From Yuukianura sp. NJ FZ-2021 (lineage: Eukaryota): 64,000 bases of DNA. The position numbers were made by a program, and so were the translations under genes. The notes below the pieces were generated by a model. That model was not told the DNA's origin. It searched no databases and was given only the letters and a program-made list of their open reading frames with translations. The first letter of the stretch is position 1, and each line of letters begins with the position of its first letter. Below are positions 1 to 64,000 of the stretch, one piece after another. The stretch covers positions 2,480,001 through 2,544,000 of the forward strand of contig CM102283.1 in assembly GCA_046563655.1 (NCBI GenBank). The letters are read 5' to 3'.

Positions 1-302
1 AAAGTTAGAGAACAGGTCAATTTTTCACGAGACCAACATTTCAAGACGGTAGAGTACGCGTGAATCCTCGGCAAGGCAAATATATCCAAAAGTTGAATTT
101 CAACTGAATTTTTCAAAATTCCAATTTCTCAAAAAGTAAGTGTACAAGTGAATTTTTAAAAATTTGGTCACGTCAAAAAGTTAGAGAACAGGTCAATTTT
201 TCACGAGACCAACATTTCAAGACGGTAGAGTACGCGTGAATCCTCGGCAAGGCAGATATATCCAAAAGTTGAATTTCAGCTGATTTTTTTAAAATTCCAA
301 TT
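1..302. repeat. Direct repeat, 176-bp period (about 1.7 copies visible, truncated by the window start)
   Basis: AAAGTTAGAGAACAGGTCAATTTTTCACGAGACC... at 1 recurs at 177 with only a few substitutions through ~302. Confidence 0.9.
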
Positions 303-308
303 CCTTAA

Positions 309-468
309 ATTTTCCGCATGTTTCTTATAACAACGTCTCGATTTTCCGCAACTTTTTTATAACAACGCATCGATTTTCCGCAAGCTTTTTATAACAACAT
401 CTGGATTTTCCGCATGTTTCTTATAACAACGGCTCGATTTTGCGCAAACTTCTCATAACAACGCCTCC
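309..468. repeat. Minisatellite, 5 x 32 bp (ATTTTCCGCA-n7-TATAACAAC-n6)
   Basis: Units start at 309, 341, 373, 405 and 437. Confidence 0.9.
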
Positions 469-863
469 GTTCTCTGCAAGAAAAAAGCTTGCAGAAAATG
501 TTCGTCCCTATTTTCTGCAAGGAATTTTTGGTTGTGTTTTTTAAAAAAAATCTTGCAGCAAATCGTATTGAAAAGCAGTCGATCTCCCCTCATAAAATTT
601 TGTTAAATAGTAGTGTGTTAAAAATTCGTCGAAAAAAAAATGTTTGCCCATTTCCAAAGTTCCAATTTCACCGTAATAATAAATTTGAAAACTATGCTTT
701 TCAGATAACACAAGGCCGGATCCGTTAGTCGCCAATAGAAATTTTCGAAAAATTGTTGTTTGTTATTATGATATATGTTTTTCAGTTTTCTAAATTTCGC
801 CCTTTGTGCTGTTTTGGATTTCATGTTTTGCTGTAAAGCGCTTTTTAATTGTACATTTTCAAA

Positions 864-2455
864 ATGTCCGCTGCAAACCCATTTCCATTGACGTCTACTG
901 AAGCTGACTTGGTCCCATTAGTAGAAGAAATTGCTCTCGTGGTATGAATGAGTTCTTGCTTTGCTTTTAAACTAAAAATTTTTACCAGTGTTACCCACAA
1001 CGTTGTTATGATTCAGGTGCAGTTTGGTATTAATTTCAGGTTCTTCAGAATAAGCCGCGTGATATCGATGCTTTTTTGGCTGACTACTTGGAAGACCGTG
1101 ACCGTGGCGTGATTCCACCTCCGCAGTTGACTCCTGACCCACAGATTGCTGTCATTTTGTCCAGTCTTCATGGTGAAGTGAAAGAGTCCAAAAGGAAGGA
1201 CACGCCTGCGCCGACGCGGAGAAACGAAAAAAGTGATCCAGTATTTCTGCCAGTTCAGTCACTTACTAAAAAAGACAACAAAGGAACAGACGTAGAGAAG
1301 CAGAAGGCTGAAAATGTTGTAGTTCAAAATGACGTCATTTTGAAAAAAGAATCCCAAAAGTTTTTCGAAATTGAGGAAACTTTTGAAGAAAAGTCTTCGC
1401 AGAAGCCAGACTCACATGCACATGGTGTCATGTCTGCTCAAACGCAAAACGTGCATGGAGCCAACTCTGTACTGAAACAAGATTCACATGCTTGGAATGC
1501 TGCAAACCATCCTCACGCACATCAATCAAAAGCTGCACAGAAGTCCAGTGTACACCAATCGAAGTCTGCGCAGAAGCAAGACATACATGGAATATTGTCA
1601 GTACATAAGCAAGATTTACATGAAGTGAAGTCTGCGCAGAAGCAAAGTAAACAGCATGAGCATAGACCTCCTGTGCATCATTCAAACGCTTCTCGAAACA
1701 CTCTACACGGATCCAAGTCTGTGCAGAAACAAAACGTACATGGATCCACGCCTGAGCAGTCGAGTGACGTTCATGGATCAACTTCGACCTCTGCGCAGAA
1801 GCAGAGCATTCCTTCTGGTCGTGCCATTGGACAGCCCATGGAGAAGTCCAAGGCTGTGGCCACCGTCAGCCCAGAAAAAGCTGCCAACTCGCATGAGGTC
1901 AAGGATTGTCGAAAAATTGTGCTGGATCTCGTCGAGGGAATGAACACAGTCGATGACTACGTGAGTCGTGTTCAGCAGGCACTCAAGGCAGCTCTCCGGC
2001 AGGGTGAACTTGACCTGGGGTCAATGACCTCTGGCGAATCACGAGGTCAAGGTCAAGGTCACCCACGTCCGGGACAGCAAAGGCACCAAGAGTTCAGCAG
2101 TGACCAAACTGATGCGCAGATGCAGAGGAATGGCATGTCGAGAATCTTTGGAGATTGGCCGTTTTCCCCACGGTGTGATCTGGACTCGGGGTTTTGGAAG
2201 GCTCAGTGTTGTGTATTCGCTGGAGTAAAAATACAAAATGAAATATTGGATTTCAAAAAACATCAAATTCAAAATTTTTGTTTGAACAACGATTTTTTTC
2301 AAAATTTCAATGTAAGTTTTATTTCGCAGGTTCTCTCGGGTGACATCGGAATTTTTGAAGCACCGATCCACGCTGCATTGGTTGGATGGGGCTTGCTGGC
2401 TGTCTTGTTTCTGTTTCTGAAGACGTATCGCGAGATTGGTCAGCTTCTAAATTGA
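864..2455 (+). CDS. RIIa-type dimerization/docking (D/D) domain protein with 11-aa His-periodic repeats and a probable C-terminal transmembrane helix
   Basis: Exon 864-941 splices in phase 0 (GT at 942, AG at 1038-1039) to 1040, giving MSAANPFPLTSTEADLVPLVEEIALVVLQNKPRDIDAFLADYLE, which fits the RIIa D/D pattern (L..L..E....VL...P.DI..F.A.Y). It continues in the 1076-2455 ORF. A second intron probably ends at the acceptor TTTCGCAG 2329; phase-0 donor candidates are 1961 (GTGAGT) and 2225. AATAAA at 2530. Confidence 0.7.
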
Positions 2456-2767
2456 AACGAGACTATCGGTATCCTATGTGTCACTAAACTTAAGTCAGGT
2501 GAAAGGGCAATCAATGAATTAATCAAATTAATAAATTAGTGTACATAGTGGTACAATCCAATCCAAACCTAAATTGATCTTGAAAAGCTTTTTATTAGTA
2601 TTTTTAACTTACGACTGGTATGTTCTTGGAAATACTGTGGAATTAATCACAAACGTTCTCGACTAGATTATTCAGGATGCTTAAGATACTTGGAAAGTAT
2701 CCTGATTACCAATACTGGAATTTAGGATTTCAGCGATTTTAGCGCCATTAAGAATTTGAATCGTGAT

Positions 2768-3770
2768 TCAGCGTCTAATAACTGAGAATCCGACGGAAGA
2801 CAAGTGTTGTTCGTTATGAACTTCTAGAAACTCCCAACAGACTTTACGTTGTCCTTGACTCTGATCTGGAGATTCTTCTTCCAGCGACACCAACATCTTA
2901 TGATACGCACAATTGTGAAGAGTGACGGTCAAGTCCTTGGAGTAGTTGACAACTTTGTGCTTTGTAGTCTCCAGAGCAATGTGGGTCATCCAGAGATCAG
3001 TAAAGTATCCATGACCGACAATCAGCACAGTTTCTGGTGAAGGACTTTCATTCAAATCTCGAACAAAATCCTAGAAAACAAACAAAAATCTATTGATTTC
3101 AATTGTCATTGAGAATCAGCAGTTTTTGGGTTACTTGGAAGAAAGAATCTGCCCGGGCCAAAACGTTTTGAATTTCTTCGGTTCCCTTGATGTAGAAGTG
3201 AGCATATGGAAAGAGAGGGTGACTTTCATCGATGCCTTTTCCTCGCAGGGCATTTCCTTCGTCGTAGCTCCTTCCAAGGAATTCACGATGTTCCTGAAGT
3301 GAACACAAGGCCAATTAACTTAATTAGTTGACATGACTTTAGCTTAATCAGAGAAGTGAGTTCAATGTAAGACCAACCTTCTCCCGAATCCTGTCATCAA
3401 CGATCAGCTGTACCTCCTTTGAGTATTTTGATTCGTCTAGGATGATCTTGGCTGTTTCCGTTGCTCTTGGAAGGTTGCTGGAATATGCACGGGTAAACGC
3501 AACATCAGCCAGTGCTTCTCCTGCAAGTTTAGACTGCATTCGACCTCGATCTGTCAAGAAAGCTGTCATCGGATCCGTGTAAATTCTCTCGTAGTTTCCT
3601 TTCGTTTCACCACTAACAAACCAAATACAGGTTGGATTTAATATTAATAGATTCGGTTTTCGGTTAATTGGAAAGTGGAATTTAAAATACTTAACTTACT
3701 GTCGAACCCAATAAATTAGCGACTTGTTTGGCAGTATTACTGAAGTAGAGGAGGAATTCTGTTCGCTCAT
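2768..3770 (-). CDS. Histidine phosphatase superfamily protein (phosphoglycerate mutase/TIGAR-like), ~255 aa
   Basis: Exons 3770-3700, 3612-3378, 3293-3135, 3070-2768 are phase-consistent. Catalytic RHGET is split by intron 1 (CA|T). Other motifs: YSSNLPRATETA, DDRIRE, LIVGHG. AATAAA on the minus strand at 2591-2596. Confidence 0.88.
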
Positions 3771-4506
3771 GATTATAGAAAAAAATTATGCTAAATCGCG
3801 GAAAGGAACATGAAGACTTCGGGTTTGTTCATTCATATCGAAAAAAAATGAGAAGACAAGCACCAGCACCGGAGAAAGGCGAAAGATGGACGGTGAAAGA
3901 GCGCGAGCGGCAGCATTTTACAATGTTATAGATGCCAAAAAAGTATTGGAAGTTAATTTTATGTGTCATCGAATGTAATGTTTAATTTGAAGTAATAGAG
4001 TACATAAAATAATTATTATCGAAAAGAATGGAGCCGGCATATTTGAATCCATTATTAATTTCAAAGCTCCCGAGTCCCGAAACTTATTCTAGAAGCTCAC
4101 ATGAGAAAAATGAGGAAATGATTTTTAGTTGAATTACTTGAAAGGCCTTTGAACAATAATTGTCAGAGTGTTTCAAGTATTCAGTTAATTATTAATTGAT
4201 TTAGAAAGAGTTGCTCAACATTTTAAAGACATCAACTCCAAATTGTAACCTCGTGGTTATTAGTTTAACAAATGAGGAAGTCGAAAGAAAATCCAACGAA
4301 GAAAGGCTTGGATTCAGTTTCTTCAAATTCAAATACAACTTTTTGGTTTTGACCATTCGCTCCTGCGCAAACGGCAGTAATAACTGCTTGGTCTGCAGAA
4401 CCTACGTAGCGTCGATCTCGTAACAGGTTCTATGCAGACAAACAAATGTATTATAGTACACAGTGAACCAGAGTGACCTGAAGCATATGATTTAGCAATA
4501 GTAATT

Positions 4507-6254
4507 CTATTTTACCGATGTGACCAGAAACTTTACAAGGAATTGAGTGTCCTTCGGGATCCGTAATTCAGTATCCAAAGGAACAGTCAAAATGCAGCGG
4601 CACGTCGGCCCCGTTGGTTCTGTTTTTGAAAACACCACTGACTTCTCCAGTAATGTTGGGTTTAATGCATTGCCGTAGTCTTCAATAACGAGGGTAAGGA
4701 CATCCGTAGGATTAAACGGAAACACATTATACGCATGCTTGTAGACATATTTGCCATAGGGATCATAACTACTCAGGGTTGGAGTATTAAATGTGAAATC
4801 AATATGGATACGACGGATCCAAATTTGGGTGTTCACTTTGAATCTTCAAGAACAATTAAGTACATCAAATAAAAGTATAGCCACCTCATAGTTAATCCTT
4901 ATGTACCACACGTTACCTTATTGCGCACGAATGAGTAGCGACATTTGACCGTGGCATAGACCGGTCGGATATCATCACGGCATGTTTACGTGACATTTGA
5001 TACTCCATACCAGTCGGACCGGCCTCGAAATACTTACGTGGCCGTGCGTTGAATAGTCCGCGTGGTAGACAGGATCTGAAGAAAGGACAAACGAGACTTG
5101 AACTTAGACTTGCTTTTAAACGTAGAGTAAAATTTATTGTCATTGACCTTTGATCTTGTGGGACGTTGTAATAAAGTAATGCTGCGAGAACTTCATCTGA
5201 TGATAGAACTTGAGAAGTGATCACTCTGGACGCAAACTCAAATGGGGTCATTTGAGGGAATCGAATCAATGGAATAACGCTTTCAAGAACGGATCTAATA
5301 TTGCTTGGCGTATTTTGTGCACGTTGACGCTGAAGCACAGCGTGACCCCATCTTTAGAAAAAGGTTATTAACAATTAAGTTATAACTCAGAGTATTATTA
5401 CAAAAATTCACGTTTCACACCTCATGACGGCATCGAACAATTGAGCTTCATCAATAACTGCAAGGGCGTCTTCCTGCAATATTTGGGACAAAGCCTCAAC
5501 CGATACTTCCATAAATTGCTTCAATTTCACAATCTTTGCTGCGTTCCTAAAGGACCAGAGTGTTCAGATTAGTTACACATGGTCAGTTTGAATCAAATTA
5601 AATATTATATGAAACTATTCGCAATTTTGTAACAGTACTTGCAAATATAGTCCATCGTAGATTTCTTCAAGTGTGCATTGTTGTAAAGTCTGGCTTGTTC
5701 GTAAATGTGAAGGACTGACTCATCCGAAAGTTTCGTCTCCAGCATCGTAGCACAATGTTTTCCAAGATCCGGAATCTCATAAGTTGTCGCAGCTCGGAGG
5801 AGTGGCAAAGCCGATTCCACTTTGTCTGGCTTAGCTCCGGCATAGAGAAACTAATCCACAAAGAAAAATGGCTAAACGAAGTTTGACATTTGTATTTCCA
5901 AAAACAAATTTTTAGTTGTTGCTGACCGTTTACACTTACTTTCAAGAACATCATCACTTCTTCATTGGTCATTTCCGGCAGTTCCAGCGTCTGCACAAAC
6001 TTGTCCTTTCCGGAAAACCCATCGTCGTTATCTCCAGTGGTACTGTACATCTGACGAAACACTGGAGATGCTGCAGTAAGAAACATCTTCTGTACCCGAA
6101 TCGGAGTCTTTTCTTTCCCAGCCAAAATAGTAAGGTCACCAACTCCGGATTCCAGGATTGACAACATTCGTTCCGAATGGGCAGAGGAAACGAGGATGTC
6201 GTCATCCTTCTCTTGTGTATACCTTTTCGCAGTAATTATTGGCCTGGCCGCCAT
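4507..6254 (-). CDS. BTB/POZ-BACK domain protein, ~450 aa
   Basis: Exons 6254-5940, 5850-5639, 5546-5421, 5351-5148, 5075-4917, 4843-4507 are phase-consistent. BTB motifs: DLTILAG, FLTAASPVFRQM, FLKFLY, AATTYEIPDL. BACK motifs: EAQLFDAVMRW, LIRFPQMT. Confidence 0.88.
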
Positions 6255-6738
6255 GACTGGATGATGGATGGCAAACGTTGTTACTGAGACGTAAAAATTA
6301 AAATATGGATGGACGTTGCAGAGGGAGAGGGTGTGAGGTGATGATAGTCGGAGTTCAAAATTGGAAATGAAATTGTCATGGAGAATTATGCGATGGGAGG
6401 ACGCCTCGTCTTCTGCTGTTCCCTATTCCACCAGTTGTACGCCGGCGTAGTAAGTAGTAAGCCATTGGTTTTTGTTTGTTATCGAGAAATTGCAAAGAAC
6501 AAACAGGGTATTCGCCTTCAAACTGAAGTTGACTCCAATGCCCTTGGATAATGTTCTGCCAGAATCTCCATTCGTTTGCTAAAACTGAACTCAGTGTTGA
6601 GATAAAGTTAGCTCGTAAACAAAATTCGAAGTGAAGTGTACTAGTGTAACTTCTGATGAGTCAGCTTCACAAAGAGAATGGTATTCCAAATCAGCTCAAA
6701 TTACAAGATTTTATTTACTTACAAAATACTACATGGTC

Positions 6739-8322
<1,584 letters not shown>

Positions 8323-9159
8323 TTCTGTAAAAACTTGAAGAATTCAATTAACTAAAGAACTAAACAAACAAACACCGAAATACGATTATTTTATATTTAA
8401 TAATTAATTTTATAAAATAACTTCCTCAATCGAATCCTCAAACATAAAAAAAATTGTATTGGTATTATCAGCTGACTTCCATTTCAAAACAAACACATGA
8501 TGAAGAAAACCCATGTCGAACATACGCAAAACTCACGATTATCACCAAAGAAGCCGATTCTTTCTATCCTGGGAATCCTAAGTATAAGCCTAGGTTTAGA
8601 AATAAGTATTTAACTAAACAAGTACTTACAGAATTTGAGTTAATACAGATGGATAACATCTTTACAACCATGTTTAGTATTGATACAATACATGAATTTA
8701 GTTAATTAAATAAACGTATCATTATAATTAACAAGTTTAACACACATGCCCAGCTATGTATGTAGAATGGTATTCTTGGTGGAACTTTTTGTGTCACTGA
8801 ATAACAAAGAGATCAACAAAATACAAAATTCGCGGTGGTGCAATTGAAGCAGCAAATCACAATTCGGCATTTTATTGCAAAACGTTTTTTGGGTGACATG
8901 TAAAAACAGTATGGTGGATATCCACTTTTTCTACATTTCATCCACGGCTGGACATCCAGTGGAAGAAATGGACGAAGTGGATCCAAACGGGACGAGCTTT
9001 GCCCACGGGGATTGCACTTTACTAATAAAAAAGGCATTTGAAAAAAAAACTGCAACACTGCCCAAAGTGCATTGCATCAGAATTGCATTGTTAATTGTAG
9101 TTTTGTATTTTGAATTTTAGCAACAAAAAACAAACAACAATCAGATTCAGAACTTCCTT

Positions 9160-11063
9160 TGTTAACGCGGCTGCGTGCGAAAAGCGTCGTTGACATTTGT
9201 GTGAAAAGCGGGATAATTTAAAATTCGGCATGTAATTTCTGCTGCCTCATCAAATTACCGGCTCCATCTTCCATTTTCCACCGTTCGACCATTCTTCTTT
9301 GTTCATCAACCATCGATCGTAATCATCTAACCATCGTTCGTTGCATCGTGAGGACGTTTCATTTAATCAAGATTGACGTTTCAATTAATCAAGAACGAAC
9401 AACAAGCACATTGTAAGTTAATTGAAGATGTAGAATATCTTGCTACTTTAGTACTACTGTCTGATTGGTACTTTCGTTTGAGGTAATTTAGGTAGGGCAG
9501 GCGATGAGATCACTATATCCGGGATTCTGGAATGTGTAAGTTTGCTAATTAGCAGCGTTTCCGCCACAGCAAGTTATGGGGTCAAGGACGATTAAACTTC
9601 TGGTTCTGCTGAACATGAAACTCGAAGGGAAGATATCGAGTGGAGGACATTCTAATATCGAATATATCCTAGTACGTGGAGGAAGGAAATGAATGGTGGG
9701 CGAGGATCATTGATGCATTGCCTACCCGGGGTTACGTAACACAGCGGATTCCAGGGAAGGGAGCCAATAAACTGCTTGTGATGTGAGTCACAAAGCCGTG
9801 CTCAGCCAGGAATTAGGGCATCTCAGTGAAGGAATTCGGAGTTTTGTTTCAGCGACCATGCGCGAGGAATCGATCTAAAGAAAAACTTATTTTCTTTTCT
9901 TGTGTGTTAGCTGAGCCGTGTCCTCTGCGGAATGCGGAGCCTCAATCTAAAAGTAGTATAAAGGGCTTAAGGAGTGGTCCTGGACAGGGACTGGCGGCCT
10001 AGCGATATGCCAAGGGCGTAGCATTTAAATGGCGCTTAATTGTCACACCCACCCTACTCTAATCGATGAAACATTATGTTATACTGATTTGCTGTTTTTT
10101 CTTTCTTTCGTTCCAGGAAAAATGGAACTTGGACTAATGAATTCGACCGAAATAGGCTACAGTGCTATGCCTCCTTGGAGCAGTTCGACCGAAGACGCTG
10201 GTGGGACAATTGAATCAGAACTTTCCTTCATGGTCATTTTCATTTGATACAAATTCAGAACCAGAAGAGTTGAAAGGCAGAACAAAAGTTGAGCTCCATC
10301 CACGACCACTTCGAGCACACGACTCATTCTCCTCCCTCCCCTACGAAAACAAGGAACCCTGGGCTGAAGTTCTCTCAAAGTTCATCGAATTTAAGCAATA
10401 GAATAACCTAACGTTAGGTTAGCCTAACGTTCCCAGGAGGATCGACTGTCAAGGACCTTGGGAAGACCCTGAGGATTTCTATAGTACCTCTGCACATGGT
10501 AACTTCCAAACTTAGTTCTACACCACAAAAGGCCTAGGGACCCCACAAGGCTCAAACTTACTACAGCAAGTGCTTCACAAAAAACTGAAACTCGACCGCA
10601 GTCAAGCAAAAATCGTTACGTGTTTGGTCGTTGCTCATTTCTTCCAGTTCTTTCAAGTTTCAAGTGAGTTCAGAACACAATTAATAATTAGTTGTAGTGA
10701 GTGTACTGCAAAGAAATCGGTCAAGTTCAACTCAATTGTGACTAATCTCGGTAAGCCAACTTAAGTTTCTTTGTCTTAGGTTCTGGAATTGAGCAGATTA
10801 CATTTCATTGTCATACGATTGAGCTGAGCTGTGCAGTTTTTTATCGATTGTCCATGTCAGTACTTTGGACCAATGAAAAGTGCCGTTGCGTAGGTGTGTC
10901 TCTATGTTAGGGTATTCCCCGTGTCATTTGAAACTTAAAACCAGTTAGTTTGATAGTTAAATTTTTAATTACTTGACTAACTGTCATTAGTATTGTAACG
11001 GGAAACATGATTGTCTTGACAGTCGTCGGGTTGAGGTTCGGGACATGGTACCCGTACCTAACA
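9160..11063 (+). other. Possible solo LTR or spliced non-coding locus
   Basis: ~1.9-kb block with less homopolymer content than its flanks, bounded by TGTTA...TAACA, containing TATAAA (~9957), AATAAA (~9766) and several splice-like signals. No long ORF; no target-site duplication found. Confidence 0.25.
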
Positions 11064-13501
11064 AACCTAACATTTTCAAAAACTGATCAAACCGGATTTA
11101 CAGCTGATTTCAAAGGTTGATCAAAAACGACTTTTCTTGTTTGATTTTTACAGAGAATTCGGAAATATTTAAGTTTAAAAAAATCATGAAACAAATTGGC
11201 GACGATTTTTATCAAGCGATCAGTAGTGAAAATCTTCCCGATTTTCTTAAAGTTAAAACTCCATTTTGATTTAATTAGTTTATTTTCTGTTCTTCTTTTT
11301 TGCTATTCAAAAACAGAAAATTGTTGGCCAACCGCAGACTGAGCTGAGAGTGCCACAAAAATCGGGGTTGAACATGAAATTTTGTTTTTGTTTTGCAAAA
11401 ATTTTGCAATTTGGCAAAAACACAATGTCCCTGTCAAGCTCAGCAGTTTTTAGTTTTTAGCTCTGTGCTTAGTCATATGATTTTGTTGAACAAAGAAGCT
11501 TGTTTTTAAAGTTTCTTTTCATGTAGTACATGTTAGGTTTCTTTCAATGCAATGTAATGTTAAATATCTTTGTCGCAACTTAACACAGTTCAAATCTTTT
11601 GGCTAATTGTAATTAGTTTTTGACTTATGTCTTCTGTAGATCTGCACAGCAGTCGACAAATCCCAGTTAAACTCTTGTCTTGCAGTACTTATATTCTCTA
11701 AGTGCCAAAAGTATCTCAGATATACTGTTGTTTACTTTCAAAAAATATCATCAACGTAAACATTTTGTTATCCCATTGCAGAAAATAACAAAATTCGTCT
11801 TTATAACAAACTTTGTTTTGGTGCAAAGACCAATTTTGTTCAATTTTTTGCCCTTTGTGTGTGCAGATTTTGGTTGATGAAGTAAGTGTCTGGACTGCTT
11901 TTGTTGTAAATTGGAAACAATTAAGTCAATGTACTGGGCAGATGCGTCCTAGCCTCTTCTTCATGCCCAATTAATATTCATGGCATGAGGCTGTTTTCAG
12001 TGTAGTTAAGTTGTTAGCAGATAGTAGGTTAGACACAGACGTGTGCATTTGAACGTAAAAGTTAATTTAAGTGCGCTGTGACCTCTGAGGTCACTCTCTT
12101 CTACGTACGAAGAAATCAGAGTGACCTCTGAGGTCAACGGTGCTGATGTCACCACTGATGGAGAAGTTATCAGGCCGACTGTAATACCGGCAATGTCAAA
12201 CGGACTGCAAGTACAAGTTCATTTTTAGGAAAAATGTGCTTTTTTGAACTAAGATGTTACTTTTTTGAAAAAATGAGATTTTTTTTAGGGTTTCATGTTG
12301 AGACTGACATGATTGTGCTGCTTACAGTTCAAGTAACAGTTAATTGTCAGCCTATTTTGTGCTGACAATTAACCGTTTTTTGTAGTTTTATGAATCATGA
12401 TTGACCTGTATTGTTCATTATCCGCCAATTATTGTGCTGGCAGTATTGTTTTTTTTTCTGAAGTATTTGCTCTAAATACTAAAACTGTTTTTAGCACTTA
12501 CGTTAACAATGGACCAAGAAAGTAATTGGATGGGAAGATAAACAAAGTAATTACATTTTCTCACTTATCCATAGACTTTAGACTATAGATTTTTAGACTT
12601 ATAGACTCTTGGCTATTCAATTACTAATTGGTTTTACCTTATGCCAGCCACTCGCCAGCACAAATTGGCAATATCTAGAACAACGTGAGCTAAAACTTGT
12701 GCTAGCTGGTGGTATATTTTTTAGCTGTTTTGAAATTAGAATTTTGAAATTAGCATGATTAGGCTCTTCTTACCGCACACTTTCAGAATTTTCTTTTCAA
12801 ATTAAGTGGAGTGTGAATTTTGAATTTGAAAAGTGTGAAATCTAAGATTCTGAATGCTAAAATCGTTGAATTTTAAACAGAAGTGCCACACCGTAGAGCT
12901 TCTGCTGCTGGTTGTACTGGCAGTATTTTGTAGTTTACGAAGCGCGATGTTTAGAATTTGTTTTTCTTGGTGTTGAGTTGAGTACAAAGTAAAAGTGACG
13001 GGGCAGAAAAAGTTAATTGATTTGGTAGATAGTGGAGAAGGTTTTGATTTTTGAATTACCAATTTTGGAAATTTTGAATACCAAATTTCGAGAATAGAAT
13101 ATCAAATTTTTATTTTTGTTAAGAAAAAATAAAAATGGGGAGGGAAATGACATGGAAAGTGAAATCGACAGAACGGAAGAATTGGCTGCTGAGAGTGGAG
13201 TTTTTAGAACTTTGAAACAAATGGATAAAGTTTGCGTGCTTTTTGGTGATTGATTTTTTTTTTCATATGCATTAACTAAACAAAAAAAAAACTTTTTTAG
13301 CACAAAAAAAGTAACGTTAAACGAACCGTTGTAGAGGATTGACGCAAACGGAAGTGAACTAAACTTTCAAAAATGACCTTCTAAAATCCATTTGGTTAAC
13401 GAAGCTCAGATTGGCAACAAAAAACTTATAAAAAAAACTATTTCTAGAAATTATGACAAAAGTTAAACTATTTCTAACTCTTTCTTTTTTTTGTATTGCA
13501 G

Positions 13502-15179
13502 GCGTAGCTGAAACTAACTCTGTGGCGCCATTTTGACTCTTCTTCGCTCATCGCTTTCCAGTTTCGCTGCGTTGGCCTAAAAAGTCTTCTAAAAAGAAAC
13601 TTGTGAATTGTTGACTTTGTTGCACGCGTGGGAGATACGGCCTTTGTCATCGTCCGTCGTCGTGTTCTTTATTTGAAGAAGATAAAGTGCTCATCACTCA
13701 TAAAATTTTTAGTTTACTCCTGGCAGTGAACAGTGATTGTCATTGGACAGAAGAGGGAGACTTGTTTGTGTCTAACTTCAAAACTTAAGTTCAGAAGGAA
13801 GGAACAAGTCAAGACTAAAAATGAAGTGATGACCTCAGACGCATCAGAACGCAAAGTGAAGTAGAAGACCCAGTGGCTATTCTACAAAAGAAGGATAAAC
13901 AAGTTACTGCAACTGAAGTTTTACAAGTTGAAATCAAAAGGGCACAACCACAACCTCAAAACCACGCTTGATTTTCTCAGTTCATCCTCAACTATATACT
14001 GTGACTGACAAGAACAACTGCCCTTGAATTTTTGAAATTTTGAATCCGACGAAGAACGGCGCCGGAAGAAAACCGTCGATTGTGTAAGTTGCATTCTGCA
14101 AACGGAAACTCGGTTCAACCTTAAATCTATTCGGCAATCAGCGTTGGCGTTGGAAAAATTCGACGATTTTCTTTAAAAACTCGGTGATTTTTGCTGACAC
14201 TTGGCGATTTTGTGATTTGAAATACTCCGGGTAGAGCAAATCGTCTCACCGAATTTTGAAGATCACGTGAGTTATTTTGTGAGTTGAAGTTTTGCTCTAA
14301 AACGTAGAGCATCTGTACCGCGAGATTTTTGAACTTAAAAATTTCGGAGATTTGTTAATTAAAGGAAATTCCGAATTTTTGAAAGTGAAAATTGCGAATT
14401 TTGGCAACTTAGTTGAAATTCAGAACAAAGGAATCATTGTGTCGTGCTGAAATTCGTCAGAAAGACAAACAGTCTGGTTGAAGCTCATCATCGGGCAACG
14501 TCTTTATCATTTTGTGAGGCTGACGTACAAGACCTCAAGATTTTTGGAATTTAGTCGTCAGGAAGAAGCTGTTAAGCTTGACGTTCTTCGCGCTACGTTA
14601 ACTTTTTCTGAGAGTTCAAACTTGGGATTCGCCAGTGCAAATTTTTGGCAAATAAGGAGCTATTTATAATCTTCCAGTTCGTTTTTTTCTTGAAGAAAAA
14701 GTCCACTGACGTTTTTCCTTTTGAAAGATTCACTGTTCAAGAACTGAGAAAAACAGAAGCCGGCTTAAGTTCACAAAAAGATTTTTTTTGGTTTTTGGCA
14801 GTCAGTCTCAAACTAAGATTCTAGAAAAGAACAGTTCAAAAACTTTTGTGCTTGTTCTAAAAAAGTTGAAGGATTTTTAGAACAAAAAGTCTTCATTTGG
14901 AAAAGGAATCTGATGTCCAGCTTACTTTATGTGAAAGTTTCAACAAAAAAGTGAAAGTGAAAAATCCGTGACATTTCAGTTTTTTTTAGTTCTGCCAGTA
15001 ACTATAAAACTTTTTGAAAACTTTTAAAATTTTATCTTTCGCTACTATGATCCTGAGATTATACGTTACCAAAGTTTCGAAAAAAATATGACAATTTTAA
15101 GAAATTGACTTTTCTATTTTTCCTAACGAACGTTCAAAATCAATAAAATTTAATTAGCTGTGAAAGGGCAGTGAAAGCG
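13502..15179 (+). other. Candidate 5' UTR exon region of the AMPK gamma gene
   Basis: Polypyrimidine tract plus TTGCAG acceptor ending at 13501 and a G|GTAAGA donor at 15180, upstream of the acceptor at 15708. Boundaries are uncertain. Confidence 0.3.
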
Positions 15180-15766
15180 GTAAGACAAAAATTTTGAAAT
15201 GAATGGAAAATTAAGGTGAAAATGAAAATTTGGATTGTCCGATGATTGAGTTTTCGTTTTTGCAAAATCGATTTTATTTTATGGAAAAGGACAAAGCAAA
15301 TCTTTGACTCAAATTTTCCTAACTTGCTGAGACAAGGTTTTCGAGGTTTGAAATTTTCTAAACGAAATTAGAGTTTTGAATTTGAAAAGCAAATAGTACT
15401 TTTTTTTAAAAAAAAAAATGGTTCAACAGTCAAGCAGTTTTAGTAAAAATCAAGAAAATTCGTAATTACAATTCAAAGAAAAGAAAAATCACAGGGTCTG
15501 AAAAAATAGACTTGTTTTTTTTTTGCTTTCAGACATTTTAAAAAATGAATTGCAATGACTTTCTGAGTTTTTCAAAATTTCTGAACCAGACTGACGTAAC
15601 ATCTCTGTTTTTCCAAACCTTATCATGTGAACTTCCGGTTATATAATGAGAGTGTCAAATTGAAAACACAAAAATACTAAAAACTGTTTAATTTTTTTCG
15701 TTTTTCAGTTCCGACTTGTCCGAGATTTTTATCGTGTCGTGTCCGGAAACCGTTGAGCACAGTGCC

Positions 15767-18700
15767 ATGTCCGGCGTACTAGGAATTGAGCGCAGACGCA
15801 CAGGCTCTATTGGGATAGAAGAAAAGACGTTGTCTGCCCTTGAGAAATTTGTTGAGCTGTGTGACCAGGGATGTGACGATGACGAAGAGAACGTGACTTC
15901 TGGAAGTGGGAAAGATGACCGTGGAATCTCCACAGAATCGCTGGAAATTCAGCCCACCGCGGCAGCACTCAAGGTTGGCAGTAAGAGCAACGAAGATCTT
16001 CGGTTGCGTCACTCCTCTTCAGGCGGAAGTTCGTCGTCAGCTCGTGCCAAACTGTGTGAACTGTTTATTGATCGGAACAAGATGAGGAGTGGGCGGGACA
16101 AGTCCACGAGTCCATGTTCCGAAAAGGAGAATAATACAGTCGGTGGAATTGGCGGGAAAAATAATGGTTTGAATAACAACGGGAGCGGCGGGAAGTTGCC
16201 ACCAAGTTTACCCCCGCCCATCAAAAAATCAGAGGAGATTTGGGTCCGAAGAGCCGCTGGCGGCAGAAGATCTTTTCGTGTTACGGTGAGTTAAAATTTG
16301 CAAATTCTTAGTGTTAGTTTTTTGCACATTTTGCAAAAAATTGCAAAATATGCTTTTTTTTATGTATGACTGGATGTCAAGTTGCCAAATTGTTTTATAC
16401 TGTTGGCTTGCCTTGACATTTTCTAAAAATTGCTGACGTTAGTTCCGTTGGCGCTTGTTCAAAAAACTTGACATTGGTTTATTCTCAAGCTTTGCAAAAA
16501 GACGGCTCCTGATTGGCTGAATTTCAAATTGAGTCATTTGGTGGGAAGGTTTGAAGTTTTAGCAAAGTCAAAGTCACATTGTCGTTCCATGTAGATTTTG
16601 CACGTAGATGAAACTGAACCTGCGAAAACGTGGAAAGGAAGACCAATTTTGGCAAATTCGCAAACTTGTCCTGTGCGATTTCGCAAATTGGCAAATGCTT
16701 TGGGAATTCTTGATTAGCTGGAAAGGTTACCTTTGTTGCATGCTTTTTTTGGCACTGCTGGAGGCGGAAAATTTTGAAATTTTGAAATGTTTTTTTTTTA
16801 CATTATTTTGTCGGTCATTGACCCCAAATGGTTTTTCAATTAGTTACTCCCTCCATCCTGCCAAATGTTGGCAATCTAACTATTCACAGTGCGAATACAT
16901 CTGCTGTTCACACATTTGCATTGCAAAGGAAAAAATTTCCATTGTAAATTTTTTATTTTTAAATCTGAAAGCTGTAATGACGACATGAGAAATTCTCATT
17001 GAGACTTTTTCAGTTAGAAGATTTTTTGCTAAAAGCATGAGAAAGCGCAAATGGCAATTGTTTTTCATTTTTTTTTGGTTTGGTCAACTAAACGCAAGCA
17101 GGAAGTGGTTGATATGAAATTTTACACAAAACCACACAAATTAAGTTTTGCTCATCCCATCTCTTGTAACTCTTGCATAATTTCATATAACTTTTCAGAC
17201 TTTTTTTCATTTTTTTGATTTCTTTTGGAGCATACAGTGGTTACGTGTTCCACTTTTTAACGTTTCCACGCTCCACGTGTTTTGAAAATGTTCCGAATTT
17301 CTGAAAAACAAATTTTTGTTACCACAACTTTGAAACGCCCTTTGAAAATATTTAATTTTCGAGCCAAGAATCATAAAATGTCTGTTCCTGTCCGATTTTG
17401 ACAAAAAAAAACATTTTTAGTGAAAAAAAAAGTATATCGATAAAAAATGAGTGACATCGGAATGAAATGATGCGGAAATTTGGTTCACTTGAAAACCGAA
17501 ATTCGAAACGTTCCCTCAGGGAAACGCAAAAAGAAATTGCAATTTTTTTGGAAAAAAAGAAAAAAAAATTCAGGTTTTTGCCAAAAATCGGAGACTTTTT
17601 TCAGTGACATGTCGTTGTGCTACTAATGGGTTTTTGTCGTGTTCATAAATCGGCTTTCCCTGAGGATTAAATTTTGCATAACGACCGTATATTAGGTTTG
17701 TTACGACTTGCGATCTAACCTTACGTAAACGCTAATCTAACAACCTAATATGTCGTTACCTAGCAACAGAGCCAAACGTCCTGAAAGTATACACCAACTA
17801 AGAATTCATAAGTAAAAGTTAGGTTTTAGTTTAAGTTTAGCATTTGAATAGTTATTGCTAGCCTACAAATGTTAAGCGTATTAGATTTTGTACGTTTGTG
17901 CTTTTTGAGAAAGTAGAAACTGTGAAGGGAAGATGTAAACTCTGGGAAGAGTGAAATATGTTTTAGGCGGGTCGTAATTCTCCACGCGTGGCCAAGTGTG
18001 GTTTGACTTGCAATTTGGCTCCAGTTTTTGAAAAACATGGAAAGTGGGAATCATTTTAAGCCTAAAAGCTTCTTGCTTACAAATTTGACCTTGAGGCAAC
18101 ATTAATGCCATTTCAACGCCTTTGCGCTTTTGTTTACTTTTTGTATTTTCGTAAGCGATGTTTTTGTTCCATAGTCTCCACTGTCATAAAATAACTTTGA
18201 AAAGAGATTTAATCCAAAGTGTGATTTTTAAGTGTTTGTAGGTGTGGAAGATCAGGTGGAAATAGGAGTAGTTTTTTTTTTCAAAAAGAAATTATCTAAG
18301 TGATCTTTGACCTTCGAGGAAACCTGGTACGGTTATGGGCGGTGCACAAATTACGTATAAAACGTATTTCGTTATGCTCTGCTAGACAACTGATGAGTTC
18401 TAGTTGATGAACTCTATTTTGAAGACTGTTTTTTTTTCTAAAAAAACATGTTTTTGGAGAAAAAAAAAACTGTTTTAAAGTGTTTTTTTTTGTCTATATT
18501 CTAAACCAGGCAATCCGTAGGTTTGGAACAGATATTTAAAAAAGAACGAAAAACTTGGCAAAACTCAGCCCCCTGCAAATGGCGCCCATAGCAACCAACG
18601 CAATTTTTTGTTTGTGACGTCACCAGCTGAAAAATACCGTAATCGTGAAATTGGAACCCGCTGGCATTTATGTAAACAAGATCTGTCTTACGGGTTTCTA

Positions 18701-21700
18701 TAGGACACCACCAATAATTGGCAGAATTCCGGTATTTTCAGCGGGTGACGTCATTTGTTTTTCCACATGGCAACCAAACAAACTTTCCATTCGCACTACC
18801 TAGTAGTATTCTATTTACCTTGGGCAAAACTTGTTTTTTTTTCTGTATTTCCGAAAAATTCTATGTCTAGTTTGAAACTTTCAAAAAATATTTTTTTTAC
18901 TCAAAAATTTCTAATTTTTTTTTATGGGAAGTGTTTTACTGTTGCTTTAGAATTGAATTATGTAAGATACAATATTCGAAAGAGACGAGATGTAAATTGG
19001 AATTAAGGTATAGTGATGTAAGATTTGTGTTTGATGGAAGCAGGGTTGCTAAGCAACCGGTAAAAAGTTTGGTAGTAATTACCTAGGTTGTTTTCGAATT
19101 TTGTTTTAATGAACATACTGTGTACAGCAGAGCACGTTTAGTTTTTATGAGATTCCAACTTAGAAATGCACTGCGTCTTTAGAAGGGAGTAACGAACGTT
19201 TGTTTCTTGATAGAAAAAGTTTTTGGATAGGAGCGGAGAAATAAGCCACATTAATTAGCAAATGTAGGTTAATGTTTTTGATTTGTTTGACTTTTAGTAT
19301 ACTAAAAAGAGGTTAGAGTTGTTGCCTTCGTAGAAGAAACTGAAAGTTCAAGTTTTTTGTTCTCAAGCAGAAAGGAAGATGAGTTGTCTATTTTTAGTTT
19401 TTTTTTAGATAAGTTCAAAATCCAAAGATTCCTTTGAATCCTAATGTTCATGTTGTTGTTTTGCTTTTGACTCAAAAATTCTAAATGTGACGCTCCCAAC
19501 TTTTGTATTCTGGGTCATTCCTACTCCTAGATCAATCACGACGCTAAATTTAAACTTTTGAAAAGTGAATGACATCTTTAACTTGCAAACCTAAAATTTT
19601 GAGAAGTGAATGACATACTTGCTCAACTTTGAGGAAACTGAAATTCTTAATTGTAGAGAGTGAAATTTTGAGTTTTGAAGCTAGACGTTGGTAATCTTGA
19701 ATTTGAAAAGTAAGTGAAAAATATGTTGATTTTTTTTTAATTTGTGTAGAAGCAGCGTTAGGTTTAGCTTTATTTTCGGTGGATAAAAGTTACTACTATT
19801 CTGGTGTTTTTTTTCTTTTTTTAGTATTAAATTTGAATCGGAGTTGAGTCATAGCCAAAAGCGCTTTAATATTTCTTTGGTTTTTAGTTTTTTGTTCTTT
19901 ATGATTGTGAGAAAGTAAACAACCGAAAATGGTTTTGTTTTTCATGTTGGTGGAATTGGATCATCTCGCATCTCACAGTGGGGGATGACAAGATATAGTT
20001 TATGAAGGAGCACAGAACTTCTTTTGTTGCTCTTCAAATGGAATCGTTTCATATTTTTGTTTTCTTTTCCTTTTATCTTTTTTCTTCTACTCAATTTAAT
20101 TTCATTGCATGAAGCACTTTCATTTTTTTGAGTTGTTTTCTGGACGTACACGACTGAAGAAATTCGCTGATCTTTTATGTAGTTACTCCCTCCGATTCTT
20201 TTTTTTTGTTTCAAAATATTTGTGAACATGGCGTTTGAGTTTTTCGAAGGACAATGACTTTCGCACAATACACGACTGATTTTTGATGTGTTTAGTTTCG
20301 TTTTTCGTAGACACGACTGATTTTTTTTAGTTATTTTGTATTTTTTATTGGAATCTGAAAATTGAATTTGCTGGCGTGAAAAACATTTTCTGTTTTGTTG
20401 TATTTTTATCGTTTACAATTTTGCAGAGGAATAGTGTGTTATTTCATTCTGGATTTCAGTTTTTGGAAAAATGTTTTCGAAATTGGAGTTTTTAGCTTGA
20501 AAATGTGACTTAGATGTAAAGCGTAACGGAAGGAAGTCAGTGAACATGAAAATTTAAAATTGATTGAATTTTGTTCGAATTGAATTGAAAACGTGTACAA
20601 GGATTTATAGCTTCTTGTTTTATGTTTTTTCAATTCTTAGAATTGCTTCACATACCTTGAAAAACGAGATAACTTACATTTATAAAAATACTACTAAAAT
20701 ACTATTTCTAAAAATGGAATTCTCAAATTAACAAAAGCGGCAGCACTTTTAATGTGTTTTTGAAGGAGCCGGTTACTTGCGTCATTCTTGTTTTTTTTTT
20801 CATTGTTCAAATGTTTCAGGCTTTGGAATACTCTATTCTGGCTATTTTGAATTATTTTGCACGCCATTTTTTTTCTTTTTTGAAGGAAACAGGTTTTGTT
20901 AGAATTTGTTTGTCTTGAACAAACTTTCGTTTTTTGAAAAAAAAAACGAAAAAGTTCACAAAAAAGACAAAAGAAAGAAAACGAAGAAAGCACAGTGAAA
21001 TAAGTTTCTTTTTTGAAAATTGTTTTGCCAAAGACTATTTTTGTTCGAAGTCGAACAGTGGAACACTTTTAAGAATTTAGTTCTTTTGAGTAGCAGTACC
21101 AGCATGAAACAAACATAAAACTGTTAGAGGAAATCCAGTTTGGTCTAGTTTTTCAATTTTTTGGCTCTTTTGAATCACAAACTTAGAAAAATATGCCACT
21201 CAATTTGTATTTTTATCTCAACTCAAACTTCAGCATGGTTCATGTCACCACTGACCGTTGACGACTGACCTCGTGACCTTTGATCTGTTTTTTTTTCCTG
21301 TTTTTGGCTTTTGCAAAGTGGAAATCCCCGAAATCTGCACTTAACATTAATTGATTAATTCAGAAGTTTGTTCCTTAATCTTACACTGAAGTAATCACTC
21401 AAGTACAGCAATTTTTTCTTGCGTCAAATTCACAATGCAAAATTGCTTTCACAATTTTTTCTGTATAGCACAGAAAACTAAGCTCTCGAAAATTTGTATT
21501 TTCTTTTCTATTATTTTTTTCATATTTTTTAACTCCTTAATCAGTGGCGTCGCTTTTGTGGATTTTAGCGTTAGGTTTCGCTTGAAACTTGAGAGGCTTT
21601 TGAGAGAATGAAATTTTTTTATATTTGTATATAATTAATTTCTGTATATTATTTATCATTTATAATTTGTAATTAGAAACGTTAATTACTTTTTGGGGTG

Positions 21701-24700
21701 AATAGAATGAGAAACATCAAAGGTTTCTGTGATCATGTAATCTCTTGTAACCTTTGACCTAGATGGAGCTGAAGTCAAAGAAAACCAAATTAAAGATTTC
21801 CTAGAAATTCTAAAAATGAAATCTTGTGATAAAGAAAAGTACTTTTTAGAAGACTTTTTTTCAGATGACATTGATGTCTACTCTTTTTGACGCAGAGAAA
21901 AATTAAGGACGGAACTCAATTTACTTTGTTTTTCGAGAGAAACAGAACTTGTCAATTAGAATTTCCTAGAAGTTGTTCACTTTTTGAAAAAGAAACTTTA
22001 TTTTTAACATAGGAGTTGAAAAGAAGCTGTGTTTGTTTTAGAAAGAAACTGTTCATTTTCCCATCAGAGTTTTAGTTGGTTAAAAATTAATGTGTTTGCG
22101 AACAATTTCGAACTCGTGAACAAAATTCAACTTTTTTGTTGTTGAAGAATCTCAATCTTTCCGTTCCCACCAAGATGGTTGTCTTTTTAAGAAGTTTTCG
22201 AGTTTGATAAATTAGAAAATAAATTGTTTTTCTTCACTTTTTCAAAAAAAAAAAAAAAATTGGAGAAATTCGTTCCGAGCCTACTTCATGTGAGTTCCTG
22301 AAGGTAAGACACAAGGTGTGTATAAAGCTGTGCGGAAATGCTGAAGTGTGAACGTGACGCGACTGCGCTTCCCGCCGATTCTATTTGATCACAACTTCCG
22401 TCGGTGTGTTGAAAAGCATCAGGTTGGTATGACTTGAAAGTCATGTCGGTTTTGTCAACCGACTATGTCTCGAGACTCTCTATTAAACTTTTCGGAATTT
22501 TGAAAAAGTATGTTTCCAAATTTTAAAAATTTGAAATTAGTTTTTATACTTTACTTCAGACTAGAACCAGAATTTTGAAGTGTTGTAATCTGCGTTTTAT
22601 GTGATTGTTTCGCAAAAGCGGAAACTTGGTTGAAAAGTGGAACCTTTTTGAACAGTATGAAAACTGGAATATTGTTCCAACGGTATGGAAAGTGAACCTT
22701 TTTGAATAGTACGACAAGTGGAACCTTTTTCAGTATGGAAAGTGGAACCTTTTTGAACAACACAAAGAGTGGAGCCTGTTTGCAAAGTATAAGACCAAAT
22801 TGAAGAAAGCTTTAAATGTTTGAGATTGGACGTAATTAATTGATTAAGTTAACTAACATAAGTTAAGTTAACTACTAAGTATGTAAGCGTGTGTGTTGCA
22901 ATTTTGTTTCCACGTGGGTGACCACAAGGGGACTGGTGGGTGCCAACTTGATATTTGGAGTGACTTTGAAGAAGTTCTTGTGTCTTCTCCAGTCCAGAAT
23001 TGAGACAGATCAAGTCAAAGTTGAACTCAAAAGTTCAACTTTAAGTGGTTCGTAATCTGATTTGTGTTTTTTGGTTGAGAGACCACAGGAAAAGACTCAC
23101 AGAGTTAACAGTCGTCAACTAGCAACTTGCCAAATCAAACCACGTGGTTACTCGTGTCACTCACTTTTTACAATTTTATAGTGTCCCAGAAGTTTAAATT
23201 TTGAAAAATTTTAAGACCGTGAGCAAGGTTACGCTTGTGGACTGCGGAAGTGTGAAAATTTCGGTGTGAAAATTTCGTGAAAAGTTCTAAACTGTTTAGT
23301 TCTTTCTCGGTCGCGAAATGTCAAGTGATTTTTACTATCATTGCAAAATTGTAACTGCTACTACGACAGTTCGAGGATGTCCTCCAACCATTGCCATCTA
23401 CGACACTAGTGTATGTTGACAAAAAATTGAAAAATGAAATTTTGAAAGTTAAAGACTCGAGTTTTTGGTTTTCCAGAATTTTGTTAGCGCAGTTTTCAAC
23501 ATTTGTCCACCAAAGTCAAAATTTCCACAATTTTTTATGTATAATTTTTACCAATATTGTTCAAACAACAGTAATTATTTCTATGTACTGCGGTTAAAAC
23601 TTTATGTTCTAAGCGTTTTAGCGGTGTTGCAATTTCGGAATTTTTTTTTTTTTTTGAATTTCGGATTTCGCGGCTTGAAAAATTTAAAAGTCGTTTACGC
23701 TCAGAAGGCGCTTTTAGTCGTTAATTTGTTTACTGTATCTGTTCTGGATTTTTATGAGTTTGTTTACACTTTGCTTTTTGTAGGTTCATTCGTCTTTTAC
23801 AGGTTCTGTTTTTGTGTGTGCAGTTTTCGACATTGTCGGGAAGAATAAGATATTTTTAGAAATTTCGTTTTTGGCGGGTTTTGTTACACAACAAACTTTC
23901 GAATTTTAGAAATTAAAGACGCTTCTGCTCCTGGCTGTGTCGCGTTTGGAAGTTTTTACGGACGGCTTTAATTTTGTTTTGGGCGTCAAACCAAACCTAA
24001 TCTTAGTTTCGTAATTTGATTTTGGCGGTGAAAGTTTCCCTGGAGAGAAAGTATTTTAATGGAAAACGGATGGTTTTTGGTCCTAAAAACGTTTGGCGGG
24101 AACATACGAATTTTGGAAAAAAAGTTTCCGAAATTTCGTCTTGGTGGGAGTCTAAAAATTGAGTTAGGAAATGACAAATTATTTCAAGGAAGAAGTTGAA
24201 ACGAAGCTCGTTTCCAGAAATGATTAAATTATGCTGAGAATGTGCTTCAAAATTATGAAAAATGGAACTGGATATTGAAATTTTCTTTAACTTTGGAATT
24301 TTTGTATAAATTTTAATTTTTGATTTTTTTTTTCAGAATCTAAGAGGGCAAGTCCTGCCCTCCATTTTGACGGAGGATGCAGACGAGGGAAATGAAACTA
24401 ACGAGGCTAGTGTTACAACATGGACTCCCGGAACTCGGAATCCACTGCAGTTGCAGGACGCTCGTGGACGGCATCACTCGGGCGGTGATGAATTTGGGAT
24501 CAACAAACCACGGCCGTCAAAAACCAGTGCTCTACTGGACGCCTTTCGCCCGCGCTCAAAGTCCGATGCCTCCAGAGTCAAAAAACCAAACTTCATGTCT
24601 AATATTCGCAATGCTGTACATGTAAGTCCACACATTTCAAGGAAAATGTGCAAAAAAAAAAAAAACTCGGTTAAAACGGTCTGTTAAAACAAACTGATCT

Positions 24701-27700
24701 CAATTCTAACTAATTCCAACCATTTCCTGACCGCATAAAGGAAGTTTCAAATGTGCAATTGTTTTACACTCAAAAATCAGTTGTACGTTTGAATCAGAAA
24801 CGAACATTTCAGAAAAAAAATTCTATTTACTATTTGAGCGGTAATTCGAGACAACGTATTGTAGTTAGAACAATAATAATAACTATTATCCATTGTAAAA
24901 AAATGTCGAACTATACGGCGAAGCCCCAGCAAGCGTTGCGCAGCAGAACTTGGTGTAAGTGAAAACATATTAATATTAGCCGGGGCCTAATTTTTTGTGT
25001 TTCCCGCTCTTTTTTTCAGAGTTCTCTGCTGGGGTCAAGTGATTCTTCCAAGGACGGGTCATCCCATCGTCCACGGTCGGGGTCAGACAGTGCCAAATCT
25101 CCGGTTGCCAAGGTGATGGACATCTTCAGAACTCGATCTCAGTCTGTCAGTGCGGAGGACAGGAGAAAGGTAAACACAAATTCTACAACTCCACTCTCGA
25201 AATCAATTTATTCTTGTCCCCCTGGCAGTTCTTATCGTCACTAAGTGATCGCTTGGGTAACTTGATACTTCAAATAGCTTCCAGCGATCAGCGTCAAGCG
25301 CTACAGCACTCAAGCACTAAAGAGCGCTTGAGCACTGGAGCGCTCCAAGATAGTAACAGAAGAAGCTGCAACTCCTTCGGGAGCGTGATTTTGAGCGGGA
25401 GAGGGAGAATTGGATTAATTTTTGACACGAATTGTGTTCCATCATGCATAAAAATATTTCGATAAGGGTGGTCCAGTATTAAAATTTAAACTTCCCGCAA
25501 TTAAAATTTAATTTCCCATCGTTAAAAGTTTTGATAATTAAAGTTGAGTTGAAGCTGGACGTTAATTCATGTCTACGATTACTCAACTACAGATTAAGTA
25601 ATTCAAACTTTAACAAAATACTACCCTAACGAAAGATACTTCTGGATCTTAGGTGGACCAAATGATGAGAAAAATTAACATTTGATACCTAAGTCTCAAT
25701 TAGTTAAAAGTTAATTAATCATTGCAATTAGTGCGTGCTCGGAGATAGTCAATTGGGAATACATCACCAGTGGGAAAGTGGGATGTATCGTATAACTGGA
25801 CATAGACTTTACCTAAGGTTGGTCCTTACGTTACGCCTATGTTCATGACTATGAGTTTGGCTGACTATGACTGACTAAAAAATGACTATTGTATGTTAAT
25901 CTGGATGTGGTGAGATGAAGTGCTAAAAATAGACGTTGATTGACGCCCACTTGACTGGAGGCTGTACCTGGACTATTGATGTTCAGCAGAGTACAAATGA
26001 AAAATGACTCGCATTAGGAGAACTTACACAAAGGAGCAATCAATTTTAGGAAAATTTTGAAATTTTAGTAGAGTACACACGATATGGGTTGTACATACAA
26101 AAGTAGTGCTTGTACTGCGCAAGCTTCGTCGAAGGTTGAACACTGCTCGTGTCGTTTTTTCCTTTTCGAGCATTAACTCAATGAGAGGAGGAGAGTGATG
26201 GAAAAAGTTTTTGAAAAAAAAAACTAAAGAAAACAGCGTTCAGGTTGATACAATTTTGAAAATGTGAAATTTCGGGGAATGTGTTAAATTTGACTTTGAA
26301 TAGAATTGAGAACAAATTGCGTATTGTGTTTTTTGCGTTTTTTTTGGCTGTTTTTCTTATTTGCAATTGAAATTGAAGACGTCTTATTCAACATCGCAAA
26401 AAATGACAAAAACTTTGTTTTTCCCTTCGGACTGTGAATAGAATTAGGCCAAGGTCGACACGTGTAGAAAATTGTACAATTTACAGGGATTCGCACTTAA
26501 CTTTTTTGTAAGCGTGTTTACGTGACCCCGAGGTCACAGAGGTCACACGCCTTGTCGTCATAATTTCCGGAGGAAAACAAAACAATCTTGATGAACGTTG
26601 TTTAAGATGTGTGAAATAGGAATAGCATGATGAGAATGGCTTCAATTTAAAACGCAAGTTACCTAGTGAATTTTTTTGCACAAAATTTTGCACGGAAACT
26701 GGCAAAGTACTTACTGTTTTTTTTTGCAAATAATGGTTGGCGGCCCCTTAATGAGGCGATAAAAGTTTTTAGTTTAACAACTTTAAATTTACAATCACCC
26801 TAACATTAGTTAAATGGTTTTTAATTTTGCATCCGGTAGACTTCCCAAAAGTGGATTTATTATAAGAGTCTAGTAATTTTTTTTAACGGTTGATTTTCAT
26901 TATGTTTTAGAAAAGAGTTTTTTGACGTCATTCCGTTAAATCCACTCGAATAATTTTCCCACTTCTCACATTTCGAGATTTGTAATCCACTTTTTATATT
27001 AGTGCGAATTGTTGCAAAAACTATTTTTGTCAATTTCTGAAATTAAGTATAAGGAAAAAAGTGGATTTTTTGCAACAATGGGAACTTTTAGCAAACTTTT
27101 AGAAGTTTAGTTTTACAAAGCTCTTCTCAACTGCTGCTCTCAGTTCCATTGTTGAGTTTGGCAATTACAGGTGTGTTCTAGTCATAAACTAGCAACTGCT
27201 TTTGTTTGAACAGCGTTTTTCAAAATTCAAACAGGATTTTCAAAGGAATCTAGGTCAGGATTTGACACCTTTGGGAATTACAATTGCAAAATTCTCAACT
27301 CAAATTTGTGCAAATTCGATACAGCAAATGTGACTTATTGCAAATTTGTAAAGTTGGAGTGCTATGTTAGTAAAGTGGAGTGGTTATGGAGATAAGTGGT
27401 AAAAAATTATCATTTCTGAGATCAGGCACAAGTTGAGCTATGGATTTGAATCCCCCCTGCAATTGTTTCCCTTTGTTAAATATTCGTTGTGAGTTCAATT
27501 CCACCTTCCAATTTAATCCCAATTCAACTTTCAAACCAAAATCAGTCCAGCTCCACTTACACGTGGAGAGTTTTTGGAAATTTTGACAAAAGTTGTGTAG
27601 AAATTTCGTTTTTTGAATTTGTTTGTATAAAATTGACCTAGATTTTGAAAAAGTTTGAGGATTGACGTGAAGTGTGGAGTGAGTTCCAGCTTTGACTTCT

Positions 27701-30700
27701 TCAATTTGCCAATTTGCAGTTTTTTTTGTATCTTCAAACGAGTTTTACGACACGAGTCTTTTGGAATTTTTTTTTTTTGAAATTGACGACTAAACAGTCA
27801 AATTAAATGCGGTGTCATGTGGAAATTTTTTGTACGATAAACAACGGAAGTGTGAACTCAAACATGAAATTTTGAGTAACAATTTGGAAGTGACTTCAGA
27901 GAAAAGGTAGATTTTTTGAGACTTTTGAAAGAGGAAAACGATTTTGCTGATTTTGGAAATTGTAGAAATTCACTTTTTGTCATACCGATTTGTGAATTTG
28001 TGAAAAATCAGACAAAGTTTTTTGACGACAAGTTTTTGACTGAAAGGTGAAGTTTTTGGTAACGACAACTTCGAAAAGTGAAGTGTTACTTTGTGTGACC
28101 TTTTGTGAAGATCAGTGTGACCTTGTCTGACTTTTGGTGTGACTTTGTGTGACCTTATCTGACTTTTACTGTGACTTGTGAGACTGTGAGGATGGAGATG
28201 AAGGCTGACCTTTTGAATGGCCAGTCACCGGGTACAAGTCCCAAAAAGCTGTCTAAAGTGGGTTCGTTTTTTAAGATGTTTAAAAGCAAGAGTAAGGAGA
28301 ACGTGGACGTGGTCCCACCGCCCCCCAAAGTGGGTGAGGGTGGGGACCCAAAGAAAAGTGGGCGGAGTCGGTCACTGGATCCAGATTCACTCCAGAAATC
28401 TGGACTCAAGGAATTTCTAAACAGGGTAAACTATGTTTCATTATGAATTTCAAAAGCCTTTTAAAAATTGAAACAGAAAATCGGAAAATCCATTTCAGAA
28501 TTTTCATTGTTAAAAAGCATTTGATTTGTTCAAATCTCAGCTTCTTTTTTTATACAAATTCTATACTGCTGCAATTGTACTCGGAATTTGTACTCGGAGT
28601 CTGAAAAGAGGATTTGAATTTTTTTTCTTTGAATTATAACTGAAATTTGAAAATGTTGATACAAAATGTAAAAAAAAAAAAAATGGATGCACGTTTCAAA
28701 TATTGAAAATTTTCAGATATTGGTTAAACTTTTTTTCCCATGTTGTAAATTCAGCCCAAGTTTTTCTTTCCAAAAATAGCTCAACAATTTGCTACTTATC
28801 AAACATTGGTCAACTTTTTTTTTATATGTAGCTCAACAATTTTTTCAAACTTTGGTAAATTTTTTTTACATTTTGCAAAAGTAGGTCAACATTTTTTGGT
28901 ATGTATTTTTCAGCTAAAAGTCGTATTTTGCAACTTTGTGTTGAGTGATTGTAGGAAGAGGTTGTTCCGGTGAAGACTGCTTTCAATTTCTGCTTTGTGT
29001 TTTCAATTTGGTGTTTGACGTAGACTTTGAACCATAGCTTTGTAATGGAGTTGAGGCATGAAAAGAGGCTCAAAGTTAGTTTCAATTAGCGTTAGGCTCT
29101 AGGAAATGGCTAGTTTAGTCCAATTGCTTCTTGTAGCAAATGACTTTAAGTCTTACACAAGAAGATGCTTTGGTGCTGGTGCAACCCACAGCATCTTTAG
29201 TAGTGCTTGGTGACTTGCCTCGACAACTTTCCACATCATTTTGTGTAGCCTTTTTCATTTTCTTTTCCTTACCTTCACCTTGAAAAGTTGAGGAAAAACA
29301 GAAATCTTCTGAAACAGTTTCAAAAATACGGTCAGCCAGATTTTTAAGGATTTCAAAATTCAGTGAGATTTTTAAGGATTTCAAAATTTAGCCAGATTTT
29401 TAAAGATTTCAAAAATTTTGGTGTACTTGGAGACTAGGCGTGCTAAAACAAACTTTTGAGCAATGAACGTGCAGTGTTCTCCGCAGACGCTATGCATTTT
29501 GCCTGCACGCATGAGCAAACGCAGTCAACGACCACCTACTACAAAACGTTACAAAATCGTACGTTGATTTACGTTTAACGTCAGAAATAATGTTAATGTT
29601 AAAGTTTAGATTTTGCTAAGCAAATTAAATTATAGGTGGATTTAGTTTTTTTTTAGTGTGAATCTCTAGGTCTGGTCAGTTCACAACTTGCGTAAGCGAT
29701 AGTATGAGTGACGTCACCCGTTTGGCGTTTAATATGATTAAGCACGGCACTTAGCCTAACCGGGAAGTGCTAATTAATTAAGTAGTTGTGATAAGTAATT
29801 AACAATTTCTGTATTTTTAATTAATGAATTCATTTTTTTTTTCATTTTCCAGAAAGCATCTTCGGGCTCTTCTGGTTCATGGGCACCCCAAGGTAAGTGA
29901 AAAAAATTCTCTTTTTTTCATGTTTTCTTTTGAAGAACTGCGATATCTCTGCTAGTAACTCCAAGATTAAACCAAAACCTAGGTTAAGTAAAGCTTTGAT
30001 TTCGAAAGTTCAAAGGTCAAGTAGGTTTTTTAGCACTTGACTTAGTGACAATGGGTACAATTTCGTGCTTCCTATAAATAATTTGTGACTTTATATAAGG
30101 CAGAACCGATTGAAATTTTGACAAAAAATTCTCGAGTTTTATAAGTGTGCTTACACTATTTTTGGAAAAAAAACTTGAAATTTTGGACATGGAAAATTGA
30201 TAATTTGGAAGTTTGGGAATTATATTGGTTTTGACGTAAAGCGCAAGTTTGGTAAATCCCATTAACTATTTACCTCATTCACCATCTTCTGTAACTGTAG
30301 GATGCAATGTTATAAGTAAAGTGAGCATGGACAAAAGCAGGTTATGAATTATGCACGACTACGAGGGATTTAAATGAACTTTGCAAAAAATTTGGCACGT
30401 TCTACTTGCCAGAGTTGTGCGAAAAAAAATTTGCGAAAAGTGACTTGGAGATTATATATGGCTTGTGAACAAAACTTCTCTGCTGTAGAAAACGCTTGGC
30501 TGGAGTTGAAAAGGAAGACTTGCGAAGTTTAGGTTGCTTTGTGCTAAATTTTGTATTGTGTCATGACCTTTTGAAGTGTTGTTATACACACCGTTGAGCT
30601 TTTGACCTTTCAACGATGTTAATCCTCCGTTGTAGAGCTTTTTGCATGTTTGACCAGCCGCTAACCTTTCAAGTTTAGACTGAATTTTAAGTTTGCAGAA

Positions 30701-33700
30701 GAAAGGAGAAAGTTGAAAAACGCTTCCCTCGGGGTCATTTTGTGCTAAAACAGGAATTCGGTTTTCGATTTGCGAATTACTGTGCAACGCACCCTTTCGG
30801 CTTTTTGCGAATCTCGTTTTTGGCAAATGTGGTGTGAATGAGGTTGGCTAGAGGGCGCTCAACTTATAGCCTCATGTGAAAGTTTCACGGCGAAACTGAA
30901 TTTGGCATTTTCTGTTTGAGGATGGTTGGTTGGTTACTTCCAACCATCCCCAAACAGAAAATGATCGATCTACCAACTTGGTAGATCGTAAGTTTTTGGA
31001 TTTTTCGCAAAAAATTTTGAGTTTTTTGAAGAAATGTCTTGCGGTTTTGAAAAAAAAAATTAGTTTTTGGAGAAAGAATTGGTGGGAAAATAAATATGGC
31101 GGACTGATAATTTTGTCGGGTGGGAAAATTAGACGTATGAAACGAAGGAAAAACCCGGGTTTTAGGATGGCCTTCCCTTGACAAGGAAATATTGTGAGTG
31201 ACAGAGAAGAGGAAATTTATTATTTAAACTGTGTCATATTTTATCTGGGTGTCAAAAGTGTACGAGCCGATTGCTCATTCCATTCCTCCAGCCAAAATCG
31301 ATTCAAATGTGCAAACAATTTCGCAATGTCCAAAAAAATCGCAATTTTTTCTGTCTTTCTTTCCATTTCATTCCGAGGCAACCCAGTCCGATTTTTTTGA
31401 AACTTTTTGTATGTTGTTTTTTTGTGCGGGAGGACTTTAAGTTGTGTAATTACCTAAGTAGTGAAGTCTCTACACAGCGGTTAAGTCCAAATTTTCGAAA
31501 TCAAAGATGACTTTTTCAAAAAAATATTTTCAAAAAGTTATAGTTTCCTGAGAAGTGTTTGCAGTAATGGTAACCAGTACACTGCATTGCGGATGAAGCT
31601 TTAGAGCTTGTGCGTAGCGAATTGGATTTCTAAAGCTTAAGGATTTTCGTTTTTTCATGAGCTTTGGAGACCCACTTTTTTTTTGTATTACTTTTTATAT
31701 AACTTTTAAATAACTTTTATATAACTTTTTTTCAAAAAAAAAAAAAGCTTTGACTTTTTTATATTTCTCTCTGTTGATACAGTCTTGGTTGTAGAAGATA
31801 TAGAAAATCGGATTTTTTAAAAAGAGAATACCCGGATTTCTACATGGCAAAAATAGATTTTTACAAAAGGCAAAATTCGTTTTTTAAGGAGAAACGCATG
31901 TTCGGCTGGTTTTGAAAAGGATGTGAATTTTTTTTTAATTTTAAGGCGGGAAGGAGGATTTTGCTTTCTGCGTAACTTTCACTTTCTATTTTCATCACCC
32001 AAGAAACATATAAGCCAGAGACAAGAGTCCAAAATCCAATTATGCTTTTGCATTAAAACGACAAATGTCAAATGTCATCAACAAACTAAGTAAGCACAAA
32101 TTTTTTTTCGTAAATTCTGCGCATGCACTACTGTGTCCTTGAAGTAATCAACAACAGCTCAGAACATTGATTGATGAGCTGGTTAGAAATTATTTACTCT
32201 GTATTTTCCCTACTTAGCGGATGAAATTCAAAAGAAACATTTTTTTGGCCGGTTTTTTGTGACCTTGTGCAAAAATTGTAAAGATTATTGGTTAGCACTT
32301 TGTCGGCTTCGATAATGGAGTGGGATTAGCAATTTTGCAAATTTGCACATATTGATTTCTGTTACAGATCGTGCCGGCTGTGTGCAAATTTTGTGAAAAC
32401 GTTGTTTGAACTTGGATTATGATTTATGGAGAGCTTAAAAACCGAAAATCTTTAGAAATAAAACGAAATGTGTGCAAAATTGTAGTCCACTTGTGGTTTG
32501 AAAAAAAGTTTAAGTTTTTGGCGGCCATTTTGATTTTTTTGGGCCGTCAACAACATGTGAAAAAGAAAATTGGAAAAGGTGTTTTTGTTTGTTTTTTTGC
32601 GGAACTTGTTTGAGTCTTTGCTGCTAAAATGGGACAGAGATGAATGGATGCCATTTTTGTTGATGGCCTTTTTTGCGAATGTTTTTTTGCACAGTGTTTC
32701 TTTTTTGCGAAATGAAATACTCTCCATGTGGCTCCTTCCAGACATACACAGTTGAGGAAGTTATGTAATGGCTGCTATGTATTTTTGTTTTGGGAAGTTC
32801 AAGGGGCTATAGTAGCCTAGTTTTTGTACGACAGGGGGCGTCCACCCCACGTTCAGGGTCGTTACAGCTTATAACGTCTAGTGTTTTAGTCGATGTAGAG
32901 TCTATAACGTCTAGCGTTTTAGCCGCTATAAAGCCTAGCGTCTAGCGTCCTGGTCGATAGGCTTTCTAGTAACGCCGTGGCATTGAAAACCACTCGGAGT
33001 TTTTTTTTTTTTGGTTTTTGCAAAGAAAAGGAACCACGGTGGAGTTTCTGCTTGTGGATTTGCGAATTTTGGGTAGATCGATGGAGTGATGGCAGAAGCC
33101 GAGAAGTTCCGAGTGGAAGCCGAACTGAATTCGGTTTTTACGTAGGGTAGGACAAGAATACGAGAGCGTCTGAACTTTACTATTTTTCCTACTGAAACTA
33201 AAAGCGAGAGGGGAGAAACGGTGTGCCAAAAAACTCTGTCTATTTTCAAACATTCTGCATTTGGTGTTCAAAGGGAAGAGAGAGGAGCGCGGAGAGTTGA
33301 AAGTCTTGAAAGATTGTGCTGGTGAAAGTCTCGCAGTGCGTTTGTTGCCTCGTCCAAGGACATTTCACTTCCGCCATTCCGCAAAAGTGAAAGTAATACA
33401 ACACTTTTTATTCAATTTCGCAGTCAGTGGAAGAGTAAAAGTTGGCACTTTGCAAAATCGATTCATCTTGTTATATGTTCTTTCATTTAGTTTTTTTGTA
33501 CCCGGTGAAAGCAATGGCATGCAAGGGACGACGTGACAAGAATTTAGTAATTTTAGTTTTTCTCGGTCTTTGTTTTTCCAAATTTGGACTGGCGATTGAC
33601 TAAATTTGGAAATTTAGACAGAAATAGCGTCATTCAATTTGGTGTTTTGTGGATCCCTAGAGAGTCGTTTTTGCCCTTGTTGCTGTCTTTTTGGAGAAAG

Positions 33701-36700
33701 TAAAAGTAAACGTCATTTTTCGGATTGAAATTTTCGTATTTTTCGTTTTTTTGGTGAAATTATGAATACATTATTTTTCGAACTTCGAATTTTAGAAGTG
33801 AAACAGTTCTTTTTTTAAATTTGGATCACGGAGACGGACATATAACTTATTTGTGTCTTCCTTGTGCTGAAATTGTTATTTTTTTTTCATTTAAAATTTT
33901 TGCGCTGGAACTGTTAATTTTTTTCGAAACAAGAAGAAATATAGTTGCTATTTGGCTAGTTTCCGACTTCCGTGTTTATTTACATTTTTGTGTGCAATTA
34001 GTTTGCCAAAAAACAGTTTTTGAAACGATTTATGAGGGGGATTTTTTTTTCGGTGTTCAATTTTCGTCGATTTTTCGGGAAGAAAAAGAAGCTTTTTTGA
34101 CACTTTTTTGTCGACTGTATACGATTGATCTTCATTTTTCAGATATTGGAAAAACAAGTTAAAAGTAGACTTTTGTTCAAAATGGATTTTTGGATTTTAG
34201 AAAAGTTTTTGTTGAGTTAAGGGTTTCCTTTGAAATAAGTGTTTGATATTGTAGTTCGCCTACGCGCGGTTTCTTGTCAAAGTAAAACTTCAAAAGTTTC
34301 AGCAATGACAATACGTTAAGAGTTAGGTTGTTTTTAGGTTATTCTGAGAATTACGCTGATGAGTAGATTTTCTGTGCGAATTTTTTGCAATGTTGCGAAA
34401 CTGAGTGTTGCAAAAATTATAAATCAACTTTTCGCTTCTGCAGAAGTAAGATACTCCAGTGTAATTTTTCATCTCTATTTCCATGTGTAGATTTTTAACT
34501 CAGTTCAGTATCTCTTTTTTTCGTTAATGTTTTGCACATAGTAAGAACCTAACTTAACATAACATATAGATAGGTAAGTAAACCTAACATGATATAACAT
34601 GATATAATGTGCAGCAAATACATAAGGTAGCATAACATATCGTAACATACCATACCGAACAAAAAAGTTCGGATTTGTTTTTGTTTAGTCGGCTTTTAGT
34701 TTTTTCTCATTATGTGAAAAGCTGATCTTTTTCAACTCCCATCTTGCAAAAATTTGAAACAGCTTTTTTGAAAAGTTGTAGGAAAAAATTGGCGAAAGCT
34801 TACTACGCACATTGAATTTTCCCATGGGTTGGTGTAGACAGAGCGTGAGGCTGTTTAGTCTTTTTCACTGTGCTGTGTAGTCTACACAGGCTTATTTTGC
34901 TTGTTCTGGAGTGTGAAGTTTTGCGGTCGCTCGTGGTTGTGGTTGGGTTACATAAGCCGATTTGCAAATTTTTTGCGAATTGCAAATCCAGTTTGCCAGT
35001 ATTATCTGGAAAGGGTGAGCTGGGGTACTTGTGGTGTGCAAATTCTGGGAAAAAACTATTTGCAAAACAAACATAATTAGGAATTGGTTTGCAAAGTGCT
35101 GATTTTTCGCAATGTTGCGATATTGCTTGTTTTTCAAATGAGTATGTAATTTGAATTCTAAAATTGGTTCAGCTTAAGTTCCATGTAATTGAGTAACTCC
35201 AGAGTGTTTAAACAGAATTGGCGAAATCAAAATTCCAAGGTCAGGATGAGTGACATGCCAATGTCATTCTCATCATTAAGCCCTCAGTCTCAATCAACCA
35301 AAGCATCATGAAAGTACTATACTCCATTTTGTGTGAGTTCCAATTTTGAAGTTTGAAATTTTGAAAAACAAAAGAGTTTGTGAACTTTGACAACATTTTG
35401 ACGGACAGCTGGAAAAGAACTGTGCAGTTTGGAATTCCGATGGAAAGTTTTGGACATGCTCCAGTCGGTTCGTATTTTCGAAGAGTCAAAATGAAGTTTT
35501 GGCCAGTTTTCAATTCCTTTGGTTTCAAAAAATTTTTGGACGATGATGAAGTGAAGTGAGAATTTCGGTGTTTCAAAAACAAATATAAACTAGAACAACA
35601 ACAACAACTTTGAAATCATTCCCTCCTGCTCTAAGATTGTGTAAGGTCAAAGGTCACAAAGACTTTATAAAGGTCAAATGTCAATGTCTATTTTTGAAAT
35701 GGCTTAGTTTTTCCTTAAGTCCGGTTTAGTCAGACAATGGCCGCTGTGCACAATTTTTTCCGCACTAAAATATTCTGGGAAGCGGAGCATTGTGTTAATC
35801 TCTGGGAAAAGTAGGTCAGTTTTAGAATTCTAATTACTAATCATGGTTAATTATTAATTAGAATTTGCGTGCGCAAGCCATTTCATGATTAGTCATAAAT
35901 TTATGATTTTTTACATGAAGGCATATCTATTGTTAATGTGAGAATTTCCATGAATTAATTAACTAAAATTTTGTTTTGATTTTTTGATGTATGTACTTGA
36001 TTAGCCGTCGCTTATTGATTTATTTTCCACAGAATTTTTAAATGTAGTGCATACATTTAATACATAAGTGGAATGGTTTTAGTTTCTTTTTAAATTGCGC
36101 AATTAAACAACTGCTAGACGAGCCTGAAAAGGAATTGATTTTTTTTTGTCAGTCTCAATTTAGGCGTCAAACGTGTCATTTTCGTCAGTCACTATGTTAT
36201 TTTATTTTATTTTTTTTTTGTAAAAACTTCCAACTTTAACAGTTTTAATTATCATCGCCCACTATTAAACTGTAGCCATTGTTCTTTTAAAAGTTTTTCT
36301 TTTCAAAAACACGAAAAGACAAAGAGTAATTAGTAATTGCCAAAGTTTTGTCATTAATTTTTAGCGTGATCGTTTGTTGGATTTCATTGGATTTGGACGT
36401 CCATCTTTTGGATTTTTCAGGAGGAAAGAGAGAATTTGTTAAATTTTTTTCAGTTTTGCACGTTGCTCTTGTAATCTTTCACAATCTTTTATCAGCATCA
36501 GTAGCAGCACTAGCAGCATATCGTCATCTTCTCAATCATTCATCATTTTAGTTTTTAGTTTAGTTTGGTTTGAAAATTTGGATGTAACTTAAGTTACTAA
36601 TTTACTGCAGTAAAAGTGTAACACAGTGTACATTGTTACTTATCTGTGACAGATACAGATAATCTGTCTCTGCAAAGTTTAAGTTGGTCCACGGTTACAA

Positions 36701-39700
36701 AAAAAAAGTGTGTTTAAAAACGGAACAAAAGTTTAGTTCAAAAGCAGAACAGACAGAGACCGGAGTTGGAGTTGGTGCTAGGTGTTTGTGGCTTCTGTGG
36801 ATAACGTGAGTGAGGACACGTAACACTTTCCCTGAGGGGTTAATTGGTTTATAACAATTACGCTACGCACAAGTCACAAGTTAAACGCACGTAACGTTAT
36901 TCGTTGTTTAGTATAAGAGGATCGTATAACAGGGAATTCAAAGGAGGGCGATTGCGTAAGACATTTATATAAAAATATTAGAAACTTTATAAACAAGAAG
37001 TCATTCATTCAAGTGCTATTCCTTTGAAATTGAATGGCACGACGGCACGAGTAAACAATTTAATTATAGGTTAGCAACTTGCGAAAAAGAGAAATAAGCC
37101 ATTTCTTGCTGGATGTACATTGACATTTGACATAATTTCAGAACGAAGAGACTGTTTTTGTGGCTAAAATCGATAACTGTCGGCGTGTGATTGCTGAGAA
37201 GGCTGTTCCTGGATAAACTAAACTGATCGTTGGTGTGTCTACTCTCTACTACGTAGTGTTTCTATTGACAGGTTTTCGTGTCATTCATTGAAACTGATAC
37301 TGGAAGCGAACTTGTGTATATCTGGTATTAGAAAGAGAAACTAGAGACGAAAATAACCTAATATTTCTGGTAATACATTATTGATGAGGTTGGTTCTGTT
37401 GTAATTGACAAGGACGTATGGATAAATACTATAATACTTGGTGGATCTTCTGCGTGACTGGAGTATCATCATCATCAGTATCAGTACCAGATCAGAAATT
37501 GAAGTCTGAGTATCAGAACGATCAGGATTTGCTGGTTCTTGGAACGGAATTGAGCTGAATCTGGGAAATCAAGTCAACTTTCTGGTTTTGCAGAAATCAC
37601 CTTATTGAGTTATTAATTACCGAAGAAAATGAAGCGCAGAAAATAGAAGAAATCAACGTTTAGGAAACGAGTTCACAAACTTGCACTGTTTTCCTTACTT
37701 CACCCGTTTCTACTTTTGTACGACGAGAAAGCACCCACCACACGCACCGATTTTCATTTTGATACCGTCCAAGCACGGTTCCGAAATTTTGATACCAAAT
37801 TCATTACGAAGGAGGCCAAACAAATTATTCTTCCAAGATTTATCAAGAACAGTATTTTTGTGACCTTGAACTTCGTCCGGAGGAAGACGACGGGGCGAAG
37901 TTCGAGAAAAGACAAACGAGGGAAGCTCGCTACTTTGAGCTTCAGATGGCTCATCATCAAAACCAACATCAGCACTGGAGTGGCTACTCGATCATTACTT
38001 CTAACAATGCTAGTGGGTACCCAAGACGACGGAGTCCAGCCCAGTCACCCATAAGTGGGCCATGTATCAGTCCGTCACCACCAAAGTCCTTGAGTTCGTC
38101 ACCCAGAGAACACAAGGACAATCCGAACCATCATCATCATTCTCCTGGAACGACACATTCCTCATCATCGCCCGGCTCCACAACGAGCAGCGGCGGTGGC
38201 CACGGTCACGGTCATGCCAGTCGAAAATTGGATTCTATCTTTCGACATCTCGTAAAATGGAGCAGTCCACATAAGGATAAGAAAGCGGGCATTCACGAAT
38301 CACAGAGTACGAGTCCACCGCCACCGGAAGTCGACCAAGGTCAAGGTCACGGCGCAGGGTCAGCCACATCATATCCAATTGCAGTCGGACAAGTCTATCC
38401 CAGAACCGTCCATCATCATAATTACTATTCCGATTATTGTCGGACGAGACCGAATGTACCGGCGGCAGCTCCAAGACGACGGACGACTTCTGAAGGCTAT
38501 GGATATGAAGATGACTACTATGGAGGAGGCGGTGGAGACAATGCAAGTGAAAGTGGCAACAACAGTGGAGAAGAGGAAGAAGATGACCAGTGTCCATCAG
38601 CTGTTGTGACAACAAATCGAGCAAGGTCCAAGTCCTTGGATTATGCAACAGCTAGGCAGTATCATCTTCGCAATAGACGGTTCTCTGGTGACATTCCATC
38701 GAGAGCTAAGGACACTTCACACACGCATCTGACGTACACGATCTACGAATCAATCATCCATGATGGTGGGTGTTGCCACATTTTCTAAAACTTTGCTGTT
38801 GTTTTTCATTTTTTTATTTTTGAAATTTTTCCTTAATAGTAGAAAAGTTTCAAAAGGGGGAAATTGAAACGACAGGTGGAAATTTTAAATTTGATAGAAT
38901 TTTAAGTGTGGATTTCAATTAGTTATGCGTTCTGGCGCTCTCGTTGGCGTTTCAGGTGCGTCCTTGGCTTAAAGTAATTCAATTGTTATTCAAAGTGGCT
39001 TGGTTTGGAGGGTGGGACTGCCATGGTGGCCACATCTGTCCTTACAAAAAAAACTGAAAACCATAAATTACTAAATGTGATTCTGAGACAGTTTGACAAA
39101 CGACTGAAATTTTAACGACTTTTCTCTCGCAATTTTCAAAGTTTATAAAACTTTCTAAACTTCAATTTCAAACTTCTCGGGGAAAAAGGTAAAAAAGTTA
39201 AGGCCCATGCGCACTTAGGCACTCGCACTCTATTTGCTCGTGTTAAGTTGAGGATGGACATGTCAAAATTTCACTTGATTCGAATTAAGCGCGGTACTAA
39301 AAACACGCCGCCATCTCCACCAGTTACTATTCGAGACGAAGGTATGTGTACCCTAATAAGCGTGTGGGAAATTTTGAATTTGGCGGGGTAAAAAAGGTTG
39401 GGGCAACATTTACATTGAACGTTTACTTTTAAAACGTTGCAAACGTTAAGGCTTTGTTCCGTTTTAATCAAAAGTTTAAAAACTAATTTCAATTTCTCGA
39501 TGTTGTGCAAAGCTTGTTTTTGAAATCGTGCATTGCGTTTTTCGCTGTGCCATGGCTTGCCAGCGGGTGTGAAATTTCAGAGTATGCAGAGGGCTTAAGT
39601 AAAATTAATTAAGAATGTTGCACAACATGGTTGCTGGACAGGACAGGTTCAGCTTCAAAGTTTATTTAATAGTGTGCGTGACCTTGCTTGTTTTTTTACT

Positions 39701-42700
39701 GATCGTTAGCAAAAGAAGTTGTTTGAAGCTTCTTGATTTCTCGAGAGTTGTTGGAATTTGGTTGAACAACTGAACTGGTTGAGGTGGTTTGTGGCAGTAC
39801 TAAAGGTGGATGACGTTGCTATAAGAAATTTGATGGCTCGGGGTGAGCAATTCGACGTAGGATTTTGATCGTGGTGTGGTTGAGGCAAGTCAGAAGGTGA
39901 AATTTACAATTTTATTGTTTCTTTCTTGACAAACAACAATGGTTTAATCTTGGAGAGAGCAGAGTTACTTGAAAGTTGAAGTTATTAATTGAAATTAAAA
40001 GTTCAAAGTTAATGTTAATTGGAGTTTAGAGTTATGTTTCGTAATCGAAAAGCCATTTTTAAACTGCTTCTGTTACATTCTCTAGGCAGTCGAAGAGGCT
40101 CACTACATTCACATCGACCGTCAGATGTTTCCTTGGATCCAGCACATGCCGCCATTTTGTTCCGGGACTCTCGTGGGGTAAGCTTAACTACAACTGTAAA
40201 TTTAGCAAATAACTTAATGAGTAGCTTATAGCCGGTAAACTTAAAAGCCGCTTCATCATCATCAGGCACACCACAATGCACTTGATGTGACACCACATCA
40301 AACATACCTTTTTCTATGCGTACATTAGCTCAGTTGCTGTCGAAATTGTAGCAGCTTCGATGTTTGTGAACCTCTGTTGGTTTTCGAAAGCGTGGAATAA
40401 CCTAACCTCGCTTTCGAAAAAAAACCAACAATATTTTTATGTTTTTGCAAAAAAAAAATGAAGCTTTTAGTCATTAAGTGCTCCAGTTTTTGCATTAAAT
40501 GGATGGTGATAATGACATTCATATTTGATAGTGACTAAATAACTGACTCACAGCTATTGCTAACTGGGAGAAAACGTGATAGTTCCCAGTGACAGAAAAA
40601 AAAGTTAGCTTTTGTTTAGTATTTTTTTCGTGTCGTTGTGAACAGGCTGGGGCAACCTCGGTGAGACCAGACCCCTCCCTAGCCCCCTCCGAACCCCCCC
40701 CCCCTCCCCCATTCCATAAAAAAAAATTCTCGAAACATTTTTTTTTTCGAAATTTTTCAAGAAATGTGTAGAAATTGCAAAAAAAAAAAAAAGAAGGAAA
40801 ATCGGGTTTAGAGTCGAAGAATCGAAAATCATGGCACGCATTAGCATTACCCGTCGGTCCGGGGACAGGGGTCATAGCGTTTTTCTTTGTTTAAATTTTA
40901 AATATTCGAAATTATATTCACACCGGAAACTACAATTGCGCCGAAGGCGCGAGAAATTTTGAGCTTTTAAGGAACGAAAGTGAATTTGAGCTCAAGTTAG
41001 AGGGCCCAACGACCCGTAAAAACAATATATTGCGCCGAAGGCGCAAGAAATTTTTGAGAATTTGTGGTATGAAAGTCAATTTGAGCCCTTAAAACGCTCG
41101 GGATACACACCAATTTCGGCACCAAATTTTTTTGAATTTTGTGCTGAAAGATCGAGTTTTGACCCTCTCCGCGGGGTCAAAACGACCCCGAGCAGTGCCT
41201 GCATGCAAAACTAGCATTTTTGTCTGGAAAAATCAGTTCGGAAATATCTCTCCCGCCGTAGGCGGGATGAAAAACGAAAATCAGAGCCGAAAATCAGTTC
41301 GGAAGTTTCTCTCCCGCCGTAGGCGGGACGAAAAATTGAGTTTTGAGACGAAAAACTCCGAATATTGAGCCTAAAATGGGCAAATTCAGACCCTGACCCC
41401 TCCTGTCCGACCTGACCCTGACCGACCCCTCCCTGGCGGGCTCCGCCCGCCAGACCCCTCTTAAACACCCTCACACACCCTGTTGCCCCAGCCTGGTTGT
41501 GAAAGTTGAGAAGTGGACGGTTGATAATATGGGTCAGTGTGTTTTCATGCTGACCGAGTAGCCGAGCAGCGGGAAAGATTAAATGTCACTCACTCACAAC
41601 AGAACATTAGGCTTTTACGGGTTCTTTGTTGACTGTCGTCTGCAATTCTGAAAAGTTAGGTCTAGCATTAGCAAAAGTGAAAGTGAAAGAGTAAAGCTAG
41701 GAGAGCTGTAAGTTAGATCGCTAGGATGAAACACTCTAGCGGAAATTGTATAATTTAAATTTATATTAATATTTTGTTATAAATAGAAGTTGTTATGATG
41801 ATGCGTGTATATTAATTATAATTACACTGCGGATGGCTTAATTTTTGTTATAATTTTTTATTTTAGTTTTATTAGAGTGATGATGAGCTGTTTTTTTGGT
41901 ATTTTCAGCTTCCACACTCGGATCCATTTATTGAGCGGATTCTAAGTCTCTCCTCGGGTAAGTCTTTATGAATAATGGAGCGTCACTGCTCAAATTTCAT
42001 AAGTGTTTTGTTTTTGAAAACAAAACTGATCTCGTCTCTTTCAATTTTTAAAGCTAAAGCGCGTGCCGCCCACTCCGAGCTATTATTGAATTTTTGATTA
42101 TGGAGTAATTGATGACTTTGTTGTTCCGGAAGTGCTTCTTCTCATTCTTTCTGATAAAAAAAAAGAAAGAACAAGACTTCAGAATGCAATTTGGAGGAAG
42201 CACTTTCCCTAACTTTAAAAGTTTCCGGTTTGAAAGCATCCGTGGGAATTTTTTTTCAAAATTCGAGCTCGAAAACAAGTTCTAAAAGGAGCTCAAACGA
42301 ACTAATCAAATTGAATAAGGCGACTGACTGGTAATGGAATGTCCGTTTTAGAGCTTCAAAAGAGAAAGTTTTTTGAAAAACGTCTTCCAAGTTGGAGTGA
42401 ATTTAGGGAAAGTTTTTTCTCCACTTTGAAGTAAAGTCTGAAGTTTAGAATTACGAATTCCAAATTCACGAATATCCAAACATCTGACATTTCGAAAGAA
42501 TAAAACATTTTAAGTCGAAAGTCAACTTTTAATTCGATTGAGCTAAAACTTGACTAAACAAAATGCAGTGACTTCGACTTTTAATTTAATTTAACTTTTG
42601 AGTTGCTGAAATCTAGAGCTTAAATTTCGAAAAAGTAAAAAAACAAAAACTTTTGAAAAATGGAGCGTATCACTTGGACAAAAATTTATACGGACAACAG

Positions 42701-45700
42701 AGACAGGTTGAGAGGCTGCTGTGGAATACATTATTGGATTCCGTTGTCTTTGGCAGTTGTCTCTTTTTGCTGTAAACTTCCAACGATTTTCTATCAAGAT
42801 TCCTGTCTACTTCCAGCATTAAATTAGGTTATGTTAGACTAACCTAACCTAACTTTTTGCAGCTCGCTAGACCGTCTTTGCAAATATTTTTGCAGTCTGG
42901 CCTCCTAGTGAGTGTAGTAATAAATGCAAAGTCTCGAAATGGAAATTGTGTTGGTACTGCGCTGTTTAAATCCGCCGCCAGTATTATTTTTGGTTTTTAG
43001 TAACTTCCACCAGGCTGCTCCTGCTGGAGGTAAAAGTGTGAAATTCTATCATTAGAAGGCCAACTGTAAGAGCAGCATCTTCACTTTTTAGTTTTTTGGC
43101 ACCAAGATAAGTTGGACTGGCGTGTTTAGAAATCGCTGAAAAGTTTGGATGCAGATTTGGTCCAAGTTTTGTGGTGTTGTTTAGGTTAGAGTCGTGCCAG
43201 GACTGGAGGAGAGTTTAGTTTTTACAGGCAGTCTGTCATCAACCAGTGGATTAGTTGTACAAAAAATGCTAGTCTTTAAAAAAGTACTAGTCTTGGGCTA
43301 GAAAAGTGCTAGTCTTTTTGGTTTGTGAGACTGGAACTAATCTTCTAATTTGAGAAGATTAACTAAAGGTGAAGTGCTAGTCATTCATCTGAGGATCTTC
43401 TGTTGACTTTTGATTTGTGGCTGTGGATTTTGTGAAGGGGGGACAGAAGATGTGTTCCCATGGACCAGGAGTCAGTTGTGACATGCTCTATTTAGCATTC
43501 TACTCGACGAACTACGCTAATGGTATGCAGTCGTCAGTTGATCAGTCGGAAGAAGATGAGGCTCAAGTTCATGATCTCAGAGAAATTCGTGATTTCGATG
43601 AAACAGATGAAGTGAGAGAGGTCAATCGACTCCTGCGTGACGTCCTATCAGGCATGTATTCTACAGGTTTTTGAATTTTTAGAAATTTAGAATTTTGAGT
43701 TTTTGAAATTTTGAAACTTACCTCGTTTTGTTGTATACCATTTTGGGATAGGCAGGTGGAACTGGACGCTGTTTTTCGAAATATTTGTAACTTTCTGGAT
43801 ATAATTTAGAGATATCGGTGCCTTTGGGATACATTCGAGATAGTACTTGTACTTCCGGAATCCGGAATACTTTTCGAGATATGGAGATACTTTACTTTGG
43901 GGATGTTTTTCGAGATACTTTTACGAGATATACTTCCAGGAATGTCTGGGTTGAGCGACTGTCACTTTGTTAGCTGAAACGGCGACATTTGTGTTTGAAT
44001 TTGGGGATTGGGGTGACAGCTAGCGTTAGAGAGTGGAGACAAGTTGAAAACGACTGGAAGCGGTTGTTGTCGCTAGGAAGCGATTGTAGCAGCGTAGTTT
44101 TGGGTTGGTAGACAGCTTGTAGGAAAGCGACAGCCTGCTGAAGCTGGAGGAAAGAAGCCTTTTCCAGCAGACTTTTTAGACGATTTTGTAATTTGTAAGT
44201 TTTTTTGTTAAAGTTAGCATGCGCTTTCTACCCAACTTTCTCTGCTTTCTAAGCTCGTGACGGTTGTGGTGGAAAAGTAACCTTGTCCTTTTGATATTGA
44301 TTTCCCTAGCTTCACTTTTTTCCAAGTCGAATGCTCTCCAGGGATTCTGGAACTGCCTCAACCTCTGTCGTAGTCGATGTTGCTGGAAAGTTGAATAGAA
44401 AGTAGAAAATTGGAGGGAATTTTTGAATTTTGAGGTTGGGCAGAAGTTGCCTCTAATTGGTATTTCCAGCCCAATTTCTTCACGTTTATCAGAATTTTGA
44501 AGTTTTTGGAACTTTTTGCGTGCATATTAAGAACGGATGATCTTGAAATATCGTAGAGGTTGGCGAACGGCGAGAGCTAGGTGGTTAGTGTGGGTGTATA
44601 GAATTCCGGGGTCAACCAGTTCAATTCCTCCAGGGGGAGCTGGATATGGATATGTTTTTTTAGTTAACTCTTCTTTTTTACACGATTGTCGTCATCATAG
44701 TTTTTAAGTCCAAGATTCACGGCAGTTGGACACACACTGTCTGCCTGTCTGTCTTTTGGATTTGATTTATGCTCTTAGGAGTCGTAATTTACGACAGTTG
44801 TTTTCGTGTCGACATAAAGCTTTTGCTGAGTTTTCCACATTTGGACTAAAGCTGAACGGAGTAGACCAAAGTTCTGGATGAGTTCTGTGTGTAGATGCAT
44901 AACTTGAGGAAGTAAGTCGTTGTCCAGGAAAATATCAGTCGTCACTTTATCCTGGACAGCAGTGTAGCTGGACTTTGACTGTTTTTAGAAAGATTAGGTT
45001 CTATTTTTTGACAAGAGTGTGACAAAGTTATATGTTTTGTGGACATTATCTTCCAAAGATTGTATATTTTTGAGTGCAAATTCCACAGTTTTACAATTCA
45101 AAACATCATTCAGAAAATGATTTTTTTTAAAGTTTGTGAAAACGGAAAGTTTTAGTGCTGGACACAAATTATGCTAAGTTTTTGCCTTGGAATCTTCAAA
45201 TTGTTGATATTTTTTGTGGTGCTGACAATGTGTGAACCAGTGGTGCTAAAATTTTCTAAATTTTGGAAATCGGGTTAGATTTTGAGAAAAGTCATGCCTT
45301 GGCGAAATCGAAAGAGACGAGTGTACCGAATGTTCAAAACGAAACATAACAATGTGAATCGCTTTATAACTAATTTCAATTGGATTGAATTTACAGACGA
45401 CGAGGAGAATGAGATTTTAGTCAAATTTTTTAAATTCCACAAGTGCTATGACCTCATCCCAACGTCTGCCAAATTGGTTGTCTTTGACACACAACTTCTT
45501 GTCAAGAAGGCTTTCTTCGCTTTGGTCTACAATGGTAAAAGCTTAAAACATAAAACAAAGTTCTTAATTTAGATTTCATGGATTGATTTATCAATTAATT
45601 GATCTTTATTCTATTTTTATCTATAGGAGTTCGGGCAGCTCCACTTTGGGACAGTGAAGAACGGAAGATGGTTGGAATGCTCACAATCACGGACTTTATC

Positions 45701-47573
45701 CGAGTTTTGCATGCGATGTACTATGACTCGGCGGGAGCTGGAAGTAAGAAATCAGCGATACATGAATCCGGACGCTGCACGATATGATACAAATCAGCGT
45801 CTTTGCGTGCCTCGCTGCTTTTTATCAAAGGCTGAACGCTGTTTTGAAACAAGTTTTGGCTGGTTTTTTTAAAAATAGGGTTGGCTTGTTTTAAAAGTTT
45901 CTGCTTTTGCAATTTGGAGTTTCTCTCTGCCTTGGTGTTTATGTCACGCCAAGTTGCGATCAATTTATTATTTACTTGGCATGATACTATAAACTGCTAT
46001 GCTTTTTTGGTAATGCTGAGACATATGTTTGTAGTTCTTAAGTTGGAGCTAACGGCCTGCTAAAGCTTGGACAGATTTCAAATTTATTTTTAGAAAGTCA
46101 TTAAGAGAATTATTGGAGGATGAGCCAAGCTTTTGAATTTTTGACATGCGCGGAAATGTTTGTTTTGCAAAGAGCATAATGGGAGTGGAAATAAAAACTA
46201 AGTGTTTTGTTTTTGTTTTGAACAGGTAAAATGTCGGAACTGGAAGAGCATCGAGTGGAGACATGGCGGAAAAGATTTTTGCTAAACAAACAGCCGCTGA
46301 TTTCAATCGATCCGGATTCATCTTTGTATGATGCTATTTGTTCACTTGTGAGTTTAAATAATATAATAATTATTATAAATAATATGTTATACATCTAAAT
46401 TATTGATATTTTTGTGTACTTGAAGGTTAACAACAGGATACATCGGCTCCCAGTCATTGACAAGCACACGGGAAACGTTCTTCATATACTTACTCATAAG
46501 CGGATCCTCAAATTCCTTTTTCTTTATGTAAGTTTTGAATATTTTTTTCAATTTGAATTTTGACTTTGAATTTTAATGGCGGGAAACCCCGAGCAGAAAT
46601 CTGGTTTGAAGGGATGCGTGAATTTTGTTTACAATTTTTGAGAAACTTGAAAAATGTTGCGAATTTTATGAGTTTATTGCAGAAAAAAGTTGCATTTGGA
46701 TAATTTTTTTACGGTTTGTTTACAGATCCACGAAATTCCGAGACCTTCCAGTTTGAATACAAAACTTCGTGATGTAAAAATTGGAAGTTTTGAGAACATT
46801 GAGACGGCGAGAGAAGAAACTCCGATAATTGTTGCCCTTCAAAAGTTCCTGGATCGTCGAGTTTCGGCTCTGCCGATTGTAGATGATCAAAATAGACTGC
46901 TAGATATTTATGCTCGGTTTGATGTGATTAACTTGGCGGCTGAGAAAACGTACAATGACTTAGATATTTCGCTCAAGAAGGTCAGTTTTCACTGAAAATT
47001 TGGAATTTTTGAAAGTATTTGTGACATTTTGAATATGTTTTTGAAAGTTAAACTGCTTATGTTTGATTGCAGGCTAACGAGCACCGGAATGAGTGGTTCG
47101 AGGGAGTTCACAAATGTACTCTGGACGATACGCTGTTCATGATACTGGAGAAACTTGTGAAGGCCGAGGTACATCGCCTGGTCGTTGTGGACGAAGAAGA
47201 CCACGTTGTTGGAGTTATTAGCCTCTCTGATATGCTACAGGTACTTTCACATGCGAAAGTTAGGTTAAAACGTCACGTTTGTTAGATTTTTGAATTCAAT
47301 TTTTTCTGTTTTTAGTACCTGGTCATGCGACCTGAACTGAAAGAAGTGAGCGTAGTTGACATTGAGGAGTCCATTCGGCATGACAAAGAAATTTTGGAAA
47401 ACGGGAAGGCAGCCTTTATCCAGGCCGAACTGGATCAAATGAGTTATCAAACGGAGCCTAAATCAAAAACTATTTCGGATCCACTGCCACTTCTACTTTT
47501 AACTGACGAAACGAATGCGGAACGAGAGAATCCAACAATATTTGAAGAAGATGAAAAGACATGTCACGGATAA
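15767..47573 (+). CDS. SNF4Agamma: 5'-AMP-activated protein kinase gamma subunit (SNF4Agamma/PRKAG-type), long isoform ~764 aa
   Basis: Phase-consistent exons: 15767-16285, 24337-24621, 25020-25169, 29853-29892, 40086-40177, 41909-41957, 45397-45534, 45627-45743, 46226-46347, 46426-46527, 46726-46980, 47073-47240, 47316-47573. CBS-region motifs: [82 protein letters not shown]. Insect-type N-terminal motifs: RPRSKSD and [17 protein letters not shown]. The core is certain; upstream exon connectivity is inferred. Confidence 0.92.
22615..22790. repeat. Degenerate minisatellite, ~24-27 bp x 6-7 (AAAGTGGAACCTTTTTGAACAGTATG)
   Basis: GTGGAACCTTTTT core recurs at regular spacing. Confidence 0.8.
28192..28425 (+). 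CDS. Candidate alternative first coding exon of AMPK gamma (MEMKADLL...GLKEFLNR)
   Basis: GC-richer ORF from ATG 28192 ending at an AGG|GTAAAC donor in phase 0, compatible with the exon at 29853. Confidence 0.65.
29333..29417. repeat. Tandem repeat, 28 bp x 3
   Basis: AGCCAGATTTTTAAGGATTTCAAAATT repeated three times. Confidence 0.85.
32870..32950. repeat. Tandem repeat, ~33 bp x 2.5
   Basis: TATAACGTCTAG(T/C)GTTTTAG units. Confidence 0.7.
37946..38765 (+). CDS. Candidate alternative first coding exon of AMPK gamma (His/Ser/Pro-rich, 273 codons)
   Basis: Long low-complexity ORF inside the gene, ending GAT G|GTGGGT in phase 1, compatible with the exon at 40086. Confidence 0.7.
40643..41495. 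mobile_element. Non-autonomous hAT-superfamily DNA transposon (MITE), 853 bp, in an AMPK gamma intron
   Basis: Perfect 14-bp TIRs CAGGCTGGGGCAAC (40643-40656) and GTTGCCCCAGCCTG (41482-41495). Perfect 8-bp TSD GTTGTGAA (40635-40642 and 41496-41503). No transposase ORF. Confidence 0.93.
43450..43666 (+). CDS. Candidate alternative first coding exon of a short AMPK gamma isoform
   Basis: ATG at 43450 and an acidic peptide. Two phase-1 donors are possible (CAG|GCATGT after 43651, CAG|GTTTTT after 43666); both fit the core exon at 45397. Confidence 0.55.
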
Positions 47574-49206
47574 AGAAGCGGAAACAAAAAAATTGGAGAG
47601 GAAAATACAAATAGTGAAATGAAAAAGTGAAGGACTGGCAGGAGCATGGAAAGAAATGGTTTGCGTGCAAAGACTAATTAAAAATATTTATTCACCCCCT
47701 GAACCTGGGCGGAGTAAAATTGCTGAACTGCAATTAAAGGCTATAATTAAATTAATTAAATAATTTACAATTTAAAGTTATTGAAAAAGGTGTAGATACT
47801 ACGAGAGTACCTAAACACGAGAAAGCCATAGACAGAGTCACGGTTTTTTAGAAAGTCGAAGTAATAACTAACTAAAAAACGAATAGACGATAATTTTTGT
47901 TATGTAATGTAAAAACAAACTGAGTTTTTATGAACTTACTAGTACCTCAGGGGGAGTTTAGCAACTTGTGTGAATTCCGTTCTTTTTGTTGTCTTCTGAC
48001 GGAATAATGTATAATAACTAATTAAATTATGAATAATAAAATTGACTAAAATGGACTACATTAGTGAAATAATGTTAAGTTTGTTACCATGTTTTGTTCT
48101 GACTAATCAGTGTCATAATTTCAAAAATTGTTAGAATTACGAAAAATTAAAATGGACTAAAAACTAATAATTAATAGCTCTCAAGTGTTAATTTTGTTAA
48201 TTTAACTTAATTAATTAAAATGGATTCACTTTAAGGTGAAAAGTGGAGGAGGGTAGGGAGTCATGCACTTTTTGGTTTTCCGACAATAATGTGATTGAAT
48301 AGTGAAAATTGTTAACTTTTAGTGAGTGTTGTTGCACATTCGGAACTTGCATTTAAAAATTCGTGGGGTAAAAATTTTTTGTGCTAAATGTTACTATTAC
48401 TACAAAGATGTAAGAAAAAAGTGAGATGAGGGGGAAAGTTAACCAAAAAATTTATATTTAAAAATTTTTTAGTGAAATCACATCGGAGTGAAAGGAAACC
48501 TTTGAAGACTGCATGCAGAGTTCAAACAAAAAATTAATTAATTAATTAATTAATCTCAGTCGAGAAGAGTATTGAAATGTTTAGAAAAGTTAAAATATAC
48601 AAAATGTTTTAACGGAGTTAAGATTCTTTTGTTTTAAATTCTGGAAGAAACAAAAAATTTTGTGGAAGAAGTTGATGATGATGAAGGAAACTTTTGGACT
48701 CTTGGGCGATAAACCGTCAATTCTGTTTTCCATATACAAATTGTAACTTGTGGTTTTTTGATATAAGGTTTTAGTCACTTTTTCATGGTTTTGTGACCTC
48801 CGTGGTCACGGGAAGGTCAAAGGTCAAATTTTGGTGGAGGACATTTCTTAAGGGAGGAAAACTGTCTCATGTGTTAATGCCTAGAAATAAATTACTAAGA
48901 CGAAGAAATGTTTAGTAAAGGAGGATGAACACTTAACAATTGAAATTTTGCCAAAAGTGGCAATTGAATAAAAAAAAAATGCATTTCTGCAAATTTTGAT
49001 TCGTTTGTGGACGTACTTTTGTTTAATTTTTTTTTAAATCAGAATTTTAGTTGTGAAATAATTTCTGCAATCGATGGTTTTAGCATGGTAGATTTCTTTC
49101 GGAGTAAAAATTTTAAAAAAGGTAATTTTTTAAATACTCAACTTTGCAAATTAAAAAGAAAATATGGTCGCGATTGTTTTTGAAATAGTTTTGAACCAAA
49201 AAATAG

Positions 49207-49323
49207 TACCCGGGGCGGGATTTGAACCCGCGGCCCTCTGCGTATTAGCGAAGGTCTTCGGGGTTTGAACCCGAAGACCTTCCCTTGTTAAGCAGATGTG
49301 ATAACCAACTACACCACCCGAGC
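49207..49323 (-). tRNA. tRNA-Val(AAC) with a 43-nt insert/intron at position 37/38 (49243-49285)
   Basis: Exons are identical to the + strand copy. The insert lies one base 3' of the anticodon. A T-run follows the 3' end. Confidence 0.85.
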
Positions 49324-49492
49324 AGCGTTATGTATCAGCGCATAATTTGTTAAGTGTTGAACACAACTGTTGTTCAACATTCACGAAAAAAAAATTCCCG
49401 TGACGAAGTTCCAACGTGGTCACGGGAAATTTTTCCGTTGCGATTGTTTTATGTACAAGATTTTTTTGGCTAGAGCTTATACACTTAATGCT

Positions 49493-49566
49493 GCTCGGGT
49501 GGTGTAGTTGGTTATCACATCTGCTTAACACGCAGAGGGCCGCGGGTTCAAATCCCGCCCCGGGTA
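49493..49566 (+). tRNA. tRNA-Val(AAC), intronless, 74 nt
   Basis: Cloverleaf: acceptor GCTCGGG/CCCGGGT, A box TGGTGTAGTTGG, anticodon arm TCTGC-TTAACAC-GCAGA, T arm GCGGG-TTCAAAT-CCCGC, discriminator A73. Confidence 0.92.
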
Positions 49567-49569
49567 CTA

Positions 49570-49578
49570 TTTTTTTTT
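49570..49578 (+). terminator. RNA polymerase III oligo-T terminator of the intronless tRNA-Val
   Basis: T9 run 4 nt after the discriminator base, mirrored by the A6 run at 49198-49203 for the minus-strand copy. Confidence 0.8.
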
Positions 49579-50719
49579 ATATTGACATATTTTAACGTCT
49601 TATATTCATTGCTTACGGCAGAGAGCTTGATTCGTTAATTCCCTGCACAGTATTTAAATAAATTTTCATTTTAGGGAGTTATATTCAAGAAAATCACACT
49701 TTTTAATCAACTTTAGCAAGAATCGTTGCATACGAATACTAAATGCTTAGTCTGTAAACGATGTATTTTGTATAATTAAAAAGAATAAGGTTCTAAATTA
49801 CGTTAACCAACCACATCTTTAAGATAAATGCAACAATTAAACAAGTAGCCCAGTTTCCATTTTAATGAATTAATTAGTGTAGCACTTAGTAAATTTAGCT
49901 TTTTTTATACCTCCTACTTGTCTTGTCAAGCTAAGCTGATTCTAGTTAGACCGAACTTCTGACTTTATGATTAGCACCATCACTCTTTTAGTCTTAAGAT
50001 ATTTTTAATTTCTAGCTAGTATAATTCTGGCCACAGCAAGTATAAGTTAGTAGAAAATTATTTTATTTGAAGGTGGGTTCACTAGATTTTTCAATTTGCT
50101 TAAATTTCCAAAAACAAAAAAAAAATTAATCGACCACGATTTTTTAAGGGAATTAAATTGTTGAATTTTGTTTTTTAAATTTTACTTTTGCATTGATTGG
50201 TTGTGTCTGGGAAATAAGTTCGAAATTGGCACAAGAAACGGAACTTTTTTGTAAAAAGGAAAACGTTGTGACAGTGAAGATGAAGACGCAGATAATTTCA
50301 AATAATCGTGCGAGTTAAATTGTATATGTTAACTAATGAATTCAGGTATTAAGTGTGATAGTCCATTAACTAAGGTGTTAAAATCCCAAAATGTCGTGTA
50401 TTATGTTGTTTTTTTTTCAAAATTGAAAAGCTACTTAGGTCAATACAGGATATGGTTCGATTTTTTGCTTTTTACTCGGAATTTCCTACGAATTTCTTCT
50501 CTGTTTTGAAGATTGTAGCTGGTCAAACTAAAAACCTAAAAATAATTTTAGCTTTTAATTTATTTAAATTCCAGAAAGATTTCAGAGATGGATTCTGAAG
50601 TGGTGAGTTCTCCAAGGCAAAAGCTGCTCGGTGGGGCTGCAATTTTGAAATGGTGTTTTTTGGCCCCACCACCATGCCCCACTTCCTTGGAACGAGAGGT
50701 GGGAAGTTGGGTGGCTCCC

Positions 50720-53700
50720 TTAGTGGTCCTCAAGTGGACTCATGCGGTCGTCATACTTTGAGGATGAGGGGATAAGTGGGGGTCCGGATGATGATCGTGA
50801 TGTTTTGCGAGACTTTTTGTCTTTGAGTTCCTTCATGAAGCCCTTGACAACATAGAGACAGTAGATTTTGTAGAGGAGGCTCCCCAGGAACAGGATGCTG
50901 CAGATCCACGTTGCGATTTTGTGTGGGATCACTGTTGCAAAAAATGCAAAAAGCCCCACCTCCAGCAGCAGCAAAACGATTTGGACGACGAACCAAATTT
51001 TGCAGTGGGTCGTCAGGCGCTGGAACACAAATTTTTTAAATTAAATATTGTTCAACTTTCCACTTTTCTCGTGTCTCTTAGAAAAATATTCCGCAAATTT
51101 TATTTTTTTGTGGCGTCAGTACATATTGAACAGTGGACATTTCAAATTTTCATTTTTCTAAAAAAATTCACTAAAAAGTTGCAGTATAGCGGAACTTAAT
51201 TTAAAAAAAACGCGGTATAATTGCTATAACTTTTGATCGGCTCGTTTCCGATGAGATCCGATTGCAGATTCGGATTCAGAGACTCAAGATCTGTGCGAGC
51301 ACACATTTAAAAGTGGACATTTAAAATTTCCGTTTTGCTAAAAAATTTGAGACGGTGAAATTGCTATGCAAATTCACACAAAAATCGATGTATCTCAAGA
51401 AATATGCAATTCCGGGGAAATCCGATTCCAGATTCGGATTCAGCAACTCAACAGCTTTGCGAGCACACCTCGTTAACGAAGTTTATGAAAAAAACGATGT
51501 TTAGGAAGAAAATTATAGAAGAAAATTCGCTGAAGAATTCAATTTTAGAAAAATGGAAAATATTAAAATTCGAAATGGAAGTGGAGCAAATTACTAGGAG
51601 GGAGCCATTGACGAACGGAATTCAAAATTCATTCAAAAATTACAAACTTTACGCAAATTTGACTTGCAAAGCTGCTGTTTAGCCTTCAAATTTTCACTTT
51701 GAAGTTTCCCGGTGTTTTGAAAGTACTAATACAAAAGGAATTTTAGAAATGTAAAATGAAAATGCATTTTTTTGCGTTTCGAAAAAGGGCACAATTTTAT
51801 GGAAGCTCGGTAAGGAATTTACGATCGTTTAGCATAGACCTTGCCAAATGATACGGCCGCTAGTGAATGAGAAATGACCTCAATCATTTGGGAAGCACTT
51901 TTCAAATTTCGCACGTCCCTAACCTAATGACCCAATCATGCAAATTTTCGCAAAAATTGCAAAAGGCTTCTATCCAGGTCACACCCTTAATCGAGTTCAT
52001 TTTTCTTCTAGAACAGTCTCTAAGGAGCACCTAATTCTATCTACACTTCAGTCAGTAACTAAATGGACGACTACAACTTAGGGTGTGGTCTCGTTCAAGG
52101 TCTTCACTATTTTGGCAGACTCCCGCCAAAAAAAGTTCCCGCTAAAATAAAACTAAAAGCTTCCTGTTCTAATCTTTCCTAAAAACTTCGTGCAAGAAGA
52201 GCAAAATTACGCCATTTATGCACGACAGGCGAATAACGACGTCTTTCCGGGAAATGTTTTGAAAGCCCAAAGGGATTTTGTTAGGCTTTGTCTTTCTTGC
52301 AACATCTGAAAGCATTTGCACAATTTTTTTTGCAAACTCTGTTTTTGCAAAAGCGTTGAATGAAATGAGAAAATGAGAAGCCTTTTGTCTTATTCTGTCG
52401 CTGCTACTGAGCTGAAGGAGATGGTCCCCTAAGGCCCTGTTGTAATTCAAAATAAAATCTGCATAATTTTTCGCGGAATTTCTTTTTGAAAAGCATAAAC
52501 TAAAACCATGTTTTACTATTTCCGTTTTGTTTGAACAAACACTGTTGTTCCTTTTGTTCTGAACATGTTTTCTAAAAAAGTAAAGATAAAATGTCGGATT
52601 AGTATTTCATGATTTCACACCCACTATAACTTGTCTTTTTTGCATGTTTCAAAAATTCAGACTTTGGCACGAAACTTTTCTAGGCGTGTTTGTGTACATA
52701 ACCGTTTGAAAACAGGCTTTTGAAAGTGAATGTTAAAAACAAAGTCGAATAGTGTCAAGCACAGTTTGCTTTTGTTGCAAATTTGTTTCCGCGTCGTTTG
52801 CAAATTTTGTGCAACATTTGGTTTTGCAATTCTGATTTGGGAATCAAAGCTTCCCGCGTTCGTTTCCTCTCTGTTGAGTTTTTTCTAACTTAAAAAAAAG
52901 TTTTCTGGTTCAATGTGCTAGAAACCAGTTTGTTTAAACAATGGTGTGATGCTTTTAAGGTTTTTCCATTTTCTAAAATTTTAAAACTTCTGTTTCAGTA
53001 CCAAATTGCTTTTTTTATGTTTTCTCAGACTCATTTCAGGCAGAAAAACTACTTTCACTTTCCTCCCTGCGGACTTTCAACCGGAAATGAAGTCTTTACG
53101 ATTCATGGTGGCCATTTCCAAAAAAAAACGCCAAAGAACGTTTCTCTAAAAAACTTTCTTTTTAAAAAATGTCAAGAACCTTTACCTCTTTCCGAAGATT
53201 GAAAACGGAATAGAACCTGAAAGTTTTTGAAATTTACCGCCGTTTATCGTCGTGGTAGTGCAGGCACGAAAGCCTGCAAAGGATGCGTGAGAGACTCTTT
53301 TCAAAATTTCAAAATTAATATTTTAAGACAAAGTTGGTCCAATTTCAAAACTTTTCTTAAGAGCTTTTTAACCCTTCATCCCTTTGTTCTCTTCAAGCTT
53401 TCCCGCTATTAAACTAAAGGCGCCTTGTTGTAATTGGAAGGAGGCGTTAAGTTAAAATTAGGTTAAGTTTAGGCTGGATTAGGCTAGATTTGGGTCTTAT
53501 TCATAGAAAATGATGAAGATTAATTCATAAAGGACTTCAATAGGATGCCAAAAGCGTCTAAAAGTTACGAATTCCGACCACAAAGGATTCCAGAAGCCGT
53601 TTATTTTGAGTATCTTTTGCTCCTGGAACAAAAGACGCTTAATTTTGGACTTAAAAACAAAGTTTTGAATCACGAGGGATTCTGGTGCGGTTTCCAGGGC

Positions 53701-56700
53701 CCATTAAATGTCTGGAGTAATAAGCGACCGCGCTTTAGTTTGGCCAAAGACGTAGCAGTTTTGTTCCAGAGAATCTCTGGATTCATCATTCATGACTGTT
53801 TTGAAGTGTAGGGTTTTATGTACTTTCTAAGTTAGGTTGAAGTTAGGCTAAACTGGGAGGATTAGGTTAGGCAGGTTTACCTTGACTGAACCACGTAGCA
53901 GAATGAATCCCAGAAGAAGTTGAACTGACTGAAAAAACATGATGGAGCCAAAGAACATGTAGAGAGCAACTTCACGAAGAGCGTCTGCAATTAAATAAAT
54001 ATTTAAATTACACTTAGAAATTTAAATTACAATTAGGAATTTAAATTGCAATTGAAAATTTAAATTGCAATTGAAAATTTAAATTTGGGTTTGATTACGC
54101 TAAGGAAACTGATTTTAAGTTAGGTTGGTTAGACTGGGTTTTGTTAGTTTCCATTATAATTTCAAAATTTGGAAACGAAAACTCGTAAAGATTTCAATTT
54201 ATGAAAATGTGAGGTTAAAACAGTGGTGTTTTTTAAAGGATGGTAGGAATTCTGTCAATTTGTTATTGATTACGTTAGGTTAAGCTAAATTCAGCCTAAA
54301 ATGTTAGGTTATGGTAGGTTAACCAAATAAAACTTGTGCCAAGTTGGAACAGGTTGACGTGTAAGATGAAAAACTGCAAATTTTTAGTGTAATCTTTGTG
54401 AGTAATGGGAAGTGATTTTCGAAAATTGGATGAGCGCCATTTTTCAAAAAGTATTTGAAAAATTGTTCCCATTTTTGTTATTCCGCTTCTAACAATCTTG
54501 CATTTCACTTTTCCCCTGTTCTGTCTCTTTTCAAATTGAATTACTTTCTTCTCCGTTTTTACACTCTAACCACCGTTTTTTCGCTTTTTCAAAATTCAAT
54601 TTCCTCAAAAAGCATTTTATGTTTCGAAATATACTCGGTTAAGTTAAGTTCATGTTTTTAACCTGCTGTGAGCCAATTATGCTGTTGTTGTTGTTGTTGT
54701 TGTTGCTGTGCCGCATCTTGGACAAGGGAAGCGGGAGTTATTGAAGTTGAATTTTCATCTCCTTGGCCCTCTTCTTTCTTGATCTCAAAGAGAACCTCAT
54801 AAATTGATTTTGAAAGTCCAATTATTGTCAATGCCACCAACTGCAAAAAGGAAAATTTTGAAAAGAAGCAGAATTGTTGACATTTTTAAAAAATAAGAGA
54901 ATTTGAAATGAGAGGGACTGCTTTTTTTTTGAAAATGTGGTAATATAATTCTGGTAAGCATTCATGTCTCTCATGAATCCTATTTCCTTTGCTTATAATA
55001 TTAAAGCGACTCCTTTCCTGAGCTTGTTAAGTTAACCTATCCTAACATTTCATTCTTAAAGTTAGGCTACATCTTCTGCCCACTGAGACTTTTCACACAA
55101 GTCAACACTCAAGAGTCTTTCAAAAAAGGAGAAAAACCCGCTTCAAAAAATAATTTTTTGAGCGGTTCAGCAGTTTTGAAATTTTGAAAGCTCTGTCGAG
55201 AAAAGCAGATTTAGAATTTCTACTTTCTACTTTCCGAATTGGAATGAGGAGAACGCGAAAGACGCTGACGGCGAAATAAGCTGATTTCTTCTTCTTTTTT
55301 CGTTTTAAACAAATCGTGCTTTGCTTTCTAGTTTTGAAGTTTGAATTCATTTTTGGGAAACGAGCAATTTTTTGAAATGGAAATCAAAATTTAAAAGAAA
55401 ATAATCAAGAATGAAGTACTGGGAAAATAAATTATGTTTTTATTGACTTTACTTTTTTGAATTCTGTAGGAAGGTGGAAGGAAGCTTATTAGGAAAATGG
55501 AAAAATTCACAGGTCAAAGGTCACGGGAAGCTTGGAGGTCAAAAGTCAAACGTCGGCTTTCACTTCTTTTGTTACTTTAGGTTATGTCATGCCTTACCTA
55601 ATACATCTGTCAGGTCGATTTTAGACACTGAGCTTCTGTTGTGAAAAGGCAACGAGACATAATGAAATTTCTGTGAAGCCTTGACAGCTTTTTATTCAAA
55701 AGACAGAAATTCTCGAATGCGGGTGAAGTTCGGGGTTTTCGGAATTAGCCATTTCAGACAAGCAAACTTACCAAACTGAATAAAAAGAATATTCTTATGT
55801 GCATCAAAAAAAAAGAAATTTAAATGCCGTAAAACGTAAACTAAAATTTTGAAAAAAAAGAGAAAAAAAAGCCTCTGTCACGCGTATGGAGAAATCGTTT
55901 CCTTTGTAGTTCCTACCGGAAGTTCTGGCAGTTTTGAAATACCCGGCTAATTTTGAAACCCGGAAAACGGAAAATTTTATTTATTTTCACTAAACTTTAA
56001 ATATATGTTGTGTTTCTTGCCTCTTCGGCGTCATCTTCAATGACTTGTGGACCGAATCCAATAAAAGTAAACTGAATTTACAATTTCTTAAAAAACGCAG
56101 AAAAAATAAGCAACCGAGAAAGAAGAAACGACTTCAAAAAACTTTCCTGTTGATGTTCATATGATGCTCATCTAACCTAATCTGAATACATAAAAATGAA
56201 TAAACTCCCTTTGGAAAATTTATTTTGTCTAATTATACTGCAAAAATAGTATTTCATTTGTTCAACCAGAATAACAACTTCTAACAAAAACAAAAATACC
56301 GAAACGGTATTCATTTATGTATGTCCCGAAATCAAACATAGTTTTGCCAAAGCAGAGTAATCACCCGAAAAATAAACTTTCAAAAAGTTCAAACAGAAGG
56401 TACTTAAGCTAACATTACATTTCCAAATTTTCAAAAAATAACCCTACACAACATCCCTTTAGCCTGACTTTTCAAAAGGTCAAAGGTCGAGTCCAAATAT
56501 GAACATAACTTTTTCCTAAAGTAACAACAGCTTAGAACCAACGAAATTGGAGTATTTGAGTACACGAAAAATTGAAGAAAATGTTGCCCTTCCTTTAATG
56601 TTATTGAAAAACACCGTTTTTGAAAAACCGCGCTTTTTTGGAATTGTGTGATGGAAAAATTTTCAACGTCTCTTTTTATTGTGCTAAAGAAATATGTAGG

Positions 56701-57742
56701 AATTTTTTTAGAATGCAGTGGAACAAATGAGACCAAGGACCTGTCGTTGACAACAACAAAATTCTATGAGACGAAAACAAAAAAGAAATTTTTGGCTTCG
56801 AGTAGTAAAATTTTGGCGTCCAATGATTGCCAAAAAGTGTAAAACCTAAAAGTCTACCATGGAAAGTGTGAACATGCAACATTTGGGAGTTAGTGCTGCC
56901 TCCTTTGCATGACTTCCAGGTTTTCATGTTGAACCCATCAATATAAATTTTTTAGACCTCTTCCGCCATTTTTACTTTCAAAATTGGGCACAAGAGAAAC
57001 TGTTTTTTCTTTCTTCTTTTACAGTATTTAGGTTTTGGCGTCTAGGTCATGACCTTGTGTCCATTCTATCAGCCAATGAAACACTTTAAAATCCCCAGTG
57101 CTTCCTAGGCACTTCACTTCAATTACTTTTTAGAGTCCATTAGAAATGTTATGTTAGGTTAACATGACCTCAGAAAAGTCACACGCCAAAACCTAGTTGA
57201 CCAGCACAGGTACAAAGAAGATGAAAGGAAATGAATAATTGAATAGCCAATAGCAACTTGTACTTCTACAGAACAAAAAAAATCGAAAGTGGATCCGAGA
57301 ATTGCACTTTGTAAGAAGAAATCGCAAATTGGATACGAAACTTTGCACTTTGGTCAAATTGTTAGAGTAAGAGCAAATTGCAGTAAGCAAAAATTCAATC
57401 TCATGAATTTTCAATTTAGAGGAAAATTGTCCCAAGTTTTTGCACAAATAAAAAAAATCTTGATTTTACAGATCCTAAAAAGATGAAATTTTAACGCTAC
57501 ATTAAGGTGAAACCCCTTTTCATATTTAACAAAAAAAAAACTTTAAAAAAATTTTTTTTTTTGAAATTAGAAAAAAAAAATTGGTTTCTTACAATGTCGA
57601 GAATTGCAATTTGGTTGACCCCGTTTGCCCTCGAGGTTCTTCCACAAGATCCAAGGCGATGAAGGACTTTGGCACTGACGCTCATCTCCTTTCGTCCACT
57701 CGAGACGCTCATACGTCTAATGTCAAGCTCCTTCAAGGTCAT
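50720..57742 (-). CDS. Uncharacterized four-transmembrane protein (LAPTM/DUF4728-like topology), ~243 aa
   Basis: Phase-consistent exons 57742-57593, 54840-54663, 53984-53881, 51019-50720. Four hydrophobic segments: IAILDILVALTIIGL, VALYMFFGSIMFFQSVQLLLGFILL, IWFVVQIVLLLLEVGLFAFF, WICSILFLGSLLYKIYCLYVV. Poly-Gln in the first loop. The family label is by resemblance only. Confidence 0.75.
51131..51470. repeat. Degenerate ~165-180 bp tandem duplication, probably transposon-internal
   Basis: AGTGGACATTT.AAATTT at ~51132 and ~51312. CCGATT.CAGATTCGGATTCAG...GCGAGCACAC at ~51258 and ~51422. Confidence 0.7.
54001..54086. repeat. Tandem repeat, 19 bp x 4.5 (ATTTAAATTGCAATTGAAA)
   Basis: Read directly; lies beside the acceptor of exon 53984-53881. 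Confidence 0.85.
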
Positions 57743-58371
57743 CTTCGGTCAAGGTCAAAGGTCACTGATTCCTATTCAGCTATTTTCAATTAATGACTCT
57801 TTTAATCAAAATTCAACTTTCTGAACTTTTTGCAATATTTGCAAAAAAAAAAGAAGTTATTAACTTTCTATTGTTTTCGAAACTCCCAAGTTTTCTTTGT
57901 CAACTTTCTCTGACTGAAGCGCGTTGGGTTCTGAAATTCGTAAACACAAAGGTCTGTCGTGTGATCCTGATGTTCGGAAAAAGTTTTTGGCTTGGAGCAC
58001 GAGTTTCAATGCGCAGTAAACCTCCAAAACCGAAGCGATGAAGCTGAGTACAGTCTGGAACAGTCAAACATGTCACCGGAAGGCGGGATTTCAGCTGAAT
58101 CAGAGATTTGGCTAGACACGCCTTCTTTAGTACACTTCAAGGCTTCCAGGTTTACTTTTGCTTACTTTGAAAGTTCCATGTTGTGGAATCCACTGCAAGG
58201 TTACAAATTCCCAGAAGACTGGCAGTTCAACGTAGCTGTTTCAAAAGTACAAAAAGTTTTTCAAAGCGCATGGAGCTGTTCTCCCTTCCAGGAAAAGTTG
58301 ACCAAAGCTTTGGGTGTGGAACCGTGGTCTCAAGTGTCAACACAAGATATCCTTGAAACTGCTCATTTGCA

Positions 58372-58772
58372 AGTTTCAACGGAATTGCTTCAACACCATT
58401 AGCTCAACTTAATTTGCTTCAACACAAACCGTGCATGAAGTCTACAGATTCCGAAGAAATCTCATAACACTAAAAATAAAATTACTATAGTTGAAGAGCC
58501 AATTCTGTAATGCTGATTCAAACAATGTCAATTGAACCAAAGACGGTTGACCATTTTGGTTTTAACCTATAGCCGTTGAACCAATGACGGCTGGCATAAA
58601 TTCAGCAGAACCAATAACATGTGGAACAAATTGGACACTTGACGAATTTGAATTGAACTTATGACGGTTGATTTTTCTCAGTTACGCCAATCACGGCGTT
58701 GAGCAAATTCATGTGGACCAATGACAGTTGAGCAAATTTGAACTAATGAGATTGAAGCAATTCGTTTGAACT
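58372..58772. mobile_element. Degenerate inverted-repeat (MITE-like) element with internal GAACCAATGACGGTTG repeats
   Basis: GAATTGCTTCAACACCATTAGCTCAA (58382-58407) is an imperfect inverted match to TTGAACTAATGAGATTGAAGCAATTC (58738-58763). No TSD resolved. Confidence 0.55.
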
Positions 58773-60006
58773 AATAGTTTTTAATCACAGCATAAACTGA
58801 GCGTTCCAGAATCCAGAAGAGGCGACATTTCGTTGGAGACATGGGACAGTTTGGAGCTGAAAATGTTTTGTCGTACTGGAATTGTTGTCAGAGATTCAGT
58901 GGAGTGGAATGGCTGGAGACATATTGGAGCCTTCTAGAACTTTTTGGCTTACTGGATACCCACATGGTGACACCAGGAAATTTAAGATGGCGGAAAATAT
59001 TGTTATGTTGTCATCATTTCATGTTATGACTGCATACTAAACAAGAATGTCGGCTGAAACCACGTGATTTTCTGGAAAGCCTAGCTTCAATTATGTTTTC
59101 AGAATTCGATTTCAAAATTTTAATGCAAAATGGAAGGTGATGAGAAACAGACGCCTCGGTGCTTTTCATTTTGATTATGGTTCATTAAGGTTGTCAACAG
59201 ACTTAGACGCTAAACACGATAACAAGTAACGAGGTTTTATTCAGTTTTGAATTTTGATCGATTAAAATCAGCTTTTAACTCAAACCTATCACACTTTTAA
59301 AGCCGATTCAGTTAAAGTCTCGAACTTTTACAAAGATGGTTTAGGCGTTTCTGTCTACAAAGAAAATAAGTTTTTCGAAATTTTGAATGATATTTTTTTT
59401 TGAAATGCTGCATCCTGATTAAAACCATACTAAAAAGTGAAGCATGTTTTCCCTATGAGTCATTCCGGTTTTGTGCACTCAACGGTCGCAAATTTTCAGA
59501 AGCAAATGGAGCATGGAGAAAGTAGTGATGCGGTGAAAGTAATAATCGTCTCATCACGTACGACTGGATGAATTTTGTTCATGTTCATAACATTTTATGA
59601 AATTTTTCAACAAATTTCATAAAACCGAATTTTTATTAGTAAAAATTTTTCAAAATTTCAGAGAAGTTTACTATTGCTAGGTTTTGTGAAGAAGCTGGAA
59701 CAAAATTTACGGTAATTTTCTTTGGAAAAAGAAGTTGAATTCACAAGGAGGGGAAATTTTGGAAAGGTTCTTGACCTGCCTTTGAATCGATCTTTGATGT
59801 TGGTGCATCTTAAGCTTGAACGTGTCTAGACAACAAGATGTACGACTCTTCCAATTGAAAATCTAGCTACATCCGTGTACATTTTGTTACAAATAACAGA
59901 AAACAGGAAAAACACACAAAAAAAAGTTATTTTGGAGAAAGTAGAAGTGGATTTCCCCATTAGTAGTGTTGAGATGTCCGAGTGCATTAAAGATCGTGCT
60001 GTCGCT

Positions 60007-61350
60007 TTATTCGTTAGTCGAAACGCCAAACTGTTTCTCAAATGCAGCCTTATTTTCTAGAATCCATTGTTCCAATGTCAAAATGTCTGGAAGGAATTTC
60101 CTTGCAGCATCCAAACTGCGCAGTGCACCGCACTCTTTGTGGTAATCCCGGAAATATTGCAAGATAGCAGCCAAATCATCTACAAAAAATAAAAATCAAG
60201 TGAAATTTCTTCTCTGCAATTATCACTTTATTAATTAACCAAACCTGCTCCAGGAAATGGAAGTTTAGCAAAATCCGCAGGCTCCATTGCATTGTAAACA
60301 ACAGTTTTGCCAAAATGTTTTGTGAACAATTTAGCAGCGTCGTCAAATGATATAACGTCTCCTACGGCAGCAATCGTTTGACCAATGCAACTTGGATCCT
60401 CAAATGCCTTGGCAGCCATTTTTCCAATGTCTTTTGTAGCCACCAATGGAATTCCAACATGACCCAACGAATACGTAATGGAAAATGTACCGTCGGCTTC
60501 AGGTTTTGGTCCCACTACAAGCAGTTTCATTCATAAGTCATGGAGTTGACAAAATTGGCAGTTGACAAATTTAGAAAGAGGACAAAAGTGGCAGTATTTT
60601 GAAGCTTACACAAGTCCTTGGTTGTAAGGAAATTGTCGCAAAATGCAGTAACGAGCAGAGCCGTTGTTGGAACTGTTTTGCAGACGTACGGTAGAACTTC
60701 TCCTTTTCCGTCGAATTCGGGTACAGTGTACTTGCCAAAAAGAATTGGCATTGTACCTTCCTTGACCTGGAATGACACTTCAACTTTAAAATCCAACGTT
60801 TTAAAAAATGATGAAAGTGGACTCAACACTTACAATTTTGCGTGTATCTTCCAATGTAGAAATCACAACATGCTTGAGTCCAGCGGCTGCAGCAGCATCG
60901 GCCAAGTTTTTGTTTTGCTGGATTTCATGATCGACGTCTCCTATATGTGCCCAGTAGTCTGTCACAAAGAATGCCCCTGAAAAAAAAAATGCAAGAAAAA
61001 AAATATTTTTACCGATTTTTTTCGTTTGCATTCACTTCTATCAGAAATTTCAGAGGATTTTGACCTGTTCCTTTTAAACTTTTCGGTTACACAATTTATT
61101 TTCATGTTTCATAATTACATAATTAACTCAAAGTACCGTAAGCTCCTTGGAAGGCTTTTTTCAAAGACTCCACGTCATCTGCGTCAGCTTGGACAATGTC
61201 TGGGCAGATTTTGGCGAGTTCCTTGGCTTTGTCCGAATTGACGTTGCGTGTCACTGCTCGAACGGCAAACTTGCCATTTTTCAACAATGCTCTAACGACA
61301 CCTCCACCTTGGGATCCGGTGGCTCCCAGTACAACAATTATGTCGCTCAT
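60007..61350 (-). CDS. NmrA-like family (NMRAL1/HSCARG-type atypical SDR, NADP(H)-binding) protein, copy 1, ~318 aa
   Basis: Exons 61350-61137, 60976-60834, 60766-60610, 60514-60245, 60179-60007 are phase-consistent. Motifs: GATGSQGGGV, VRAVTRN, AFQGAYGAFFVT, FDGKGEV, FPGADDLA. Confidence 0.92.
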
Positions 61351-62072
61351 TTTACAATTGGAGCTTTTAGAATGATTGGACCATTTCAGAGCTCAACTCA
61401 AAGTGTAATGAATATAAATAGCTTTTCAAGGTGACACAACTCAAAGCATCCAACAAAAACCTAAAGTGTTGCTTGCATTAAACGAGAAATCTTATCACTT
61501 CTCTGAAGTACTAATACAGCACAAAGAAAAATGAACTTGAGGCTGAGCTAAAGTTTTTTTGCAACCCATCATTGTTTCACGTTCAGTTTTTATGTTTTTA
61601 ACTAACCCAAGGCTAAAGCCCCAAAATTAATTTGTAAAATTAATTTGTAACCACTTAAGTAGTTGAAAAAAAAACAGAAAAGTTCAAGTTTTGCTATTTG
61701 ATGAAGTTTTTTCTAAATGGACTTGAAAGATCTTTGAAAAATGTCGAAGAAAAAATTCAAGTAATTTCGAATTTTTGCAATTTTGAAAAACTGCGTTCCT
61801 GCAACTTGTAAGTATATGTTGCTTCGCTCCAGGGTGTATGTGGTTAGAAATCTAAAAGGTTTGAAAGCTTTTCTTTAACAAGAAATAATTTTTAGGATAA
61901 CGGCAACTACATGAAAAATTCAAAAAAGTAACAATGAGCGGAAATTTTTTTTTACATGTTTCATGCTAACTTCAAAGTAAGTTGTTTTACTGAACATTAA
62001 AATTTTCAGAGTTGACAATCGTGCAAGTTGAGATGTCCGAATGTAGGATAAGATCTTTTTGTTGGTTCATCC

Positions 62073-63339
62073 CTACCCAGAAACGCCAAACTGTTTCTCA
62101 AATGTAGCCTTATTTTCCAAAATCCATTGTTCCAATGTCAAAACGTCCGGTAGGAATTTCCTTGCAGCATTCAAACTGCGTAATGCACAGCACTCTTTGT
62201 TGTAATCCCGAAAATATTGAAAAATAGCTGCCAAGTCATCTACAAAAAATAAAAGTCGAGTCAAACATCTACATTGCAATTATCACTCTATGAATTAAGC
62301 AAACCTGCTCCAGGAAATGGAAGTTTAGCAAAATCTTGTGGCTCCATTGCATTGTAAACAACAGTTTTGCCGAAATGTTTTGTGAACAATTTAGCAACGT
62401 CGTCAAATGATATAACGTCTCCTACGGCAGCTATTGTCTGACCAATGCAACTGGGATTCTCGAATGCTTTGGCAGCCATTTTCCCAATGTCTTTTGTAGC
62501 CACCAGCGGAATTCCAACATGACCCAAGGAATACGTAATGGAAAATGTACCGTCGGCTTCAGGCTTCGGTCCCACTACAGTTTCAAAAGTTAGTCAAGCA
62601 GTAGACAAAATTGGCAATTGACTTTGGAAACAGGACAAAATTGGCAGTATTTTGGAACCTACACGAGTCCTTGAATGTAATGAAGTTGTCGCAAAATCCA
62701 GAAACGAGCAGAGCCGTTGTTGGAACTGTTTTGCAAACATACGGTAGAACTTCTCCTTTTCCGTCGAATTCAGGCACAGTGTACTTCCCAAAAAGAATTG
62801 GCATTGTACCTTCCTTGACCTGAAATGGCACTTCAACTTCAAAATCTCACGTTTAAAAAAATTACAAAAGTGGACTCTACACTTACAATTTTGCGTGTAT
62901 CTTCCAACGTAGAAATTACAACGTGCTTGAGTCCAGCGGCTGCAGCAGCATCGGCCAAGTTTTTTGTTTGTTGGATTTCATGCTCGACGTCTCCCGCATG
63001 TTCCCAGTAGTTAGTCACAAGAAATGCCCCTGAAATTTAAAAAAAAATTATGAAAAAACACATTTTCACCGAAAAGTTTTGTTTGTCTGTATTCACTGCC
63101 TTGAAGATAAATTAACTCAGAGTACCGTAGGCTCCTTGGAAGGCTTTTTTCAAAGACTCCACGTCATCTGCGTCAGCTTGGGCAATGTCGGGGCAAATTT
63201 TGGCGAGTTCCTTGGCCTTGTCCGAATTGACGTTACGCGTCACCGCCCGCACGGCAAACTTTCCATTTTTCAACAATGCTCTAACGACACCTCCACCTTG
63301 GGATCCGGTGGCTCCCAGTACAGCAATAATGTCGTTCAT
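62073..63339 (-). CDS. NmrA-like family protein, copy 2 (tandem paralog)
   Basis: Same five-exon structure and motifs as copy 1, with open frames and intact splice sites. Confidence 0.92.
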
Positions 63340-64000
63340 TTTGCTACTGACGCTGTTTAGGATTACTCGACCGTTGCAGAGGATCCACGGTAAAATGAAT
63401 ATAAATAGCTTTTCAAGGTTAGACAACTCAAACTCATTCAACCAAAACCTTATTAAACTGGTGTTTGCATTGAAGGACGACGATCAATCTTATAACTTCT
63501 CCGAATTACTATAAACAGAAAAAGAGAGACTTGAGGCTGAGCTGAGTTTTTTGCAACCCGTCATTCTTTCGCATTCAGTTTTTAACTAACCCAAGGCTAA
63601 ACCCCACAATTATTATATTGTAAGTAACCATTTAAAAAAACAGAAAAAAGTTCAAGTTTTCTCATGTGATGGAACTTTTCCTTTATCCGGACTCAAATGA
63701 TCTTTCAAAAATTTTGAAAAAAATCAAGCTTAGGTTAACATGTTTGAAATCTTGAAGAGCTGCTTTCCTGCAACTTGCAAGTATATTTTGCTTTAATTTT
63801 AATTTTTGCGCTACATGCTCTATGGTATATGTGGATCCCAATCGAAATTTTAATAAAACTTTAAAAAATTTTATGTAAAAAAAATTTGGACAATTAACTG
63901 CACAGAAGAAGATTTCAAAAAAGTTAAAAGAGTGGAAAACTTTACATGTATGAACTTCAAAGTAAGTTTGAGGCTGTTTTACTGAACTTTTTAAATTCTC

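Follow-up and report, generated by a model that had tools for sequence, protein, structure and literature searches.

How a eukaryotic tRNA gene comes to gain an intron exactly at the canonical site is posed as an open question in passages of a review of tRNA introns (PMC4090602). The locus described here raises the same question. In a 64,000-nucleotide stretch of the Yuukianura sp. NJ FZ-2021 assembly (the window; contig CM102283.1, positions 2,480,001 to 2,544,000), two tRNA-Val(AAC) genes with identical exons stand head to head, and only one of them carries a 43-nt intron. The pair stands between an AMPK-gamma gene (exons 45279-47285, plus strand) and a further gene downstream. The following features, given in window coordinates, make up the locus.

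49207..49323, minus strand: intron-bearing tRNA-Val(AAC) gene, 117 nt (RF00005, 51.1 bits; exons match the twin at 74/74 nt)
49493..49566, plus strand: intronless tRNA-Val(AAC) gene, 74 nt (ARAGORN; RF00005, 63.0 bits)
49286..49323, minus strand: 5′ exon, 38 nt, ending in ...TTAACA (anticodon AAC plus A37)
49207..49242, minus strand: 3′ exon, 36 nt
49243..49285, minus strand: intron, 43 nt, at the canonical 37/38 site (from length and sequence)
49250..49282, minus strand: perfect 13-bp hairpin with 7-nt loop TTCAAAC, a T-arm mimic that holds GGTTCAAACCC (fold prediction; inverted repeat I9)
49198..49206, minus strand: trailer CTA plus T6 of the intron-bearing gene (T6 at 49198-49203)
49567..49578, plus strand: trailer CTA plus T9 of the intronless gene (T9 at 49570-49578)
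49324..49492, no strand: 169-bp spacer made of two diverged homologous leaders (leader alignment; inverted repeat I3)

Both genes scored above the gathering score of 29 of the Rfam tRNA model RF00005, whose alignment of the minus-strand gene placed a 46-position insert within the anticodon loop, and ARAGORN called one gene in the window, the intronless copy only, as tRNA-Val with anticodon AAC. Joining the minus-strand exons reproduced the plus-strand gene at all 74 nt, in a cloverleaf that evaluates at −26.1 kcal/mol, and the extra 43-nt block begins after A37, the base next to the anticodon, and so occupies the canonical 37/38 position; as the intron also begins with A, the splice boundary slides by one A. 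The initial annotation had described a head-to-head inverted pair of exon-identical tRNA-Val genes with an intron in one, a CTA plus T-run trailer common to both, a 169-bp spacer and a precise intron gain or loss. Rfam, ARAGORN and the exon comparison bore out the pair, the trailers (T6 on the minus strand, T9 on the plus strand) and the spacer (49324-49492) were seen as described, and the precision held in that the genes differ by one exact block at the canonical intron site.

Pol III transcription of a tRNA gene relies on a B box within the gene and a T run behind it, and the gene itself should be free of T runs. The intron-bearing gene contains two B-box matches, GGTTCAAATCC at position 96 and GGTTCAAACCC at position 53, and is followed by the T6 run, which we take to be a Pol III terminator; our own A-box pattern search gave no match in either gene. 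A T4 run is absent from the 43-nt intron, so Pol III should read through it. Over 49100-49700, Rfam at a permissive threshold returned nothing credible besides the two tRNAs, the palindrome at the spacer centre scoring 19-25 bits with miRNA models whose gathering scores are 70-90, and a scan for bacterial-type promoters and terminators, irrelevant to Pol III genes, stayed at chance level. The hairpin core of the intron occurs once in the window at up to 3 mismatches, with 0 such occurrences expected by chance. Decayed exons, a missing terminator or a dispersed repeat body downstream would mark a tRNA pseudogene or a tRNA-derived SINE; the exons of the minus-strand gene match a high-scoring tRNA at 74/74 nt, its terminator is present, and in four DNA runs one contig lay on the intron bin, so these marks were not seen in the material covered.

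We examined whether the pair is bridged in Logan contigs from four DNA runs (X1-X4), which may share their sample with the assembly, the best-matching run being possibly the window's own assembly data. Run X4 (share 0.06) had no contig on the stretch and was excluded. No RNA run was found over 48900-49900. Two Logan contigs bridged both genes, one of them from a haplotype about 10-13% diverged: X1 record 5 (223 nt) spans 49297-49519 with 0 differences, and X1 record 4 (327 nt) aligns over 49203-49350 and 49445-49522, from which it departs by 22 letters and 4 gaps, and has 99 letters where the centre of the spacer has 94. The flanks likewise split into contig pairs at about 30-36x each, with 0 versus 29-34 differences. 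Record 4 differs at 10 places within 49203-49350, three of which are itemised, and the remainder may include exon positions; among the itemised ones, 49257 T>C and 49275 A>G correspond to intron positions 29 and 11, which are paired with each other in the predicted fold, so that a U-A pair becomes C-G, a compensatory change in the hairpin. The intron bin was covered by one contig in one of the four runs, at about single-haplotype depth, and for the intron of the reference haplotype, no contig among those listed spans 49211-49296. Depth was absent from the X2 bins at 49240-49477 and from the X3 bins at 49240-49273 and 49342-49477; such a coverage hole proves nothing, and a perfect hairpin may break k-mer contigs. 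One X3 contig joins 49325 to 49493, its shorter side amounting to 30 letters; this is most probably a further Val copy whose alignment was split in two.

The similarity between the two genes continues well into the spacer. The 85-nt half-spacers aligned at 56/69 positions with a score of 20, compared with 6.3 ± 2.3 for shuffled sequences (maximum 17.5, n = 300), and their aligned bases differ at about 19%, with several indels that amount to about 7 nt between the arms. At the palindrome centre (49389-49434) lies an inverted repeat (I3) with 22-nt arms that are 86% complementary and 2 nt apart. Beyond the T runs the similarity was weak (score 17.5 versus 11.5 ± 2.6 for shuffles, maximum 20.5). 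The leader similarity that had been noticed in the initial annotation was thus present but not confined to about 18 nt, since the whole 85-nt half-spacers align, and the inverted duplication proposed there gained support from leaders that are homologous across the whole spacer and palindrome arms only 2 nt apart. Its two provisos, a fold-back chimera or dispersed genes that merely lie adjacent, did not describe what was found: the arms are diverged and contigs bridge the pair, and the two genes have mutually homologous leaders. Recency as the cause of exon identity was not supported, given leaders that are about 19% diverged and a haplotype about 10-13% diverged that holds the same pair and intron.

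Because the second haplotype, with flanks about 10-13% different, carries the same inverted pair with its intron, the pair is old, and the identity of its exons therefore needs purifying selection or conversion. Exon differences number 0/74 against 19% in the aligned leaders, and at the leader rate 74 unchanged positions would have a probability of 0.81^74, or about 2e-7; the conservation boundary falls at 37/38, to within one base. The locus is best explained as an old, diverged nuclear palindrome of about 370 bp with two Pol III tRNA-Val(AAC) genes, both kept intact, in a hexapod genome whose closest protein matches are to springtails. A Protein Atlas comparison of a COQ5-like exon returned mostly bacterial clusters and was uninformative on the host.

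Where the intron came from is suggested by its own sequence. The head of the intron matches the 3′ exon at 20/36 positions at offset 0, with 14/35 at the next best offset, an in-register identity that was reached by 0/5000 shuffles (maximum 18). The best 45-nt self-match of the gene was 25 at lag 43, compared with 21 at lag 44 and values of 10-19 for the remaining lags between 30 and 55, a direct-repeat family (D3) has a spacing of exactly 43, and an inverted repeat (I1) pairs the leader, 5′ exon and intron head with the leader and positions 1-65 of the twin at 87% over 75 nt. Aligned locally with the mature tRNA, the intron scored 14, which 0/2000 shuffles reached. The B-box pattern begins at gene position 53 in both genes, in the intron as GGTTCAAACCC, and the intron tail GCTAATA resembles the 5′ exon tail GCTTAACA. 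Of the duplicated sequence, the outer copies have stayed intact and the inner ones have decayed (16/36 in-register differences). We infer that a 43-nt tandem duplication across 37/38 left this intron as its footprint, and the in-register exon copy favours intron birth by duplication inside a gene of the tRNA-Val(AAC) family. Most of the in-register similarity comes from a 15-nt T-arm core, CGGGTTCAAA(C/T)CCCG, with 6/21 matches outside it, and this core could alternatively reflect B-box selection at native spacing or the common T arm of another tRNA. The 16/36 in-register differences between intron head and 3′ exon exceed the divergence of the leaders (13/69 aligned positions), and with an intron head more diverged than the leaders, the intron may predate the palindrome, the intronless twin having then lost it.

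A second form of intron in the same family appears to share this build. Further copies carry a 10-nt insert at 37/38 in contigs of X1 (depth 150) and X2 (depth 124), and its two alignments (behind 49529, or behind 49525 with C>T at 49529) describe one string, TTAACA-CGCAGTAATA-CGCAG. The insert consists of the head of the 3′ exon, CGCAG, together with the tail of the 5′ exon, TAACA, in a copy bearing the C>T that also marks the tail of the 43-nt intron, so that it is, as far as its letters tell, a second intron form constructed in the same way as the 43-nt intron. The upstream flanks of other tRNA-Val copies in the sample differ from the leaders of the pair and are shared among themselves.

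Canonical tRNA introns form an anticodon-intron (A-I) pair and present the 3′ splice site in a small bulge. The hairpin alone is predicted to fold at −27.2 kcal/mol, with probabilities of 0.88-1.0 for the three pairs printed, and the A-I pairs U32:A(−3), U33:A(−4) and A34:U(−5) can form in the predicted precursor fold. The canonical A-I arrangement evaluates at −47.5 kcal/mol, which is 6.3 worse than the constrained optimum of −53.8 kcal/mol; the predicted optimum pairs U33:A(−1) and A34:U(−2), and the textbook A-I pair is missing from the minimum-energy fold. A-I type helices are described as no strict prerequisite for tRNA splicing in the review passages on this point (PMC4090602). In register with the exon, the 5′ arm of the hairpin still agrees at 4/9 positions and the 3′ arm at 1/9, an asymmetry that points weakly to a template switch as the route to the hairpin.

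Taken jointly, the data lead us to lean, with slightly better than even confidence, toward twin Val(AAC) genes of which one carries a 43-nt intron derived from a duplication of the gene's own sequence, an intron that would be spliced and was reshaped into a hairpin. The source of the intron would be the gene itself, with the first ~27-36 nt of the 3′ exon supplying its head and the last ~8 nt of the 5′ exon its tail, as a tandem duplication of about 43 nt, or an unequal exchange between tandem copies, would span 37/38 and leave two intact exons. The duplicated T arm would later have been extended into the perfect 13-bp hairpin, whose 3′ arm a template switch may have rewritten as the complement of the 5′ arm. 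Within such a hairpin the pseudo-T arm would be kept from pairing wrongly with the body of the tRNA, and the B-box-like motif would stay at its native distance from the A box. The bases U32-U33-A34-A35 at the start of the anticodon loop are self-complementary, so pairing is possible between the copied loop tail and the real loop, which may offer an intron-anticodon helix beside the splice sites. The tRNA splicing endonuclease and ligase would remove the intron, and the product would be identical to the tRNA of the intronless twin. The gene calls, the identical exons, the position of the intron, its in-register similarity, the hairpin, the bridging contigs and the paired change were observed directly, whereas a duplication, a template switch, the splicing of the intron and a part played by the B-box mimic, if it has one, are inferred. 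A broader proposal, which we put forward tentatively and hold to be possible rather than probable, is that canonical tRNA introns can arise in one step through a short tandem duplication over 37/38, which in tRNA-Val(AAC), with its self-complementary loop, would give the endonuclease at once a helix with a splice site on either side.

An unlikely but coherent alternative is that the 43-nt duplication made the gene unspliceable and left a disabled copy, a pseudogene whose exons are matched by conversion within the palindrome or from the family. The textbook A-I structure is indeed not the predicted optimum, intergenic conversion between tRNA genes is known (PMC4090602), and lone intron-bearing predictions among intronless copies in nematodes are termed only 'possible introns' where a survey lists them (PMC12530127). 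Against a disabled copy, conservation ends within one base of the canonical splice junction, the perfect 13-bp stem was kept through a two-sided change in a haplotype with flanks about 10-13% different, and the terminator and box motifs are intact; moreover, exons of 38 and 36 nt around a 43-nt heterology would be poor conversion substrates. A functional intron of other origin, to which we likewise give a small chance, would owe its T-arm and B-box look-alike to an insertion from a foreign source or another tRNA, or to convergence, with position 53 set by a spacing that TFIIIC favours. The concentration of similarity in the 15-nt core, with 6/21 outside it, fits such an origin, as does the statement that intron-dependent A-B spacing can affect expression or TFIIIC-dependent functions, although the same source, in the passages on yeast, has TFIIIC tolerating variable spacing (PMC4090602). 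A B box needs only about 11 nt, however, whereas the match also takes in stem bases and the AGG at intron positions 6-8; B-box selection gives no reason why the intron should end like the 5′ exon, and the 10-nt insert elsewhere has the same head-plus-tail build without a B box.

Far less probable than either, and largely refuted, is that the locus is a fold-back assembly chimera or two unrelated dispersed genes side by side. The possibility that the best-matching run is the assembly's own data and the odd X3 joint of 49325 to 49493, with 30 letters on its shorter side, speak for it. A fold-back copy, however, would not leave arms that are set apart, as these are, by an intron and by leader indels of about 7 nt; two contigs bridge the spacer, one from the diverged haplotype, and the two leaders are homologous to each other while other copies share a different upstream flank.

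Spliceosomal introns have been modelled as arising by tandem duplication, in which the duplicated segment supplies both intron ends and the spliced product is unchanged; the same logic would apply here, although the splicing machinery and signals differ. [quoted passage not shown] Unlike them, it lies in another isoacceptor, has an intronless copy with identical exons 169 bp away and resembles its own exon. Its length of 43 nt falls inside the range of 6-133 nt given for eukaryotic tRNA introns in the review's survey (PMC4090602). The closest animal likeness is Pristionchus pacificus, where tV(CAC) has 1 gene with an intron and 15 without, and tG(GCC) and tL(CAG) are further cases of one or few intron-bearing genes in a mostly intronless isodecoder family; in the sections that report them, these are only 'possible introns', without evidence on origin or constraint (PMC12530127), whereas the locus here adds a twin of common descent, a compensatory change in a second haplotype and an internal duplication signature.

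Recent intron gains have been proposed for Lachancea thermotolerans tRNA-Ala(UGC) and Kluyveromyces lactis tRNA-Gly(UCC), which resemble the present case as lineage-specific introns at the canonical site of isodecoders that are intronless in relatives, but which differ in that every isodecoder copy has the intron and, in the passages that treat them, no intron source is known (PMC4090602). The route outlined for gain in that review runs through RNA cleavage, extension and reverse transcription (PMC4090602), while the locus here points to duplication at the DNA level. Drosophila tric31905 likewise comes from an arthropod tRNA intron, one whose secondary structure is stable and covaries, although it lies in tRNA-Tyr, is unusually large and is conserved across drosophilids (PMC4536317); by analogy, the 43-nt hairpin intron would be a candidate tricRNA. 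A perfect stem of 13 bp that encloses an older T-stem core of 5 bp, together with the two-sided change that keeps its pairing, is reminiscent of the template-switch mutations by which perfect RNA hairpins are created or repaired (PMC8794818).

With most subscription journals outside its range, our literature search found no paper that proposes duplication as the origin of eukaryotic tRNA introns and no paper on nuclear tRNA introns of springtails. According to the review, an isodecoder family tends to have the intron in every gene or in none, and mixtures are ascribed to different origins (PMC4090602); because the leaders of the two copies are homologous, the present locus is a counter-example with common descent. 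An intron that looks like a decayed copy of its own gene hints at how such introns can arise. If the duplication reading is true, intron gain needs neither a mobile element nor reverse transcriptase; the broader proposal would also explain why one family has three states in one genome (no intron, 10 nt and 43 nt) and would make this one of the rare loci whose sequence still tells where a eukaryotic tRNA intron came from. Young tRNA introns should then begin like the 3′ exon and finish like the 5′ exon, and anticodon loops that are self-complementary at 32-35 should gain introns more often. If it fails, the locus simply adds another to the intron-bearing tRNA copies that turn up sporadically in animal genomes.

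A metagenome scan for the same exons with any insert of 4-64 nt at 37/38 gave 0 matches, and a scan for the shared D and anticodon arms gave 9 loci with 12 tRNA calls; these loci are not relatives and give no help in polarising gain versus loss, as all of them have other acceptor and T arms. One other intron was seen in a Val(AAC) gene, that of locus L008 (7 nt, TTTGGTT); it agrees with the 5′ exon tail at 2/7 positions, departing from the exon-copy rule, and its GGTT complements the anticodon instead.

Exactly two tRNA matches in the window reached the Rfam gathering score, and the genes they mark diverge from one another across a 169-bp spacer; both are listed below after a gene that lies upstream:

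45279-47285, plus strand: AMPK gamma (CBS-domain) gene exons, among them a 79-aa exon with 76-78% identity to springtail proteins
49323-49207, minus strand: intron-bearing tRNA-Val, 117 nt, Rfam 51.1 bits, missed by ARAGORN
49493-49566, plus strand: intronless tRNA-Val(AAC), Rfam 63.0 bits, called tRNA-Val with anticodon AAC by ARAGORN

Removing the 43 nt that follow TTAACA from the minus-strand gene gave the plus-strand gene at 74 of 74 positions, and the joined exons would form the same cloverleaf tRNA. The 43-nt block occupies the canonical 37/38 position, with a boundary that can slide by one A, and each gene ends in a CTA trailer followed by a T run (T6 in the minus-strand gene, T9 in the plus-strand gene). 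Both genes, arranged as described, are almost certainly real, and the initial annotation, which described a head-to-head pair of exon-identical tRNA-Val genes with and without an intron, was correct in every particular of gene call, exon identity and spacer length. About 2 kb upstream, the 79-aa AMPK gamma exon found its best protein matches in springtails, with insects next; other proteins among the matches listed, nearly all named insects, reached 62-75%, and we take the source to be probably a hexapod near springtails. The 14-nt CGTGGTCACGGGAA occurred exactly twice, at the spacer centre (49415-49428) and 614 bp upstream (within 48793-48830), where it sits in an inverted GTGACC...GGTCAC followed by AGGTCAAAGGTCA; we presume this upstream site with AGGTCAAAGGTCA to be a candidate direct repeat of two nuclear-receptor half-sites.

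The main new result is that the intron resembles its own exons in register. Aligned locally to the mature tRNA, the intron scored 14 (18/22 identical), which none of 2000 shuffled introns equalled (maximum 12). With intron base 1 set against 3′ exon base 1 (offset 0), 20 of 36 ungapped bases agreed, compared with 14/35 at the next best offset, and none of 5000 shuffles reached 20 (maximum 18). Self-similarity of the gene was maximal at a lag of 43, the intron length (25 matches in the best 45-nt window), falling to 21 at lag 44; the remaining lags between 30 and 55 gave 10-19. A repeat finder independently returned a 22-nt direct repeat with a spacing of 43, and a 75-nt inverted match (87%) of the leader, 5′ exon and intron head to the leader and positions 1-65 of the twin. 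Owing to this register, a B-box-like GGTTCAAACCC starts at position 53 of the intron-bearing gene, where the true GGTTCAAATCC starts in the intronless gene. The intron end GCTAATA resembles the 5′ exon end GCTTAACA, from which one deletion and one C>T separate it. If a unit across the 37/38 junction were duplicated in tandem, precisely this build, a 3′ exon head followed by a 5′ exon tail, would lie between two intact exons. The whole explanation, in which an old palindrome carries a 43-nt intron that is a decayed copy from an internal tandem duplication, seems to us slightly better than an even bet, and whatever we infer beyond the sequence facts comes from one locus.

A second, shorter insert was found in other copies of the family. 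X1 and X2 are two of four sequencing runs whose Logan contigs were compared with part of the window. An X1 contig (depth 150), from another family copy, carried ten bases inserted behind 49529, and an X2 contig (depth 124), likewise from another copy, carried ten bases behind 49525 plus a C>T at 49529; both spell one string, TTAACA-CGCAGTAATA-CGCAG, known from the alignment rows of that stretch alone. The inserts lie at the canonical site, and the affected stretch of family sequence corresponds to window 49523-49535. The 10-nt insert runs from the 3′ exon head CGCAG into a repeat of TAACA, the 5′ exon tail, that carries a C>T, the same change as in the tail of the 43-nt intron. It is thus a putative second intron form with the same build.

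X1 depth was ~480-760 over the exon bins versus ~65 in the flanks, and loose contig ends revealed at least 3-4 other copies with a common upstream flank unlike either leader of the pair, indicating that the tRNA belongs to a multi-copy family. A single contig, from one run out of four, covered the intron bin. That two unrelated dispersed genes adjoin by chance was largely ruled out: the pair are each other's closest kin, and the other copies have a different upstream flank. Over 69 aligned bases the 85-nt half-spacers shared 56, and several indels separate them (score 20; 300 shuffles gave 6.3 ± 2.3, maximum 17.5), and at the palindrome centre 22-nt arms (49389-49410 and 49413-49434) are 86% complementary across a 2-nt gap. 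Past the T runs, the downstream similarity of the two genes was within chance (17.5 versus a shuffle maximum of 20.5).

Logan contigs from one sample were aligned over 48900-49900. Both flanks were covered by two contigs at ~30-36x each, and elsewhere a single contig gave ~59x; one contig of each flank pair was identical to the window and the other differed at 29/222 positions on the left and 34/340 on the right. This is the pattern of two haplotypes ~10-13% apart. One X1 contig (223 nt, no differences, 49297-49519) links one gene, the spacer and the other gene. A second (327 nt, depth 24) spans 49203-49350 and 49445-49522, differing there by 22 letters and 4 gaps, and 99 letters replace the window's 94 in the spacer centre. 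The inverted pair with the intron is present in both haplotypes, in runs that may be the window's own assembly data. In X2 and X3, more than two variants appeared at some sites in 48900-49900, which hints that the sample may be pooled; it is either very heterozygous or pooled. A fold-back chimera would predict exact reverse complements, and the arms are far from exact, although the runs are possibly the assembly's own source data. The pair is an old palindrome, neither an artefact nor recent. Of the earlier interpretation, the inverted duplication and the precise difference in the intron stood; recency as the cause of exon identity gave way to the divergence of the leaders and haplotypes.

The duplication footprint says that the intron would have arisen inside the tRNA-Val family from an intronless template. 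The intron may be older than the palindrome, with the plus-strand twin having lost it precisely. Divergence between the intron head and its source (16 of 36 bases) exceeds that between the leaders, which would fit this order of events unless part of the divergence stems from one template-switch event or from pressure against mispairing of the pseudo-T arm, either of which could have contributed.

Bases 4-16 and 24-36 of the intron can form a perfect 13-bp stem with the loop TTCAAAC. The predicted free energy is −27.2 kcal/mol for the intron folded alone, the three hairpin pairs printed have predicted probabilities of 0.88-1.0 in the full precursor, and, relative to shuffles, the modelled precursor energy lies at a z-score of −5.2. 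Apart from one change, the hairpin core CGGGTTCAAACCCCG reproduces the T arm of the tRNA itself. The 327-nt contig carries three itemised in-gene differences: 49257 T>C and 49275 A>G, which hit intron positions 29 and 11, partners in the stem, and so turn U-A into C-G, and 49233 G>C in the variable loop; its 49203-49350 segment holds 7 more differences and 2 gaps, of which some may fall in exons. Two processes can produce such a paired change: selection for RNA structure, or template switching, which according to PMC8794818 makes and mends perfect stems. The 5′ arm matches the exon in register at 4/9 positions and the 3′ arm at 1/9, which weakly fits a 3′ arm whose sequence was replaced by the complement of its 5′ partner. 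Together, the in-register likeness, the compensatory change in the second haplotype and the second intron form amount to a testable argument that the intron was born by internal tandem duplication.

Three sequence points favour putative splicing: differences are 0/74 in the exons versus 19% in the aligned leaders, so that conservation maps onto the exons; the outer copies of the duplicated material are intact and the inner copies decayed; and the intron contains no run of four T. The predicted fold tempers this case. In the best cloverleaf-enforced fold (−53.8 kcal/mol), U33 is predicted to pair with A(−1) and A34 with U(−2), while the first two intron bases pair with the intron tail. The 5′ site then borders a 3-nt loop, and the 3′ site adjoins a 1-nt bulge. 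The textbook alternative, in which U32 pairs with intron base −3 and a 3-nt bulge forms, is modelled as possible and 6.3 kcal/mol worse. Both pairings exist because the loop start UUAA is self-complementary and the intron tail copies it. Such helices are described as no strict requirement of the eukaryotic enzyme in section 5 of PMC4090602.

According to that review, the genes of one isodecoder tend either all to carry an intron or all to lack one, mixtures are ascribed to differing origin, and the eukaryotic route of intron gain is called unknown, with an RNA-level, reverse-transcription route suggested (section 18). A 2026 preprint on Asgard archaea tested tRNA-gene copying, mobile elements and reverse transcription and found no general route. 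Our search for papers that derive eukaryotic tRNA introns from duplication, in literature covering few subscription journals, returned nothing. In Pristionchus pacificus, one tV(CAC) gene has a 'possible intron' versus 15 without (PMC12530127); given such isolated cases, the Val(AAC) intron is unusual, yet has parallels. The sole other Val(AAC) intron seen, the 10-nt family inserts aside, is a 7-nt TTTGGTT at 37/38 in a metagenome locus (L008:1986-2066) whose acceptor and T arms differ. It matches the 5′ exon tail at only 2/7 positions, and its GGTT is instead complementary to the anticodon, so the exon-copy rule is not general.

A 14-nt direct repeat, GT(C/T)GCGATTGTTTT (93% identity), has one copy downstream of the minus-strand gene (49167-49180) and the other upstream of the plus-strand gene (49437-49450), and may be the remnant of an older repeat unit; a related AATCGC motif occurs in the downstream loose ends of other family copies. 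A metagenome contig of 1171 nt (L004:1-1171), whose source is an unrelated eukaryote, carries four tRNA-Val(AAC) genes on alternating strands (+,-,+,-), and inverted Val pairs are thus not unique to the window.

Follow-up and report, generated by a model that had tools for sequence, protein, structure and literature searches.

The window analysed here, a stretch of 64,000 nucleotides from a springtail genome assembly, contains two tRNA-Val(AAC) genes with the same exons, one of which is interrupted between nucleotides 37 and 38 by a 43-nt insert. We interpret this insert as a young, probably spliceable intron at the canonical position, gained by one copy of a small Val(AAC) family, an interpretation to which we give an even chance of being correct. 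A hairpin intron in a Val-AAC gene is unusual for an animal, and this one includes a T-arm/B-box resembling that of its host.

An interrupted tRNA-Val(AAC) gene and its intronless twin

With introns allowed, ARAGORN identified a tRNA-Val(aac) with a 43-nt intron at 37/38, at c[49206,49323], and the Rfam tRNA model gave 51.1 bits for 49207-49323(-), against a gathering score of 29. The coordinates of the intron-type Val(AAC) gene given in a preliminary description of the sequence (49207-49323, with a 43-nt insert at 37/38) were thus exact. At the gathering threshold, Rfam returned two tRNA matches in the window, this gene and 49493-49567(+), the second of which scored 63 bits. With its default settings, ARAGORN missed the interrupted gene and called 49493-49567(+) as the sole tRNA of the 64-kb window. 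The two Val(AAC) genes are divergent, with 169 bp between their 5' ends. The intron-free cloverleaf of the interrupted gene (ARAGORN, introns allowed) was the cloverleaf of the twin, and all exon columns matched in a pairwise alignment, in which the sole difference was a 43-nt gap. ARAGORN reported the site of the insert as 'Intron Insertion Position(37-38)', in agreement with this gap. The acceptor stem of the Val(AAC) body contains two G.U wobble pairs, 1:72 and 3:70 (ARAGORN drawing).

The position 37/38 is the TSEN splice position in tRNA. Numbering the interrupted gene from G1 at 49323, the 5' exon extends over 49286-49323(-) (index 1-38, last base A37) and the 3' exon, nt 38-73, over 49207-49242(-), both delimited by ARAGORN, Rfam and the alignment with the twin. 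The insert occupies 49243-49285(-), according to ARAGORN and the alignment gap, with a boundary that may shift by one A. A putative A box, recognised by its consensus, was read from the sequence at 49305-49316(-) (index 8-19), and the true B box/T-arm of the gene lies at 49218-49228(-), beginning at index 96 (hand arithmetic). Pol III terminates at T runs: a T6 run at 49198-49203(-), three bases past the gene, is a likely terminator, and the intronless twin (49493-49567(+)) has a T9 run behind it, at 49570-49578. Within the insert, the sense strand contains no stretch of four or more T residues.

Sequencing support and age of the insert

Three DNA runs, from one sample and one study, contained the stretch (word shares of 0.35, 0.12 and 0.06). 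Contigs of run X1 had depth in every bin over 49170-49357, and no contig joint skipping the 43 nt was listed in any of the three runs; the stretches without cover, 49264-49498 in X2 and 49358-49451 in X3, were not treated as findings. As the three runs may derive from the assembly's own sample, they do not constitute independent support for the insert. An assembly or sequencing error, with the 43 nt absent from the animal's DNA, would be compatible with the occurrence of the stretch in a single sample and study, but the depth of X1 across the whole gene, the lack of an insert-skipping joint in 3/3 runs, and the structured nature of an insert placed exactly at a biologically meaningful site render such an error highly improbable.

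One X3 contig joins 49325 to 49493, skipping the 167-bp spacer, with just 30 letters on one side. This joint is probably a graph artefact between the inverted 5' exons, but it could be a variant palindromic arrangement. Loose contig ends at 49491, 49493 and 49578 reveal that the sample contains more copies of the Val tRNA, with different flanks.

The flanks of the two genes could be aligned only over about 12 nt upstream (9/12 identical, by eye), in a comparison whose spacer part is confounded by the inclusion, in each sequence, of the other's upstream region in reverse, and over CTA and the T run downstream. These unalignable flanks indicate that the gene duplication is old, though the interrupted copy has kept its two exons intact, which leaves two options, a young insert or a copy under selection. 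The perfect palindrome described below fits both.

The insert folds into a hairpin

The insert consists, in order, of AGG, a perfect 13-bp hairpin with a 7-nt loop, and GCTAATA. A palindrome search located the hairpin at 49250-49282(-), with the pairing (49250-49262 with 49270-49282) that had been described for it, and its loop is T-loop-like. Folded alone, the insert reached -27.2 kcal/mol (z -6.22), a value equalled by 0/200 shuffles. In this fold, the extra pairs A1:U39 and G2:C38 (probabilities of 0.91 and 0.99, respectively, in the whole pre-tRNA) form beyond a G.G mismatch, giving an extended hairpin at 49247-49285 with 15/16 pairs and leaving a 4-nt tail, AAUA. The insert as modelled is, therefore, a 39-nt near-palindrome followed by this tail.

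The 33-mer of the hairpin was unique in the window at up to three mismatches (0/100 shuffles matched), and a blastn-short comparison of the intron with the window and with nine metagenome loci retrieved only the host T-arms (14/15) and chance words. Neither the mismatch search (≤3) nor blastn-short found a second copy of the insert in the 64-kb window. A 17/19 match to the intron at 15334-15352 was dismissed as an AT-rich chance match. The Rfam matches to Actino-pnp (21 bits, against a gathering score of 47.7), mascRNA (16.4 bits) and several miRNA families were rejected as sub-threshold matches to a generic hairpin.

Short perfect palindromes are abundant in the window: 35 had stems of at least 10 bp and loops of 3-20 nt, versus 1-9 in each of 20 dinucleotide shuffles, and three had stems of at least 13 bp, versus 0-2 in the 20 shuffles. 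Most of the palindromes in the window are AT-rich. The spacer between the two tRNA genes contains a perfect 10-bp palindrome with a 14-nt loop (49395-49428), lengthened by A/T runs (from about 49385 to 49433), and another short palindrome near 49354-49380.

A T-arm/B-box in the insert, spaced as in an intronless gene

The B-box consensus is GGTTCRANNCC, and the intronic sequence GGTTCAAACCC at 49261-49271(-) fits it exactly. Across both strands, the 64 kb contain only three exact matches to this consensus: the T-arms of the two genes and the intronic motif. The expected number in the window was 0.67, and three matches were reached in 4/100 shuffles. The consensus appeared in 285/1,000,000 shuffles of the intron, but at the observed offset in only 6/1,000,000; for random 43-mers of window composition, the frequency was 102/1,000,000. 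By hand arithmetic, the intronic motif starts at 49271, gene index 53, and the B box of the twin starts at 49545, also index 53. This bears out the earlier proposal that the gene has two B-boxes, with the intronic one at the spacing of an intronless gene. The intronic T-arm has a stem of 5 bp closed by G53:C61, its loop conforms to the T-loop consensus, and it is identical to both host T-arms at 14/15 nt (blastn-short); the previously described difference from the host T-arm, a closing G:C replaced by T:A plus one loop base, is seen in the sequence. The T-arm/B-box in the insert is not a product of chance, and it sits in the register of an intronless gene. As far as sequence is concerned, the motif fits the B-box consensus, and its distance from the A box is workable.

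Comparison of the insert with a tRNA 3' half

The preliminary description parsed the first 36 nt of the insert as 1+5+5+5+7+5+7+1, the register of a tRNA 3' half. The arithmetic is correct and the T-arm is tRNA-like, but the other segments do not behave as tRNA. By eye, neither the putative 3' strand of the anticodon stem nor that of the acceptor stem pairs with the host 5' exon; the two outer segments instead form a stem together, and this renders the insert a near-palindrome with an AAUA tail. The insert and the host 3' half are identical at 20/36 positions (by eye), 14 of which lie inside the 17-nt T-arm; outside the T-arm, identity falls to 6/19. The Rfam tRNA model matched the intron alone with 11.8 bits (E 2.9, model positions 32-71), whereas the true 3' exon alone, used as a control, gave only T-arm-sized matches of no more than 13.8 bits. 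A true 3' exon thus fares no better than the insert, and the Rfam score cannot separate a real half from a look-alike. For the 5' exon plus the intron, the model gave 18.1 bits (E 0.081, positions 8-63), a value that does not reach the gathering score of 29.

These results bear on the proposal that the insert arose by duplication or capture of a tRNA 3' half (nt 38-73), to which a 7-nt tail is added, and that it is one member of a family of promoter-bearing introns releasing T-arm circles. The T-arm and the register are real, the match to tRNA positions 8-63 needs no large insertion to run through the T-arm of the intron, and a ligated tRNA fragment would fit the RNA-level intron gain proposed in PMC4090602. 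However, the outer segments complement each other and have no 5' half here, the identity outside the T-arm is low, the insert lacks CCA and the 18.1 bits remain under the gathering score. The absence of a second member from metagenome, prokaryotic and viral contigs weighs in the same direction, but weakly, as springtail genomes are unlikely to be found there. We consider a captured 3' half improbable. A minihelix-like hairpin with a tRNA-Val-type T-arm as its cap describes the insert better than a tRNA 3' half does.

Predicted folding and spliceability of the pre-tRNA

The whole pre-tRNA was predicted to fold at -55.4 kcal/mol (z -5.07). The anticodon-intron (A-I) pair, or proximal pair, is a TSEN determinant. 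It is possible to draw the A-I pair previously proposed for this gene, U32:A(-3) (U32:A41), accompanied by an A35.C mismatch, but the predicted fold does not contain it, and its ensemble probability was 0.002. The competing pairs U33:A43 and A34:U42 had a probability of about 0.5, and their formation would mean that the 3' cut site no longer lies in a 3-nt bulge. With the cloverleaf enforced, the best fold was -53.7 kcal/mol; the energy rose to -50.2 kcal/mol when U32:A41 was imposed together with a 3-nt bulge (U42, A43, C38), and to -49.9 kcal/mol when U33:A40 and A34:U39 were added, a cost of 3.5-3.8 kcal/mol for the canonical proximal-pair shapes.

The proximal pair is reported to be C-G in all 16 intronic tRNAs of the fly (PMC6614914). 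In the fly reporters described in that study, splicing is reduced when the proximal pair is A-U or U-A, persisting at a lower level with U-A, is nearly abolished by a G-U pair, and is partly rescued by one adjacent pair; the 3-nt bulge is described as invariant, and over-tight helices as also harmful. The fly tricRNA reporter requires a stem of at least 8 bp (PMC6614914), and the stem of the insert is longer than this. On the basis of the predicted folds, the pre-tRNA appears to be a plausible but sub-optimal substrate for splicing.

A gene copy inactivated by insertion, or poorly spliced, would also account for several of these features. In such a history, a short palindrome, generated for example by snap-back or template-switch repair, would have landed in the anticodon loop by chance; the pre-tRNA would be a poor TSEN substrate, the intronless neighbour would supply the tRNA and the interrupted copy would be expected to decay. 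The near-absence of the proximal pair from the predicted ensemble is consistent with this history, as are the restriction of that pair to U-A, which lowers splicing in the fly reporters (PMC6614914), and the occurrence of the perfect palindrome only once in the window; the richness of the window in palindromes points to a palindrome-generating process in the genome, and animals are not known to keep Val-AAC introns (bioRxiv 10.1101/2025.06.17.660180). Nevertheless, we estimate that an insertion landing at random in a gene some 75 bp long would meet 37/38 at only about 2/75 positions, no other site in the 64-kb window offers a template for the hairpin arms, and the T-arm/B-box in native register (6/1,000,000 shuffles) is not explained by a random palindrome. 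The exons, terminator and proximal flanks are all intact, which also argues against a dead copy. Overall, we regard an inactivated or poorly spliced copy as less likely than a spliceable intron, but as the main alternative to it.

Searches for related sequences

We searched three contig collections in which springtail genomes are not expected. The end of the 5' exon followed, after a gap of 14-44 nt, by the start of the 3' exon was found in none of the metagenome contigs; a T-arm-plus-acceptor word from the hairpin was found in none of 185,579 prokaryotic genomes, and hairpin-derived words were found in none of the viral contigs. A 27-mer from the 5' exon gave 12 matches at nine loci in the metagenome contigs, and 11 of these matches were complete Val(AAC) genes (ARAGORN). 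The D-arm and anticodon arm are common to these genes and the window gene, but the acceptor stems and T-arms differ; there is, therefore, no orthologue among them, and they are uninformative on relatives of the window gene. Ten of the 11 genes are intronless. The remaining one, on a metagenome eukaryote contig (L008:1985-2067(+), locus GC 51.5%), is a Val(AAC) gene with a 7-nt insert at exactly 37/38 (ARAGORN i(40,7)); its insert is unrelated to that of the window gene, and its tRNA body is different. Another metagenome contig (L004:1-1171) bears four matches to the Val(AAC) 5' exon, with three complete genes, in alternating orientation within 1.2 kb, and thus represents a dense cluster of Val-AAC genes in a different eukaryote.

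Protein-coding features of the window

A COQ5 exon at 7094-7447(-) was 78% identical to its counterpart in Allacma fusca and 73% identical to those of Orchesella cincta and O. dallaii; the other named matches were at most 70% identical. From these identities, we take the host to be a springtail or an animal closely related to springtails. The top-scoring COQ5 match was a partial record labelled Diaphorina citri, with an identity of only 56%, which may be a contaminant or a repeated-domain record. AMPK-gamma-like exons are located at 45279-46995, and the Val(AAC) locus lies downstream of them. Near-identical NmrA-like exons recur about 2 kb apart, at 60231-60530(-) and 62288-62593(-), and also at 63112-63483(-), a repetition suggestive of a recent tandem duplication of the gene.

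A proposed young intron and its possible origin

Our reading of the insert as a young intron is based on its location exactly at 37/38 and on the identity of the insert-free gene with the tRNA of the 63-bit twin. An old duplication with intact exons, the lack of any run of at least four T residues inside the insert and the presence of a T6 run after the gene are consistent with this interpretation. It is also supported by a stable stem of more than 8 bp, by the drawable pairs U32:A(-3) and U33:A with a 3-nt bulge (-50.2 versus -53.7 kcal/mol), by a non-chance T-arm/B-box with 14/15 nt in common with the host, and, perhaps not independently of the assembly, by the depth of X1 together with the absence of a skipping joint. 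Counting against it are the predicted probability of the proximal pair (0.002) and the extra 3.5-3.8 kcal/mol that the canonical shapes would cost, the possibility of only a U-A proximal pair, versus C-G in 16 fly genes (PMC6614914), the essential absence of introns from other metazoan isoacceptors reported in bioRxiv 10.1101/2025.06.17.660180, and the lack of a second copy of the insert in the window or the contig collections scanned. A very young insertion would also be expected to look like a perfect palindrome, and the intactness of the exons would then be uninformative about function.

If the insert is a young intron, the following course of events can be proposed. A tRNA-Val(AAC) gene of a springtail-like hexapod would have taken up the 43-bp insert at the canonical site, probably recently, with the neighbouring gene remaining intronless. 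Pol III would use the A box, the B box displaced by 43 nt and the T6 terminator to produce a pre-tRNA of about 120 nt, and the insert would offer a second B-box-like copy at the native distance from the A box. In the transcript, the insert would fold on itself into the 15/16-bp hairpin, leaving the four-base AAUA tail. TSEN would cut after A37, measuring from the tRNA body, and before C38, probably aided by weak U32:A and U33:A pairs to the tail. RtcB would then join the exons, yielding a tRNA identical to the product of the neighbouring gene, and might circularise the 43-nt intron. We infer transcription, splicing and circularisation, together with the age of the insert and the descent of the hairpin tip from a tRNA-Val-type T-arm.

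Anticodon-loop cleavage, the addition of a foreign RNA, ligation and reverse transcription have been suggested, as a speculation, as a route of tRNA intron gain (PMC4090602). The presence of the same exons side by side and a T-arm with 14/15 nt in common with that of the host fit a recent gain in which a tRNA fragment served as the building material. For the palindromic arms, an extra step is required, such as snap-back synthesis, or an unseen donor. The excess of palindromes in the window indicates that a DNA-level palindrome-forming process is also possible. A more specific scenario is that of an intron caught in the course of being gained: a fragment with a tRNA-Val-type T-arm would have been joined into a cleaved anticodon loop, and would have persisted owing to its spliceability and to its own B box, which, at the native distance from the A box, would leave TFIIIC binding unaffected. 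The route would be either RNA-level, by RtcB-type ligation and reverse transcription, or snap-back repair synthesis, the latter of which would explain the palindrome. We put this scenario forward as a long shot.

The gain of tRNA introns in eukaryotes has been a subject of speculation only (PMC4090602), because gains have been deduced from old, homogenised families. If the insert described here is spliced, it would provide a rare young case, marked by identical-exon neighbours and an insert in which part of a tRNA can be recognised, that would allow the source and mechanism of gain to be traced, and a natural test of whether an intronic B box matters for Pol III. If it is not spliced, the gene would be an ordinary damaged copy.

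Comparison with known systems

In its shape, the hairpin can be compared with the tRNA minihelix. The acceptor-T-arm minihelix of tRNA is a 12-bp coaxial stack capped by the T-loop. The insert resembles it, in shape only, in having a continuous helix (13 bp), a 7-nt loop fitting the T-loop consensus and a G:C closing pair, and differs from it in having 13 rather than 12 bp, no CCA and no parent tRNA identifiable within the window.

Metazoan tRNA introns are reported to be prevalent in Tyr-GUA, Ile-UAU, Leu-CAA and Arg-UCU, and essentially absent elsewhere (bioRxiv 10.1101/2025.06.17.660180); the statement in the preliminary description that Val is not among the intron-carrying isoacceptors of animals agrees with this report. 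No animal Val-AAC intron is described in the accessible text of the literature on tRNA introns and Val-AAC, including PMC10275265, and a search for literature on intron-containing tRNAs in Collembola found none. Springtail genomes are reported to have only about 113-131 tRNA genes (PMC13194869, PMC8995043), and the accessible text of these two genome papers makes no mention of tRNA introns.

A Val(AAC) gene with an intron is known from the nucleomorph of Guillardia, in which a 3-nt intron lies in the T-arm (Kawach 2005, cited in PMC4090602). This case is similar to that of the window gene in that it demonstrates that the same isoacceptor can carry a protein-spliced intron in eukaryotes. It differs in that it belongs to a distant lineage with many or odd tRNA introns, and in the position and length of the intron, for which the citing account reports no T-arm-like hairpin.

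The introns of Drosophila Tyr-GUA and Leu-CAA and the tricRNAs released from them (PMC4536317, PMC6614914) resemble the insert in position and, as its size falls within the known range, in length. Other points of resemblance are a stem-forming intron, a 3-nt bulge that can be drawn at the 3' site and a metazoan host, to which the RtcB ligase would apply. The springtail gene is unlike the Drosophila genes in being a Val-AAC isoacceptor and in having a U-A rather than a C-G proximal pair, which is, moreover, missing from the predicted fold. It also differs in that its insert bears a copy of the T-arm/B-box, and in that only one of two adjacent identical genes is interrupted.

Recent gains have been proposed for tRNA-Ala(UGC) of Lachancea thermotolerans and tRNA-Gly(UCC) of Kluyveromyces lactis, in a review according to which families mixing intron-bearing and intronless genes are usually of different origins (PMC4090602). 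As may be the case for the window gene, isodecoders that are intronless in related yeasts bear an intron at the canonical position in one lineage, the gain being inferred from its distribution rather than observed. The springtail gene is distinguished from these yeast genes by its animal host, by the presence of both gene forms, with the same exons, side by side, and by an intron that itself hints at a tRNA source.
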